From IMG/VR virus record IMGVR_UViG_3300020109_000029, positions 1 to 51,875 of that record: a DNA stretch of 51,875 bases, one strand, 5' to 3'. This document shows, piece by piece, positions 1-51,875 of the stretch. The DNA comes from a virus. Its lineage: Duplodnaviria > Caudoviricetes. Position 1 is the stretch's first letter. Every line of letters begins with the position of its first letter. Under the pieces are notes generated by a model. The model was not told the origin of the DNA. It searched no databases and was given only the letters and a program-made list of their open reading frames with translations. The position numbers and the translations under genes are program-made.

Positions 1-87
1 GCCAACGCCGACGCCAACGCCCACGCCTACGCCTACGCCAACGCCGACGCCGACGCCTACGCCTACGCCAACGCCTACGCCTACGCC
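1..87 (+). repeat. Degenerate hexamer tandem repeat GCC-NAC
   Basis: GCCAAC/GCCGAC/GCCTAC/GCCCAC units read directly. Confidence 0.95.
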
Positions 88-156
88 TGGAAGCGTCTTG
101 CGGACGGCCTGGTCGAAGCGATGAAGTGGGCCGCCGACCAGCGCGAGGCCGCGTGA
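1..156 (+). CDS. 3' part of the Ala-X repeat protein that begins at 51232 and wraps the junction
   Basis: Frame 1 reads ANADANAHAYAY...AWKRLADGLVEAMKWAADQREAA*; its TGA overlaps the next ATG at 156. Confidence 0.75.
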   Translation, partial: ANADANAHAYAYANADADAYAYANAYAYAWKRLADGLVEAMKWAADQREAA

Positions 157-455
157 TGGCAAGCCCTCAGACCAACCCCCAATACGAAGCGTGGCAGGAC
201 GCCTGCGCTGATTACCGATCCTCCGGTGGAGAGAGCGCTTCGGACTACAGCGACGACGGTTTCAAGATTGGCGAAGAAGCCTTTCTGACTGTCGATCCGG
301 CTGGATGGCGCTCGTTCATCGACGCCGCAGCCGAGGAAGAAGGTCAGGGAAACCTCGACCGTACCCGCGTGATCGCCACGGCGGCTGAGTACGAGCTGGC
401 GACGCTGGTTGCCCTCGCCTCTGTTCAAGCTCCGGCTGTTCGGGAGGCTGCTTGA
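156..455 (+). CDS. Hypothetical early protein
   Basis: ATG overlaps the upstream TGA; coupled to the next gene. Confidence 0.7.
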   Translation: MASPQTNPQYEAWQDACADYRSSGGESASDYSDDGFKIGEEAFLTVDPAGWRSFIDAAAEEEGQGNLDRTRVIATAAEYELATLVALASVQAPAVREAA

Positions 456-793
456 TGGTCGTCGAACAAACCTCGGCGGGCGACTGGGCCGTCTGGAATA
501 CTCGGCGCCGGTATATCGACCGCTTCCCAACCGAAGCCGAGGCGAAGGCTTTTGCGGAAGCGAACCGCACGCAGCCGTCGAAGCGCGCCGATACCAAGCT
601 ATCGGGCCTTGAGGCGGCCGTTCTCGAATGCCTGGCGAACCTGGGCACGGTCGAATGGCCCGGCGCCAGTAAGACGGTCGCCAGTCTCGCCCGAAAGGGC
701 CTTGTGTCGGTCGAACGCCTCCCGACTGGAACGTTTCGGATCGCCGCCAAGTCACTCGCCGCCCCGTCTGTTCAAGAGCGGGGGGCTGCGTGA
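452..793 (+). CDS. Hypothetical early protein
   Basis: 4-nt overlap coupling on both sides. Confidence 0.7.
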   Translation: MMVVEQTSAGDWAVWNTRRRYIDRFPTEAEAKAFAEANRTQPSKRADTKLSGLEAAVLECLANLGTVEWPGASKTVASLARKGLVSVERLPTGTFRIAAKSLAAPSVQERGAA

Positions 794-1012
794 TGGTCGT
801 TATGCCCGAAGTCATGACGCCAGAGATGGAGCGCGTGTGGCGCGACGCTTGGGTCAATCAAGCCTATCGCCGTCGCGGTAGCGGTCCCGTTGGCAACACC
901 CGCCGTATCAAGAACCCGGAAAGCTGTGAGCAGTTCGCCTACCGCGCCCTTCGCAAGCACATTGCGGAGACGCAAGGCGCTGCAGCCCCGTCTGTTCAAG
1001 AGCGGAGGGCTG
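761..1012 (+). repeat. 28-bp direct repeat at gene 3' ends (761-788 and 985-1012, 1 mismatch)
   Basis: GCCCCGTCTGTTCAAGAGCGGRGGGCTG twice; partial copy TCTGTTCAAG at about 420. Confidence 0.9.
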
Positions 1013-1020
1013 GGGAATGA
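790..1020 (+). CDS. Hypothetical early protein
   Basis: GTGA/ATGA coupling. Confidence 0.65.
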   Translation: MMVVMPEVMTPEMERVWRDAWVNQAYRRRGSGPVGNTRRIKNPESCEQFAYRALRKHIAETQGAAAPSVQERRAGE

Positions 1021-1397
1021 GCGACCTGATCGAACGACTGGAGAAGGCCGAAGCTGGGTCAGTGCCGCTGGATTGCGAAGTCGTGCGGCAGTTCGGCTAT
1101 CACGTTCCTGAGGGAACTTGGCAGGGGTGGCACGATCCCGACGGAAACCACATTGGCCTTCCGCCAAAGGTCACCACCTCCCTAGACGCTGCCCTGGCTC
1201 TGGCTGAGCGGGTTCTGCCAGGCCACGTCTTCTACAGCATCGATCACATGGCGGTGATCAATCTCCGCAACATCTGCGTCGCGCAAGTGTCGGGCGAGGC
1301 GGACGGCTGCGCCGGGGAGGGTGAGGCCGCAACCCCCGCCCTCGCTCTCTGCATAGCCATTCTTCGCGCCGCCAAGGCTCAGGGAGCCGAGGCATGA
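1017..1397 (+). CDS. Conserved phage early protein
   Basis: MSDLIERLEKA...TTSLDAALAL...TPALALCIAILRA, a pattern common in alphaproteobacterial prophages. Confidence 0.75.
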   Translation: MSDLIERLEKAEAGSVPLDCEVVRQFGYHVPEGTWQGWHDPDGNHIGLPPKVTTSLDAALALAERVLPGHVFYSIDHMAVINLRNICVAQVSGEADGCAGEGEAATPALALCIAILRAAKAQGAEA

Positions 1398-1672
1398 CCC
1401 CTCGCCCCCTGATGCAAGCCGCCCTCAAGGCGGAGGAAGCCGCTCACCTCCTGACCCTGGCCCAAGCCTACGCCGGAAGGCCGGAACAGGAAGCCTACAT
1501 CCGAAAGGCCCAGGCCCTTCTCCGCGAAGCCGATGAGCTTGCCCAGCAGGCCCAGGAAGCCGCCGACGAAGCCTCTATGGCCGACCACGAGAAGTGGTGG
1601 GCGGGCCGTCAAGCCAATTCGTCCCTGCTGAACCCGGCAGGACACCACCAAAATCAGGAGATTGCAGCGTGA
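1394..1672 (+). CDS. Hypothetical protein
   Basis: ATGA coupling, GGAG RBS. Confidence 0.7.
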   Translation: MTPRPLMQAALKAEEAAHLLTLAQAYAGRPEQEAYIRKAQALLREADELAQQAQEAADEASMADHEKWWAGRQANSSLLNPAGHHQNQEIAA

Positions 1673-1920
1673 CTGAAGTGTCCGAAGAAAAGATCGCCCG
1701 CGACAAGGCCGCCGTAGATGCAATGCGCAATGCCAAATCCAACATGGATGCGGCTTTGGCCCGTATCTCGACGCTTGAAACAGCGCTGGCCTACGCCCGC
1801 GATAATCTAAGCCGAGTGAAAGGCTACATCAGCCCGAACGTCTACACCTACGGCGCTCAGGGCACCGTCCACGCGGCCATCGACGACATGATCGCCCATG
1901 CGGCGAAGGCGCTCGGCTAA
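1669..1920 (+). CDS. Hypothetical coiled-coil protein
   Basis: GTGA coupling, AGGAG RBS. Confidence 0.7.
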   Translation: MTEVSEEKIARDKAAVDAMRNAKSNMDAALARISTLETALAYARDNLSRVKGYISPNVYTYGAQGTVHAAIDDMIAHAAKALG

Positions 1921-2126
1921 TGTCCCGCCCCTACGACCAAACCCTATCCTCCGACGGGGTCTATTACGCCTCTCGCCGGACGAATGAGCACAACGGGGCT
2001 GGCTGGGATTTTCGGCCTGACCGCGTCCGCTCTCGCTGGACCTTCCGTGACTGGGACTGCGCCTGCGCTCTGGTCATCACCATTATCGTCGCTGTCGCCA
2101 GCGCCTTTGCTTTCGGGGTGGCGTGA
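1920..2126 (+). CDS. Small membrane protein
   Basis: TAATG coupling; hydrophobic C-terminus. Confidence 0.6.
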   Translation: MSRPYDQTLSSDGVYYASRRTNEHNGAGWDFRPDRVRSRWTFRDWDCACALVITIIVAVASAFAFGVA

Positions 2127-2449
2127 TGGACCTGTCTCAGTTCTACCGTGACGACCACGCCGACGAGTTCGAGGTGACCGTCGAGGTTCGCGCCACGGTC
2201 ATAGAAACGGTGAAGGCCGCGACCGAAGAAGAGGCGCGGACGATCATCGAAAAGCGTCTCGATGACCGCGACCTCGATGTCTATGGCCCTGACATTTGGC
2301 AGGCCGACATCAGCTCGTGCCGACGCCCGGCGACAATCTACCTGATTACGCGCCCCGGAACCACGATTAGCGGCACCTCACACCCTCAGCCGGGCGACCT
2401 GCCGCGTGATCCGAAGCCGTATGAGACGGCTTGGAGGCCAGCGCCATGA
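2123..2449 (+). CDS. Hypothetical protein
   Basis: Coupled ORF with typical codon usage. Confidence 0.7.
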   Translation: MMDLSQFYRDDHADEFEVTVEVRATVIETVKAATEEEARTIIEKRLDDRDLDVYGPDIWQADISSCRRPATIYLITRPGTTISGTSHPQPGDLPRDPKPYETAWRPAP

Positions 2450-2700
2450 CCCCCGCTCAATCTCAATCCTCAACTGCCAAGGCGTCGGACCGGGCCAGTA
2501 ACCCGGCCGGCGAGGCAGTCGAATACGCCCGCGTCGAGAACGGCCAGATCATCCTCATGCTGGATGGCCGGATGCAGCGGGTCCGGCAAGGCACGGCCTG
2601 GGGAGAATGGCTCTCCGCCGTGACCTCGCCCTTTCCATCCACTCAGGAGCGCGCCCGGCAGATCAGGGCCGCGCTCGAAGAGACGGGGTTCTATCAGTGA
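2446..2700 (+). CDS. Hypothetical protein
   Basis: ATGA coupling, GGAGG RBS. Confidence 0.65.
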   Translation: MTPAQSQSSTAKASDRASNPAGEAVEYARVENGQIILMLDGRMQRVRQGTAWGEWLSAVTSPFPSTQERARQIRAALEETGFYQ

Positions 2701-3347
2701 GCTTCACCCCTGAACAGAAGGCGGCGCTCCAGGCACCTTTGAGCCAGGCGCACGTCGCCTCCCGTCAACAGGCGGGCCAGACCCTGTCCTACGTCGAGGC
2801 GTGGCACGTCATTGCCGAGGCCAACCGCATCTTCGGCTTCGACGGCTGGGCGCGCGAGACGATCGACCTGCGCCAGCTTGGCGAGCCGAGGGAGAAAGAC
2901 GGCAAGTTCCGCGTCGGCTATTCGGCCCGTGTCCGCGTGACTGTGACGGCCGGCGACCGTGTTGTGGTGCGCGAGGGGTGTGGCTTCGGCCAGGGCATCG
3001 ACCGCGATCCCGACCAGGCCCACGAAAGCGCACTCAAGGAAGCCGAGAGCGACGCCATGAAGCGCGCGCTGATGACCTTCGGCAATCCCTTCGGCCTGGC
3101 GCTCTACGACAAGAGCAAGGCGAACGTGGCCGAGGTCGGCAATGCCGCCGTGGACTTCGCCATCGGTCAGCTCCGCTGCTGCAAGACCGGCGACGAGTTC
3201 AAGGACTTCTGGGCCAAGAACAAGGATGGCCTGAAAGAGCAACTGACCCCGCGCGAATACGCGACGGTCGTCACGGCCATGCAGGAGGAGGCCAAGCGCT
3301 TCGCTCCGCCGGCCGAAGAACCCACCCCATTCGACAAGGCCGCCTGA
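2697..3347 (+). CDS. Rad52/Rad22-family single-strand annealing recombinase
   Basis: LSYVEAWHVIAEANRIFGFDGW, REGCGFG, HESALKEAESDAMKRALMTFGNPFGLALYDK. Confidence 0.93.
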   Translation: MSFTPEQKAALQAPLSQAHVASRQQAGQTLSYVEAWHVIAEANRIFGFDGWARETIDLRQLGEPREKDGKFRVGYSARVRVTVTAGDRVVVREGCGFGQGIDRDPDQAHESALKEAESDAMKRALMTFGNPFGLALYDKSKANVAEVGNAAVDFAIGQLRCCKTGDEFKDFWAKNKDGLKEQLTPREYATVVTAMQEEAKRFAPPAEEPTPFDKAA

Positions 3348-3348
3348 C

Positions 3349-3768
3349 ATGAAGAATCTGACCATTGCCGGTCGTCTGACCAAAGACGCCACCACCCGCG
3401 ACGCCGGTTCGGATCGCGTCACCGGGTTTTCCGTCGCCGTCGACGACCGCCAGGGCAAGGACAAGTCCACCCTGTTTTTCGACTGCTCGATGTGGGGAAA
3501 GCGCGGCGAGGCGCTGGCTCAATACCTCATCAAGGGTGCGTCGGTGACCGTCTCCGGCGACCTCGGCACGCGGGAGTACGAGGGCAAGACCTACCTGACC
3601 CTCCGCGTGAATGACGTGACGCTCCAGGGCGGGAAACCCACACGGGACGAACACGATCAGCGGCCGGCGGGTGAACGGGGAGGGTCGTCCAGCGGTCAGC
3701 CCGCCGGCGGCTACGACCTGTCGGACGATATCCCGTTCGTGAGGGTGGCGGGAGATTTCGATGTCTGA
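3349..3768 (+). CDS. ssb: Single-stranded DNA-binding protein
   Basis: IAGRLTKD, FSVAVD, WGKRGE, KGASVTVSG, DDIPF tail. Confidence 0.95.
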   Translation: MKNLTIAGRLTKDATTRDAGSDRVTGFSVAVDDRQGKDKSTLFFDCSMWGKRGEALAQYLIKGASVTVSGDLGTREYEGKTYLTLRVNDVTLQGGKPTRDEHDQRPAGERGGSSSGQPAGGYDLSDDIPFVRVAGDFDV

Positions 3769-4180
3769 TGATCTCGAAGTTTGGCGCGCAATCCCGTCTC
3801 TGCCTGACTACATCGCGTCCTCTCACGGTCGGCTGATGCGGCTGCCTTGGGGTGGGCGGATGCCATATGGCGGAAACCGGCCCTACGGCGGAAAGCCCAC
3901 ATTTGGTGCCTGGTCTGAAGGCGACCGGCGGTTCGTTCTGCCGTATCGCGGAAAGACCTACCGCGTAGCGAGACTCATCTGCGAGGCCTTCAACGGCCCG
4001 GCCCCTGCGGATCGGCAGGTCTGTATGCACATCGATGAGAACAGCCGAAACAATCGGCCCGAAAATCTCGCATGGGGCACACAGAAAGAGAACCTGAACG
4101 CGCCCGGTTTCCTTGCGTACTGCTCGTCTGAAAAGCGGAAGGCGTCGCTCCGAGCTGCTCGGGAGGCGAAAGCCGCATGA
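3761..4180 (+). CDS. NUMOD4-HNH homing endonuclease
   Basis: EVWRAIP..Y.ASSHGRL; VARLICEAF; MHIDENSRNNRPENLAWGTQKEN. Confidence 0.9.
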   Translation: MSDDLEVWRAIPSLPDYIASSHGRLMRLPWGGRMPYGGNRPYGGKPTFGAWSEGDRRFVLPYRGKTYRVARLICEAFNGPAPADRQVCMHIDENSRNNRPENLAWGTQKENLNAPGFLAYCSSEKRKASLRAAREAKAA

Positions 4181-4911
4181 GCGCCCAGCCCATCCATCTG
4201 GCGAACGAGCCTAGCCCCTTCGACGCCCTGCGGATCGACATCGACGATCTGCTGCTAGAAGCGAAGAACTGGTGCGACGGCGAGGCCGCCAAGACCCAGG
4301 AGCAGGTCGACGAGATCGCGCGCCTGATCGACGAGCTGAACGACCGCGCCAAGCTGCTCGACGCCGAGCGCGTAGCGGAGAAGAAGCCACTCGACGAGCA
4401 GATTGCCGCCATCCAGGACCGCTACAACGTCTACCTCGCCCCGCTGAAAAACAAGACGCCGGGCAAGGTGCCGATGGCGCTGGACGCCCTCAACGCGGCT
4501 AAGCGTCCGTTTCTGCTGGCGAAGGAGGCCGAGCTAGAGGCGGCGCGGGAGAAGGCCAGGCTGGAGGCCGAAGAGAAGGCCCGCGTTGCCCGCGAGGCCG
4601 CACAAGCCGCCGCCGCGAACGACCTTGCGGCGCGCGAAGAGGCGGAAGCCAAGATCGCCGAGGCCGAAGCCGCCGCGACCGCCGCTCGCGTGGCGGATCG
4701 TCAGAAGGCCCACGCCCACGGTGGGGGGCGCGCTCATGGCCTTCGCACCCGCGTCGTGGCCGAGATCACCGACCTCAACGCGGCGGTGAAGCACTACTGG
4801 ACCGAAGACCCCAAGCCGTTCCGCGAACTGGCTCAGCGCCTCGCCGATCAGGACGCGAAGGCCAACCGTCGTGTGGCGGCCGGCGTCACCTTCCGGGAGG
4901 AACGGTATTGA
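4177..4911 (+). CDS. Coiled-coil protein of the recombination module
   Basis: Long Ala/Glu/Lys helical ORF, coupled. Confidence 0.75.
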   Translation: MSAQPIHLANEPSPFDALRIDIDDLLLEAKNWCDGEAAKTQEQVDEIARLIDELNDRAKLLDAERVAEKKPLDEQIAAIQDRYNVYLAPLKNKTPGKVPMALDALNAAKRPFLLAKEAELEAAREKARLEAEEKARVAREAAQAAAANDLAAREEAEAKIAEAEAAATAARVADRQKAHAHGGGRAHGLRTRVVAEITDLNAAVKHYWTEDPKPFRELAQRLADQDAKANRRVAAGVTFREERY

Positions 4912-5330
4912 GCCGCAACCTCCTTCGCCTCACCCCTGGCGCGCGCCAGCAGGCCCACGCGTGGGTCGAAAAGGCGCTCACCATGTGGTCGCCCGGCAAG
5001 CCCTGGCTGCTGGAGATACGAGAGCCGAAGCGCACCGACGAACAGAACGCCGCCATGTGGGGGCTTCTGGCGCAGATCACGAAACAGCGCCCGGTGCACA
5101 ACGGCCGGCAGATGAACTCTGACCTCTGGAAGGCGGTGTTCATGGACGCCTTAGGCCATGAGGTGGATTACGTCGGCAGCCTGGACGGTAAGCGGGTGTT
5201 TCCGCTCGGGCATCGGTCGTCGCACCTCAACAAGGCGCAGATGTCGGATCTGATCGAGCTGATGCTCGCGTGGTCCGCAGAGCAGGGCCTGACCATCGAG
5301 CACTTCGACGACGAAAGGCTGGCCGCCTGA
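4908..5330 (+). CDS. ninB: NinB/Orf family recombination protein
   Basis: KRTDEQNAAMWGLL, WKAVF, SSHLNKAQMSDLIELM. Confidence 0.88.
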   Translation: MSRNLLRLTPGARQQAHAWVEKALTMWSPGKPWLLEIREPKRTDEQNAAMWGLLAQITKQRPVHNGRQMNSDLWKAVFMDALGHEVDYVGSLDGKRVFPLGHRSSHLNKAQMSDLIELMLAWSAEQGLTIEHFDDERLAA

Positions 5331-5746
5331 TGCAGCGCAAGGCCCTGACCAGAACCGAGATCATCCTGCTCTGCCAGCGTCAGGCGACCGGCCCGATCCT
5401 GTGCGGCTGCGGCTGCGGTGAACCGCTGGATCCGGTGTCAGAGCAGGTGATCGACGAGCATGTCCTGCCCCGCAAGCTGACCGAGGTTGGCTGCGAGGCC
5501 GAGCGCGACGTGCTGGAGAACCGCGCCTTTCTCCGCAAGCCCTGCGCCCTGGAGAAGACCCGCGCCGATCTGGCCGTGATCGCCAAGGCGAAGGCCCAGG
5601 GCGGAGAGACAGGACAATACGCCCGCCGCCAGAAGCGAGGGGAGGGGTCGATCAAGTCCCGCCCGAACTGGCTTCCGAAGGGCTCAACCAAATGGCCGAA
5701 GCGCAAGCTTGGCTCTCAGAAGAAGGGAACCGACCATGTCGGGTGA
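5330..5746 (+). CDS. Degenerate HNH-like Zn-finger nuclease
   Basis: CGCGC..., DEHVLP, N....C..KT..D...IAKAK pattern. Confidence 0.6.
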   Translation: MQRKALTRTEIILLCQRQATGPILCGCGCGEPLDPVSEQVIDEHVLPRKLTEVGCEAERDVLENRAFLRKPCALEKTRADLAVIAKAKAQGGETGQYARRQKRGEGSIKSRPNWLPKGSTKWPKRKLGSQKKGTDHVG

Positions 5747-5754
5747 GAAGTCCC

Positions 5755-6195
5755 ATGACTAGCCCCCATTCCGGCCAGACGGCCTCCATAGGCGACCACC
5801 AACTTTCTTTCACCAACAGAAGAGGAGCGGAAAGCCACGACCCGCGCGCGAAAGCGTCTGGGTGTGATCAGGGAGGGGGCGTCGTCACGCTTGGCGGCTC
5901 CCCCGCTGTTCAGACCGGCGTGGGCTTCCTTCTGAGGTCCGCCCATTCTGCACGCGGGACCGGCGCGATCCACGGCCACACCTACGAAGTCGTTTGCTGG
6001 TTTCCGGCGGGAGACGACGCTGAAGAGTTGCAGGCGAAGTGCGAACGGTCTTGCGCGGACCTAGACCACGCAATCCTTCCGGAAGAACTGGCCTGGGCTG
6101 AAGCCCTGGTCGCCGAAATCATGCGCCGCACCGGAGCAGAAGACGTCGAGATCAGACGGCCCCTTGAGCGTCTTTACGCGAGGCCGCGCCGATGA
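5755..6195 (+). CDS. QueD/PTPS-like T-fold protein (start uncertain)
   Basis: SAH...HGHTYEV...LDH..L...AEAL; the Cys of the CxxxHGH motif is absent. Confidence 0.75.
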   Translation: MTSPHSGQTASIGDHQLSFTNRRGAESHDPRAKASGCDQGGGVVTLGGSPAVQTGVGFLLRSAHSARGTGAIHGHTYEVVCWFPAGDDAEELQAKCERSCADLDHAILPEELAWAEALVAEIMRRTGAEDVEIRRPLERLYARPRR

Positions 6196-6966
6196 CCGAC
6201 CTCCTGTTCTATCCCGGCACCCACCAGGTCGGCGACGCCAAGCACTTCGACCGCGTCTGCATCAGCCGTAATCGCCTCGTCGGGCGCAAGAAGCCGGTCG
6301 AGTGCGACGATGTCCTGCTCGACTGCGCCGGGTTCACGACCATCGAGAAGCACGGTGGCTATCCGCACCCCCCGGAAGAGTGGGCGCGCGAGGTGCATCG
6401 CCTGAACTCGAACGGCATCCTCAAAATCACCGTCGTCGTGGCACAGGACTACATGTGCGAGCCCTGGATGCTCGCCAAGACCGGCCTGACGATCGAAGAC
6501 CATCAGCGCCTCACAATCGGCCGCTTCGACGCAGTCATTGCCGAACTGCACCGTCTCTACGATGGGCCGCCGCCCTTCGAGGTCATGCCGGTTCTGCAAG
6601 GCTTTGCGATCAGCGATTACCTTCGCCATATCGAAATGTATGGTGACCGCCTCACCCCCGGCATGTGGGTTGGCGTCGGCTCTGTCTGCAAGCGCCAGGG
6701 CGACCCGGCGATCATCGAGGACTTGCTTCTAGCCATTGCAGGAGTGCGGCCGGACCTCCGGCTGCACGGCTTTCGGTGTGAAGCTGACGGCACTCCGCAG
6801 TCCCATCGTTCGCCGGCTGCTCTACAGCGCGGACAGCATGGCCTGGTCCTTTGCAGCTCGGAAGCAGGGCCGCGACGGCAACGACTGGCGCGAAGCCAAG
6901 GCGTTCGAGGCGCGCGCTCTCGTCCCCAGTCGCGAGCCCGAGCAACTGCGATTGTTCTCGGCATGA
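6192..6966 (+). CDS. TGT/DpdA-like guanine transglycosylase, split by a +1 frameshift at 6771-6774 (257 aa if joined)
   Basis: LLDCAGF, QDYMCE, PVLQG, VGVGSVCKR, LHGF | GVK...SADSMAWS continues in the +1 frame. Confidence 0.8.
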
Positions 6967-7012
6967 TCTCCACCAACAAACAGGTGGCCCCGCAAAGCGG
7001 CGGAGAGGGGCG

Positions 7013-8530
7013 ATGAAACCCAAGCTCCTCGACCTTTTCTCAGGCATCGGCGGCTTCAGCCTGGGCCTTGAGCGCGCAGGCTTCGAAACCGTGGCGTTTT
7101 GCGAGATCGCACCGTCGCCTCGTCACCTTCTGGCGACTCACTGGCCGAACGTCCCCTGCTTTGAAGACATCACGACGCTGACCGCTGAAATGGTTGGGCC
7201 TGTCGACGCAATCTGCGGCGGCTTCCCCTGTCAAGACATTAGCTTCGCCGGGAAGGGGGCGGGTTTGGCCGGCGAGCGCTCCGGCCTCTGGAGAGAATAT
7301 GCACGATTGGTTCGCGAGCTACGACCCCGCTACGTCATCGTGGAAAACGTCGCAGCGCTCCTTGGTCGAGGACTTGGAGACGTTCTCGGAGACCTGGCCT
7401 CGCTCGGGTACGATGCGTGGTGGGATTGCATACCAGCTTCCGCCGTTGGCGCCCCTCACCGCCGCGACCGGCTCTGGATTGTTGCCTACCCCGGAGGCGA
7501 GCAACACGAAGGCTACGGCGATGCGCTCCGGAGGGAGATCGCCGCGGGACTTTCTCGCGCCGCTGCCCTCGTGGCCCACACCGACGGCAATGGACGGCCG
7601 GCGCGGGAACAAGCCCCCGAGACCGTGGGATGCGGGAGTCTATTTGCCGCAAGCGGTAGCGATGTGGCCCACGCCGCGAGCGACAGACGGCTCAAAGGGC
7701 GGTCCAAACCAGAGAGGCAGCAAGGGCGACCTTGCCCTGCCGGCGGCGGTGCATCGCTGGCCTACTCCGACGTCCAGCATGGCGAAGGGGTCGTCTCCGG
7801 CGTCACTGACGAGGAAGGACGGACAGGACCGTTCGAACGATCGGTTGGACCACGCCATGCAGGCCCGCGAGGGCAGTGGTCAGCTGAACCCGACGTGGGT
7901 CGAACTCTTGATGGGTTTTCCCGCTGGCTGGACGAAACCTATGGAGACCCGGAAGCCCATAAGGTAATATTGGCTTATGCCAATGCCTCGGAGGCCGGAC
8001 CCCGAAAAGCACTGCGAGACCTGCGGGACCGCATTCGTGCGGAAGATGACCGGCGGGCGGCTGGAGGACCGGTCAGTGTTTCTCCGTCGGAGGTTCTGTT
8101 CGCTTTCGTGCGCGAACACGCGCGGCGAGCTGAAGAAGGGCTCACATCACTGGAGGGCGCGGCGCCACCGTCTGACGGCGTGCGAAGCCTGCGGGGAACG
8201 AAGGGCGCTGCACGTCCACCACTGCGACCAGGACGAGACGAACAACGAGCCGGCGAACCTTCAGACCCTCTGCAAGTGGTGTCACAACTTCTGGCACGCC
8301 ACGCAGAAGCGGCTTGGATTGCCTATCGCTGGCCGGATGCCCGCGCTTCGCAGCCTTGGGTCCACGGATGGGAAGACGGGGTCGGCCGCGTAGCGACCGC
8401 AGTGCCGGCCCGCGTCGACAAGCTCCACGGGCTGGGAAATGCCGTGGTTCCACTCATCCCGGAAATCCTAGGCAGAGCCATCCTAGCCGCACAGGAATCC
8501 ATCACCACCCCCCAATCGAGAGCAGCCTGA
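7013..8530 (+). CDS. C5-cytosine DNA methyltransferase, large (alpha-like) polypeptide
   Basis: Motifs I (DLFSGIGG), IV (GGFPCQDIS), VI (ENV), VIII (HRRDRLWI), X (LGNAVVP); no motif IX in this frame. Confidence 0.92.
   Translation: MKPKLLDLFSGIGGFSLGLERAGFETVAFCEIAPSPRHLLATHWPNVPCFEDITTLTAEMVGPVDAICGGFPCQDISFAGKGAGLAGERSGLWREYARLVRELRPRYVIVENVAALLGRGLGDVLGDLASLGYDAWWDCIPASAVGAPHRRDRLWIVAYPGGEQHEGYGDALRREIAAGLSRAAALVAHTDGNGRPAREQAPETVGCGSLFAASGSDVAHAASDRRLKGRSKPERQQGRPCPAGGGASLAYSDVQHGEGVVSGVTDEEGRTGPFERSVGPRHAGPRGQWSAEPDVGRTLDGFSRWLDETYGDPEAHKVILAYANASEAGPRKALRDLRDRIRAEDDRRAAGGPVSVSPSEVLFAFVREHARRAEEGLTSLEGAAPPSDGVRSLRGTKGAARPPLRPGRDEQRAGEPSDPLQVVSQLLARHAEAAWIAYRWPDARASQPWVHGWEDGVGRVATAVPARVDKLHGLGNAVVPLIPEILGRAILAAQESITTPQSRAA
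7194..7967 (+). CDS. Nested +1-frame methyltransferase small (beta-like) subunit with TRD-like repeats and motif IX (start uncertain)
   Basis: Four (W/L)PTP repeats at 7482, 7572, 7665, 7758; LNPTWVELLMGFPAGWT resembles motif IX. Confidence 0.8.
   Translation: MGLSTQSAAASPVKTLASPGRGRVWPASAPASGENMHDWFASYDPATSSWKTSQRSLVEDLETFSETWPRSGTMRGGIAYQLPPLAPLTAATGSGLLPTPEASNTKATAMRSGGRSPRDFLAPLPSWPTPTAMDGRRGNKPPRPWDAGVYLPQAVAMWPTPRATDGSKGGPNQRGSKGDLALPAAVHRWPTPTSSMAKGSSPASLTRKDGQDRSNDRLDHAMQAREGSGQLNPTWVELLMGFPAGWTKPMETRKPIR
7977..8393 (+). CDS. HNH endonuclease nested inside the methyltransferase ORF (+1 frame)
   Basis: CETC..FCSLSC; CEAC...HVHHCDQDETNNEPANLQTLCKWCH; TAAGGT upstream. Confidence 0.82.
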   Translation: MPMPRRPDPEKHCETCGTAFVRKMTGGRLEDRSVFLRRRFCSLSCANTRGELKKGSHHWRARRHRLTACEACGERRALHVHHCDQDETNNEPANLQTLCKWCHNFWHATQKRLGLPIAGRMPALRSLGSTDGKTGSAA

Positions 8531-9109
8531 ATGACCGAGACAATGAAATCCGTAGAAGGTGGGGAGAAGCTTCAAACGCGCGAGCAAATGCTCGTCGACC
8601 TTTCCGCCCCCTCAGCCCAGCCCAGACCCCTAGAGCGGGGGGAGTTGGCGGAAGTCGGGCCGGAGACTTTCACCGTCGATGAACTGGCCCAAGAAATCCG
8701 GAGGGTGGACGGCAATCACGACCTTGGCGCGGGGGCCTTGGCCGAGGCTCTGACACCGTTCCTGCTCACCAAACTCGTGGCGTGTCGAAAGCTAGAGCGG
8801 ACATCAGTCCTAGCCGCCCTCGCCACCCAAGAGCGGGGAGAGCCATTCGGCTACTGGGTCCAACATACAGCGGCCGAGCCGGTCTTCCTGCGCCCGCCTG
8901 CTCACATTCCGTCGGGACCGAACTACCACGTCACGCCCCTCTACACCCACCCCGTCCAAGAGAGCCGGGGGGAAGTGGTCCTCGACGCTGCGGCGGTATA
9001 CCTGAGAGAGACCTACGGAAATTCCTATGGTCTAGACCATCCGGCCGACCGGGCCCGCATTTTCGCCGCCCTTCAGGACACCCCTCAAGCGTCGGAGGCG
9101 GGACGGTGA
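8531..9109 (+). CDS. Hypothetical early protein
   Basis: Starts right after the MTase stop; LAQEIRRVDGNHDLGAGALAE segment. Confidence 0.7.
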   Translation: MTETMKSVEGGEKLQTREQMLVDLSAPSAQPRPLERGELAEVGPETFTVDELAQEIRRVDGNHDLGAGALAEALTPFLLTKLVACRKLERTSVLAALATQERGEPFGYWVQHTAAEPVFLRPPAHIPSGPNYHVTPLYTHPVQESRGEVVLDAAAVYLRETYGNSYGLDHPADRARIFAALQDTPQASEAGR

Positions 9110-9414
9110 CCATGCCTGACAAAGCCTATGGGGAGTTGATCGAGCGGTTGGAACGTCTGGTGCCCATACCCTCGACGCCTAGCCGAAGCGCATTCGGAAA
9201 GTTGGTCAATCCCGACGGCCCCGAAGCCGTCGCCGCCCTCCGCCAACTGAACGAGGAAGTCCGGGTTCGCGACCGCATCATCGCTCGCCTGGTGAACTGG
9301 ATCACCGAAGAGGCCGGCGCAGAGCTTCCCTTCACGGAGGGCGATGAAGCCGACGAAGCCTTGGCCGAACTGATAACCGCCCGCGAGAACCTCAAGGAGA
9401 CCTCCCATGGCTGA
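9106..9414 (+). CDS. Hypothetical early protein
   Basis: GTGA coupling; GGAGG RBS. Confidence 0.65.
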   Translation: MTMPDKAYGELIERLERLVPIPSTPSRSAFGKLVNPDGPEAVAALRQLNEEVRVRDRIIARLVNWITEEAGAELPFTEGDEADEALAELITARENLKETSHG

Positions 9415-10288
9415 CGCCACCAACAGCGCCCCCGGTGTGGGGGAGGCCGCGAAGAACCTCGCCGAGATAGCAGCAGCAGTCGAGTTCGCTCCGGGCGACG
9501 GCCTGTCATTCCGGGAGGTGGGCGCGGTCAAGCTGGCCGCTGACATTCGCGCTGTCCTAGCCGCTCTCTCCCGCCCCCAGCCAGGGCCTACGAGGGAGGC
9601 TCTGAAAGCCGCTCTCGGCTGCATTCAGCCGAGGATCATTCCTACGGGCCGAGGCGGCGTGACGATCGGACTTGGCATGGATGGCGTGGATGAGGCGGCG
9701 GATCGTGTGTTTGCCCTCTTCTCCCCTCTAGGAGATCAGCCGACGGATTTGGGTGCATTCCGGGCTGACGCGCTCCATACCCAGCCGGGCGCCGAACAAG
9801 CTGTTCTAGGCTTGGAGGCAATCGCGCGTCAGGTGGAACGCTGGGCCTCCTTCGACCGCGAGGCTCGCGACCGAGAAGGGCTGACGACTACCGACGACAC
9901 GCACATCGTCGCGCCGCCGGTTTGGCCGACGCACGGTCAACTGCGGAACTGGGCGGGGCTTCTGCGCGAAGTCGGCTCGCGCCTGTCCGCCCTCAATCCC
10001 ACCGAGCGTGAGGACGGGCCGTGGGTAGGATGGCAGCCGATTGAAACGGCTCCGAAGGATGGGACGCGAATCTTCGTCTGGGCGGACGGCTACGAATGGC
10101 CGGAGGTAGTCGAGTGGCTGCCCTACGACGCCCGGATTGCCGAGGATGCGGGAGAAGCCGGATTCTGGACCTACGCCGAGACCTTGCTTGCTGATGCCAC
10201 AGATAGCTGCGGGTCGGAATATTGGAGCCACTGGATGCCCCTGCTCCCCGCCCCCTCCGCATCCCCTTCACCAGAAGGAGGGCGGTAG
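9407..10288 (+). CDS. Mosaic early protein with C-terminal DUF551-like domain
   Basis: WQPIETAPKDGT ... SHWMPL. Confidence 0.8.
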   Translation: MADATNSAPGVGEAAKNLAEIAAAVEFAPGDGLSFREVGAVKLAADIRAVLAALSRPQPGPTREALKAALGCIQPRIIPTGRGGVTIGLGMDGVDEAADRVFALFSPLGDQPTDLGAFRADALHTQPGAEQAVLGLEAIARQVERWASFDREARDREGLTTTDDTHIVAPPVWPTHGQLRNWAGLLREVGSRLSALNPTEREDGPWVGWQPIETAPKDGTRIFVWADGYEWPEVVEWLPYDARIAEDAGEAGFWTYAETLLADATDSCGSEYWSHWMPLLPAPSASPSPEGGR

Positions 10289-10498
10289 ATGGCTGATCTC
10301 AAGACGAGCGGACGCATCGAGGGCCTGAGAACGAAGATCGCGGCAATCATAGAACCCTCTGCCTTCCAGAGCCAACGCTGGCGTGGGCACCGCGCGATCA
10401 TGTTGAGGTATCAGGAAGACGCTCTCGCCAAGGCGGACGCCATCCTCGCCCTCTTCTCCCCTTCACCAGAAGGAGCCAAGCAAAGGGAAACAGAATGA
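10289..10498 (+). CDS. Hypothetical protein
   Basis: AAGGAG RBS; ALAKADAILALF. Confidence 0.65.
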   Translation: MADLKTSGRIEGLRTKIAAIIEPSAFQSQRWRGHRAIMLRYQEDALAKADAILALFSPSPEGAKQRETE

Positions 10499-10683
10499 GC
10501 GACAACACAGCCGAAGCCGTGGGGTTCGAGAAAGGCGAACTTCTTCGGAGGAAGAGCGGCGGGCTTTACACCTTCCTGCGCCCAGGGAGGCCTGGCTTTG
10601 TGTACGCGTTTTGCCATGAGCACCAATGCGAAGAGGCGTGGCCGGCCGACCATTTCACCCCCAAGCAAGGCGAAACAGAATGA
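10495..10683 (+). CDS. Hypothetical protein
   Basis: ATGA-coupled between junction repeats. Confidence 0.65.
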   Translation: MSDNTAEAVGFEKGELLRRKSGGLYTFLRPGRPGFVYAFCHEHQCEEAWPADHFTPKQGETE

Positions 10684-10895
10684 GCGACAAGGCAGCAGAA
10701 GCCGTGGAGGTGATGAAACCCTGTCCGTTTTGCGGAACGACAGCGGGGCTTTACTTAGCTAGCCGGAGCCTCGGCGACGGAAAGCCCTATGCCATCGACT
10801 GCGTGGGCTGCGGCATAGAGTTCACGCCTCGCGACGGCATGGACGTAATCTCCGCATGGAACCGACGCACCCCCACGGAAGGGGAAACAGAATGA
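10680..10895 (+). CDS. Lar-family (restriction alleviation-like) Zn-ribbon protein
   Basis: KPCPFCG ... CVGCG ... AWNRR. Confidence 0.8.
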   Translation: MSDKAAEAVEVMKPCPFCGTTAGLYLASRSLGDGKPYAIDCVGCGIEFTPRDGMDVISAWNRRTPTEGETE

Positions 10896-11089
10896 GCGCG
10901 GCGAACGACAACGGAGCGAAGATCTCGTACTCGTACCGTGAGGCCGTGGCCGCTACGGGCGCCAGCCGGAACACGCTCTCCAGAATGGTCGCGGCCGGTG
11001 AGATCGAGGCACGTCACCGCGGCCGGCGGGTTTTCATTCCGAGGGCCGAGCTGGAGCGCCATTTCGGGCCAATCGAAAGCGCTGCTTAG
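10892..11089 (+). CDS. xis: Excisionase (Xis-type winged HTH)
   Basis: SYSYREAVAATGASRNTLSRMV..G.I....GRRVFIPRAELE; next to attP and int. Confidence 0.85.
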   Translation: MSAANDNGAKISYSYREAVAATGASRNTLSRMVAAGEIEARHRGRRVFIPRAELERHFGPIESAA

Positions 11090-11306
11090 GGCGCGATTTA
11101 GGGCGGGGCAGGGAAATGGCCCTCAAACGCCCGCCAACACTGATTACTTCGAATCCCCCCCTCTCCGCCACAGCCTTGCCTCTGAATGTCACCCCTTGCA
11201 CCCCAGCCCCCAGGCTGCGCAAGGATTTGCGCCTGAGGCCCGCCACGTCAGGGTTTCAATCGAGCCCGAGCTTTTAGGGCGGGATTTAGGGCGGCTTTAG
11301 GGTGGC
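11086..11306 (+). repeat. Integrase arm-type sites, (T)TTAGGGCG x2 left and x3 right of the att core
   Basis: Copies at 11086, 11097, 11273, 11285 and 11296 (last is TTTAGGGTG). Confidence 0.8.
11148..11170 (+). other. attP core matching a tRNA-Ser-like 3' end
   Basis: TTCGAATCCCCCCCTCTCCGCCA = T-loop, 3' acceptor strand and CCA, without the 5' part of a tRNA. Confidence 0.85.
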
Positions 11307-11329
11307 GACCGTTTCTGTCGTGCCTGTAT

Positions 11330-11344
11330 GTTCTCCCTTCGTTC
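11330..11344 (+). promoter_or_regulatory. Alphaproteobacterial LexA (SOS) box upstream of integrase
   Basis: GTTC-TCCCTTC-GTTC, exact GTTC-N7-GTTC, ending 10 bp before the ATG. Confidence 0.75.
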
Positions 11345-11354
11345 CGAGGGAGAC

Positions 11355-12539
11355 ATGGCGCGCAAGGTCGATCGACTTAACTGGAAGCAGGTCCAAGGCC
11401 TGAGGGAGCCGGGGCTTTATGCCGACGGCGCCGGCCTCTACCTGCGCATCGATCAGACCGGCTCACGCCGATGGGTCTGGATCTTCCAGTATGCGGGTCG
11501 GCGGCGGGAAATGGGCCTAGGAAGCGCCGACGGGCAGAAGTTGGCCGAGGTCCGCGAGAAGGCCGACGAGGCGAGAGCGGTGCTGAAGCAGGGTCTCGAC
11601 CCGATAGCCGAGCGCCGGAAGGCCAACGAGCCACCGCCGGACAATCGGTTCAGCACCGTGGCGACGGCCCTCATGGACAACCTGCAGGAAGGCTGGAAGT
11701 CGCCGAAGCAGCGAGGGCAGTGGGAGGCCTCCCTCAAGCAGCACGCGCCGAAGATCTGGGATGCAGACGTGCGGGCCGTTGATACGGAGATGGTCCTGGC
11801 TGCGCTCAAGCCGATCTGGTCGAAGAACCGGGAGACCGCTTCTCGGGTCAGGTCGCGGATAGAACGGGTGCTGAGCGCGGCCAAAGCTAGAGGCCTGAGG
11901 GAAGGGGAGAACCCGGCCCTCTGGCGCGGACACCTGGACCAGCTATTGACCCGCTCGAAGCAGGAGAAGGGTCACCATGCGGCCATGCCCTATGGCGATG
12001 TGCCGGGGTTTCTCGTGCGCCTGGCTGAGCGCGACAGCATATCGGCCAATGCGCTCCGCTTCCTGATCTTCACCGCCGCTCGGTCTGGAGAGGTGCGTGG
12101 CGCCACGTGGGACGAGATCGATGGAGACCTATGGGTCGTGCCGGCCGAACGTATGAAAGGCGGCCGAGAACATCGCGTGCCGCTGAACGAGGGCGCGCGG
12201 GGTGTCCTGGACGAGATCGACGAGACTCTGCGGCGAGGCCTGATCTTTCCCGGGCTGAAGGGACCGTTGTCCGACATGGCCTTGGCGATGGTGATGAGGA
12301 AGCTGGGAGTGGTTAACGCCACGCCGCATGGGTTTCGGTCGGCCTTCAAGGACTGGGCCGTCGATTGCACGTCGTTTTCCGACGAGATCAGCGAGGAGGC
12401 CCTGGCCCATACCGTCGGGTCGAAGGTCCGCCAGGCCTACCGCCGCGGCTCGGCCATGGAGAAGCGCCGGCTCCTGATGGCGGCATGGTCGGATCATTGT
12501 TTCGGCCGGGTCGGCAACGTCGTTCAGTTGAAAGCCTAG
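11355..12539 (+). CDS. int: Tyrosine integrase, P4-like
   Basis: Arm-binding N-terminus (DGAGLYL..GRRREMGLG), TAARSGE, MKGGREHRVPL, HGFR, LAH, AY. Confidence 0.97.
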   Translation: MARKVDRLNWKQVQGLREPGLYADGAGLYLRIDQTGSRRWVWIFQYAGRRREMGLGSADGQKLAEVREKADEARAVLKQGLDPIAERRKANEPPPDNRFSTVATALMDNLQEGWKSPKQRGQWEASLKQHAPKIWDADVRAVDTEMVLAALKPIWSKNRETASRVRSRIERVLSAAKARGLREGENPALWRGHLDQLLTRSKQEKGHHAAMPYGDVPGFLVRLAERDSISANALRFLIFTAARSGEVRGATWDEIDGDLWVVPAERMKGGREHRVPLNEGARGVLDEIDETLRRGLIFPGLKGPLSDMALAMVMRKLGVVNATPHGFRSAFKDWAVDCTSFSDEISEEALAHTVGSKVRQAYRRGSAMEKRRLLMAAWSDHCFGRVGNVVQLKA

Positions 12540-12540
12540 A

Positions 12541-12831
12541 ATGTCAGGCCGTCTCTGGTTCAAGCCGTCTCAGGTCGCGGACACGACGTTGGTCCAGGCC
12601 GTCTGCACGTCTCCGAGTTGCCTGGCGCGGCGAACGCTGAACATGCAGGCGATGGCGGCCGAGAGCTTCGACTATCCGCTGATCCAGATAGAGAAGAAGC
12701 TACGATGCAAGGGTAGGGGGCTGTGCGGGACCAAGCTGGAGTGTGGTGCGGCCGTTGAAATCTTCGTCTGGGCGCCGCCGTGTGACGGACCCGACGGGAT
12801 CCAGGAGCGCCGGCCGGTTCTGAAGTCCTGA
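12541..12831 (+). CDS. Small Cys-rich putative Zn-binding protein
   Basis: CTSPSC ... LRCK..LCG; begins 1 bp after the int stop. Confidence 0.65.
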   Translation: MSGRLWFKPSQVADTTLVQAVCTSPSCLARRTLNMQAMAAESFDYPLIQIEKKLRCKGRGLCGTKLECGAAVEIFVWAPPCDGPDGIQERRPVLKS

Positions 12832-12834
12832 TCC

Positions 12835-13110
12835 ATGGGCATGAACCCACGCTTCCGCTTGTGGCGGAGGGAAGATTGGCAAGGATACTGCCCCACCATC
12901 GGGGAGATGGCCCGGCGCGGCTGGAGGCTGACCGCTCACTGTGATCGGTGCGGTCTGACCATGGCCGCCAATGTCGCGACAATCATCGCGGCGAAGGGCC
13001 GGGGCTGGTCTCCGTGGGGCGAAACAGCCCGATGTCGTCGGCTTCATTGTTCAGGCCGGATGAAGTTCAAGGCCTACTGCCCGAGGTCGAACGAGAAGAT
13101 TGAGGTTTAG
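12835..13110 (+). CDS. Small Zn-ribbon protein
   Basis: HCDRCG ... RCRRLHCSG. Confidence 0.7.
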   Translation: MGMNPRFRLWRREDWQGYCPTIGEMARRGWRLTAHCDRCGLTMAANVATIIAAKGRGWSPWGETARCRRLHCSGRMKFKAYCPRSNEKIEV

Positions 13111-13295
13111 GCGTCGCGCTTCAGCTTCTCTTCGATGGCCTCGCGGATGAAACGAGACCGGCCGTAGCTTCCAACCTGCTTGTCGATGCGGGCCAGAAGC
13201 TCCTCCGAAAGCTGAACCTTCGTCGGCCGGATCGTCATCGGTAGCGGCGGTTTGCCCATCCGTCCCGCGTTAGCGACTGGCAGTGGATTCGACAA
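13107..13295 (-). CDS. Ribbon-helix-helix (CopG-like) regulator
   Basis: TKVQLSEELLARID....RSRFIREAIEEKL. Confidence 0.85.
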   Translation of the reverse strand: MSNPLPVANAGRMGKPPLPMTIRPTKVQLSEELLARIDKQVGSYGRSRFIREAIEEKLKRDA

Positions 13296-13315
13296 CGGAA
13301 AGGGGCCTGTTTTTG

Positions 13316-13359
13316 TTGACGCGATAAACGGTGCCGTTTATATAAACAGGGCTGTTTAT
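13316..13359 (+). promoter_or_regulatory. Sigma70-like promoter overlapped by two tandem 18-bp palindromic operators
   Basis: TTGACG-N17-TATATA; ATAAACGGTGCCGTTTAT (13324-13341) and ATAAACAGGGCTGTTTAT (13342-13359). Confidence 0.8.
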
Positions 13360-13368
13360 GGAGGCAAC

Positions 13369-13602
13369 ATGTTTTGCAGCACGCGCATGGTTCTCGACAC
13401 GCGATGGGGATACGTCTCTCGCGAAGAGAGTTGCGATTACACCCGCCGCGAAGACGTTCCGCTTAAGGTCAAGCTGAACCCCCTTCGGTATGAAATCGGG
13501 ATCGGGCGGCGACGCCCGTGCCGCATCCGCATCAACAAGGGCAAGCGCGCGTGGCTTGTCGTCGCCAATGCGATCTACCGGCTGCGGCGGCTCGCCCGAT
13601 GA
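13369..13602 (+). CDS. Small basic hypothetical protein
   Basis: GGAGG RBS directly after the operators. Confidence 0.65.
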   Translation: MFCSTRMVLDTRWGYVSREESCDYTRREDVPLKVKLNPLRYEIGIGRRRPCRIRINKGKRAWLVVANAIYRLRRLAR

Positions 13603-13949
13603 GCGTCACTCGTCAGATGCGGCGCCACCAGGAGCGCATGGCGAGGAAGGGCAAAGTGCCGCTGACGCGGGGGAGCGCCTACGCGCCAGGGCCGACAACC
13701 GAGCGCCTTGTCGAGTGCGCCCTTATCGACCGGGACGGTGCGCTCCATCACGGGTTCAAGTCTCACTACGATCTTCGCGCTAGCCTCGGCCGGTCTCATC
13801 CCCATCAGCAGGATGTCGACGACACGTACGGCTTCTGGACCTCGGCCAAGCGGTTCGTCGACCGCCGCGAGGGCAACCCCATCGCCGCCGTGTCCGGCCA
13901 GTGCGTGCTCCTGCAGCGCGAAATGCTCTCAGCTGACGTCGACTGGTGA
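13599..13949 (+). CDS. Hypothetical protein
   Basis: ATGA coupling; YGFWTSAKRFVDRREG. Confidence 0.7.
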   Translation: MSVTRQMRRHQERMARKGKVPLTRGSAYAPGPTTERLVECALIDRDGALHHGFKSHYDLRASLGRSHPHQQDVDDTYGFWTSAKRFVDRREGNPIAAVSGQCVLLQREMLSADVDW

Positions 13950-14077
13950 TCGCCTAGGCCTGACCACCTTCCCACTTGGACAGGTGTCATGTTGGGCGCG
14001 AACATAAGAAAGGCCCCCGACGCGGCGGGGTGGACGGTGGCCCACTACTCCGCGCCGTCCGCTAATCTCCAGACAGC

Positions 14078-14112
14078 AAAAAGGCCCCGCCCGGCGTCCC
14101 GGACGAGGCCTT
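14078..14112 (-). terminator. Rho-independent terminator ending the late operon
   Basis: AAGGCCTCGTCCGG-GACG-CCGGGCGGGGCCTT followed by TTT on the - strand. Confidence 0.75.
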
Positions 14113-14170
14113 CATCAAGACAACCCCCAAGCAAGGGCGTCTATCGAATATCGGATTGGAGGTTGAAGGT

Positions 14171-14500
14171 CTAGCCGGGCGCGAGTCGTCTATACCACGG
14201 CCGCGTCTGTCGGATAGCCGCCTGGTCTCGCGCCTCGCAGCGTCGGATCGTCTCGATGGCGTCGGCCTTGTCCCGGTTGGCGATGCTCAACTGGCCGGTC
14301 TGGGCGATCCCGAACACCTGCCAATCCAGCGCCGCGTCTCCGCTGTTCTCCAGCACCGCCGAGGGGACGGGTTCAGCCCAACGGCCGGCGATAAGGGTCG
14401 AACAGCCTTCAGCGGGCGCAAGCACCTGGATTGAGCCTGCACAACCGGCGACGGGCAATAGCGTCGCGCTCAGCAGGATCAGTTTCGTTGCGGACAGCAT
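14171..14500 (-). CDS. o-spanin (Rz1-like lipoprotein)
   Basis: Lipobox VAGC after a signal peptide; overlaps the i-spanin. Confidence 0.75.
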   Translation of the reverse strand: MLSATKLILLSATLLPVAGCAGSIQVLAPAEGCSTLIAGRWAEPVPSAVLENSGDAALDWQVFGIAQTGQLSIANRDKADAIETIRRCEARDQAAIRQTRPWYRRLAPG

Positions 14501-14735
14501 CGGTGGCCTCCTTGACCTCGTTGCGGGTGGAAGAGTTGGCCGCGTCGTTGGCGTCGCGGACCTGGCTCGCGTCCTGGGCGGCGGCTGTGCGGCCGTCGGC
14601 GATGGTCCGGCTGGCCCGTTCGGCATCGAGGCGCTTACGGTCGCTGCACCACGACAGGACGACCAGGATCAGGACCAGCAGGCCGATCAGGGCGCCGATG
14701 GTCAGGACGGTGCGGAGGGTGAGGCGGGGGGTCAT
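14409..14735 (-). CDS. i-spanin (Rz-like)
   Basis: N-terminal TM helix, coiled coil, C-terminal Cys. Confidence 0.75.
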   Translation of the reverse strand: MTPRLTLRTVLTIGALIGLLVLILVVLSWCSDRKRLDAERASRTIADGRTAAAQDASQVRDANDAANSSTRNEVKEATDAVRNETDPAERDAIARRRLCRLNPGACAR

Positions 14736-15097
14736 GCGTCTCGTCCCGCTGGCCACTCAGGCAGAGGAACGGTCTGGCCGGCCATCTCGTGCGTGCAATC
14801 CCCTAAGAATTGGATTTGCCCGTCGGTCACGAACGAGTGGCAGACATCGCATGTGAATGACGGCTTCCGCCCCGTGCGGGCCTCGAAAGAGCACCAGCAA
14901 TCGCCGGTGTGGCCGGGCACATGGTGTCCGCTGCGGACGAGGACGGACGGGGTGAATGTCGGTCGATCAGCGTTTCCGTTAAATCCCCAGGCACCCGGGC
15001 CCTCCACACGCACAGCGTGGGCGCCTTCACAGCCGGGGCACCAGAACATCACGAGCCCGCCTTCCACGCGGCGCAGGATTGGACTTTCGACGCTCAT
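14732..15097 (-). CDS. DUF6527-like Cys/His protein
   Basis: FWCPGC..H..W.FNG...PTFTPSVL..CHSFVTDGQIQFLGDCTH. Confidence 0.8.
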   Translation of the reverse strand: MSVESPILRRVEGGLVMFWCPGCEGAHAVRVEGPGAWGFNGNADRPTFTPSVLVRSGHHVPGHTGDCWCSFEARTGRKPSFTCDVCHSFVTDGQIQFLGDCTHEMAGQTVPLPEWPAGRDA

Positions 15098-15570
15098 CGG
15101 ACCAACTCAAAGTGAGGGCCATCAAGAAAGGCGGACTTGCCCGCCTTGCGCCGCTGGGCCGCGTAGGTGTCGACGGCCGCCTTCATGGCCGCCGCGGTGC
15201 CCATCTTGATGTTCGCGAGGCTCGACCAGTTGCCGCCCCAGCGAATCGGCACGCCCAGCTCTTTGCTGGCCTGCCAGACGGCGGCGGCGATCGGGTAGAT
15301 CGCGGGCCATTCCCACCGCATCTTGCCGTTGATGAAGGGGACCAGGTCCACGGCGTGACCGAATCCGTCCGACTGCTGTCGGTGCATCGAGTTCATGGTC
15401 TTGGACGCGCCAGCCGCGACGAGTCGCTTTTGCTCTTCCAGCGTGCGGAGCCCGTCGTGAACGCTGAAGTCCTGCGACGTGATCTGGATAGCGCGCTCGA
15501 CCACTTGAACGAGGTCGGGATGCACGCCCTTAAGCTCGGCACGCGACTTGGCGCCAAGGACATAGCCCAT
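15094..15570 (-). CDS. Endolysin, M15-family peptidase
   Basis: GLRTLEEQ, SKTMNSMH, GHAVD, IRWGGNW, DGPHFEL. Confidence 0.93.
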   Translation of the reverse strand: MGYVLGAKSRAELKGVHPDLVQVVERAIQITSQDFSVHDGLRTLEEQKRLVAAGASKTMNSMHRQQSDGFGHAVDLVPFINGKMRWEWPAIYPIAAAVWQASKELGVPIRWGGNWSSLANIKMGTAAAMKAAVDTYAAQRRKAGKSAFLDGPHFELVR

Positions 15571-15721
15571 GGTGACGTTTCCTGTTGGTTGTGTCAGATT
15601 TCGCGGATGCCGTGGCCTGACGAACCGAACAGCGCGCCGATCTCCCGCAGGGACGCTTGGGGCGGGATTGCTTGGCGGGTGCTGGGCTTCGGCTTCGTCG
15701 CCTGGATGGTCTGGATGGTCG

Positions 15722-16045
15722 TTACCGGCTGACCACGGGCACGACGATGCGGGCCTGAACCTTTTGCCCTCCCGCCGTCTCTGCGGTGAGCAGTATGCCG
15801 AGGTTAAACCCGACGGGTCCGCCCTCTCCGACAGTGAACGTCGACACGCCTTCGTCCGGCGAGCCAGGGAGGCCGGTTATCTCGACCTCGGGCGTATCGC
15901 CGTCGAAGGCTTCAAGCTCATAGGCGACATCGCCGTCGATAGTGTCGGCACTCTCTCCCGAACCGAGCTGCGGGTTCCAGTCGAAGACGTGGGTCAGCTT
16001 TTCCCCGACCAGCTTGGCGGGGGCGTAGATTGTGCGCTGGGTCAT
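15722..16045 (-). CDS. Putative virion fibre adaptor
   Basis: Acidic beta-rich ORF after the large fibre-like gene. Confidence 0.55.
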   Translation of the reverse strand: MTQRTIYAPAKLVGEKLTHVFDWNPQLGSGESADTIDGDVAYELEAFDGDTPEVEITGLPGSPDEGVSTFTVGEGGPVGFNLGILLTAETAGGQKVQARIVVPVVSR

Positions 16046-16054
16046 GGACGCGTC

Positions 16055-18586
16055 CTAAAGGGCTCGGGATAGGCGCAGGGCGGCCAGGGAGCGATCCTGG
16101 GGCATGCCTTGGAGGTCTCGGGTCTGGTGGGCGCCGATCATCACGCGGGAGGCCTCGGCGCCCTCCAGGGAGCGATCCCGGGCTTGGCCGGAGAGTTGGC
16201 GAGCGGGGATTGGCTGGAAGGGGCGAACAAAATAGCCAGACGCCGCGCCAACGACCGGGGAGAGACCGGCGAGGGTGGACGCCGTGATCGGAAGTCGGCC
16301 AGCCAGCGACGTTGAGACGGGACCAAGGCTGACTGTCGCGGACGCCGAAACGAACAAGACGCCCGTCGCTGCGCCGGTGAGGTGGCCAAGCTGACCTGAG
16401 GTCCGTCCGCCAGCCTGTAGTGAGCCAGCGCCCGCGCCGGTGGCGTGATCTAGCGTGAAGGACGCGGAGCCGCGAACAAGCAGGCCGCCCGTCGATGCCC
16501 CAATCAGAGAGCCAAGAGTACCGCTGGCCTCTCCGGTCGCCGTTTCTCCGAACGATCCGGAGCCTAGCCCGGTCAGGGGGCCAAGGGGCGCCGAAAGGGT
16601 GGCAGAGATTGGAAGGTGGCCGGAGGCGGAGAGGGTGAGCGGTGACAGGGCCGCGGCGGCGTCGCCGTCTATCGGCAGGTCGCCCTCGGCCATCGTGGTG
16701 ACGAAGCCGAGGGCAATGCTGGCCTGAGCCGCGATGCTGAGCGCGCCCGCGCCGGAACCCGTGAGTATCTCCAGGGTGACGTTTCCGATCCCGGAGACCG
16801 GGAGGGACGCCGCCGATGCCCCGCCAAGGCTTCCAAGCGTCGCGTCGGTCGCTCCGCCGATCTGGAGCGACCCGACGCCGGCAGCGGTTGCCGCCCCGAG
16901 CGCGGCGCTTGCCATCGCCTTGACGGTGAGCGAGCCGGTCCCCGAGGTCGTGGCGACACCCAGCTTCGGGGCGCTCGTGGCCTTGATCTGGAGAGAGCCC
17001 GCCCCCGAGCCTGTTGCTGCCCCGAGGGTGACGCTGGCGGCTCCGGTGATGGCCCCGCCGCTGTCGACGACCTTGAACGCCGCGACCGCCATCGCGTGAC
17101 GAGCAGAGGCCGATGCCGTGACTTGCACTGTCCCCGTCGCGCCGGCGGAAGACCGGATAGCGTCCGCTACGGCGAGGGCCGCGTCCGCACCGGTCGTGGT
17201 CCCGCTGTCCGCCCGCTCTATCCAGGTTCCCGACGTGGGAAGGCTGGTCATGTTGGTGGCGCCGGAAGCGGTCGTAGGATCGGTGGCCGCGTCGAAGGCG
17301 GTGGCGGTGACGTTCCGGGCTCCAAACAGCGCGGCGAAGATCAGCGATCCGGCCGTGGTGGTCGTGACGCCGGCCGTCGTGACGGTCGTGGAGGCGGTCG
17401 GGAGAGTGTTCGAAGATCCCGTGTCGAGACTGATCGTGCCCGGCGCGTCGTAGCGATAGGCCAGCGCCCGTCCTATGCCGACATCGCCGCCCGTGCGGGT
17501 GAAGGTGTAGGACGGGGCGGAGGAGCCCCGGATGCAGTAAGCAATCAGACCCCCACCGATCGATCCGGTGCCGTTGGCCGTCGTGTTTCCACCGGACTGC
17601 TGGGTTGCCGCAAGTTGCCAGCCGCCGGTGGATGGCAAGGCGAACGCGACGTTGGATCGGAAGCTGATCGGGACGACGATCAGGTCGCCCTCTGCCGCGC
17701 CAGAGGGCTCGGTGACGGTGATGTTGCCGCTGGCGACCGTGACAGCCCCGCCGATCAGGGGGGCGGACCAGCCTACGTCCGTGACCGTGACGGCGATCGT
17801 CTGATCGGTCGTGTTGCTCGCGCCGTCGGTCGCCCGGACCGTGACGACGTAGGCGTTGTCGCCGTCCGCATCGGCCGGGCTCTCGTAGTCCCGCGTCCCG
17901 TTGCTGGCCCAGCGGAGTGTAGAGCCGCTGATTTCGAACTGCGCCTGATCCGCACCGCCGATTATCGACCAGGTGACGGCCTCGTTCGCCGTCAGGCTGT
18001 GGGCGAGGGTGGCGTTCTCAGCGACCGAGGCGGTGTTGGCACTCGTGATCGTAGGGGGCGTGACGTCGGGGCCGCCAGCCTCGTAGGTGATCGAAAGCTG
18101 GGCGCAGTTGGTCGTGCTGGTGGAATAGTCCACCCACGCCATGAGACCCGTAGCTCCGGCAGGATCGCCGGCGAAAGCGATTGCATTGCCCGGCGCCCAA
18201 CCTGTCCGGTTGATGATCTCCTGAACCTGGGCGGTGACGTCTATCCGCTGAGTCGCCCCGTCGGCTATTGCGGTTGATGCCGTGGTTTTGGGTGCAGCGC
18301 TCGGGTTGGTAACACTCCAGACCGGTGCGTTATCAGTCGCTACACCCTTAATCGCGCCCCAACTTCCTGCCGTGGAGTTCGCCCCATCCTTCACGAGGTC
18401 GATGTAGGCCTCGCTTATGGTGGAGCCTTGGGGCGGGGCTGAGCCGTCCGTCGGGAAACGCAGCCCTACAAAGTAGCTAAAACCGCTTGCGGTACCGGCC
18501 GCGACGTTGGTCGAGATAATCCCAAAACCGGGAGCAAAAAAGACATCATCCGCCGTATTGGCGATGCCATAGGAGACTGTCGGCAT
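16055..18586 (-). CDS. Large virion fibre/adhesin-like protein with a cadherin domain and Gly/Ala/Ser repeats
   Basis: PTITS...SVAEN...DYESPAD.DGDNAYVVTVRATD; periodic G.A...LG...G repeats in the C-terminal half. Confidence 0.8.
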   Translation of the reverse strand: MPTVSYGIANTADDVFFAPGFGIISTNVAAGTASGFSYFVGLRFPTDGSAPPQGSTISEAYIDLVKDGANSTAGSWGAIKGVATDNAPVWSVTNPSAAPKTTASTAIADGATQRIDVTAQVQEIINRTGWAPGNAIAFAGDPAGATGLMAWVDYSTSTTNCAQLSITYEAGGPDVTPPTITSANTASVAENATLAHSLTANEAVTWSIIGGADQAQFEISGSTLRWASNGTRDYESPADADGDNAYVVTVRATDGASNTTDQTIAVTVTDVGWSAPLIGGAVTVASGNITVTEPSGAAEGDLIVVPISFRSNVAFALPSTGGWQLAATQQSGGNTTANGTGSIGGGLIAYCIRGSSAPSYTFTRTGGDVGIGRALAYRYDAPGTISLDTGSSNTLPTASTTVTTAGVTTTTAGSLIFAALFGARNVTATAFDAATDPTTASGATNMTSLPTSGTWIERADSGTTTGADAALAVADAIRSSAGATGTVQVTASASARHAMAVAAFKVVDSGGAITGAASVTLGAATGSGAGSLQIKATSAPKLGVATTSGTGSLTVKAMASAALGAATAAGVGSLQIGGATDATLGSLGGASAASLPVSGIGNVTLEILTGSGAGALSIAAQASIALGFVTTMAEGDLPIDGDAAAALSPLTLSASGHLPISATLSAPLGPLTGLGSGSFGETATGEASGTLGSLIGASTGGLLVRGSASFTLDHATGAGAGSLQAGGRTSGQLGHLTGAATGVLFVSASATVSLGPVSTSLAGRLPITASTLAGLSPVVGAASGYFVRPFQPIPARQLSGQARDRSLEGAEASRVMIGAHQTRDLQGMPQDRSLAALRLSRAL

Positions 18587-18608
18587 GGGTCAGCCTCCCG
18601 GCAGAGGC

Positions 18609-19016
18609 TTAGGCGTTGGCGTCGGTTAAGGAAAACGCCGTGACAGAGAAGGCCTGGCCCGCTGCGAAAACGACGTTGTCGAGCTGCATGTCGGCTCCGC
18701 CGCCGGTTGCGCTGACCGTCCCCTGAAGGCCGCAGGTCGTGCCGTCGGAGGCGTAGAGACGGAAATGGCCGGCCGTGCCTGCCGCGTCGGCAGAGCTATC
18801 ATCCCAGGTGCCGCTCTTGGCCTTCGACCCGCCTGAGGCGGCCGCCATCCAATCCGAGGGCAGGTTGACGGTCGCAAGGACCGTTCCGGTGTCAGAGGCG
18901 GCGCAGTTGGCCGGGGCCGCGCCGCTGCGAATCTTCAGAACGGCCGACGTGCCGATCTGGGCCTCGATTGCGTCGAGACGGGCGTTGCGAACGGCGGTGC
19001 TGAGTTGAATAGCCAT
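18609..19016 (-). CDS. Putative virion structural protein
   Basis: MAIQLSTAVRNARLDAI; GAGGAG RBS. Confidence 0.7.
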   Translation of the reverse strand: MAIQLSTAVRNARLDAIEAQIGTSAVLKIRSGAAPANCAASDTGTVLATVNLPSDWMAAASGGSKAKSGTWDDSSADAAGTAGHFRLYASDGTTCGLQGTVSATGGGADMQLDNVVFAAGQAFSVTAFSLTDANA

Positions 19017-19079
19017 GAGTCATCTCCTCGGCATGGCGAGTTTCCGGCCGGAGCCGTGGGGGAGGGTGGTGGAGGGGTG

Positions 19080-19427
19080 TTAGGCGGTTGGTTCGACGGG
19101 GACCGGCTTGTCAAGATCGTTGACGACCTCGACGGGCTGGGGCTGGCCGGGCGCTATCGACGCAGCGGCGGCGTCGATAGCGCGATAGGCCATGTCCTGC
19201 TGCCCCGCGTTCACGACCTTGGCGAAGTAGAAGCCGAGGATCAGCAGCATGCCGTCCTTAAACAGGCCCGCCATCGTCATGACGGCTTCTCGGTAGTCGG
19301 GCAGAATGTAGCGCCCCGTCACCGCGATCATGGGCGTGAATAAAAGGCAGCCGGCGAGGAAGCCCAGAGCCAGCAGCGTCGTGGTCTGCGGCAGGGGCGG
19401 GATGCGGATCACAAACGGCAGCCTCAT
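19080..19427 (-). CDS. Holin-like membrane protein
   Basis: Two TM segments, ILGFYF. Confidence 0.6.
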   Translation of the reverse strand: MRLPFVIRIPPLPQTTTLLALGFLAGCLLFTPMIAVTGRYILPDYREAVMTMAGLFKDGMLLILGFYFAKVVNAGQQDMAYRAIDAAAASIAPGQPQPVEVVNDLDKPVPVEPTA

Positions 19428-19858
19428 TGGGTCGCTCCCTGGATCGCGGCGCCGTGGGTCGCAGCCTTCTCAGCCGCTTCCACGCGGGCCTGGCGCTCGC
19501 GCATGTCCTTGATCTTGACGATGTGCTCAGCCGCCTTGTCGGGGGCGGCCTCAAGCAGCAGGAGCAGGGCGTCGAGGCATTGGGTCAGGTTGTTGATCCG
19601 GTGCCGGTCGATGGACCGCTCAGCCTCGTGACGCGCTCGCTCACTGTCCAGCCGACGCTCCAGCTCATCGACCCTGTGCTTGAGGTCGGCGTTGTCAGCG
19701 GCGCGAGCATCCAGAAGTGTCGCCTCTCGCTTGGCGGCCAACTCCGCCATGAGCGGCCGCATCTTGACGACAGCCGCGATGAGCAGAGCCAGGATGCCCC
19801 AGCCCCATGGCGCACGGGCGAAGCTACCGCCGAGCGCGGCCACAAGGGTTTCAAACAC
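19424..19858 (-). CDS. Membrane-anchored coiled-coil protein
   Basis: N-terminal TM plus coiled coil. Confidence 0.65.
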   Translation of the reverse strand: MFETLVAALGGSFARAPWGWGILALLIAAVVKMRPLMAELAAKREATLLDARAADNADLKHRVDELERRLDSERARHEAERSIDRHRINNLTQCLDALLLLLEAAPDKAAEHIVKIKDMRERQARVEAAEKAATHGAAIQGATQ

Positions 19859-20138
19859 GCTGGCCCCTTCCGTACGTCTTGGCGACGTAGAGGGTGAACC
19901 CCGCCACGCAGATGGATGCGATCAGCAGGGCGATCATCGAGAGGTCGGCCGTAACCTCGCCGCGGATCAAGCGTCGGCTCAGGAAGCCGATCATCAGCAA
20001 CGAAAACAGCGCGCAAACCAGCCTCGCAGGATCGCCATGCCTCCCTTGCGAGACGTAGAGCGACCAGAGGGCGGGGACCATGTACGCGGCCACGGCAAGC
20101 CAACTTGCAATGGCGAGAGAGATCAGGGCTGCAATCAT
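19851..20138 (-). CDS. Three-TM membrane protein (holin candidate)
   Basis: Three hydrophobic segments. Confidence 0.6.
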   Translation of the reverse strand: MIAALISLAIASWLAVAAYMVPALWSLYVSQGRHGDPARLVCALFSLLMIGFLSRRLIRGEVTADLSMIALLIASICVAGFTLYVAKTYGRGQRV

Positions 20139-20229
20139 GCGGTTCTCGTCTAGAAACGGGGGCCGATACAAGGCAGCCGACGAGGCGGCTTGGGTTGCCG
20201 GAGAATTCGCGGCGAGGTAGCGTTCAGGG

Positions 20230-21240
20230 ATGGAAGCTTCAGCCCTTGGGATTGCTCTCGACCGCTGGTTGGCTCGTTCGCTGCCCGGCGACGCTCTGAA
20301 GGACCTTTACACGCGAGGGATGCGAAGGGTCGCCGAGACCACACCGTTCAAGGGCCGGAACGTGATGAGGACGCGCTACGGCTTCGACATCGAAGTCGAT
20401 CGGTTCGACGCCCTCAAATGGTGCCTTCACTACTTCGGGGCCTTTGAGCCGCAGATATCAGAGGCGTGGACGAAGCTCATTCGCCCTGGCGGAACGGTCG
20501 TCGATCTTGGCGGGAACGTCGGCTATCACGCCATGCTCGCCGCCAGTCTCGTAGGCCCCTCTGGACGTGTCCTCACGTTCGAGCCCTGCCGTGCCGTCTT
20601 TGATCAGCTCGTCGCCAACGCGGAACGCAATGGTTTCTCGCAGATCACGGCCACCCAAGCCGCCGTCTGCGACGAGGTAGGGTTCGCCGATCTTCACTGC
20701 CTTGGGGATAATGAGCAGGCCCAAGGGTCACTCTCTTGGCGCGATGGCGTCCACCGCCTCGAACGCGTCCCGACCATCACCTTCGATCAGGCGGCAGAGA
20801 TGGTGGACACCCGCGAAATCGACCTGATCAAGCTGGACGTCGAGGGGGCCGAGGATCGCATCGTTCCGATCATGTCGCGCCACGATTTCCGCGACGACTG
20901 CGTCATGTTCATCGAGATCGGCCCGCAGAACGTGGGGACCGAAGTTCTCGCGCCGCTGCTTGCGCGAGGCTTCCACGGCCGGCGCATCGGCAACACCTAC
21001 GACACCCGCTTTTATCGCAGCTCAGGAGAGGCCACGCTGGAGCCCTTGGCTGAAGGCGGCGGGATCATTCAGGACGTGGTGCTAAGCCGAGACCTGCGAG
21101 TGTTCGATACGATCCTCGATCAGGCGTCGATTGCGCCGAACGCCTTCCATGTCCCCGGTGAGCCGCCCGTCGTACAGACCCAGCCAACCTTGCCGCTGGG
21201 TGCCGGCGCATCGTTGAGCCAAATCGCGCCGGCTGCGTAA
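20230..21240 (+). CDS. FkbM-family SAM-dependent methyltransferase (moron on the opposite strand)
   Basis: VVDLGGNVGY, VLTFEP, IDLIKLDVEGAE. Confidence 0.9.
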   Translation: MEASALGIALDRWLARSLPGDALKDLYTRGMRRVAETTPFKGRNVMRTRYGFDIEVDRFDALKWCLHYFGAFEPQISEAWTKLIRPGGTVVDLGGNVGYHAMLAASLVGPSGRVLTFEPCRAVFDQLVANAERNGFSQITATQAAVCDEVGFADLHCLGDNEQAQGSLSWRDGVHRLERVPTITFDQAAEMVDTREIDLIKLDVEGAEDRIVPIMSRHDFRDDCVMFIEIGPQNVGTEVLAPLLARGFHGRRIGNTYDTRFYRSSGEATLEPLAEGGGIIQDVVLSRDLRVFDTILDQASIAPNAFHVPGEPPVVQTQPTLPLGAGASLSQIAPAA

Positions 21241-22673
21241 GTTCCGGTCGTGGGGGCCGCTGAGCCCGCGCCGAGAATGCCCGATTGCGCGCTTCCACCC
21301 GTGGTGAAACCTTGCGGGAGGTGCGGACGGTCTACCGCAAGGTTGCCGGCGAACGCCGAATTGGGGAAGCGGATCGCGGCTGAACCGTCCACCACAAAGT
21401 CGGTGTAGTTGACGCTCAGAACGCCACTCAGGGACACGCGCTTACTGGCCGCCGACGCCTTGAACTCGAAGCCCTCGTCGCCTGACCGCCAATACGATCC
21501 AGCGTTGGGAGCCTCCCCCTTGGCGTTGGCGATGTTGATACTTGAGGCGACCGAATAGGCCTGCGTGGAAAAGGCGTCACCGTTCGGGAGCGCGGCGAAC
21601 ACCACGCCCCCGGCACTGCGCTCAAAGCCGTTGCCGCTCGGGTCGCCAATCCTGAGGCAGCGCGCGTTCAGGTCGTAGTAGGTCGGGGTCTCGGAATAGC
21701 AGCCGAAATAAACCGACCGGATTGCCTTGGTCTTCTCAGCCCAATAGCCGCCGTCACCGTTCGCGTCGGCCTCACAGGCGATGTACGTGTTCCCGAGGCC
21801 GCTGTCGTCGTAGAAGCCCCAAGCTCCGTTTTCGAAGGCGTGGCAACGGTTCAGCAGGCACGCGTTCGCGTTGATGCCCGCGAGGTAGAAGCCCGATCCG
21901 CCGTTGTAAATCGCGATGCAGTTGGTGAAGACGCAGCCGTTCGCGATGCCGTCGATACTACTTGTGGGCGCCGACAGAATGTTGAAGCCGTCAGACGGGA
22001 AGCCCTCGACGCGAACCTCATAGGCGTAGATCGGAGTGGTGGTGCAAAGCCCGCGCAGGCCGGCGGGAGCGCCCGCCTGGCAGAATACCGTTAGGCCCGA
22101 GACAACGCTACGGCGGGCATCGCCGGAGAAGCCCGTAATGGTCGTCAGGAAGTGCACAAACAGCATGGCGACGCTTTGTCCGCTGCCGATGCTCAGGTAG
22201 GTCCCGTCAGAGGCGAAGATGAGCTTGGTTTGCTCTTGCGAGCCGCCGCGAATGTTGATCGGCTTCTCGAACACGAGGCTTTGCGAAAGCAGGAAGCTGT
22301 ACCCGTCACCGAGGTAGAGCGTTCCACCCGAGCGCAATGCCTCGATCGCGGCGAGGAAGGCCGCTGTGTCGTCGGTGACGCCATCGCCTACCGCGCCGAA
22401 GTCGAACGGAGTAACGCGCTCGCGAAGCTTGTCCTGGACGGATCGCACGGACGAGCCGGATCCGGCGGCTTGGAAAGTCACCGACCCGCCGCCCTGCACC
22501 TCGCCAGCGTTCGCCAGGATGTCGGCGATGGACTGCTCCGCCGCCTCTGCTCGGTCGGCATAAGGCGCGGCTGCAGCAGCCGCGGCGGCCCCCGCTAGCG
22601 CCGCCACCAGCGGCCCCCCCGCAACTGAGACCCGGACCTGGTGATCAATGACCTTCAACACACGATCAGCCAT
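21120..22673 (-). CDS. Tailspike / beta-helix depolymerase
   Basis: RSVQDKLRE, DFGAVGDGVTDDTAAF, N-G beta-helix repeats, GWVCTTGGSPGTWKAFG. Confidence 0.88.
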   Translation of the reverse strand: MADRVLKVIDHQVRVSVAGGPLVAALAGAAAAAAAAPYADRAEAAEQSIADILANAGEVQGGGSVTFQAAGSGSSVRSVQDKLRERVTPFDFGAVGDGVTDDTAAFLAAIEALRSGGTLYLGDGYSFLLSQSLVFEKPINIRGGSQEQTKLIFASDGTYLSIGSGQSVAMLFVHFLTTITGFSGDARRSVVSGLTVFCQAGAPAGLRGLCTTTPIYAYEVRVEGFPSDGFNILSAPTSSIDGIANGCVFTNCIAIYNGGSGFYLAGINANACLLNRCHAFENGAWGFYDDSGLGNTYIACEADANGDGGYWAEKTKAIRSVYFGCYSETPTYYDLNARCLRIGDPSGNGFERSAGGVVFAALPNGDAFSTQAYSVASSINIANAKGEAPNAGSYWRSGDEGFEFKASAASKRVSLSGVLSVNYTDFVVDGSAAIRFPNSAFAGNLAVDRPHLPQGFTTGGSAQSGILGAGSAAPTTGTYAAGAIWLNDAPAPSGKVGWVCTTGGSPGTWKAFGAIDA

Positions 22674-23055
22674 TTTGGGTCGCTCCGGCGCGGATATTGA
22701 AAGAGCCCTCCATCCAGCGGACCTTTCCGAGTCCGGCCGTGGTGATGTGGAGGTCGTAGACGAGCTTCACGTCCTCACCTGGGTTGACCAGCAGGCTTTC
22801 CAGCGTGGTCTCGTTGATCCTGATCTGGACTGACGACACGTCCTGGCCATCGACCTCGGCCACCGACACCGACACACCTTGGGCGTTGCTGGCAGCGTTC
22901 GTGAGCGAGAGTAGGGGGCTCCCCGGCGCGTCGCGGTAGAGCCGAACCTGCATCGCGAACGTCGCCGCCGACAGGTCAAACCCTTCGATAGCGGTGATGT
23001 CGACGAACGGCGTCCATCGCTGGGCGACAAGGTCAACCCTGGCAGGCGTGATCAT
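22666..23055 (-). CDS. Tail/baseplate accessory protein
   Basis: FDLS..TFAMQVR...LVYDL...WMEGSF. Confidence 0.7.
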   Translation of the reverse strand: MITPARVDLVAQRWTPFVDITAIEGFDLSAATFAMQVRLYRDAPGSPLLSLTNAASNAQGVSVSVAEVDGQDVSSVQIRINETTLESLLVNPGEDVKLVYDLHITTAGLGKVRWMEGSFNIRAGATQNG

Positions 23056-23069
23056 GTGCGAGACCTCAA

Positions 23070-25271
23070 TCAGGAGTCGGTCAGGTAGAAGCCGCCGTCG
23101 CCACCGTCGCCGCCCCATCCGGGAGGCGGGGGAGGGGACGGGGTGTAGGTTCCGCCGTCGGAGGTGCGAGCCCAGCCGACGAAGACCCAGCGACCTGTCG
23201 TCATGTGCGTCGTCGACGGATAGAGTTCGACTTCGTAGCCATCGGCCGCGCGCCAGAAGACGCCGTATTGCGAGCCAGCCGTCAGACCGGTCACGGTGTC
23301 CGCCGGCAGGCTTTCGGTGGAGCCGTCCTCGAAGGTGGCGGTATGGGCGACCATGGTGATGGTCGTGTCCGTGGTGCCGCTGATCGGGATAGCCGAACGG
23401 CTGAGCGGGCGGCGGGCTCCGGGGCCGACGACGATTATGTCTCCAGCCGTTACCGGGCCGAGAACCAGGCGATCGCTGATCCGGTTACCCGTCCGATAGG
23501 AGACCGCGCCCTCATAGGAGGTGCCGCTCGTGACCGTCGAAACTTCCTTGCGGATGACGTTCGGGTCCTCGACGCCAGCCCCCGCCCATGGGCGCTCAGG
23601 GGTGTCCACCACCCGATATTCGAAGATCACCTGTTCCGCTCGGGCGTTCTGCACGTCACCAGAGAAGACCAGGGCCGGAATAGTGCCGAGCCCCTCGGTC
23701 AGGGCCTCGGAGGCCAGCGACCACTCTTCGGACGTTGGGGGACTGACGGTGTAGTCGACCGGCGTGAGTTCGGGGGCCTCGGGCGGCGTCGGGTCCAAAC
23801 CCAGCGCGAAGTCGTACTTGGCGTCGGTCTCGCTGACGAATGAGACCCTGACCACGCCCGTCGAAGGGTCATAGTCGGTGTTCAGGCAAAGGCATTTGAG
23901 CCCGTCGAGGACGAAGCCCGCCTCGGTGATCGTGAAGGCGTCGCCCGGTCGGATGCGCTGAAGGTGCGGCTTGAGCGGGATGACGCCAGCGATGCCCTCG
24001 CGGGTGTCGGCGATCTGAAGCGCCGCCAGCTGCCCCGCCTGCCGGGCGTTGGACACGAACGGATAGTCGATACCCCGTGTCCGCTTGCCCCCGTCGGCCG
24101 TCACATAGGCCGAGGCGGTGACCTCATCCATCGCCGTGAGCTGCCAGCGATGCGCGGGGCTCCAGAAGCGGGGGCGGAGGGTGTTGATGCGATCGATGCG
24201 GCTAGCCGCCGTGTCGATCTCCAGCGGCCCGGCAGTGTCCTTGGCCGAGATCGTGACGATGCTCGTCCGCGGGGCCGCACGCTGGATGCAGCTGATCTTG
24301 CCCGCGCGCTGGGAATAGACGCACCCGCCGGCCTGAAGGAACGCCTGCAGTACCTGGTGCTTGTCGTCGTCCGTGTTTGGGTAAGCGGCGACGGTCCACC
24401 CATTCGCGTCCGCAATGTTGGCCGCTGACACGAAGGCTGGAACGTCAATGCCGGAAAGCTTGGCGCCGATCCCGCCGACCTGGAAATCGACATGGGGCGC
24501 GCCCTTGCCGGTCGGACCCTCCCAAAGGCCGAGCGACCACTTCAGCGCCCAGATGATCGGATTGGTCGAATACACCCACGTGGCCGGATTATCGAGACGG
24601 CAGGAACCGGCGCCGCCAGGATAGGTGCCGTCCAGCCGAGGGTCCCAGACCTTCAGGCCCCGGAAGCGAACGATCGGCTTGACCTCGCCGGTCGGGAAGG
24701 CCGTGCCCTTGGAGTTCTCCCCCATGACCAGCATGTACGCGGCCTTGCCAGAGAGCTTGTGATTGGTCGTCCAGCCGGGGAGGGATGCCCCGTTCTTCAA
24801 CCCGGTGGGCGAGGTGATGGCGCTGGAGGGCTGAGCGCCGAGAGAATGCTTGAACCAGAGTTCGCCCGCGTACTGGCTTGAGGTCGCCTTGCCGGTGCTG
24901 TCCCACGTGACAGCTTCCTCGTCGGCCGTCAGCGAGACAATCCCATCGATAGGCCCGGCCCCCGACAGGACCGACACCACCCCGAGGTACATGAGGTCGG
25001 GACCGAAGGTGTCGCGGTGGATCACCGACCCGGCCACACCCACCTCGCCGGCCGCGAAGGCTATCGGGCCGTCGGGATCGATGACCCATTCGAACGTCCG
25101 CCCGGCCTGGCCCACCTGGGGTTGGAAGGCCGACATCACCGACGAGATCGCGAGATTGGTCAGGGCGTTGAAAGCGACGGTCTTCAGCGTCGTCATCAGC
25201 GTCGCCTTGGCGACAACGGCAGGGGCGGCGGCAGCAACGGCCGTCGCGGCGGCCGGGAGGGCGAACGGCAT
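23070..25271 (-). CDS. Tail tip / host-specificity (central tail) protein
   Basis: GLKVWDPR..S.NP motif; size and position. Confidence 0.85.
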   Translation of the reverse strand: MPFALPAAATAVAAAAPAVVAKATLMTTLKTVAFNALTNLAISSVMSAFQPQVGQAGRTFEWVIDPDGPIAFAAGEVGVAGSVIHRDTFGPDLMYLGVVSVLSGAGPIDGIVSLTADEEAVTWDSTGKATSSQYAGELWFKHSLGAQPSSAITSPTGLKNGASLPGWTTNHKLSGKAAYMLVMGENSKGTAFPTGEVKPIVRFRGLKVWDPRLDGTYPGGAGSCRLDNPATWVYSTNPIIWALKWSLGLWEGPTGKGAPHVDFQVGGIGAKLSGIDVPAFVSAANIADANGWTVAAYPNTDDDKHQVLQAFLQAGGCVYSQRAGKISCIQRAAPRTSIVTISAKDTAGPLEIDTAASRIDRINTLRPRFWSPAHRWQLTAMDEVTASAYVTADGGKRTRGIDYPFVSNARQAGQLAALQIADTREGIAGVIPLKPHLQRIRPGDAFTITEAGFVLDGLKCLCLNTDYDPSTGVVRVSFVSETDAKYDFALGLDPTPPEAPELTPVDYTVSPPTSEEWSLASEALTEGLGTIPALVFSGDVQNARAEQVIFEYRVVDTPERPWAGAGVEDPNVIRKEVSTVTSGTSYEGAVSYRTGNRISDRLVLGPVTAGDIIVVGPGARRPLSRSAIPISGTTDTTITMVAHTATFEDGSTESLPADTVTGLTAGSQYGVFWRAADGYEVELYPSTTHMTTGRWVFVGWARTSDGGTYTPSPPPPPGWGGDGGDGGFYLTDS

Positions 25272-25697
25272 TCAGACCCTCCAGGCGGCGACGAACTGGT
25301 GGGGGATCATCGGCTCGATCAGCCCAGACGCCGCGTTCAGGCCGAGCACTCGACCGTTATCCAAGGCCACCGCCAGCGAGCATCCGAAAGGCGAACCTTC
25401 TTCAGCGGGAAGGCCGACCAGATCCCCCGGCAGAGCAGCGGCCGGCGGTATGCGGTCCAAGCCCATACCGTCGACTAAGGATGGCAGGTCCGCGAAGCCC
25501 TGCTTTTGGATGTAGCGAAAAGCCGACGCCCACGTCCTGCCCTTCCAGCCGTTCAACAGCTTCGCCGACCGACCCATCTGGTGGAGGTCGTGCGAGCCGA
25601 GGTTTCGGCAATCCCGCACCCCCGGCTCGACCGGTTTGAAGGCAAAGCGGTCCATGCAGGCCTGCGTCGCCGCAGCCCGTCGGATCATCGGGTTCAT
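25272..25697 (-). CDS. Tail assembly protein, NlpC/P60-like
   Basis: G.RDC...PGDLV...AWRV; position. Confidence 0.75.
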   Translation of the reverse strand: MNPMIRRAAATQACMDRFAFKPVEPGVRDCRNLGSHDLHQMGRSAKLLNGWKGRTWASAFRYIQKQGFADLPSLVDGMGLDRIPPAAALPGDLVGLPAEEGSPFGCSLAVALDNGRVLGLNAASGLIEPMIPHQFVAAWRV

Positions 25698-25705
25698 GCG
25701 ATGCC

Positions 25706-26335
25706 TCAGGAAAGCGGGATTAGGGACTTCAGGATGCGCTTGAACACGCCGGGGTTCTCCGGCCGCGAACGCCATTCCTTTTTGCGAGTGACGCCGTCCA
25801 CGTACTGAAGACCAAGCTCTCCAGGCCAGATCAGCCGGTGAAAGGCGTTGTTCAGCCGCCAGTCCGCATTCGGCTCCAGCTGGCGCTCGGCCTGGGTGCC
25901 GCATTCCAGCGTCAACACCCATCGATCACCAACACTGAACCGGGCCTTGTCCAGTTCACCATCGAACTTGAGCTCTGGGTTGCCGATCAAATGGCCGGTC
26001 GCCCTATCTATCGCGCCTTCCCACCACTGGACCCGCACGCCCTGGATCGAGGGCGAGGCGAGGGCGGCGGCAGCCACGTCAGATGCCGGCAGGATAGCGA
26101 AATCGATCCGGGTCGTCTGAGCCTCGGCCCCGTCCCTGGCGTTTCCGATGCTATCGATGGTTCCGTAATCGGGATGGCGGCCGATGTAGGTTTCAGGACC
26201 CTCGCCTTCGCCCGCGTCGTAGACAACGAACCCCCCGTCGGTCAGGCACGCCGCGCCGCCCGGAAGATCAAGGCGCACGAGACTCGCCTTGGTGGGCGCC
26301 GGCTGTTGAAGGGCGGTGACGAGCGCGGCGTCCAT
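25706..26335 (-). CDS. Tail hub / minor tail protein
   Basis: Position; FDGELD..H..IWPGELG. Confidence 0.75.
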   Translation of the reverse strand: MDAALVTALQQPAPTKASLVRLDLPGGAACLTDGGFVVYDAGEGEGPETYIGRHPDYGTIDSIGNARDGAEAQTTRIDFAILPASDVAAAALASPSIQGVRVQWWEGAIDRATGHLIGNPELKFDGELDKARFSVGDRWVLTLECGTQAERQLEPNADWRLNNAFHRLIWPGELGLQYVDGVTRKKEWRSRPENPGVFKRILKSLIPLS

Positions 26336-26922
26336 TACTCGCGCTCCCGCACCGTGAACTTCAGCCCCACCAGACGATCAACCCCAACCGACCATTCATC
26401 GAGATCGCGAACGAAGCCCTCGATGACGGGCTGGGCAATCTCGACCACATCGTTGTCCGCAGGCGGGCGGCGCAGCATGCTTTCCAACGGGACGAGTGCC
26501 TCACCGTCCGCGTTCGCCACCACGGTCTCCGCGACGCAGTAGAGGAAGCGCTGGCCTTCGGTGATGACGGACAGAAACTGGCCCTGTCGGATGATGTAGT
26601 TCGGCGTGAGCCCGTCCACCGCGAGGAGCGAGCCGGCCTGGCCCGCGCCCTGCACCCGATTGGCGGAACCGGGCACGCCGATATCGAAACCCGGCTGAAA
26701 CACCTGCATGGCGACCAGCACGCCCTTCCTGCGAAGCGTACTCCAGGCCATCGCGGTCTCGTACCGCATCGGCGGCATCTGGAAGGTCAGGGCGTAGCGC
26801 GTGCCCTTCCTCAGCAGCTCCTGGTCGTCCCCTCCGAAGTCAGGGCTCAGGATGTTGTCGGTCGAGACGACGCCGATCGTCATCCGCGACGGGGCCGGCG
26901 TCAGCGGCAGGGCGACGCTCAT
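26335..26922 (-). CDS. Distal tail protein
   Basis: Directly after the tape measure gene. Confidence 0.75.
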   Translation of the reverse strand: MSVALPLTPAPSRMTIGVVSTDNILSPDFGGDDQELLRKGTRYALTFQMPPMRYETAMAWSTLRRKGVLVAMQVFQPGFDIGVPGSANRVQGAGQAGSLLAVDGLTPNYIIRQGQFLSVITEGQRFLYCVAETVVANADGEALVPLESMLRRPPADNDVVEIAQPVIEGFVRDLDEWSVGVDRLVGLKFTVRERE

Positions 26923-29177
26923 CGCAGGCTATAGCGATCTGCACGGGCCATATCGGCCGGGACGGTCTGACGGGCGCCCTGATAGGCGCCTTGGCTGTAG
27001 CTCTGGGCCATCGGAGCCGCCCTCCCATCGACGTAGGCGTTGAAGCGGTCGTCGTTGACGCCGACGGTGACCATGACGCGCTGGGCCGCGGCCGAAGCGA
27101 CGGACGCGAGACCCGACCCGAAGGAGGGGAGGGACAGCCCCCTGAACCCGCCCGAGAACATGTTCCCGAGCCCCGACAGCCCGGCGGAGAACAGCCCCCC
27201 GAAGCCGCCCCCACCCGCGCCCTGGCCGGACTGACCGAACAGAGCATTGGCGAGCGGCTCAGTGATGCCGCGCCGCACCGAGATCGACAGCAGATCGGCG
27301 AGGATCTGCTTGGCGACGTTGGAGAAGACCTCGCCGAGGGAGCGGGTGTTCATGATCGCGTCGACCAGGCCCTCATTCAGGCTGTCGAGGCCACGGGCGG
27401 CGATGCTCTCGTAAGCCTCGCGGACCTCCGCCGCCGACTTCAGTGAGGCGTCGCGCCACTGATCCAGCGGCCCCATATTACGACGATTGGCCGCCGCTGT
27501 TTCCAGCTGATTGATCCTGTCGTTTGTGGCCAGCGCCGCAGCGCGCTGTTCGGGTGTCAGGGACGGATTGCGATCGAGTTCAAGCTGAAGCGCCGCACGT
27601 CGCTGGCGTTGGGTTATCTCAAGCAGTTCGAGTTCGAGGCGCCGGCGCTCTTCTGCCGTGCGAGCTGCGCCTACCTGAAGGGACACCAAGTCCGCCGTGA
27701 GGCTCGAAAGTAGCCGCTCATTGGCTAGTCGTTCGTCTTGAATCTCGCGGAATGCGGTGTCTGCCAGCACCCGATCTTCAAGAGCGTCGGCTTCAGCGTG
27801 AGCCGCCTCAAGCGCTCGGCGCTCGGCATCGTTGATCTCGCCTCGCGTTGCTTTGCTCTCGATCTCTGCATCCCGTGCCTGACGATCCATATCCAACTGC
27901 TGCTGGGCGAGGTCGAACCGCTGTTGGGCTGTCAGTTGCTCTTGGTCGACTACATCGAGCAGCCTTTGCCGGGCGCGGAAGATTTCCTGCTCTACTCTCT
28001 CGGCACGCCTTGCCTCCCGTTCTGCCTCCCGATCAGCGCTGTTAACCGCTCGGCGGGACCGCGTCCGTTCTGGGGGCAGGATGAGCCGGCGCCCGCTGCC
28101 GTCTTCCACTCCCCGGTCTGCACCAGCTCCGCGCGCAATGCTTGCCCTCGCGCGCTCGGCGATCTCGGCATTGACAGCGTCCAGCTGTCGCTGCGTGTTA
28201 ATCGCCTGGTTTCGGACAGCAACGGCATCCGCCCCGCCGAATCCCGGCCGGTTCATCGCGGCGAGATTTGCGGTGAGTTGGCTCTGTAGCCGGGTGCTGG
28301 CTGCAGCGAGCCCGGCGTCGCTCTTCTGATCTGCACTCCGGATGCTGTCGGCTAGATTGCCAAAAGCTCGGGCCAGCTTCGACACCAGATCAAGCAGACC
28401 GAGAAGCACGGGCGCGAGGTCTACCAGGGCGCTCTTCAGTTGGATGTCGATGATCTGGGACAGGTCGTCGAACTGCTTCTGGGCCTGAGAGGCCCGACGA
28501 ATCAACTCGGCGTCCATGACGAAGCCGAGCGAGATTGCCTCATCTCTTAGCCGGGCTACCTCCTCACTTCCGACGGCCAGGGCGCCAGAGAAGGCATCCA
28601 GGCCGAGCCGATCGGCAATAGCAGCACGATCAGCGGCGCTTCCTAACTCGCCGATCCGGTCGATGACGTTCTCAAGGCCCTCCTCGACCGAGCCAAATCC
28701 GCGAAGGTCTTCGGGCTTGAAGCCGAGCGACCGAAATGAGGCCAATGACTCTTTGTCCAGTCCTGACGCCGCGCCGGCCAGCTTGCGGCCGAAACTATCG
28801 AGAGATCGGTCGGCGTCGGCTGCATCACGCCCGGTGGCCTTCGCTACAGCTCTGAACTCCTGCAGGGCGTCGGTCGATACGCCTACCCGCTTCGCAGCGT
28901 CCGAGATGTCGTCCGCCATGCGAAGTGCGGCGAAAGAGAATTCGAATGCGCTCTTTGCGGCGAGGGCGATGACCGCCGCTACGGCAAGAAAGCCGACCTT
29001 CAGTTGTGCTGCGATGCCGCCTAGACCGGTCCCAATGTTAGACCCTGCGTCATTGAGGTCGCGCTCCGCCCTACCGGCAGTCTGTTTGATGTCTCTTTCA
29101 GCGGCGTCGAGGTCGCGCTTTAGCTGATCGCGGGACGCACGCAGTTCGAACTCGGCCGAGCCGATTACGTCAGACAT
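26919..29177 (-). CDS. Tail tape measure protein
   Basis: Long helical Ala/Leu/Arg-rich ORF after the tail chaperones. Confidence 0.88.
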   Translation of the reverse strand: MSDVIGSAEFELRASRDQLKRDLDAAERDIKQTAGRAERDLNDAGSNIGTGLGGIAAQLKVGFLAVAAVIALAAKSAFEFSFAALRMADDISDAAKRVGVSTDALQEFRAVAKATGRDAADADRSLDSFGRKLAGAASGLDKESLASFRSLGFKPEDLRGFGSVEEGLENVIDRIGELGSAADRAAIADRLGLDAFSGALAVGSEEVARLRDEAISLGFVMDAELIRRASQAQKQFDDLSQIIDIQLKSALVDLAPVLLGLLDLVSKLARAFGNLADSIRSADQKSDAGLAAASTRLQSQLTANLAAMNRPGFGGADAVAVRNQAINTQRQLDAVNAEIAERARASIARGAGADRGVEDGSGRRLILPPERTRSRRAVNSADREAEREARRAERVEQEIFRARQRLLDVVDQEQLTAQQRFDLAQQQLDMDRQARDAEIESKATRGEINDAERRALEAAHAEADALEDRVLADTAFREIQDERLANERLLSSLTADLVSLQVGAARTAEERRRLELELLEITQRQRRAALQLELDRNPSLTPEQRAAALATNDRINQLETAAANRRNMGPLDQWRDASLKSAAEVREAYESIAARGLDSLNEGLVDAIMNTRSLGEVFSNVAKQILADLLSISVRRGITEPLANALFGQSGQGAGGGGFGGLFSAGLSGLGNMFSGGFRGLSLPSFGSGLASVASAAAQRVMVTVGVNDDRFNAYVDGRAAPMAQSYSQGAYQGARQTVPADMARADRYSLR

Positions 29178-29237
29178 CAACTGCTCTCCAGTCGGGCGGC
29201 GCGCAAACCAACGTGCGGCCTGCCCCAGGAGCCGCCG

Positions 29238-29723
29238 TTAAAGTTTCGGAGGAGCGCCTTCGCGCTTACTGTACGAGATGCCTAGGCTTCGAACGCCGAG
29301 GGCGTCGAAGAGACTGAGTTCAATCTTCCTGTCCGGCCAGCGCCACTCACAGCTTTGTCCGAACTGCCCAACCTCACATGCGAAGGGCTCGCCGTAGATT
29401 TCTCGTAGATCCGTTAGGGTCGGCTGGAACAGTCCCGACGCCGCACTTCGTTCAGCCTCATCGAGCCTGATGGTGACGCGCTGTAGGCCGTCGGCGGCGA
29501 AGTAAAAGCCAGCCGTCCATGAGCGGCCAGCAATTTCTAGCCCGGGCCGTACCACGTCTAGCGTCAGATTGTCTTCCTTCGCGCCGTCGGAAGCACTTGC
29601 TCCATCGACGGTCTCGACGACCTCTTCGGGCGTCATGCCCGCTCGAGCCCCCTGCCAAAGCTCCTGCGCCAACGCGGGAGCGGGAAAGACTAAAACGGCT
29701 AGGCCTAAGGCGATACGGAGCAT
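29238..29723 (-). CDS. Secreted/periplasmic moron protein
   Basis: Signal peptide ending ALA-Q; LWQGARAGMTPEEV. Confidence 0.75.
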   Translation of the reverse strand: MLRIALGLAVLVFPAPALAQELWQGARAGMTPEEVVETVDGASASDGAKEDNLTLDVVRPGLEIAGRSWTAGFYFAADGLQRVTIRLDEAERSAASGLFQPTLTDLREIYGEPFACEVGQFGQSCEWRWPDRKIELSLFDALGVRSLGISYSKREGAPPKL

Positions 29724-29756
29724 GCCGCGGACGCTACCCTCAAGAGCCAGCGCGGA

Positions 29757-30611
29757 TCAACCGGAAGGGTCGCCGCTATCGTCAGGCTCAGACCCTAACT
29801 CAACGTGCCCATGGTAGCCGGTGATCTTATAGACAGCTGCGCGGCCATTCAGCCGGTCCACAGTGACATCCACGTAGAAGCCGAGGCGGAACGATCGTCC
29901 CTCTTTCAGGGCAGTCTTAATGGCGCTCTTCGCCAACATAGACACCCAATGCACCGCAAGCGGACGGCGACTACCGGTGGCTTCGATTATCGCCTTCTCG
30001 CCTGACTTGTCAGCGTCAGACAGATTCGGTTGGAAGAACGTCATCAGCACGTTCTTCAGGTCGTCGCCTTCGCGCTGGCTTAGTTCAGCCTCGTGCTGCG
30101 CAATCTCTTCACGCGCGACCCGGGCTTGGGCGGTGTCGAATTTGAAAACGATCTCTTCCTTAAGAAGCCCCTTTGTCGATCGGGCCTCTAAGAGCAGAGA
30201 GCCATTCGAGTCGTTTGCGACTGCCTCGACGACATCTGCAAAATCTTTGAGGTCTTTCTTCGTCGCGGCCGGTGCCCGACCGCCTCGCTTGAAATACTGA
30301 CCGATGCCCACAACAAGAAGCTTGATAAAACCCTGCACGATCAGGGCCTCGTCCATGAGCTTGATCATGTCGGCAGCAGCCGGGAACAGTTCGCCCTCGA
30401 TGCAGCCGGGCCTTATCTCCTTGATGTAGAACTGTCCTTCGGACGCTTCCGAGGGGAAGTTCTGCTTGGCGTAGGCCTCATATTGCGAGGAGATAGCGCC
30501 CAAGAAGGACACGAAGTCCTTCAGCTCAACCGGATCGTGAAGGTCCAGCTTGAAATGAAGGTGGCCGTTCGCATCATCCATGGTGGCATCATTGCCAAAC
30601 TTGGTGATCAT
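29757..30611 (-). CDS. Moron protein of unknown function
   Basis: Lys/Phe/Ile-rich ORF, visibly less GC-rich; start uncertain (30611 or 30581). Confidence 0.75.
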   Translation of the reverse strand: MITKFGNDATMDDANGHLHFKLDLHDPVELKDFVSFLGAISSQYEAYAKQNFPSEASEGQFYIKEIRPGCIEGELFPAAADMIKLMDEALIVQGFIKLLVVGIGQYFKRGGRAPAATKKDLKDFADVVEAVANDSNGSLLLEARSTKGLLKEEIVFKFDTAQARVAREEIAQHEAELSQREGDDLKNVLMTFFQPNLSDADKSGEKAIIEATGSRRPLAVHWVSMLAKSAIKTALKEGRSFRLGFYVDVTVDRLNGRAAVYKITGYHGHVELGSEPDDSGDPSG

Positions 30612-30627
30612 TGACCATCCACTCACG

Positions 30628-30987
30628 CTACGACACATCGGGGAGCGGCAGATCGCTCGGAATGTCCTCGACCTCCAGCCCCCAGCCGGCCGCCATACGG
30701 GTAAGCTCGGCCTCTGCCATGGCTTCGGACAGTTCGGGATTGGGCTGGCTGTCCAGGAACTCGGCCACGTAGTGCTGCGGGCCGCGAAGTTCCTTCTCGC
30801 GTGCGAAACGCTCCGCGAACCAGCCGGTGAAGAGAGCCTGTTCGACCTGACGTCGGCCACGTTCCTGAAGGACGACGCTTAGACGATACGGCGTCAGTCG
30901 CCAGAAGTCGGCTTCGTCTACCCCCGCCCGCGTTGCCGCCCGAAGAGCGTGCTCCACCGGGTCCGCCGACGGCTCTGCGGAGGGTTT
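30628..30987 (-). CDS. Tail assembly chaperone -1 frameshift extension (gpGT-like)
   Basis: FWRLTPYRL motif; reached through A_AAC_CCU. Confidence 0.75.
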   Translation of the reverse strand, partial: KPSAEPSADPVEHALRAATRAGVDEADFWRLTPYRLSVVLQERGRRQVEQALFTGWFAERFAREKELRGPQHYVAEFLDSQPNPELSEAMAEAELTRMAAGWGLEVEDIPSDLPLPDVS

Positions 30988-31313
30988 TCGGCGCCGTCCT
31001 CGGCTGGCCTCCCTTGCGGGCCGTATTGGGCGATCTCCCACGCGGACCAGCAGGCCTTCATGGCGTGGCCGAGAGGGTAGGCGGCCGCCGGGGCAGCGTT
31101 CACCTCAGCCGCCGTGATCGCGCCGCCGCTTAAAACCTCGAGCAAGTCAGCGAGAGCGCTCGCCGAACCTGGCTTGCCCTTCTGGACGGCCCGGAAGCTG
31201 TCGAGCATCCATTGGTGCCCGCGGGCGTCGAGCGCCGCGTAGGTCAACTGGAGGGCAACAGACCGCCCGTCCGGCAGATCAAGCCGCACAATGCCGAAAC
31301 GGGCGTCATTCAT
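30918..31313 (-). CDS. Tail assembly chaperone (gpG-like)
   Basis: Between the tail tube and tape measure genes. Confidence 0.8.
   Translation of the reverse strand: MNDARFGIVRLDLPDGRSVALQLTYAALDARGHQWMLDSFRAVQKGKPGSASALADLLEVLSGGAITAAEVNAAPAAAYPLGHAMKACWSAWEIAQYGPQGRPAEDGAENPPQSRRRTRWSTLFGRQRGRG
30981..30987 (-). promoter_or_regulatory. -1 programmed frameshift heptamer A_AAC_CCU
   Basis: X_XXY_YYZ in the correct frame; E-N-P changes to K-P-S in the -1 ORF. Confidence 0.7.
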
Positions 31314-31732
31314 CAGGAGATCGTCGCCCGGACGGCGGCAGCCAGCGGAGTCAGGCTCAGGCCATAGGTGACCTTGCCAGCGACCGGAGCGCCGAGGGTG
31401 AGCGAGGGGACCGCGCTAAACACGGTGCCCTTGGTGCCCGCCTTGATGCGGAACTTCTTCGCCGTGTTGGCGGCCTCGGCGGTGAACAGGATTTCCTGCG
31501 TCGCGTTGCCGGGCTCGTAATGGAGATCGGCCGTGAAGGGGCTGTTGCCGCGGGGTCCGGGGATGGACTCGGTCGAGCCCGCCGGGGTGTCGAAGTCGGT
31601 GGCGTCGATGTCATTTGCCGGGCGACCTCCGCCCGCGACATTGGTCACGCCGGGGACGTTCACCCAAGTGGGCGTTTCTGTCTCGCTGGTGTCGATCTCC
31701 AGCTTCATGAAGCCTTGGACGAGGACGGCCAT
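31313..31732 (-). CDS. Major tail tube protein
   Basis: IDATDFD....ESIPG; position. Confidence 0.85.
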   Translation of the reverse strand: MAVLVQGFMKLEIDTSETETPTWVNVPGVTNVAGGGRPANDIDATDFDTPAGSTESIPGPRGNSPFTADLHYEPGNATQEILFTAEAANTAKKFRIKAGTKGTVFSAVPSLTLGAPVAGKVTYGLSLTPLAAAVRATIS

Positions 31733-31734
31733 GG

Positions 31735-31926
31735 TCAGTTCTCCTTCGAGGATTTGGCGGGCGCGTCCGCCTTAGTGCGTTCGGCGAGACCGGCGGCCTC
31801 AAGTCGGTTGGCGATCTCAGCCGACGGAGCGGTAAAGGGGGCGTTGGCCGCCACCCCGCCGCGAGGGTCGCCCTCGGTCCTCAGATCGGGGTCGCTGAAC
31901 CCCACCAAAGCAGTCATTCGGACCAT
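31735..31926 (-). CDS. Small hypothetical protein
   Basis: AGGAG RBS; ANRLEAAGLAE. Confidence 0.65.
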   Translation of the reverse strand: MVRMTALVGFSDPDLRTEGDPRGGVAANAPFTAPSAEIANRLEAAGLAERTKADAPAKSSKEN

Positions 31927-31927
31927 G

Positions 31928-32356
31928 TCAGGTCTCCTGGAGTTCGAGGCGGAGCGTGACGCGCCGGCCAATGAGCGAAGGGTCTGTCGTGGGGGCGCCG
32001 GTCGGGCCAGTAGCGGTAGAGGCGATGCACTTCCCGCCCGTGACGGTCAGGCTGTCCTGCTGGTTGTCGAAGGCGTCGCGAACGTCGCGGGCGAGGGCAT
32101 CAATATCGGCGGAGGAGCCGTCGTCTCGGCCATAAATGCGGATCGCCTGGCCGATGACCCTGACCCGCTCGGTGAAGGTGCTTCCATCCAGGTCGCTGTC
32201 GGGCGCCCCGATGACGATCGCCGCTTCGGAACCGAACACGAAGTCATCCGGGGCGCGGTCGTTGAAGATGGCCGGCTCGCCGTTCCTCACGTCCAGGGCA
32301 TCGGTGATGGCGGTTTGCGACTTCAGCCGGGCGAAGATGGTCGCGGTGCTGTTCAT
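31928..32356 (-). CDS. Tail terminator/completion protein
   Basis: Position; DUF3168-like pattern. Confidence 0.8.
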   Translation of the reverse strand: MNSTATIFARLKSQTAITDALDVRNGEPAIFNDRAPDDFVFGSEAAIVIGAPDSDLDGSTFTERVRVIGQAIRIYGRDDGSSADIDALARDVRDAFDNQQDSLTVTGGKCIASTATGPTGAPTTDPSLIGRRVTLRLELQET

Positions 32357-32751
32357 TCCCGCGCTCCGTCAACGAATGCCCGCTGGAGGTCGTCCCGATG
32401 GTCGGTGGCCAAAAGGCCGAGGAACGGGCGGGCGGCGATGCGTTCGGTCCCCCGCTCCAGAGCCGAGGCTTGAGCCGAGTTCGCGACGATCCGGCCGGTG
32501 ATATCTTCGCCGTCAGGCTTCAGATCAGGATCAGCGTTCGTGTTTGCCCGAAGCGAGCCGGTGTCGGGAGCAGGGGGCTCGCCAGGGGCCGAGGCCCGGT
32601 GCTTGCCGTACTGGCGGCCCGTGCCTGGCCGGTTGAGGATGTCGCCCTTCAGAAGCTCTTCGCCCTTGCCAAGCGCGCCCCTAAGGCCGGCCTCGGCTGC
32701 TTTCGTCGTCATCCTATCGAAGGCCTGGAGATCAACCCTGACCGTCGCCAT
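32353..32751 (-). CDS. HK97 gp10-like neck protein
   Basis: ASAPGEPPAPDTGSL; LERGTERIAARPFL. Confidence 0.85.
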   Translation of the reverse strand: MATVRVDLQAFDRMTTKAAEAGLRGALGKGEELLKGDILNRPGTGRQYGKHRASAPGEPPAPDTGSLRANTNADPDLKPDGEDITGRIVANSAQASALERGTERIAARPFLGLLATDHRDDLQRAFVDGARE

Positions 32752-33125
32752 CAGCGGACTTGCAGCTTGTATAGGGCGCTTGCCGGATCTCCGGACTTGG
32801 CGATGACCTGGAAGGTTCCCGGCTGACCGCCTTTGCTGGGGTCGGGAGCGGTGAGATCATGCCCGGCGGCCGGCACGACACCAGAAGGAAGGCTGGCGGC
32901 CAGGACGAGCGCCTGACGGTCGGTCGCTGGGATGCCAAGAGCTTGCCTCCGGTAGTCGGAGTAGTCGGTGATCAGAACCTTGCAGGGATGAGGAGTCGGC
33001 GTGCCTGCCGTGAAGCCGCCCTGGCCGTCACTGACACCCTCGCCGGGCATGAGCAGCACACCGTCCCGAAAGTCCCCACCGAAGTCTTTGAGCGCCTGTT
33101 CAGCGGCGCCGTCCAGCATGCTCAT
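32751..33125 (-). CDS. Head closure protein
   Basis: Position; DPASALYKLQVR. Confidence 0.75.
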   Translation of the reverse strand: MSMLDGAAEQALKDFGGDFRDGVLLMPGEGVSDGQGGFTAGTPTPHPCKVLITDYSDYRRQALGIPATDRQALVLAASLPSGVVPAAGHDLTAPDPSKGGQPGTFQVIAKSGDPASALYKLQVR

Positions 33126-33133
33126 CGGTCACC

Positions 33134-34156
33134 TCAGGCGGCGCGCTTGATCTGGATCGTCTCGTCGCACCGGCACGCGATGATCTCGGCGGCCGGGGCT
33201 CCAAGGCTGGTGTCGCCGGGATAGCGCATCAGCGCCCCGCTGGAGCTCTGGAAGGGCTGGTCGAGCCCTCTGACCTGTTGCCCGTTCATATCCGCGTGCG
33301 TGTCGCGGGTGCGGCTGTCGCCTACCGCCGACCAGCCCCGAACGATGTCTTGCGCAGTGACGCGGCCTTCGTCGACCAGCTGCTGATAGGCCTCGTGCTT
33401 GGCCGCTCGGATGGCTGGCAATGCCTCAGTCCGGGCGATGACCTCGCCGCGAAGCGTCAGAAGTCCGTTTTCATAGTCGATCAGAAGGCGGCGAGCAGTT
33501 GCAGCATCCACCTTGCGCCCCTCGGACAGCGCCTTGGTGACAACCCTGTCGAGTTGCTTGTTTCGCCGCTTACGTCCGAGGTAGTTCTTCAGCCCCTTCG
33601 GATCTGGCGATGCCAACTCTCGCCGCGCTTCTTCGATATAGACCCGCTGCGGCGGCGATAGGCCGATTAGACCGCCCTCTCGACGCCTTGTGACCCGATT
33701 GACCCGCCCGACTAGATCCAGCGCCACAGAGCGCGGATGACGGCCGGAAGCCATACCCTCGGCGAGCAACGCCCGAGCCTGTTCACGTTCGTTTTCGACT
33801 AATCCGGTGATCAAACGGCCCGCCATCGCGCGTATGATCTGAGCGGCCCTCTGATTGCCGGGGTCGAACCGGAAGCCGATCGACACCGCAGCGGGCATGG
33901 TCGCAACGGCCCCGCGCCCCCCGGCGATGAAAGCTTCGTTGATCTTGGTCTCTAAGCCTGAGAAGGCGGCCCGGTTGATGTGCAGCGCGTCCAGCGCGGC
34001 GCTGAGGTCGCCCTGCCGAATGGCCGCGACCAGCCGTTGAAGGTCGACGCCCGACCCCAGCTCGGCGATGGCCTCCCGGAAAGCCTCGGCGACCTCCAAG
34101 CCGAACTTCGCCGCCAGCTCTCGAAAGAACTGTCGTTGCGTCGGGCGTCTCGCCAT
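33134..34156 (-). CDS. MuF/SPP1 gp7-like minor head protein
   Basis: IARTE, W..VGDSRTRDTH..MNGQ, YPGD, CRC. Confidence 0.9.
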   Translation of the reverse strand: MARRPTQRQFFRELAAKFGLEVAEAFREAIAELGSGVDLQRLVAAIRQGDLSAALDALHINRAAFSGLETKINEAFIAGGRGAVATMPAAVSIGFRFDPGNQRAAQIIRAMAGRLITGLVENEREQARALLAEGMASGRHPRSVALDLVGRVNRVTRRREGGLIGLSPPQRVYIEEARRELASPDPKGLKNYLGRKRRNKQLDRVVTKALSEGRKVDAATARRLLIDYENGLLTLRGEVIARTEALPAIRAAKHEAYQQLVDEGRVTAQDIVRGWSAVGDSRTRDTHADMNGQQVRGLDQPFQSSSGALMRYPGDTSLGAPAAEIIACRCDETIQIKRAA

Positions 34157-34160
34157 GTGG

Positions 34161-34427
34161 CTAAGGCTCTTGCGCCAGCGTCTGCGTGGCGGCGCGCGCC
34201 ATGAGGTTCAGATAGCTCTCGGCGTGGGCCATGCCGGCGGCGTGGAGCCTGGCCTGATCTTCGGGCGGATCGCCGCGAACGATGGACCGCTGAAGCTCGT
34301 CGGCCGCCGAGGTGATGTCCTGAAGCGCGTTCGTCGCCAGCGCCATCGCGATCTTGTGCGGGGCGTCGCTCTCTTCGACGGGCTGATAGAACTCGCTCAC
34401 CGGCGAGACAGTCGCACAACCGGACAT
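34161..34427 (-). CDS. Hypothetical protein
   Basis: Fills the gap between the connector and MuF genes. Confidence 0.55.
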   Translation of the reverse strand: MSGCATVSPVSEFYQPVEESDAPHKIAMALATNALQDITSAADELQRSIVRGDPPEDQARLHAAGMAHAESYLNLMARAATQTLAQEP

Positions 34428-34428
34428 G

Positions 34429-34914
34429 TCAGCCAACCGCCCACAGGCCGAAAGCAGCAACGCCATCTGGCTTAAGGAAGGGGGCAAGCATGCTCTCGAC
34501 GAGAGGGAGGCGGACACGCGCGTCGGCCGCAGCATCACCGGACCCCTCGAAATACTCGGTCTCAAGCACGTCGATCTTCTTGCGCTTGATCGCGCCGGCC
34601 TGGGTTGCCGATGGGCTCAGCGAGCCTTCGTTATTCGCCTCATGCCAGGCGGCGGCATAAGAGGCGTTGACGATGGCAATAGGGATGGTGGCGGGGTCGA
34701 TGGTCTGGCCGCGAACCACGGCGCCAGTGCGGCCCCAGGCGCGCTCTTGGTCATACCCAGCAGTCCGGACGCCGTGGAAGCGGTCTTCAAACCCGTCGAC
34801 GTAGTCGGAGCCCCGCTGACGCAGGACGGCAGGGGACGGCGCGGACACGGGCAGCTGATGGCCGTTACTGACCAGCCAAGCCGAGAATCCCGCGTCCGAA
34901 CCATATCCCGCCAA
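34429..34914 (-). CDS. Head-tail connector (DnaT-like domain)
   Basis: GSDYVD..F.G...Q..AW.R; KIDVLETEY. Confidence 0.8.
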   Translation of the reverse strand: MAGYGSDAGFSAWLVSNGHQLPVSAPSPAVLRQRGSDYVDGFEDRFHGVRTAGYDQERAWGRTGAVVRGQTIDPATIPIAIVNASYAAAWHEANNEGSLSPSATQAGAIKRKKIDVLETEYFEGSGDAAADARVRLPLVESMLAPFLKPDGVAAFGLWAVG

Positions 34915-34919
34915 GTGTC

Positions 34920-35237
34920 TTACTCCGCCGGCTTGGCGTCGGCCACGAACGCGGCCTTGTCTTCATCCGACAGTTCGTTGAAGGCGTCGGCGTCGGCCTT
35001 GGACAGGCCCGACTGAACGACTTTCTCGCCGCGGGTGATGTTGAACTTGCCGCCGCCGTGGTGCTCGGCCTTGAGGCCGTCGTTGGTGACGGCGGTCTTG
35101 CCCTTGCCGTCGCCCTCGATGGTCTCGAAGCGGCCGGCCCAGGCCGTGGGCTCTTCCTTGACGGTCAGCTCGGTGCCGACCGGGATTTCCTGGCCCTTGC
35201 CGTCGTAGATGCCGCCACCAGTAATACGGATACGCAT
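34920..35237 (-). CDS. Small head-associated protein
   Basis: AAAGGA RBS; strongly GC3-biased codons. Confidence 0.75.
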   Translation of the reverse strand: MRIRITGGGIYDGKGQEIPVGTELTVKEEPTAWAGRFETIEGDGKGKTAVTNDGLKAEHHGGGKFNITRGEKVVQSGLSKADADAFNELSDEDKAAFVADAKPAE

Positions 35238-35330
35238 CGCAGTTCCTTTCTAGTGCCGCCGGTCGATATGACCTATTTTCATGGCACGTTTCGCGCTAAG
35301 CTGGCCGGACCACCAGCGAGGATTTTTGGG

Positions 35331-35909
35331 ATGTCCGAGACGCCGATTTGCTCAGTCAAAGACTGCGTCCGGCCGGTGAAGTTTCGTGGCCTTTGCCGGC
35401 CTCATTACCGACGCTGGAAGGCGCACGGCGAGGCGACGGCTGGTGGCGCATCGCCCGCTATGCGTCTTGCTTTTGTAGATCAGGCCGTGGTCCACGCTGG
35501 ACCTGACTGCTTGATCTGGCCTTACGGACGAAATGGCCGAGGGTATGCCGAGATCAAGAGCAAGGGCCGGTCGACGGGGGTCCACCGGATAGTCTGCGCT
35601 CGGGTCCATGGAGCCGCTGGCCCAGGAATGGAAGCGGCCCACTCTTGCGGGCGAGGCCACGAGGGCTGCGTAAGCGGCGGTCACCTGTCTTGGAAGAGCA
35701 GGATGGAAAACCAGCTCGACCGGGTCGATCACGGAACTTGGCCTATTGGCGAACAGTCGCCCAGAGCGAAGGTTACCGACGACGATGTACGCTCGATCCG
35801 GGCGGCCGCGTCCACAGCCACCCAAGGCGAACTTGCGAGGGTATACGGCGTCTCACGTCAGCAGATCGGAAACATCCAGTCCCGCAAGTCATGGGGGCAT
35901 ATCGATTGA
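35331..35909 (+). CDS. HNH homing endonuclease, antisense within the head operon
   Basis: CSVKDC..LCRPHY; CLIWP; AAHSCGRGHEGCV..HLSW...EN; C-terminal HTH. Confidence 0.88.
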   Translation: MSETPICSVKDCVRPVKFRGLCRPHYRRWKAHGEATAGGASPAMRLAFVDQAVVHAGPDCLIWPYGRNGRGYAEIKSKGRSTGVHRIVCARVHGAAGPGMEAAHSCGRGHEGCVSGGHLSWKSRMENQLDRVDHGTWPIGEQSPRAKVTDDDVRSIRAAASTATQGELARVYGVSRQQIGNIQSRKSWGHID

Positions 35910-35949
35910 GGATGAGGGAAGGGCCCGGCCAGAGCCAGGCCCCGCCGCC

Positions 35950-37017
35950 TTAGTTGATCACCGTGGACGCGAACACGCCGCTCTTGCCCGCATAGTCACC
36001 GCGGACTTCAATGCCCATGGCTCCCATTACAAGAAACTGATAATTATCAGTAGGATTGAGCCGGGTGATCGCCGTGGTGTTGACCGCCATGCCGATCAGC
36101 GGGCGCACATACCGGGCGTTCGGCACGAAGCCGAAGAACTGGTTGCCCGAGAGCTTCCAGGTCACCTCGATCTTGGCGATCCGACGATTGCGGGCGACGA
36201 ACTCACGCACCGTGCCGGTCTTGAAGCCTTCCGCCGTGGAATAGGAGCGATCCCACGACCGGGCGATGTCCGGCGAGATGTAGAGGTTGACGGCCTCGGT
36301 GATCAGGTTGGCGTCCAGCATGGCGCCGAACGGCCCCACGAAGAACGCTTCCAGCTCATCCGGAGTGGCGGTCGTCAGATCGATGTTGGCGCCGCCCGAG
36401 CCGGAACCGAGGTTGATCAGCTTCGTCAGCGGCGAGTTGCGCACGCCGTAGGCGGTGTAGCCCTGGAACTTGATGTTCGCATCGCCGTCCAGCGCGTAGT
36501 CCGCCATGTTGCGATTGATCTTGTCCAGCGAGCCTTCCTGATCGTCCGCCAGGGCGTCGAAGTTGGCGGCCTGCAGGGTGTTCCATTCGCGCCATTCCCG
36601 GCCGTAGGCGTCCGAGAAGATCGGCACGACGGTGCCCCGGTAGTCATAGACCGTCTTGTCCATGGCGACCGGCACTTGGCCCGACAGCGAACGGACGACC
36701 GGGTTGTTGGTGTCCGAGGCGACGCGGGTCAGGTGGGCCATGGTGCCGATGTTCACCGGCTTGGCCAGGGCCATCAGGTCGCGCATGAAGGGCTGACCGC
36801 CATCGTCCCGCATGACGCGGGTGGTGATGGTGTCCAGCTCCAGCCAGGCGTCGCGCGGCAGGACGGCTGAGGCGTTGGTGACGCCGGCCATCTCGCCGTA
36901 GAGGGCGGCGTGACCGTCCTCGACCCGGTGGAAGTGCTCGCGGGCCACGCTCAGTTCGCCCCACCATTGCTGGTGCGGACGCGAGTTGGCGACGAGCTGT
37001 TCGTCGAAGTAGCGCAT
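35950..37017 (-). CDS. Major capsid protein
   Basis: 355 aa after scaffold and decoration genes; AAGGAGG RBS; strong codon bias. Confidence 0.88.
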   Translation of the reverse strand: MRYFDEQLVANSRPHQQWWGELSVAREHFHRVEDGHAALYGEMAGVTNASAVLPRDAWLELDTITTRVMRDDGGQPFMRDLMALAKPVNIGTMAHLTRVASDTNNPVVRSLSGQVPVAMDKTVYDYRGTVVPIFSDAYGREWREWNTLQAANFDALADDQEGSLDKINRNMADYALDGDANIKFQGYTAYGVRNSPLTKLINLGSGSGGANIDLTTATPDELEAFFVGPFGAMLDANLITEAVNLYISPDIARSWDRSYSTAEGFKTGTVREFVARNRRIAKIEVTWKLSGNQFFGFVPNARYVRPLIGMAVNTTAITRLNPTDNYQFLVMGAMGIEVRGDYAGKSGVFASTVIN

Positions 37018-37030
37018 GGTCCGGGCCTCC

Positions 37031-37480
37031 TTAGGCGACGGCCGTGTTGCGACGAGCCACGCGCGCACGCACGAGCTGGTCGGAACCGGTGTTGTTGTTG
37101 AAGGCCTCTTCGGCGACGACGGCGACGTTCTGGCCGGTCGTCGCCAGGACGAACTTGCCCGAGGCGTTGGTGGCCAGCTTGGCGCCGCGCGCGACGTTCA
37201 CGCCCGTGGGAACGCGGACGTTGAAGAACTGCTCGTCCAGCGCTTCCATGCCGATGACGGTGTCGCCGGCGGGCCAGGCGTCATCCACGCCCTTGAGGGC
37301 GAGATAGTTGTCCTGGACGATGTAGAGCTTCTCGCCGCTGTTCGCTCCAGCCTGAGCGAAGTTGGCGCCGGACTCCACCAGGGCAGTGCCGGGCAGGACC
37401 GCGGCGGCGCAGATGCGCTCCTGGACCTGCGGCGTCGGCTCCGTCACCGGGCCGGCGTAGATCTTGTTGAAGCGGGCCAT
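37031..37480 (-). CDS. Head decoration protein
   Basis: Position; GGAGG RBS. Confidence 0.75.
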   Translation of the reverse strand: MARFNKIYAGPVTEPTPQVQERICAAAVLPGTALVESGANFAQAGANSGEKLYIVQDNYLALKGVDDAWPAGDTVIGMEALDEQFFNVRVPTGVNVARGAKLATNASGKFVLATTGQNVAVVAEEAFNNNTGSDQLVRARVARRNTAVA

Positions 37481-37483
37481 GGA

Positions 37484-38905
37484 TCAGCCCTCCTTCTTGG
37501 CGGCGGCCGGCAGCTTGAAGCTGGGCTTGGTGTCGCCGCCCGGCAGCTTGAAGCCGCTGTTGGCGATGGGGGCCGCTTCCTTCGGCTCGGCCTGCTTGGC
37601 CAGGGCGCGGGCGGCGTTGATGGTGAGTTCGCCGGCGGCGGCCTCGTCCATCAGGTTGGCCTTGACGATCTTGCCGCGCAGCTCGGTCAGTTCGGCCTCA
37701 TCCTTGGCCTTCTGGTCGTTCTGCAGGGCCGTGAGCTGGTCAGTGACCGGCTTCAGGGCTTCCGCGACCACGTTGCCGATCGCCGCAGCGATGGCTTCGG
37801 GCTTGGTGCTCTCCGAGAGGGCGTCAACCTTCTGGGAAAGCGCGTCGAATTGGACCTTGTCCATATCGTCCTCGTCTTTCGTATTGTTGGTGGAGGGTTG
37901 TGGCCGCCCGCTGCCCGAAAGGGCCTCGATGAGAGCCGTCTTGACGCGCTCTAGCCACGACGCACGTTCGCGCCGGTCCAGAGCCTGGGCGAGGTGTTCC
38001 AGCGCCCAATCGACCCCGCGCTCAGCATCCTCGGTGAGGGTGCTGTTCACGACGCCGATCTCTTCGCCCGCCGAGTTGACCATCATGCCGACGCCCTGTT
38101 CCGGGGTGGCCGCGCCGTCTTCGTCCAGAAGGATGGCGTCGTGGTCGAACTCGATGTCGCGAGCGGTGAACTTGTAGGGGACATCGCCATTGGCGGCGTC
38201 CAGCATGGCCAGCAGGCCGGTGGAGGTGTGGACCGGATCGCCCTTGTCGATCGCGTTCAGGACACGCTTGCCGCCCTGGCACTGGTTGGCGCGCTCCACG
38301 TCGATGACCTTGTCCAGAAGGACGCGGCCCTTCTCCTGGCGGACGTTCTCGTTCCAGGCGCCGATCCAGCCCTGGTTCAGGCCCTCGGGATCACGGGCGG
38401 ACAGGAACTTGCCGTTGACCGACGGATGGCCCAGCGGGGCCGGGGTGCGCTCCAGCGACTTGAACGACTTCGCGATCTCGGCCGCCGGATACAGGATGTC
38501 GTTCATCACGACGTCGTCCGGCAGGGTGGCGGAGGGGACGATGATCACGTCCCGACCATTGCGCTTCTCCCGGCGGATCGCCGCCGAGTTGGCCAAGGTG
38601 CGGATGTTGACGCGGACCTGTGCTCCGGCAATGAGGGCCTTGTTGACGCGGACGGCATCATTCATGGACGCCATGTCACCGCGAGACGATGACTCGCCGG
38701 TCAAGGCGCTTAGTGCCTCGACCATCATGTCCATCATCGCATGCTGCGATTCCTCACCGGCTGCGCCTGTAGTGGGGGCCGTGCCGTTCATATGTTTCTT
38801 GTGAAGAGCAATCGCGTCCTGCAATTTGGCTTTGGCCAGCGCGATATCTTTCGTCCGATCCTTGTTCACGACGAACGTGCGGGCGTTCACGTCATGCTGT
38901 TGCAC
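37484..38905 (-). CDS. Prohead protease/scaffold (DUF2213-like)
   Basis: LGHP, STG, FDHDAILLDEDGAATPEQGVG; helical C-terminus. Confidence 0.85.
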   Translation of the reverse strand: MQQHDVNARTFVVNKDRTKDIALAKAKLQDAIALHKKHMNGTAPTTGAAGEESQHAMMDMMVEALSALTGESSSRGDMASMNDAVRVNKALIAGAQVRVNIRTLANSAAIRREKRNGRDVIIVPSATLPDDVVMNDILYPAAEIAKSFKSLERTPAPLGHPSVNGKFLSARDPEGLNQGWIGAWNENVRQEKGRVLLDKVIDVERANQCQGGKRVLNAIDKGDPVHTSTGLLAMLDAANGDVPYKFTARDIEFDHDAILLDEDGAATPEQGVGMMVNSAGEEIGVVNSTLTEDAERGVDWALEHLAQALDRRERASWLERVKTALIEALSGSGRPQPSTNNTKDEDDMDKVQFDALSQKVDALSESTKPEAIAAAIGNVVAEALKPVTDQLTALQNDQKAKDEAELTELRGKIVKANLMDEAAAGELTINAARALAKQAEPKEAAPIANSGFKLPGGDTKPSFKLPAAAKKEG

Positions 38906-38965
38906 GCGCGCCTCCTTCGGATTGTGGATGTGGTCAGGACTCGGCGGCCGGGTCGTCTTCGGGGG

Positions 38966-39553
38966 CTAAGTCAGCCAAGCCCAAGTCGCGCCCGATGAGA
39001 TCAGGCTGATAGTTGCTCTGGCCACGCCGAAGCGTTCGGCAATGGCTTCGTGCGTCATAGTGCCGAAGAGACGCCGCACCTCGCGAACGTCATCCTCTGT
39101 CAGTCGAGAGTTGGCGTGGTCCGAACCGACAATCAGCGTGCCGTGCGCCTTCTTGTCCGCCTCGTTCTCAGCGTGCGTCTTCCATGACAGGTGAGCCGGA
39201 GCGACGCATCCCTCATGACCGCGCCCGCAGGAGTGAGCGGCTTCGTGACCGGACGTCGGCGGTGCGCCGTGCGCGAACTCACAGATGATCCGATAGGCTC
39301 GACGAGACCGGTGCGCTGGGTGACCGCCGTTGGCGTAGCCGTTCTTGTCGCGGGCAAAGGGCCAGATCAGGCAGTCGCTGCCGTCGTGCTTCAGAGCGAC
39401 TTCGTCGATCCATTCTTTGACGGCGCCGTTGCGTGTTCCACCCGCCAGTTCGTCACCGTGTCGGCGCCAGCGCCGATAGTGGGATTCACACCAGCCACGC
39501 GCCAAGTGCGGCTTGCCGCAGCCGTCGATTTTGCATACCGCAGGGGTAGCCAT
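38966..39553 (-). CDS. HNH homing endonuclease, paralog of 35331-35909
   Basis: CKIDGC..WCESHY; CLIWP; AAHSCGRGHEGCV..HLSWKT..EN. Confidence 0.88.
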   Translation of the reverse strand: MATPAVCKIDGCGKPHLARGWCESHYRRWRRHGDELAGGTRNGAVKEWIDEVALKHDGSDCLIWPFARDKNGYANGGHPAHRSRRAYRIICEFAHGAPPTSGHEAAHSCGRGHEGCVAPAHLSWKTHAENEADKKAHGTLIVGSDHANSRLTEDDVREVRRLFGTMTHEAIAERFGVARATISLISSGATWAWLT

Positions 39554-39624
39554 GGCGAACCTCATCCGTTCGTTGTGGTTAGGCTCGGCGGGGCGCTTCC
39601 AACACCTCGTCGAGCCGATATACC

Positions 39625-41025
39625 TTAGCTTCTTTCGCGCTTCCCCCCAAGCACATCAGCGTCATCGTCAGGCGACCCGAGCGCGTCTCGCTCCTCATCT
39701 TCCGAGACCTCATCCCCGAACTTATCGGCGTCGCTGAGCGGCTCGCGCCCGACTTCCGAGCGCATCTCATCGCCAGTGAAGACCAACTCATTGGAGGCGC
39801 GCATCTTGTCGTTGACGGCAGCCATTCGTTCGACCCGCTCAAGCATTTCATTCGGGGAGGGGTCGAGCAGGCTCTTCCAGTCCAAGAACCAGTCCTTCGC
39901 CGGCAGGATGCCGAAGCGCTCCAGGCGGTTTACGAAGCCCATGATCGACGGGATCGCCTGATTGGTCCGCCGGGCCATGTTGACCTTGGCCCATTCCTCG
40001 CTGTCCTCGGTCGAGGCGCGTTCGCCGGTCTGGGAACCGATCAGCACCTTCATCGGGATCGAGAACGATGCCGCGAACGATTGCGCGGCCACCGCGAAGA
40101 AGTGCTCAGGGGAGGGCAGGGTGACCTGCATCGGGGTCGCCTTGATGCCCTGCAGAAGCAGCGACTTGTCGAAGCCGGCGTTGAAGCCCTCGACCTGCTC
40201 GTCGATCTTGTCCACGACCTCCGTGACTGGCACGCCCATGGTGGCGGCCATGTTCTCGACCTTGGCGTCCTTGTCGATCTCCAGAGACAGGCCGGACTTA
40301 GCGTTTTTCCAGAAGCCCTCGCCGCCGCCGCCCCGGATCTTCTCCATGTCAAGAAGGGCGTTGTATCCGGGCTCCAGGGCCGACCGACCGTTCAGCGTCC
40401 CGTCCCGCGACCAGATGACGACCCTATCGGGGTGGATCTCGAACTGGCGCGGCTGCTTTTGCTGACCGACGGCGCTCTCACTGAACTGGAACATCAGCGG
40501 CTGGCCGTAGGTCTTGGACCGTTCGTCCGTGTCCCACTGGCTGACAGTCAGTTGGCCCTCCCATGCCGGGATGACCTCGACCAGGCCCTCCAGGCCGCCG
40601 GGCACACGCTCCACAGGCTCCTTGAACTGCCGGCTGTCAGCCAAGCGCAGGATCAGCCCCGAATAGGCGCCGACCAGACCGCGGCGGTCGCACTCGGCCA
40701 GATGCTGCCAGACGCGAAGATCACCGAAGCGCTGGCGGATGTCCGCCTCGACCATCGTCTCCCCTTGGTCGCCGCTTTCGGTGCCGTCCCGCTGGTACTC
40801 CTGCAGGAAGGGGTTGTCTTCCCAGGTCTTGCCGATGGTTTTGTCCACCGCCGCCCGAGCCAGAGGATTGCGGCAGTAGGCGTCGAACGCCAGGGGAAAC
40901 GTGACCTGATCGGGATAGCCGAAGTCGGCAGCATGGTTGTGCTTCTGGGCCCCGAAGAAGTAGCCGGGGAACATGGCCTGCAGCGAGCGGCTCGCGACGT
41001 TGGCCAGAAGGTGACGCGCGCTCAT
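39625..41025 (-). CDS. Portal protein (DUF1073-like)
   Basis: Follows terL; IHPDRV, GGGGEGFWKNA, LIGSQTGERASTED. Confidence 0.88.
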   Translation of the reverse strand: MSARHLLANVASRSLQAMFPGYFFGAQKHNHAADFGYPDQVTFPLAFDAYCRNPLARAAVDKTIGKTWEDNPFLQEYQRDGTESGDQGETMVEADIRQRFGDLRVWQHLAECDRRGLVGAYSGLILRLADSRQFKEPVERVPGGLEGLVEVIPAWEGQLTVSQWDTDERSKTYGQPLMFQFSESAVGQQKQPRQFEIHPDRVVIWSRDGTLNGRSALEPGYNALLDMEKIRGGGGEGFWKNAKSGLSLEIDKDAKVENMAATMGVPVTEVVDKIDEQVEGFNAGFDKSLLLQGIKATPMQVTLPSPEHFFAVAAQSFAASFSIPMKVLIGSQTGERASTEDSEEWAKVNMARRTNQAIPSIMGFVNRLERFGILPAKDWFLDWKSLLDPSPNEMLERVERMAAVNDKMRASNELVFTGDEMRSEVGREPLSDADKFGDEVSEDEERDALGSPDDDADVLGGKRERS

Positions 41026-42335
41026 CAGCGGTGGCGCTTCGAAAGGAACATGGCGACGGTCGATTGCTCGCCCAGCATCAGTTCAGTCAGAGCCCAGACC
41101 AAGGCATCGGCGCGGTCAGGCGATCCTTCGCCGACGAAGCCAGCGGCAGTGAAGTTGCACATCTGGTCCTCCAAGTCGGGGAAGTCGCCGACATGCGAAA
41201 CGAGGCCTTGCTCGTAGAGAGCGGACACAGGCTCGGCCCGGACCACCTTGCCCCGGCTGGCCTTCACGTCGTGGTAGGCAACCAGCTTGTCCGCCGTCTG
41301 GACGACGAACCTAACCATGTCCCCGCCGAAGTTGGATTCGCCGACGATCCGATCGGCGTTGAACTCTTTGTAGGCCGTCACCGCCATGCGGCCCCAGCCG
41401 TCCGGTGATAGCTGGCATGTCCGATCCGCCAGGATATACGCCCGGCCATCGACGCCCTTGCCGGCGACCACGATGCCGATGTCATCCCCGCCGCCATCGC
41501 CCTTCGTGCCGGAGGGGTCCACCGCGACCACGATGCGCTGCATGGCCGGTGCGGCGTCCTCGGCGATCCGCGTGCTGTCGATGCCCGGCATCACCCGGCC
41601 ATCTGGCGCCAGACGATCTTCCAAGGTCCACAGCGCTCCGTTGACCTCTGACGCCCACTCGCCGCGCTCAAACCGCTGCCGCTTCGCCGCGGACATCCCC
41701 GCGAGGATTTCGAAGTACTTCGGCGGAAGGTTCGCCTCGTTGTCCCTCGGGTTCACCAGCATCTCGACGTAGTCGTCGGGGTCGGGAAGCGCCTCTTTCG
41801 TCCCGGGCTTCAGCTTGAGGCGGAAGAGTTGGAACGACCAGTGCAGTTTGGATGGCGGGTTGCAGTCGAAGTAGGCCTTGAGAGCGAGGCCGCTGTTCTC
41901 AGCCAGGCGGGACATCGCCACTTCGATGGAGGACCAGGGGATCTGGCTGCTCTCGTTGAAGTAGATGGTCGAGTACTCGCCGCCGAGTATCTTCTCGACC
42001 CGAGCTTTATCGTCCAAGCCGCCGAGGATCAGCTGCGACCCGTTCGGAAAGGTCGCAACCAGGTCAGTCTCGTTTAGGTCCAGCGGCACGTCCGGAAAGC
42101 AGAGCCGCATCACCTTCGGAAAGGTGTCCTTCCAGATCGACGCCTTCGCATGATTGAATCGGAAGCGAAACACAGCGTGCTTGCTATTCGCCGCCTTCAT
42201 CGCGCGGATGCACATCGCCCGGATAATCAGGAACGTCTTGCCAGAGCGCGACCCGCCCCGGAGCATGATGTTCGTCGCCTTGCTGGCGAGAAGCCTATTC
42301 GCCTCCCGCTGCTTCGGCGTCAACGAGAACGCCAC
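41025..42335 (-). CDS. terL: Terminase large subunit
   Basis: Walker A GGSRSGKT; YFNES; DCNP; VAVDPS; SPDRADAL. Confidence 0.95.
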   Translation of the reverse strand: MAFSLTPKQREANRLLASKATNIMLRGGSRSGKTFLIIRAMCIRAMKAANSKHAVFRFRFNHAKASIWKDTFPKVMRLCFPDVPLDLNETDLVATFPNGSQLILGGLDDKARVEKILGGEYSTIYFNESSQIPWSSIEVAMSRLAENSGLALKAYFDCNPPSKLHWSFQLFRLKLKPGTKEALPDPDDYVEMLVNPRDNEANLPPKYFEILAGMSAAKRQRFERGEWASEVNGALWTLEDRLAPDGRVMPGIDSTRIAEDAAPAMQRIVVAVDPSGTKGDGGGDDIGIVVAGKGVDGRAYILADRTCQLSPDGWGRMAVTAYKEFNADRIVGESNFGGDMVRFVVQTADKLVAYHDVKASRGKVVRAEPVSALYEQGLVSHVGDFPDLEDQMCNFTAAGFVGEGSPDRADALVWALTELMLGEQSTVAMFLSKRHR

Positions 42336-42336
42336 C

Positions 42337-42774
42337 CTAAAGCTCGGCGTCGTCCGGCGAGATGTTGATGCTGATGCCGCCGCCGAGGTTCAGGTCAACC
42401 TTGTCGCCGTACCGCTTCGGGTCCCACTTCGCGAGAAGCTTCAGCCGGGTCTCGATCCGGAGCTTGGCGCGCTGGACAAACTCGGTGTTGCAGACCTCGT
42501 GTTCGTCTCCAACAACTCGCACGTCGCCCGATTTGTCGTCGGCGATGTCAAGGCACTCAGCCGCCAGGGCGTCAAAACCTTCCTCGCGCGCGCGGGCGAT
42601 GCTGGCGGAAAAGTCGGAACGGGCCTCTCGCCAATCCCCCACGGTTCTAACCGCGGGCATTCTTTCGTCACGGCAAATCGAGGCCATCGGCTCACCCTTG
42701 GCCAGCCGCTCGCAAATCTCCTTGGCGATAGCTTCGGTGAACTTGCTGGGCCGGCCTATAGGCTTCTTCGCCAT
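42337..42774 (-). CDS. terS: Terminase small subunit
   Basis: GRPSKFT...ICERLAKGE; LAKWDPKRYGDK. Confidence 0.9.
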   Translation of the reverse strand: MAKKPIGRPSKFTEAIAKEICERLAKGEPMASICRDERMPAVRTVGDWREARSDFSASIARAREEGFDALAAECLDIADDKSGDVRVVGDEHEVCNTEFVQRAKLRIETRLKLLAKWDPKRYGDKVDLNLGGGISINISPDDAEL

Positions 42775-42996
42775 GCTGGCCTCCAATCTCCGCCGGTTCT
42801 TGGCCGCCTTAGCCGCAAGCAATGAGAACCCGAGCCAGCACGGCTTTACCCTATGCGGGAGGCGGTCCTTCGCACCCCGTGAACTCGGCAAGGGAGTGTT
42901 GAGAGAGCCGGTCGGGTGTAGGTATCCGCGCCTCAGCGCCGCTCTAGTTCAAGCTGTCGCTGTGGATCGATGTTGTCGGCGGGGCGCGGAATGGGG

Positions 42997-43116
42997 TCAT
43001 GCGGGTCGGACGCTACTCCGACGAGGGTGCGGGTCGGTTCCCATTTACCGGCGCTCGCCGATCTGCGCCGATCCTCTTCCTGACGGGCAGTCAAGGGCCG
43101 CCTGGCCGCCGCATGA
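42997..43116 (-). ncRNA. tRNA-like cloverleaf element 2 (non-canonical)
   Basis: 8-bp closing stem TCATGCGG/CCGCATGA, CG linker, GCC-AGGC-GGC arm, TGAC/GTCA arm, GAGG/CCTC long arm, GTCGG-AGTAGCGT-CCGAC arm adjoining the 3' strand. Confidence 0.65.
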
Positions 43117-43121
43117 TAGGC

Positions 43122-43277
43122 TTCACAGTGGCCGGGCTTGATACCGGCTAAACCACAGAGCAAGGCACAGTTAGCGCAAGGCTCTAGGTCTGTGGTCGGG
43201 GCCAATCTAGCGCCGGGTCGCTATCCCGACTGATCCACCAAAAGGCCCGCGCGCTTCCTTCAGCGCCGCACTGTGAA
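43122..43277 (-). ncRNA. tRNA-like cloverleaf element 1 (non-canonical)
   Basis: 9-bp closing stem TTCACAGTG/CACTGTGAA, CG linker, GCGCT-GAAGGA-AGCGC arm, two long arms, GCCGG-TATCAAGC-CCGGC arm adjoining the 3' strand. Confidence 0.7.
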
Positions 43278-43364
43278 CTCGCGTGGCCCGAAGGCCGAAA
43301 CTCTCTGCTGCTCCCGCCTCTAGCCCCCTGGCGCACCGCAGGACATAGGGTGGTTTCGGTGACG

Positions 43365-43413
43365 CGCTATGCGTCAGCATAGCGAATGTCCCCTACTTCG
43401 GATTAATCGTCAA
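43365..43413 (-). promoter_or_regulatory. Putative late promoter with an adjacent 20-bp palindrome
   Basis: TTGACG-N17-GACATT on the - strand, then CGCTATGC-TGAC-GCATAGCG. Confidence 0.6.
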
Positions 43414-43967
43414 GCCGCTTGCTTGCGCGGACGTTCGATTTCTCCCTTCACGAACAAGAGGGCTTCACAGGCGGCGCGGACGCGAGCACCCTGGGCTTGG
43501 TCGTTCACCTCGCCGGTGATGGCGCGGACCTGCTCACGCCAGCGGGTGAGTAGGGCCGCATCGGGGCGCAAGAGCGCGTGCAACAGACTCCATTCCCACG
43601 GCCTCAGGCCAGCACGAACCACCTGGAGGGCGCGGCTGGCGTCGATCATGGCCTGGCTTACGTTCTGCCCCGGCGCACCTTCGCCTGTGGCGCGGATGAA
43701 GTCCGGGGTCCGCTCGACCGAGTTCTCGCCAGCGGCCGTCCTCATCAGATCCTCCAGCCAATCCACCGCGCCTTGTTCCCGCTGGTGGTTGTGGCGGAGG
43801 AGAAGCTGGAAGCAACTGGGGCGCCAGCGAGCGGTGATCGTTTCGTCCCTGGGGTCTATGTTGACCGCGATCCCGCGCGACTCCAACTCCCGACGTTCAG
43901 CGCGGCGGGCGGCGATCTTCGACTGCTCGGCCGGGTCATGGGGCTTCTGCCGCTTCTTGCGGGCCAT
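43410..43967 (-). CDS. Putative late transcription regulator (at the lambda Q position)
   Basis: Last early gene before the late promoter; function inferred from position only. Confidence 0.6.
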   Translation of the reverse strand: MARKKRQKPHDPAEQSKIAARRAERRELESRGIAVNIDPRDETITARWRPSCFQLLLRHNHQREQGAVDWLEDLMRTAAGENSVERTPDFIRATGEGAPGQNVSQAMIDASRALQVVRAGLRPWEWSLLHALLRPDAALLTRWREQVRAITGEVNDQAQGARVRAACEALLFVKGEIERPRKQAA

Positions 43968-44389
43968 CAGATTTCTCCAGGGGTGTAGGTGTCGACACCA
44001 TCGCCGCAGGTAACGACAAGCTGACAGGCGATTTCGCAGGCCTCGTCGGCAGTCTTTCCGGCGGCCATAGCGCCTCGCGCTATCTCAGCGCCGGAGCCGA
44101 TAGCGCAGGGGGCTGTTAACATCGTCGCCTCGCCAGAATGCAGCCAAAGGGCGTGACCGCCGACCAATGCGAAAGCATCCCCCTTGAATGGCAGGTCGCC
44201 GCGCTGCCCCTCGGCGAGGCGCTCAAGCGTCTTTTCGATCGTTTGGTCCGAAGCCGACTCTCCGCAGTGCGCGATGGCTCCCGCGGCCCGTGAGAGGATT
44301 TTGCATTCGGGCGCGAGAAGCACGTCACCGCCGCTCGTGACGCGCCGATCCGCTGCCAAGGTCTTTCCGTCGTAGGCGATTACGGTCAT
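43967..44389 (-). CDS. HslV/proteasome-beta-like Ntn hydrolase
   Basis: M-T-VIAY...LAAD; AIGSGA..A.GAM. Confidence 0.8.
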   Translation of the reverse strand: MTVIAYDGKTLAADRRVTSGGDVLLAPECKILSRAAGAIAHCGESASDQTIEKTLERLAEGQRGDLPFKGDAFALVGGHALWLHSGEATMLTAPCAIGSGAEIARGAMAAGKTADEACEIACQLVVTCGDGVDTYTPGEI

Positions 44390-45387
44390 GCAGCTTTGTC
44401 CTGAGTGGGGGCGGGGAGGGTGTCGGCTGGGGCGATGCTGAACCGCCACCGTTCGGAGAGGGCGGCGAGGTCTGACCTTAGCCGGGCGCCGGCGAAGTCG
44501 TTGGCCGGGATCAGGGCTCGGTTCGGGCCATCCCATCGACAGGGGTCTAGGTAGGTTCGGGCGTAGGGCTCGCCGTGGGAAGTGACGACGGCCTCCCTGA
44601 GTTCGGCGGGCCCGGCGAAGATCGGGGCGTCGCTTGGGACGGAGCCGGCTTGGGCGTCAGGCTTCGGGCCGTAGAAGCCCTCCAGCAGCCGCCGCCAGGA
44701 CTTGGGCTGACAGACGAAGTCGATGTCTGCTCGCCAGCCGCGGTCGTTCTCGCCCCGGCAGTGTGGGCTACGCTCGACTGCCTCCAAGGCTTCGCGCCAC
44801 GCCGTCATCCCGCCTTCAGCTAGCCGGGCGCGGATCGCGGCCCTCCGGGTCTTGTCCACCGTTCGGGCTGCCGGGAGGCCCAGGCGCTTGGCGAGGTCAT
44901 TCCACTCGGAAACAGCATCCTCGGGTCGCGCTCTCGGCGCGGCCAAAGAGACTGACGGTTCCTCTAACGGTTCCCCTGACGGTTCAAACGTAGTGAGCCC
45001 GGAAGCTGCTTCCGGTTGGATCGACGCAGATTTCCGGTTGGATTGGCGTAGATTTCCGGTTGGCCTAGCGGAAACCTTTTCCGGTTGGCCTTCCGGCAAA
45101 TGCTTCCGGTTGGGTTCGGCGAAGGCGGTCAGCCGGATTTCGTCCGACGAGCGAGATCCGTCCCGGCGCTGGCGATGGGTGCGGGATATGACGCCCCGCG
45201 CCTCGAAAGAGGTCAGCACGGCTCGAACGGTGCGGTCAGAGCACGCCGCCTGGGCCGCGATGCTGTCTTGACCGGGCCAGCACACACCTTCGCCGTCCGC
45301 ATAGTTGGCCAGGACGAGCAGAATGGCCTTTTCGGTCGCGCTGGCGACGTCGAAGCCCAAGGCCCAGGTAATCGCTTGGACACTCAC
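44386..45387 (-). CDS. Replication initiator (N-terminal HTH, lambda O-like)
   Basis: LLVLANYAD..G.CWP....IA...CSDRTV; GWRADIDFV; internal iterons. Confidence 0.88.
   Translation of the reverse strand: MSVQAITWALGFDVASATEKAILLVLANYADGEGVCWPGQDSIAAQAACSDRTVRAVLTSFEARGVISRTHRQRRDGSRSSDEIRLTAFAEPNRKHLPEGQPEKVSARPTGNLRQSNRKSASIQPEAASGLTTFEPSGEPLEEPSVSLAAPRARPEDAVSEWNDLAKRLGLPAARTVDKTRRAAIRARLAEGGMTAWREALEAVERSPHCRGENDRGWRADIDFVCQPKSWRRLLEGFYGPKPDAQAGSVPSDAPIFAGPAELREAVVTSHGEPYARTYLDPCRWDGPNRALIPANDFAGARLRSDLAALSERWRFSIAPADTLPAPTQDKAA
45010..45113. repeat. Origin iterons TTCCGGTTGG x5
   Basis: Copies at 45010, 45032, 45054, 45079 and 45104 inside the initiator gene. Confidence 0.85.
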
Positions 45388-46799
45388 GCCGCACCGCCGT
45401 AGCTGTAGCGAGGCGTGCCGCTGACCTGCTCCAGCGGCTTGGCGAGATTGCCGAACCGGGTCAGGTCGCTGTCGAACGCCAGATGCACCGTGCCGATGGG
45501 GCCGTGCCGCTGCTTGCCGACGATGACCTCGGCCTTGCCCATCACCTTGGACATGGCCTCCTGCCACTCGTAGTGTTTGGGGGTGTTTTCCGGCGGCTCG
45601 GTGCGGCCTAGGTAATACTCGTCGCGATAAACGAACATCACCACGTCGGCGTCCTGCTCGATCGATCCCGACTCGCGGAGATCGGACAGCATGGGGCGCT
45701 TATCCTCTCGGGCCTCGACCTGACGCGACAGTTGCGACAGGGCCAGGACCGGCACGTTCAGTTCCTTCGCTAGGGCCTTGAGCGCGCCGGTGATCTGGCT
45801 GACCTCCTGAACCCGATTGCCGCCCTTGCCGGCGTCCGTGGTGATGAGCTGAAGGTAGTCCACCACGATCAGGTCCAGCCCGGTCTTGCGGTGCTGGCGC
45901 CGGGCGCGGGCGCATAACTTGGCGATGTGGATTCCGCCGGTGTCGTCGATATGGATCGGCAGGGACCGGAAGTGGTCTCGCGCATCCTCGACAGACGAAA
46001 GCTCGTCGCGCCTGACCATGCCCTTGCGGAGCCGGTCGCCCGACACGTTGGCGAAGTCGGCAAGGGCGCGAAGGCCAAGTTGGCCCTTGCTCATTTCCAG
46101 CGAGGGGAAGAACACACGCGCGCCAGACTTGGCGGCGTTGATGGCGATGTTCAGGGCCAGGGCCGTCTTGCCCATCGAGGGCCGGCCGGCGAGGATCAAC
46201 AGGTCGGACGGGTGCAGCCCACCCAGCTTCTGGTCCAGGTCAACCAGACCCGTCGTGATTCCGGTCAGACGGCCATCGCGGGCGAAGGCGGCGCGGGCTT
46301 GCTCCGCCGCGTCGTCCAGAGCCTCCGCGAACGTGGCGACGGGGCGTTCCTTCGAACCGGTCTCGGCCAAGTCAAACAGGAGGGCCTCCGCTGCCGTGAG
46401 ATGGTCGGCCGCGGCGGATGTCGTATCGGGCGCCTGGGCTGCAATCTCACCGCCGATGCGGATCAGGTCACGTCGCAGGGCCAAGTCTATGACCTCGCGC
46501 GCATAGCCCGCCGCATTGGCCGAAGGGGGAGCGCGATCAACGAGGTCCGCGAGATAGCCGAGGCCGCCATATTGCTGGAAGGCGGGGTCGGATTGGAAGC
46601 TGCCGGAAAGAATGGTCGGGTCGGCAAGCGCGCCGGTCATGATGGCCGAGCGGATGGCGTCGTAGAGACGCTGGTGGAAGGGCTCGTAGAACATCGAGCC
46701 GACCAGACCCTCAGGAAGGCGCTCAAACACGCCGGCATCGAACATCAGACAGCCTAGCAGGGCCTGTTCGGCCTCTAGGTTATTGGGAAGGCCGCTCAC
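45384..46799 (-). CDS. dnaB: Replicative DNA helicase
   Basis: AGRPSMGKT, SLEMS, VDYLQL, LSQLSR, DLRESGSIEQDAD, KQRHGP. Confidence 0.97.
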   Translation of the reverse strand: MSGLPNNLEAEQALLGCLMFDAGVFERLPEGLVGSMFYEPFHQRLYDAIRSAIMTGALADPTILSGSFQSDPAFQQYGGLGYLADLVDRAPPSANAAGYAREVIDLALRRDLIRIGGEIAAQAPDTTSAAADHLTAAEALLFDLAETGSKERPVATFAEALDDAAEQARAAFARDGRLTGITTGLVDLDQKLGGLHPSDLLILAGRPSMGKTALALNIAINAAKSGARVFFPSLEMSKGQLGLRALADFANVSGDRLRKGMVRRDELSSVEDARDHFRSLPIHIDDTGGIHIAKLCARARRQHRKTGLDLIVVDYLQLITTDAGKGGNRVQEVSQITGALKALAKELNVPVLALSQLSRQVEAREDKRPMLSDLRESGSIEQDADVVMFVYRDEYYLGRTEPPENTPKHYEWQEAMSKVMGKAEVIVGKQRHGPIGTVHLAFDSDLTRFGNLAKPLEQVSGTPRYSYGGAA

Positions 46800-47026
46800 G
46801 GCTGCACATCCCACGCGAGGACGCGTATCTGGCCCACGACGGGGTCTTCCGGGTTTTGCTGCGCGGCGACGACCACGGCCTGACGAAGCACCTTGCGGGC
46901 GATTTCCGCCCGGCGGTGCTCGGGGAAGGCCCGGACGATCTGCTCAACCTCGCGACCGAGGCGGGCATATTCAGCCGCTTCGCTATGGGCGGGCTGGACA
47001 GGGAAGGGGGTTACGGTCGCGGTCAC
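46796..47026 (-). CDS. Hypothetical protein
   Basis: GTGA coupling on both sides. Confidence 0.6.
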
Positions 47027-47439
47027 AGGCGGCTCCGCTCGCGAAAGGCGGCCGTTCGCAGCGCAGCGCATTTCCGGCAAACTCTCGTGACTCGCCCGCG
47101 CGATCGACCCTTCCCGAGGTTCGAGCCGGAAAGCTCGTGACCACGACGACATGAGGTCTTCAGGGTGTTTTGGTTTTCCCTCCGACCCTTCGAATCCATG
47201 TCGCGGACGTTGTCCCGCTGCAGCCCGACAAAAAGGTGGTCGGGGTTCACACAGGGCGGCGTGTCGCACTTGTGGCAAACCACGTGCCCGCTCGGGATGC
47301 TTCCGACAAATCGCTCGTAGAACAGACGATGAGCAAGCACCGAACGGACGCGACCGTAGCCGTCTTTGTTAGGCGCGCCCTCCCACAGCCAACATCCGGT
47401 ATTCGGATCTGCCTGGTAACGATTAAAGACGGGCGTCAT
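47023..47439 (-). CDS. HNH homing endonuclease
   Basis: [29 protein letters not shown]...DN. Confidence 0.9.
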
Positions 47440-47597
47440 GCGCGCACCGCCTTTCCATCCCTGACGACGCAGTCCGAACCGGCCGGAATCTGTTCGGCGG
47501 CCACAGCCTGGCCCAACCCGCCGTCCGGCTTCCGATAGACGGTCAGGTATTGCTCATCCCGGCGGAGGGAGCAGGTGATTACGGTGGAGGGCTTCAT
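47436..47597 (-). CDS. 53-aa hypothetical protein (below the ORF-track cutoff)
   Basis: [11 protein letters not shown]...DGKAVRA*; ATGA-coupled on both sides. Confidence 0.65.
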
Positions 47598-48253
47598 GCG
47601 GCGTCCCTTCCCTCGTCCCAGATCGAGACGGGCTTGGCGTGCGGCACGCCCTTGCCGTTGCGCTCGTAATGGTCCTCGCGCTCGTGCCTCGTGTAGTAGA
47701 TCGCCTGGCTCTCGATGTGAGAGTAGGTTCCCAGCCGCGCGCCAGCTCTCGTCCGCTTCGGAGGGGCTTGATCGTATCCAACGGCCGCATGGCCGGCGCA
47801 GAACGAGCCGCGCGCGATCGGATTGCAGCAGGACTGGATCGCACCCCGCTCACCCAGGGGCCACTTGCACTCGCCAGCCCGCCGCTCCATCCATGGGCGC
47901 GCGTTGGGGCTCTCGACCTCGCTCAGTTCCACAGCGCGGATCGCCGCGTCTCTGGCCTCGCGGGCTTCACGGCGCTTCCTGGCGAGAGCCTCGCCCTCCG
48001 ACAGGGTCACATAGGCAACCTTCGGCGTTACTCGCTTCCGAGCGGCCTGCTTGTTACGGGTCGACGTGGCGGCCTTGGCGCGCTCGGGTCGGTCACGGTC
48101 CGTGTGCTTGAGGCGGTGGAGCTTGCCGATCACCGCATTGCGCGTGAACGATCCGCCAAGAGGTTTCAGGCCCCGGCTGATCTCGCTGGCGCTGCGGCCT
48201 TCCTTCCACCAGGTGACGGCCTGGGTGGTCAGGGCTTCGGTCCAGCCGCTCAC
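47594..48253 (-). CDS. gcrA: GcrA-family cell-cycle regulator
   Basis: WT......W.EG.SASEI...TRNAVIGKLHRL; CKWPLGE...C....FC..H. Confidence 0.9.
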   Translation of the reverse strand: MSGWTEALTTQAVTWWKEGRSASEISRGLKPLGGSFTRNAVIGKLHRLKHTDRDRPERAKAATSTRNKQAARKRVTPKVAYVTLSEGEALARKRREAREARDAAIRAVELSEVESPNARPWMERRAGECKWPLGERGAIQSCCNPIARGSFCAGHAAVGYDQAPPKRTRAGARLGTYSHIESQAIYYTRHEREDHYERNGKGVPHAKPVSIWDEGRDAA

Positions 48254-48429
48254 CGCTTCACCCCCGCCGCAGTCGGCTTGAGGCTTTCGGTGCGGAGGCA
48301 CTTCACCGCATCATCGATTTGGCGAACCGCCTGCATGTCGCAGCGGGCGGCGGCGTTAGCGCGGAGCACCTTGGCGATGCGGGTGACGCCTTGGAGAGGG
48401 TCGCGGTCGGGGCGGCGGAACAGCAACAT
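48250..48429 (-). CDS. Small hypothetical protein
   Basis: TAATG and GTGA coupling. Confidence 0.55.
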   Translation of the reverse strand: MLLFRRPDRDPLQGVTRIAKVLRANAAARCDMQAVRQIDDAVKCLRTESLKPTAAGVKR

Positions 48430-48617
48430 TAGCCCCGCTCCATCGCTTTGCGGTGAAGGCGAGCGACGGCCCACGCCATGATGGTGGCGCCGGCCGACTC
48501 CACACCCCATCCGAGGCGGTTAAGGCCCTTCCCGACCCAGAAGGCTGCCCAGGTGACGGGCGCGGCTCTCCATCTGGCGAACGCGTTCGCGCTCCCAGGT
48601 CCGTTGCTCTTGGACAC
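48429..48617 (-). CDS. Small hypothetical protein
   Basis: Coupled to the next gene; overlaps the upstream gene. Confidence 0.45.
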   Translation of the reverse strand: MSKSNGPGSANAFARWRAAPVTWAAFWVGKGLNRLGWGVESAGATIMAWAVARLHRKAMERG

Positions 48618-48912
48618 GGGTTTCTCTTTCGATGACGGTTTGCAGGTGTTCGGAGTAGGAGTGCCCGATCAGCTCTTTCCCGAGCTCGGCCCACAGCGCC
48701 CATCCCTCGGCTTGAACCACCTTCTCCAGGGTGGTGACCGACAGGTGGCCCTTGCGCAGGTTTTCCGCCGTGCCGGGGTCGATCCCATAGGTGCGGGCGA
48801 TCTGCTTGGCGGTCGAGTGACGCTGGTTCAGCAGAGACGCGAGCGCATCCGCCATCCGGCGCGGGAAAAGTTGACGATCGAGCGGCATGTATCCGGTCAG
48901 CTCCTGGGTCAT
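48520..48912 (-). CDS. HTH-like protein at the CII position
   Basis: TAKQIARTYGIDPGTAENL. Confidence 0.65.
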   Translation of the reverse strand: MTQELTGYMPLDRQLFPRRMADALASLLNQRHSTAKQIARTYGIDPGTAENLRKGHLSVTTLEKVVQAEGWALWAELGKELIGHSYSEHLQTVIERETRVQEQRTWERERVRQMESRARHLGSLLGREGP

Positions 48913-48965
48913 GAAGAAGACCTCAGGTGCAGCCGACAGGGCTTGCCGGGGTTGGAGACTAGAAG

Positions 48966-49145
48966 ATGGGCGAATTGATCAGCGTGGACTTCCGGGCAAG
49001 GAGGGTGCTGATCAGCCGCGACGAATGGCTGGCAGGGGCAAGGCGTTGCAGCGCCGAAGCCGACCGACAGCCGGAAGAGATTGCCGCCACGCTTAGGCGA
49101 TGTGCGGCCAAGTACAGACAGAAGGCGAAGGGAGCGGCGATCTGA
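48966..49145 (+). CDS. 59-aa antisense ORF (not in the ORF track)
   Basis: GGAG RBS; MGELISVDFRARR...KAKGAAI*. Confidence 0.5.
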   Translation: MGELISVDFRARRVLISRDEWLAGARRCSAEADRQPEEIAATLRRCAAKYRQKAKGAAI

Positions 49146-49171
49146 AAGGGTCGCCGTTTTCATTTGGCCCA

Positions 49172-49208
49172 CCCCGGCCGGGGTTAGGGGAGGGGTTCCC
49201 GGCCGGGG
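49172..49208. other. GC-rich inverted repeat downstream of cro
   Basis: CCCCGGCCGGG ... CCCGGCCGGGG. Confidence 0.6.
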
Positions 49209-49267
49209 GTCCAGCGCGCTTATCCTGCCAAGGGGTCGGCGCGATCTGGTGGGGGAGGGAAGCACGC

Positions 49268-49468
49268 TTAGGCCGCCTTATCCGCGGCAGTTCGCCGGGG
49301 CTTCTCGGGCATGGGCCAGGCCGAAACCGGAATGCCCAGCTTTTCCTCGATCTCGCGTGCTTTCTTCAGCGAGGGCGAGCGATAGCCATTTGCCAGATCG
49401 TAGGAGTAGCCGACGGCGACGCCGATCGATTGAAGCCGTTGCGCGATGGAAGGTTGCTGTTCCGCCAT
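49268..49468 (-). CDS. Cro-like HTH repressor
   Basis: GVAVGYSYDLANGYRSPSLKKAREIEEKLGIP; divergent from the cI-like gene. Confidence 0.85.
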   Translation of the reverse strand: MAEQQPSIAQRLQSIGVAVGYSYDLANGYRSPSLKKAREIEEKLGIPVSAWPMPEKPRRTAADKAA

Positions 49469-49478
49469 GCGCGATAAA

Positions 49479-49560
49479 TCGCAGAATGCGAGGAATGTTG
49501 CAAGCCCTGTTCCTCGCACAATCGTCGGCGACGCGAAAAGCCGTTCATCGCAAAATGTGC
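49479..49560. promoter_or_regulatory. OR-like operators
   Basis: TCGCAGAATGCGA (49479-49491), partial TCGCACAAT (49514), TCGCAAAATGTGC (49548-49560). Confidence 0.8.
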
Positions 49561-49562
49561 GG

Positions 49563-49889
49563 ATGCCGAGACCATCAGTAAAAGCCGCCGCCAACCACCT
49601 TAGGGCCTGGCGCGAATTCCGTCACCTGACCCAAGACGATCTGGCGGCCGAGGTTGGCACAGCCGGCAATGTGATCGGCCTGCTTGAAAGCGGCGAGCGC
49701 GGGCTTTCGCAGAAGTGGCTCAACAAACTCGCCCCGGCGCTCGGAACAACGCCCGGCTTCCTATTGGACCACGACCCAAACGATCTTCCCACGGCCGTAC
49801 TTGATGTTTGGGCCGCTATTCCTGACGAAAATCGGGCTCAGGCTCTAGCGGTCCTGGAAACCTTCAAGCGGACGGGGACTAACGGATGA
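49563..49889 (+). CDS. CI-like XRE repressor without an S24 peptidase domain
   Basis: LRAWREFRHLTQDDLAAEVGT...I..LESGER; only 108 aa. Confidence 0.88.
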   Translation: MPRPSVKAAANHLRAWREFRHLTQDDLAAEVGTAGNVIGLLESGERGLSQKWLNKLAPALGTTPGFLLDHDPNDLPTAVLDVWAAIPDENRAQALAVLETFKRTGTNG

Positions 49890-50281
49890 TCGAGGCCATA
49901 GCAGCCATCGCTCTGCAATCCGCGCTCCAGCGAGACGCGCCTCAGCTTATCCAGCAGGCCGCAGACCACGTGTTCGAGTCGACCGAGCGGCTGGCGTTCA
50001 TGATCGGAAAGTGCTCGGCCGTCTTGCCGACAGGTGGGTCTCTTCCGTCCGTTCTGGGCGTTGGCGAGCCCCTGGCGGAGCTGGGAAGCCGAGAGATCAA
50101 CGACGGCGTTGCGGAGATAGCGGCCATTGCTTACGCCGAAGGGCTTAGCGAAGCCGATGATAAAGCCCTGACCATTCGCGGCTGCGCGGCGGACATCAAC
50201 GACGCCGCCGCTGAGGCTCGCGTCCATGCCGATGGCATTCTGAGCCTGGCCGAGACGATTGAGCGCGACGCCCGCGACTAA
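49886..50281 (+). CDS. Immunity-region accessory protein
   Basis: ATGA-coupled to the repressor; hydrophobic N-terminus. Confidence 0.65.
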   Translation: MIEAIAAIALQSALQRDAPQLIQQAADHVFESTERLAFMIGKCSAVLPTGGSLPSVLGVGEPLAELGSREINDGVAEIAAIAYAEGLSEADDKALTIRGCAADINDAAAEARVHADGILSLAETIERDARD

Positions 50282-50297
50282 GGCCTTAGGAGGCGTA

Positions 50298-50522
50298 ATG
50301 AGTGATCAACGTCCACCGGACGACCAGGTCGTGACATGGGGCGAGCTACGCGCGGTTGTGGCCCTTAGCACCCAGTATCACATGCACCTGATGCTTATGT
50401 CACTGTCGGGAATGTTGCCCGGAGATAAGGGGCGCGAACAGAACGAGCAGTCCACAAGGGCGATAGAGGCCCTCGGAAAAGAGCTTGAACGCATCGCACC
50501 AGGGTCGACCGGTGCAAAGTGA
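50298..50522 (+). CDS. Immunity-region accessory protein
   Basis: AGGAGG RBS. Confidence 0.6.
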   Translation: MSDQRPPDDQVVTWGELRAVVALSTQYHMHLMLMSLSGMLPGDKGREQNEQSTRAIEALGKELERIAPGSTGAK

Positions 50523-50814
50523 TCTCGTAAACCTCGCCGCCCTTCGTCGCCTGCAAGAGGCATTGAAATCCGGCGACGGTGGGCCCACAATTGATGGCAT
50601 GGAAGAGCGCGTCACCCGCCTAGAGACGCATTTTGAATACGTCCGGCGCGACCTGGACGACATCAAAACCTCGCTCAAGAAGCTCGACGAGCTCCCGACG
50701 AAGCGTGACCTCGCCAACTACTGGATCGCGAGCATCACCGTCGGACTGGCCATTCTCGCCATCACCGTCGGCGGCATAGTCGGCGGCCTCGCTTGGCTTG
50801 ATCGCGTTACCTAA
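50512..50814 (+). CDS. Coiled-coil protein with a C-terminal TM helix
   Basis: GMEERVTRLE...LPTK..TM; start 50512 or 50599. Confidence 0.7.
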   Translation: MQSDLVNLAALRRLQEALKSGDGGPTIDGMEERVTRLETHFEYVRRDLDDIKTSLKKLDELPTKRDLANYWIASITVGLAILAITVGGIVGGLAWLDRVT

Positions 50815-51080
50815 GCCGCGTGGTGCATCCAGTCCTGGCGCTCGTCGTCGGATAGCGGCGGGACCGCGCCAAACGTCTCGAGCATGACCGGCTCTTCCCA
50901 GAGATCCTCATCTGGATGACCCTGGACCGAGAATATCGCTACGCCAGCGTTCCCGGTCAGTAGCGCCTCAGCACCGCGCCGCGCGCGCTCCTCAGTGTGG
51001 AAGCGGTAAACCTCGCCCCCGACTAGGCGGTGTCCGCGCGCCCAGAACGCTTGAGCGCAGTAGATCGTTTTCCGGGCCAT
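50811..51080 (-). CDS. Conserved small hypothetical protein
   Basis: AAGGAGG RBS; GVAIFS..G.PD....EP..L..FGAVP. Confidence 0.75.
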   Translation of the reverse strand: MARKTIYCAQAFWARGHRLVGGEVYRFHTEERARRGAEALLTGNAGVAIFSVQGHPDEDLWEEPVMLETFGAVPPLSDDERQDWMHHAA

Positions 51081-51150
51081 TTGGCCTCCTTCCCATCACC
51101 GCCGTGAGCATGGACTGCGCCTACGACAAAATCGGTCGCACGATAAAACC

Positions 51151-51197
51151 TCGCAAAATGCGATTTTTTGTGTTGCGCCATTCCTCGCAAAATGCGA
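51151..51197. promoter_or_regulatory. OL-like operators
   Basis: TCGCAAAATGCGA at 51151-51163 and 51185-51197. Confidence 0.85.
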
Positions 51198-51231
51198 GTG
51201 TCATCCCATCGAACGAGATGGAGCCGACCCA

Positions 51232-51870
51232 GTGGCAAGCCCAACCCTTTCCCTAGTGACCACGGCCCAAGAAGCCGCCGAGCGCTACAATGCCTTCCTC
51301 GCCAGTGATGCGCTGATTCAGAACGGCTGGCATGACGAACAGGACGGCCGACAGCTAGCCTGCGCCCTGGGCGTCCTCGGGGAGGAGGTCGAGGGGGCTA
51401 AAGATTGTCCTGCCACGGTCATGCCGCGCTGGCTGGCGCAGATGGTTCCGGGCTTCTTCGACTGCCAACGGTTTGAGGACGCGAAGGACTGGGGCCGGCG
51501 TTTCTACGAACAACTGGCCCGTCTTGGAGGCGACGTGCCGTTCAACGTCGTCCACGACTGGCAGGCCCATACGGTCGGACCCCTCGCTGTAGAGCTCGCC
51601 GAAAAGCGGGGTCGCGACGTCGAGCCTCACAAGGCCTTGGCCGAAATGCAGCGGAAGGCCCTCACCGGCCAGAAGTTCACTGCCGATGAGTGGCGCCCGA
51701 TCTTGAAGGACGCGTTTTACGACATCTACCTGTGTCGCTACGACGCCGACGCCGACGCCGACGCCAACGCCGACGCCGACGCCTACGCCTACGCCAACGC
51801 CAAAGCCGACGCCTACGCCTACGCCGACGCCAACGCCTACACCAACGCCGACGCCGACGCCTACGCCTAA
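51232..51870 (+). CDS. First gene of the early operon, with an (Ala-Tyr/Asp/Asn)n repeat
   Basis: GGAG RBS; ACALG...CPA..MPRWLA N-terminal domain; repeat from about 51742. Confidence 0.8.
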   Translation: MASPTLSLVTTAQEAAERYNAFLASDALIQNGWHDEQDGRQLACALGVLGEEVEGAKDCPATVMPRWLAQMVPGFFDCQRFEDAKDWGRRFYEQLARLGGDVPFNVVHDWQAHTVGPLAVELAEKRGRDVEPHKALAEMQRKALTGQKFTADEWRPILKDAFYDIYLCRYDADADADANADADAYAYANAKADAYAYADANAYTNADADAYA

Positions 51871-51875
51871 GCCAA
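51742..51875 (+). repeat. GCC-NAC hexamer tandem repeat
   Basis: Read directly; continues at position 1. Confidence 0.95.

Follow-up and report, generated by a model that had tools for sequence, protein, structure and literature searches.

Organization of the locus

The window, by which is meant the whole stretch of DNA analyzed (51.9 kb), is a complete phage record (CheckV estimate 100%); the phage is temperate and probably alphaproteobacterial. A small T-fold gene, carrying the His motifs RSAHS and IHGHTYEV in an open reading frame at 5692/5755-6195, is coupled through an ATGA overlap to a DpdA-like gene, and the pair lies directly upstream of a C5 cytosine DNA methyltransferase gene at a distance of 46 nt (Table 1). 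In these respects the arrangement described in an earlier note on this DNA was found as stated.

Table 1. Features of the T-fold–DpdA locus and its downstream neighbor
Feature	Position	Strand	Basis
Mini QueD-like T-fold ORF, from the nearest in-frame ATG	5755..6195	+	ORF list, sequence
Putative Shine-Dalgarno-like AGGGAGGGGG ahead of the conserved core	5870..5879	+	Read from sequence, inference only
Conserved mini T-fold core, 98 aa	5899..6192	+	Alignments, conservation among 122 sequences, AF2 model, fold matches, hhalign to E. coli QueD
ATGA overlap: DpdA start ATG (6192-6194) with T-fold stop TGA (6193-6195)	6192..6195	+	Sequence
First 194 codons of DpdA, as far as the invariant His-Gly-Phe	6192..6773	+	PF23859 100 bits; alignment; GC3 0.82
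Frameshift, T run longer by one base (~6772-6774)	6771..6774	+	Read-through translation; DNA alignment with 3 intact homologues
DpdA C-terminal 63 codons, +1 frame (GVKLTAL...YSADSMAWSF...), stop 6964-6966	6775..6966	+	DpdA E 5e-4 alone
C5 cytosine DNA methyltransferase (context, outside the module)	7013..8530	+	PF00145 E 8.8e-40; phrog_363

Profile searches of the whole 51.9-kb record gave no match to QueC, TGT, FolE, radical SAM/QueE or Vut_1/YhhQ, in agreement with the claim that folE, queE and queC are absent from the window. The bacterial TGT model PF01702 matched nothing in the window at E<=0.001; the control search matched 14/14 genomes. The Pfam PTPS scan of the window was also empty, though it should be read with the fact that the window's own T-fold protein, scanned directly, scores just 14.3 bits. 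In all of eight other phage records with the mini T-fold (8/8), QueC, radical SAM/QueE and FolE were not found, and the mini T-fold was the single PTPS-like match in each. Since the pair stands without folE, queE and queC, any 7-deazaguanine must derive from host-made precursors, so that the dependence on host precursors proposed earlier is supported; the published DpdA-only phages are alike, as described in sections of PMC6884629 and PMC8306585.

The mini T-fold protein

The functional protein probably does not include the first 48 codons of the T-fold reading frame (5755-5898), since the homologues are 95-101 aa long and codon-position GC periodicity (GC3) is absent from this extension. These homologues begin two to five codons ahead of the conserved N-terminal motif QTGVG, and between 5755 and this motif the window gene contains no ATG, GTG or TTG. 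Downstream of the Shine-Dalgarno-like AGGGAGGGGG, a canonical in-frame start codon is likewise absent.

The AlphaFold2 model of the mini T-fold (pLDDT 90.3, pTM 0.80) has the beta-beta-alpha-alpha-beta-beta order of the COG0720/PTPS T-fold. Its best Foldseek match is E. coli QueD (4ntk; TMq 0.73, prob 1.00), and VIA-align to PTPS/QueD chains gave Z values of 10.4, 9.7, 9.3 and 8.8, with 82-91 residues aligned at rmsd 2.1-2.8; the fold assigned from motifs in the earlier note is therefore borne out by the predicted structure, of which the top PDB matches are QueD/PTPS. The window protein scored 14.3 bits (E 0.04) with Pfam PTPS (PF01242), below the cut-off of 22.4, and 13.5 bits with the NCBIfam QueD equivalog TIGR03367, below the cut-off of 89.25. 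Its homologues are borderline with PF01242 (22.5 bits for that of Caulobacter phage DMCA, 19-25 for others and 14-22 for those in phage records). By family-profile hhalign, the probability was 96.8% to one alphaproteobacterial QueD, via a common C-terminal R-P motif, and 95.7% to E. coli QueD.

The core of the window protein contains the Zn-ligand residues His16, His25 and His27 (aligned to H16, H31 and H33 of E. coli QueD), the Asp56-His57 pair, Glu68, Arg87 and Glu90. Among 122 family sequences, H27 is conserved in 122, H16 and H25 in 121 each, E68 and R87 in 120 each, E90 in 112, D56 in 107 and H57 in 106. At the position of the catalytic Cys27 of QueD, the window protein has Thr (hhalign), as the earlier note had implied by calling it Cys-less, and across the 122 sequences this Cys/Tyr position is variable (commonest residues: Thr 20, Glu 19, Gly 19). 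The QueD signature CxxxHGH with the catalytic Cys is thus not found in this protein.

Mini T-fold proteins form a family of their own, for which 257 cluster representatives (50% identity) were counted at E<=1e-3, falling to 157 when the limit was set at E<=1e-10; on the tree, this family occupies a long branch apart from QueDs. The metagenome scan was made with alignment A2 and not with the diverse A3, whose variability was too high for the purpose. PHROGs contains no family for the window protein (E<=0.1) or for the DMCA homologue (E<=0.01), and when 50,697 phage records were searched by tblastn with the window protein, Caulobacter phage DMCA was the sole match. Strong matches in cellular genomes are rare, being found in one of 401 sampled Alphaproteobacteria and one of 401 sampled Sphingomonadales; both are prophage-like Novosphingobium loci, the search centre or its relative. 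In three of 150 listed representatives, the mini T-fold is fused, in either order, to a domain of 80 aa, of which the model (pLDDT 97.7) has its best match in archaeosine synthase QueF-Like, another enzyme of the 7-deazaguanine pathway. No copy of this QueF-L-like domain was detected by tblastn (E<=1) in the window or the fetched loci.

The DpdA gene and its frameshift

The second gene is DpdA-like, as had been proposed, with matches to PF23859 and phrog_1279 (E 5e-68, 230 bits). It is not a single intact reading frame: the sequence here is GGC TTT C GGT, as against GGC TTC GGN in 3/3 intact homologues. The insertion falls within the most conserved DpdA motif, HGF|GVK, and removes the C-terminal quarter of the protein, including the conserved ADS motif. 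The PF23859 score is 100 bits unrepaired and 132.3 bits upon reading through the frameshift (cut-off 27). For the segment 6775-6966, GC3 is 0.79 in the +1 frame versus 0.59 in the unshifted frame, and the C-terminal part of the protein is 60-69% identical to its homologues. The read-through protein can be aligned over its whole length with intact homologues (54-64% identity), and in a six-sequence alignment the clade motifs D..GF, QDxMCEP, HQR, PVxQG, GVGSVC.RQ and HGFGVK are all present in it. Programmed frameshifting was set aside, as a slippery heptamer is absent, with only TTT at the site, and the homologues are encoded in one frame.

The earlier note had pointed to DCAGF in place of DSGGF. 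The motif is indeed present (LLDCAGFT), but it is no meaningful departure, since in the DpdA clade only the Asp and the Phe are invariant (6/6 in the alignment), and the five other homologues have Ser where the window protein has Cys. The PDB sequence search gave no match for the window DpdA, nor for the phrog_15826 and phrog_887 proteins described below.

The one-base insertion in DpdA, together with the lack of a normal start codon in the T-fold gene, indicates that the window copy of the module is probably inactive or decaying; with its DpdA broken, this copy may modify nothing. It is conceivable, though we consider it unlikely, that both defects are artefacts of sequencing or assembly and that the module is intact and active in the phage. 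The record is derived from a metagenome, the insertion lengthens a short run of T (from TT to TTT) and the read-through protein is colinear with intact homologues over its full length, all of which would suit such an error. A three-base run is, however, not a typical site of indel errors, and the contig made by a second assembler, from what is probably the source run, has an identical sequence including the extra T (0 gaps, mean depth 15.3), even if this assembly is not independent, being built from the same reads. The only other run reaching the DpdA region ends at 6768, short of the frameshift site.

Association of the mini T-fold with three DpdA-like families

A DpdA-like gene lies no more than about 410 nt away in 37 of the 42 mini T-fold loci (a set that includes the window and several near-duplicates). 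The partner is of the phrog_887 type in 30 loci, of the phrog_15826 type in five and of the phrog_1279 type in two. The phrog_887 type is the DpdA family of Salmonella phage 7-11 and Pantoea phage MED16, and the phrog_15826 type bears the annotation "DpdA-like" in actinophages. The three families look unrelated to each other: hhalign among the classes, made with shallow alignments, gave no significant score (0.4-1.0%), and the local alignments between classes centre on a common D-[NS]-G-[AG]-F motif. Classes B and C are called DpdA-like on the basis of PHROG and depositor annotation and of homology to the DpdAs of 7-11 and MED16. For the class C protein, an Atlas lead to DUF6610 (0.91) was also recorded.

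The partner class switches several times on the T-fold tree. Such repeated switching fits a metabolic link between the two proteins better than a lock-and-key link, and argues against a specific complex of the T-fold protein with DpdA. An intact pair, with the mini T-fold encoded by gene 035c, is present in the cultured Caulobacter phage DMCA, which grows on strain CB15, so that the question of function can be tested at the bench.

Relation to QueD and queE-linked loci

Two of the 42 loci (contigs L027 and L028) have the mini gene directly after queE, the place occupied by canonical queD in six of eight alphaproteobacterial loci examined. A QueC remnant was not found upstream of queE in either contig. 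The two contigs represent one lineage, nested among phage members on the tree with sub-threshold support (84-90), and no genome with the queE–mini T-fold arrangement was found in samples of 401 Alphaproteobacteria and 401 Sphingomonadales. A PhaZ neighbor places L028 near Sphingomonadales-like genomes.

The alphaproteobacterial QueDs themselves depart from the E. coli type. Six of the eight QueDs in queE-queD arrays are Cys-less, with Tyr or Asn instead, and the same six have Arg in place of E. coli Glu110, the position to which the near-invariant Arg87 of the mini family aligns. QueC lies just upstream of these arrays in 5/5 genomes searched; the Cys-less QueD is the only PF01242 match in four of these five, and all five have QueC and TGT.

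Proposed function of the module

The reading that we prefer, and to which we give about an even chance, is that the pair forms a two-gene module for 7-deazaguanine modification of DNA, in which the mini T-fold is a minimal QueD-type enzyme feeding host-dependent synthesis of preQ0 for DpdA, and of which the window copy is probably inactive or decaying. In this scheme, the mini T-fold would convert host dihydroneopterin triphosphate to 6-carboxytetrahydropterin, the first committed step to preQ0; host FolE, QueE and QueC would complete the preQ0 pathway; and the DpdA-type DNA guanine transglycosylase would exchange guanine in the phage DNA for the resulting 7-deazaguanine base. What the data show are the folds, the family memberships, the recurrent synteny and the lack of further pathway genes; the reaction of the T-fold protein and the base that is inserted are inferred. 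For the QueD-type role we rely on the retention of the zinc site of three His, of the Asp-His pair and of the substrate-binding Glu, on the profile similarity and on the occupation of the queD slot after queE.

Several observations stand against a QueD-type role. The Cys27/Tyr position is unconserved, and E. coli QueD is reported in PMC10516641 to be inactive without its Cys. The protein lacks about 14 residues relative to QueD, lies on a long branch and scores below the Pfam and NCBIfam cut-offs. The queE-linked cases are just two contigs of one lineage, and the adjacency to queE is equally compatible with an enzyme using CDG, the product of QueE. No phage was found that encodes a complete pathway in which the mini gene would act as QueD.

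The same zinc site could instead serve a tailoring reaction on a host 7-deazaguanine intermediate, such as decarboxylation of CDG or hydration or other alteration of preQ0, with DpdA then inserting a different base; we regard this as a less likely alternative. The unconserved Cys/Tyr position, the near-invariant Arg87 and Glu90 as new features, and the separate clade on a long branch would all suit a changed reaction. The adjacency of queE in L027 and L028, and the fusion to a QueF-L-like domain, which should bind preQ0, point in the same direction. DpdL, a Cys-less QueD paralogue located beside DpdA3 at the phiST locus and treated in a section of PMC10516641, provides a precedent, and PMC8306585 records, in its account of DpdA-only phages, dADG of unexplained origin, although those phages are not known to carry the mini gene. 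Against such tailoring, the mini family shares neither profile similarity nor the LxxxHRHxF motif with DpdL, the phages with DpdL encode FolE, QueD and QueE and those with the mini T-fold none of them, and the zinc and pterin residues of QueD are kept. The mini gene also occupies the queD slot, and its Arg-for-Glu change is common to QueDs encoded in queC-queE-queD operons. The argument made in the earlier note, that the Cys-less QueD may catalyze a different step and give a different base, does not follow and is less supported than the QueD-type reading, because QueDs without the Cys are natural members of alphaproteobacterial queC-queE-queD operons, the profile is QueD-like and not DpdL-like, and the queD slot is taken in two contigs. 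A new zinc enzyme acting on host CDG, preQ0 or CPH4, and making the base inserted by all three DpdA families, is a less likely reading.

It is very improbable that the mini T-fold is a non-enzymatic binding or decoy protein, which would sequester preQ0 or mix into the oligomers of host QueD/QueF and so curb queuosine synthesis and spare preQ0 for DpdA: the protein is smaller than any characterized COG0720 enzyme found in the structure matches, it lacks the general base, and T-fold proteins act as oligomers with active sites between subunits, but the 122 diverse members nearly all retain the three zinc ligands, Asp-His and Glu, a pattern expected of a catalytic site, and in a bacterial chromosome setting queE is followed by the mini gene in place of queD.

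If the QueD-type reading holds, the mini T-fold may be a CPH4 synthase smaller than any other known, one that dispenses with the "essential" Cys, and, together with the Tyr/Arg-type alphaproteobacterial QueDs, would call for revision of the signature used in QueD annotation; otherwise its product should be something new. If tailoring is true, many temperate phages, mostly metagenomic, would carry an undescribed DNA modification or an undescribed route to one, and a second, unstudied mini T-fold, the QueF-L-like domain of 80 aa that is sometimes fused to the first, would stand alongside.

Comparison with known systems

DpdL of Cellulophaga phage phiST is a proposed CDG decarboxylase (Cui et al. 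2023, in a section of PMC10516641). DpdL and the mini T-fold are alike in being small, Cys-less QueD paralogues encoded beside a phage DpdA-family gene. The two profiles show no similarity in hhalign (probability 0.5%, E 0.11). The phiST protein has the motif LSLNHRHLF (LxxxHRHxF), whereas the window protein has GAIHGHTY, with HGH and not HRH; position 26 of the mini family is Gly in 108/122, and Arg is outside the three commonest residues. The DpdL phages encode FolE, QueD and QueE without QueC, in contrast to the window and the eight related phage records (8/8), in which none of these genes was found.

The mini T-fold has in common with QueD/PTPS-I the fold, the zinc triad His-x(n)-HGH, the Glu in the PTSE region and the Asp-His pair. 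In place of Glu110-Thr111 of the E. coli protein it has an Arg, in many cases with Pro as the next residue, as do the Cys-less alphaproteobacterial QueDs. It differs from QueD in length (about 98 aa versus about 118-123 aa), with two deletions, of the loop bearing the Cys/Tyr and of the hairpin after strand 2, in the unconserved Cys27/Tyr position and in its scores below the Pfam and NCBIfam cut-offs. The mini gene adjoins phage DpdA-like genes, whereas queD sits in queCDE operons.

The window DpdA resembles the gp25 type of Sinorhizobium phage phiLM21, being 60-63% identical to rhizobiophage proteins and colinear over the full length when read through. It is of the type that we take to be called DpdA1, and differs from DpdA1-type proteins by the one-base insertion in HGF|GVK. 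The set of PF23859/phrog_1279 also includes mycobacteriophage "queuine tRNA-ribosyltransferases". In phiLM21, DpdA is paired with a Vut_1/YhhQ-like transporter, whereas in the window it is paired with the T-fold protein.

Among 7-deazaguanine phages, those with DpdA only make up the largest group and the one least understood; the origin of their base and their low modification levels are unexplained, according to portions of PMC6884629 and PMC8306585; the same portions link their lack of preQ0 synthesis genes to dependence on host precursors. The pairing of a mini T-fold with DpdA is not described in the main text of PMC6884629 or PMC10516641, nor did a full-text literature search give a description, while supplementary gene tables may list such phages. 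The DpdA-only phages 7-11, MED16 and Mycobacterium phage Orion are similar to the phage of the window in having DpdA without preQ0 synthesis genes, but differ from it in that its dpdA is coupled to a further, QueD-like gene. The DpdA family of 7-11 and MED16 is, in turn, the commonest partner of the mini T-fold, and a compact, widespread gene of the QueD family that travels with three DpdA families offers a handle on the origin of the base in DpdA-only phages.

Gene order around the mini T-fold gene

A small conserved QueD-like gene, encoding the mini T-fold protein, accompanies DpdA-like genes of three families and is on its own in nine of nine phage records, and this family-level association is the interesting part of the present analysis. 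The window record (51,875 bases, 64.7% G+C) is estimated to be 100% complete by CheckV, and is taken for a temperate phage or an excised prophage because of the tyrosine integrase that it carries; run records for its sequence point to lake-water metagenomes. The ATGA by which the earlier note had coupled the T-fold and DpdA genes was read in the sequence, and the C5 methylase follows the DpdA ORF, as had been described. The claimed absence of folE, queE and queC also held, since whole-record searches of the window matched no QueC, TGT, FolE, radical-SAM/QueE or Vut_1/YhhQ, and nothing above threshold for PTPS.

Features of the window at and around the T-fold and DpdA genes
Feature	Position	Strand	Basis
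NinB	4908-5330	+	Pfam NinB, E 1e-22
Cys-rich ORF, no family assigned	ends 5746	+	ORF list
T-fold ORF	ATG 5755, stop 6195	+	ORF list
Strong SD-like AGGGAGGGGG	5870-5879		sequence
T-fold core	5899-6192		
T-fold stop/DpdA start overlap, ATGA	6192-6195	+	sequence
DpdA ORF, unjoined	6192-7016 (ATG 6192)	+	Pfam PF23859
ORF in +1 frame of DpdA	6736-6966		next stretch of PF23859 model
C5 cytosine methylase	7013-8530 (ATG 7013)	+	PF00145, E 9e-40
257-aa ORF in +1 frame of methylase	7194-7967		phrog_1008 'DNA methyltransferase', E 1.4e-36
HNH endonuclease ORF, alternative frame of methylase	7977-8393		phrog_1271, E 9e-13
Tyrosine integrase	11328-12539		phrog_1

The third-position G+C is 0.69 in both the T-fold core and the methylase segment 7013-7600, and is higher in the neighbours (NinB, 0.87; upstream ORF, 0.84; N-terminal part of DpdA, 0.82), a difference that might stem from recent acquisition or, in the methylase only, from dual coding.

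The mini T-fold protein

The T-fold is seen weakly at the level of sequence families (Pfam PTPS, E 0.04; NCBIfam TIGR03367, E 0.07), and no PHROGs family was matched. A total of 16 relatives of 95-136 amino acids were found by word-index search, and when 1.84 billion cluster representatives were searched exhaustively with a profile, 257 passed E<=1e-3 and 157 passed E<=1e-10, almost all with a length of about 95-105 amino acids. The AlphaFold2 model made from 25 sequences (pLDDT 90.3, pTM 0.80) was best matched among PDB entries by E. coli QueD in Foldseek (TMq 0.73, prob 1.00) and by PTPS/QueD chains in VIA-align (2dj6, Z 10.4; 3d7j, 9.7; 3qn0, 9.3; 2g64, 8.8), with other T-fold enzymes coming next at Z 6-7, in agreement with the QueD-like T-fold proposed from the sequence.

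Profile alignment equates H16, H25/H27, D56-H57 and E68 of the mini T-fold with H16, H31/H33, D70-H71 and E86 of E. coli QueD, and places Thr21 at the position of Cys27, confirming the lack of the catalytic Cys. Among 122 members, H27 is kept in all, H16 and H25 in 121 each, E68 and R87 in 120 each, E90 in 112, D56 in 107 and H57 in 106; the position equivalent to Cys27 is variable, the commonest residues being Thr (20), Glu (19) and Gly (19). The relatives begin 2-5 codons ahead of the conserved 'QTGVG'. In the window, no ATG, GTG or TTG lies just ahead of this motif, the nearest in-frame start being that in the table, and the 48 extra N-terminal codons show no coding periodicity.

Distribution and partners of the mini T-fold family

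Loci were collected from a named phage, IMG/VR, one genome per species and JGI metagenomes, giving 42 including the window, among which L029 is a duplicate of L007, L009 and L037 are near-copies of L008 and L036, and L045-L056 form one cluster. Within about 410 nt of the T-fold gene, a phrog_1279 DpdA is located in two loci (the window and the IMG/VR locus L013), a phrog_887 protein of 226-241 amino acids in 30, on either side, and a phrog_15826 protein of 202 amino acids with an 'IDNGGF' motif in five. No DpdA-like gene was found within this distance in the remaining five: L040 and L055 are cut by the contig end (L040 and L035, where a phrog_887 gene lies upstream, have identical T-folds); L043 is a short locus; and in L027 and L028, queE is directly upstream of the T-fold gene, with genes for an ABC transporter and a PHA depolymerase adjoining, in what seem to be bacterial chromosomal surroundings.

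The DpdAs of Salmonella phage 7-11 and Pantoea phage MED16 belong to the phrog_887 family; these are given in PMC8306585 as DpdA-only phages with dADG reported in both. Homologues of phrog_15826 in Mycobacterium and Arthrobacter phages are annotated as 'DpdA-like tRNA-guanine transglycosylase', and the nearest named Atlas cluster of this family, at 0.91 and as a lead only, is DUF6610, the Pfam family tied to DpdA4 by Cui et al. (PMC10516641). Profile comparison between the three DpdA-like classes gave nothing significant. In Escherichia phage vB_EcoD_Opt-719, a gene next to that of the phrog_887 protein carries the annotation 'VUT family protein'.

In all eight other phage records with the T-fold gene (six at least 90% complete), it is the sole PTPS-like match, and QueC, radical SAM and FolE are all absent from the matches. 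A tree of 38 members and six QueDs recovers the family as one clade (100/100), on which the partner class switches repeatedly (changes per class: 7, 2 and 2). The two members linked to queE fall among members linked to DpdA, at a support (84-90) that does not reach the starred level. Strong matches are scarce in cellular genomes (1/401 sampled Alphaproteobacteria and 1/401 sampled Sphingomonadales), both in prophage-like loci of Novosphingobium, in the genome on which the search was centred or in a relative of it.

The DpdA gene and its frameshift

The identification of the second gene as DpdA-like was borne out: the unjoined ORF matches PF23859 at 100 bits across residues 24-198, and when TTTC is read as one step, the joined 257-aa protein scores 132 bits with PF23859 and 230 bits with phrog_1279. 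Over its full length it is colinear with three intact proteins, those of Rhizobium phage RHph_TM3_3_3 (63% identity), Sinorhizobium phage phiLM21 (gp25, 60%) and L013. The window has an extra T (GGC TTT C GG, vs GGC TTC GG in all three homologues by DNA alignment), which falls within the HGFGVK motif, invariant in an alignment of six DpdAs. The frameshift is supported by the higher codon-position G+C of the tail in the shifted frame (GC3 0.79 vs 0.59), and the break is probably real in the source population because the separate Logan assembly of the probable source run, the only run covering the site, gives an identical sequence with 0 gaps at a depth of 15.3. It costs DpdA 63 C-terminal residues, among them the conserved 'ADSMAWSF', of which the Asp is presumably the counterpart of the TGT nucleophile. 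The window's own copy of the module thus looks damaged. The 'DCAGF' in place of DSGGF, remarked on in the earlier note, is ordinary variation, because only Asp and Phe of this region are invariant among the six aligned DpdAs.

In Microcystis phage Mwe-JY25, the DpdA consensus is lost soon after HGFGVK (L076:2992-3762; '...LLQRGQHGMVVRRSK' vs 'LYSADSMAWSFAARK' elsewhere), and another frameshift may lie at nearly the same place. Two phages have a PAPS-reductase-like gene immediately after their phrog_1279 DpdA (L013:1996-3048, L002:5300-6109; phrog_424, E 1e-17, and depositor's annotation). The gene after DpdA in phiLM21, gp26 (L001:4777-5304), matches Pfam Vut_1 (E 5e-14), to which the preQ0 transporter YhhQ belongs, and represents a different way to pair DpdA with precursor supply.

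Overlapping frames in the methylase

The ORF in the +1 frame of the methylase carries WPTP repeats and 'LNPTWVELLMGFPAGWT'. The matches of the two frames to Acinetobacter phage vB_AbaM_ABMM1 (L074:1002-1916; 42% G+C) coincide in position; in the annotated methylase of this phage, the +1 frame is open for about 300 codons and stops abound in the third, and the alternative-frame product matches 193 phage records at E<=1e-8. The methylase is a candidate for a conserved dual-coding gene. In the methylase frame, about 150 amino acids are inserted between 'AEPDVGRTLDG' and 'VGRVATAVPARVDKLHGLGNAVVP', two stretches that directly adjoin each other in the methylase of ABMM1; the HNH ORF lies within this insert, which may represent a mobile HNH insertion or an intron.

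Fusions with a domain resembling QueF-Like

Three of the 150 listed representatives (P0046, P0094 and P0157) are fusions in which the mini T-fold either precedes or follows an 80-aa domain, which has an invariant Cys ('CPNN') and the motif 'AHHHGV'. This domain also forms a free-standing family of 79-100 amino acids (109 matches, P0170-P0278, aligned as A4), some in Paraburkholderia and Massilia records; the window and the fetched T-fold loci hold no copy. The best matches to its model (pLDDT 97.7), a clean beta-beta-alpha-alpha-beta-beta fold, are structures of archaeosine synthase QueF-Like, one of them the thioimide intermediate 5jyx (TMq 0.72, prob 1.00); GTP cyclohydrolase I and QueF come next. 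On this predicted likeness, the fusions again tie the mini T-fold to 7-deazaguanine chemistry and do not settle the step that it performs.

A QueD-type role or another reaction

Weak matches of the T-fold profile in alphaproteobacterial genomes are QueDs of canonical length (loci L064-L070; genomes G189, G195, G369, G254, G072, G123 and G114), located directly after queE in six of eight loci, with QueC just upstream of queE-queD in all five genomes searched. The Cys is missing in six of the eight (Tyr in five, Asn in one), and all six have Arg at the position of E. coli Glu110, followed by Pro in three. These Cys-less QueDs appear, from gene content, to be the working enzyme, because they are the only PF01242 match in four of the five genomes, all of which hold QueC and TGT. 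The signature CxxxHGH published for QueD (PMC5041015) would miss these Tyr and Asn types.

The mini family has the same Arg (R87, usually R-P), its profile matches a Cys-less alphaproteobacterial QueD (96.8%, E 2.5e-10) in an alignment that runs through R-P, and in L027 and L028 the mini gene is exactly in the slot held by queD in queE-queD operons. On these grounds a QueD-type role is favoured, at about even chances; against it, the mini family has no conserved residue at the Cys/Tyr position, has lost about 14 residues and falls below curated cut-offs, and the queE-linked cases are all one lineage, seen as contigs; adjacency to queE is also compatible with a CDG-consuming enzyme. A distinct tailoring reaction seems rather unlikely. 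That the protein is non-catalytic is very improbable. What the earlier note had observed stands and its interpretation is supported in part; its suggestion that the Cys-less QueD may catalyse a different step is not favoured over a QueD-type role, Cys-less QueDs being present in alphaproteobacterial queE-queD arrays.

Comparison with known systems

DpdA phages without precursor genes, dependent on the host, are described in PMC6884629, and the window DpdA is an ordinary member of its known family. No description of a DpdA accompanied only by a minimal QueD-family gene was found in main texts or by full-text search, and supplementary gene tables may carry genes of this kind under the plain name QueD; the T-fold gene of Caulobacter phage DMCA was annotated by its depositors as '6-carboxytetrahydropterin synthase'. 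A QueD paralogue beside DpdA is already known from PMC10516641, namely DpdL of Cellulophaga phage phiST. The mini T-fold family is, as judged from sequence, different from DpdL: it does not have the LxxxHRHxF motif given for DpdL in that paper, and its profile similarity is just 0.5% to phiST DpdL vs 95.7% to E. coli QueD.
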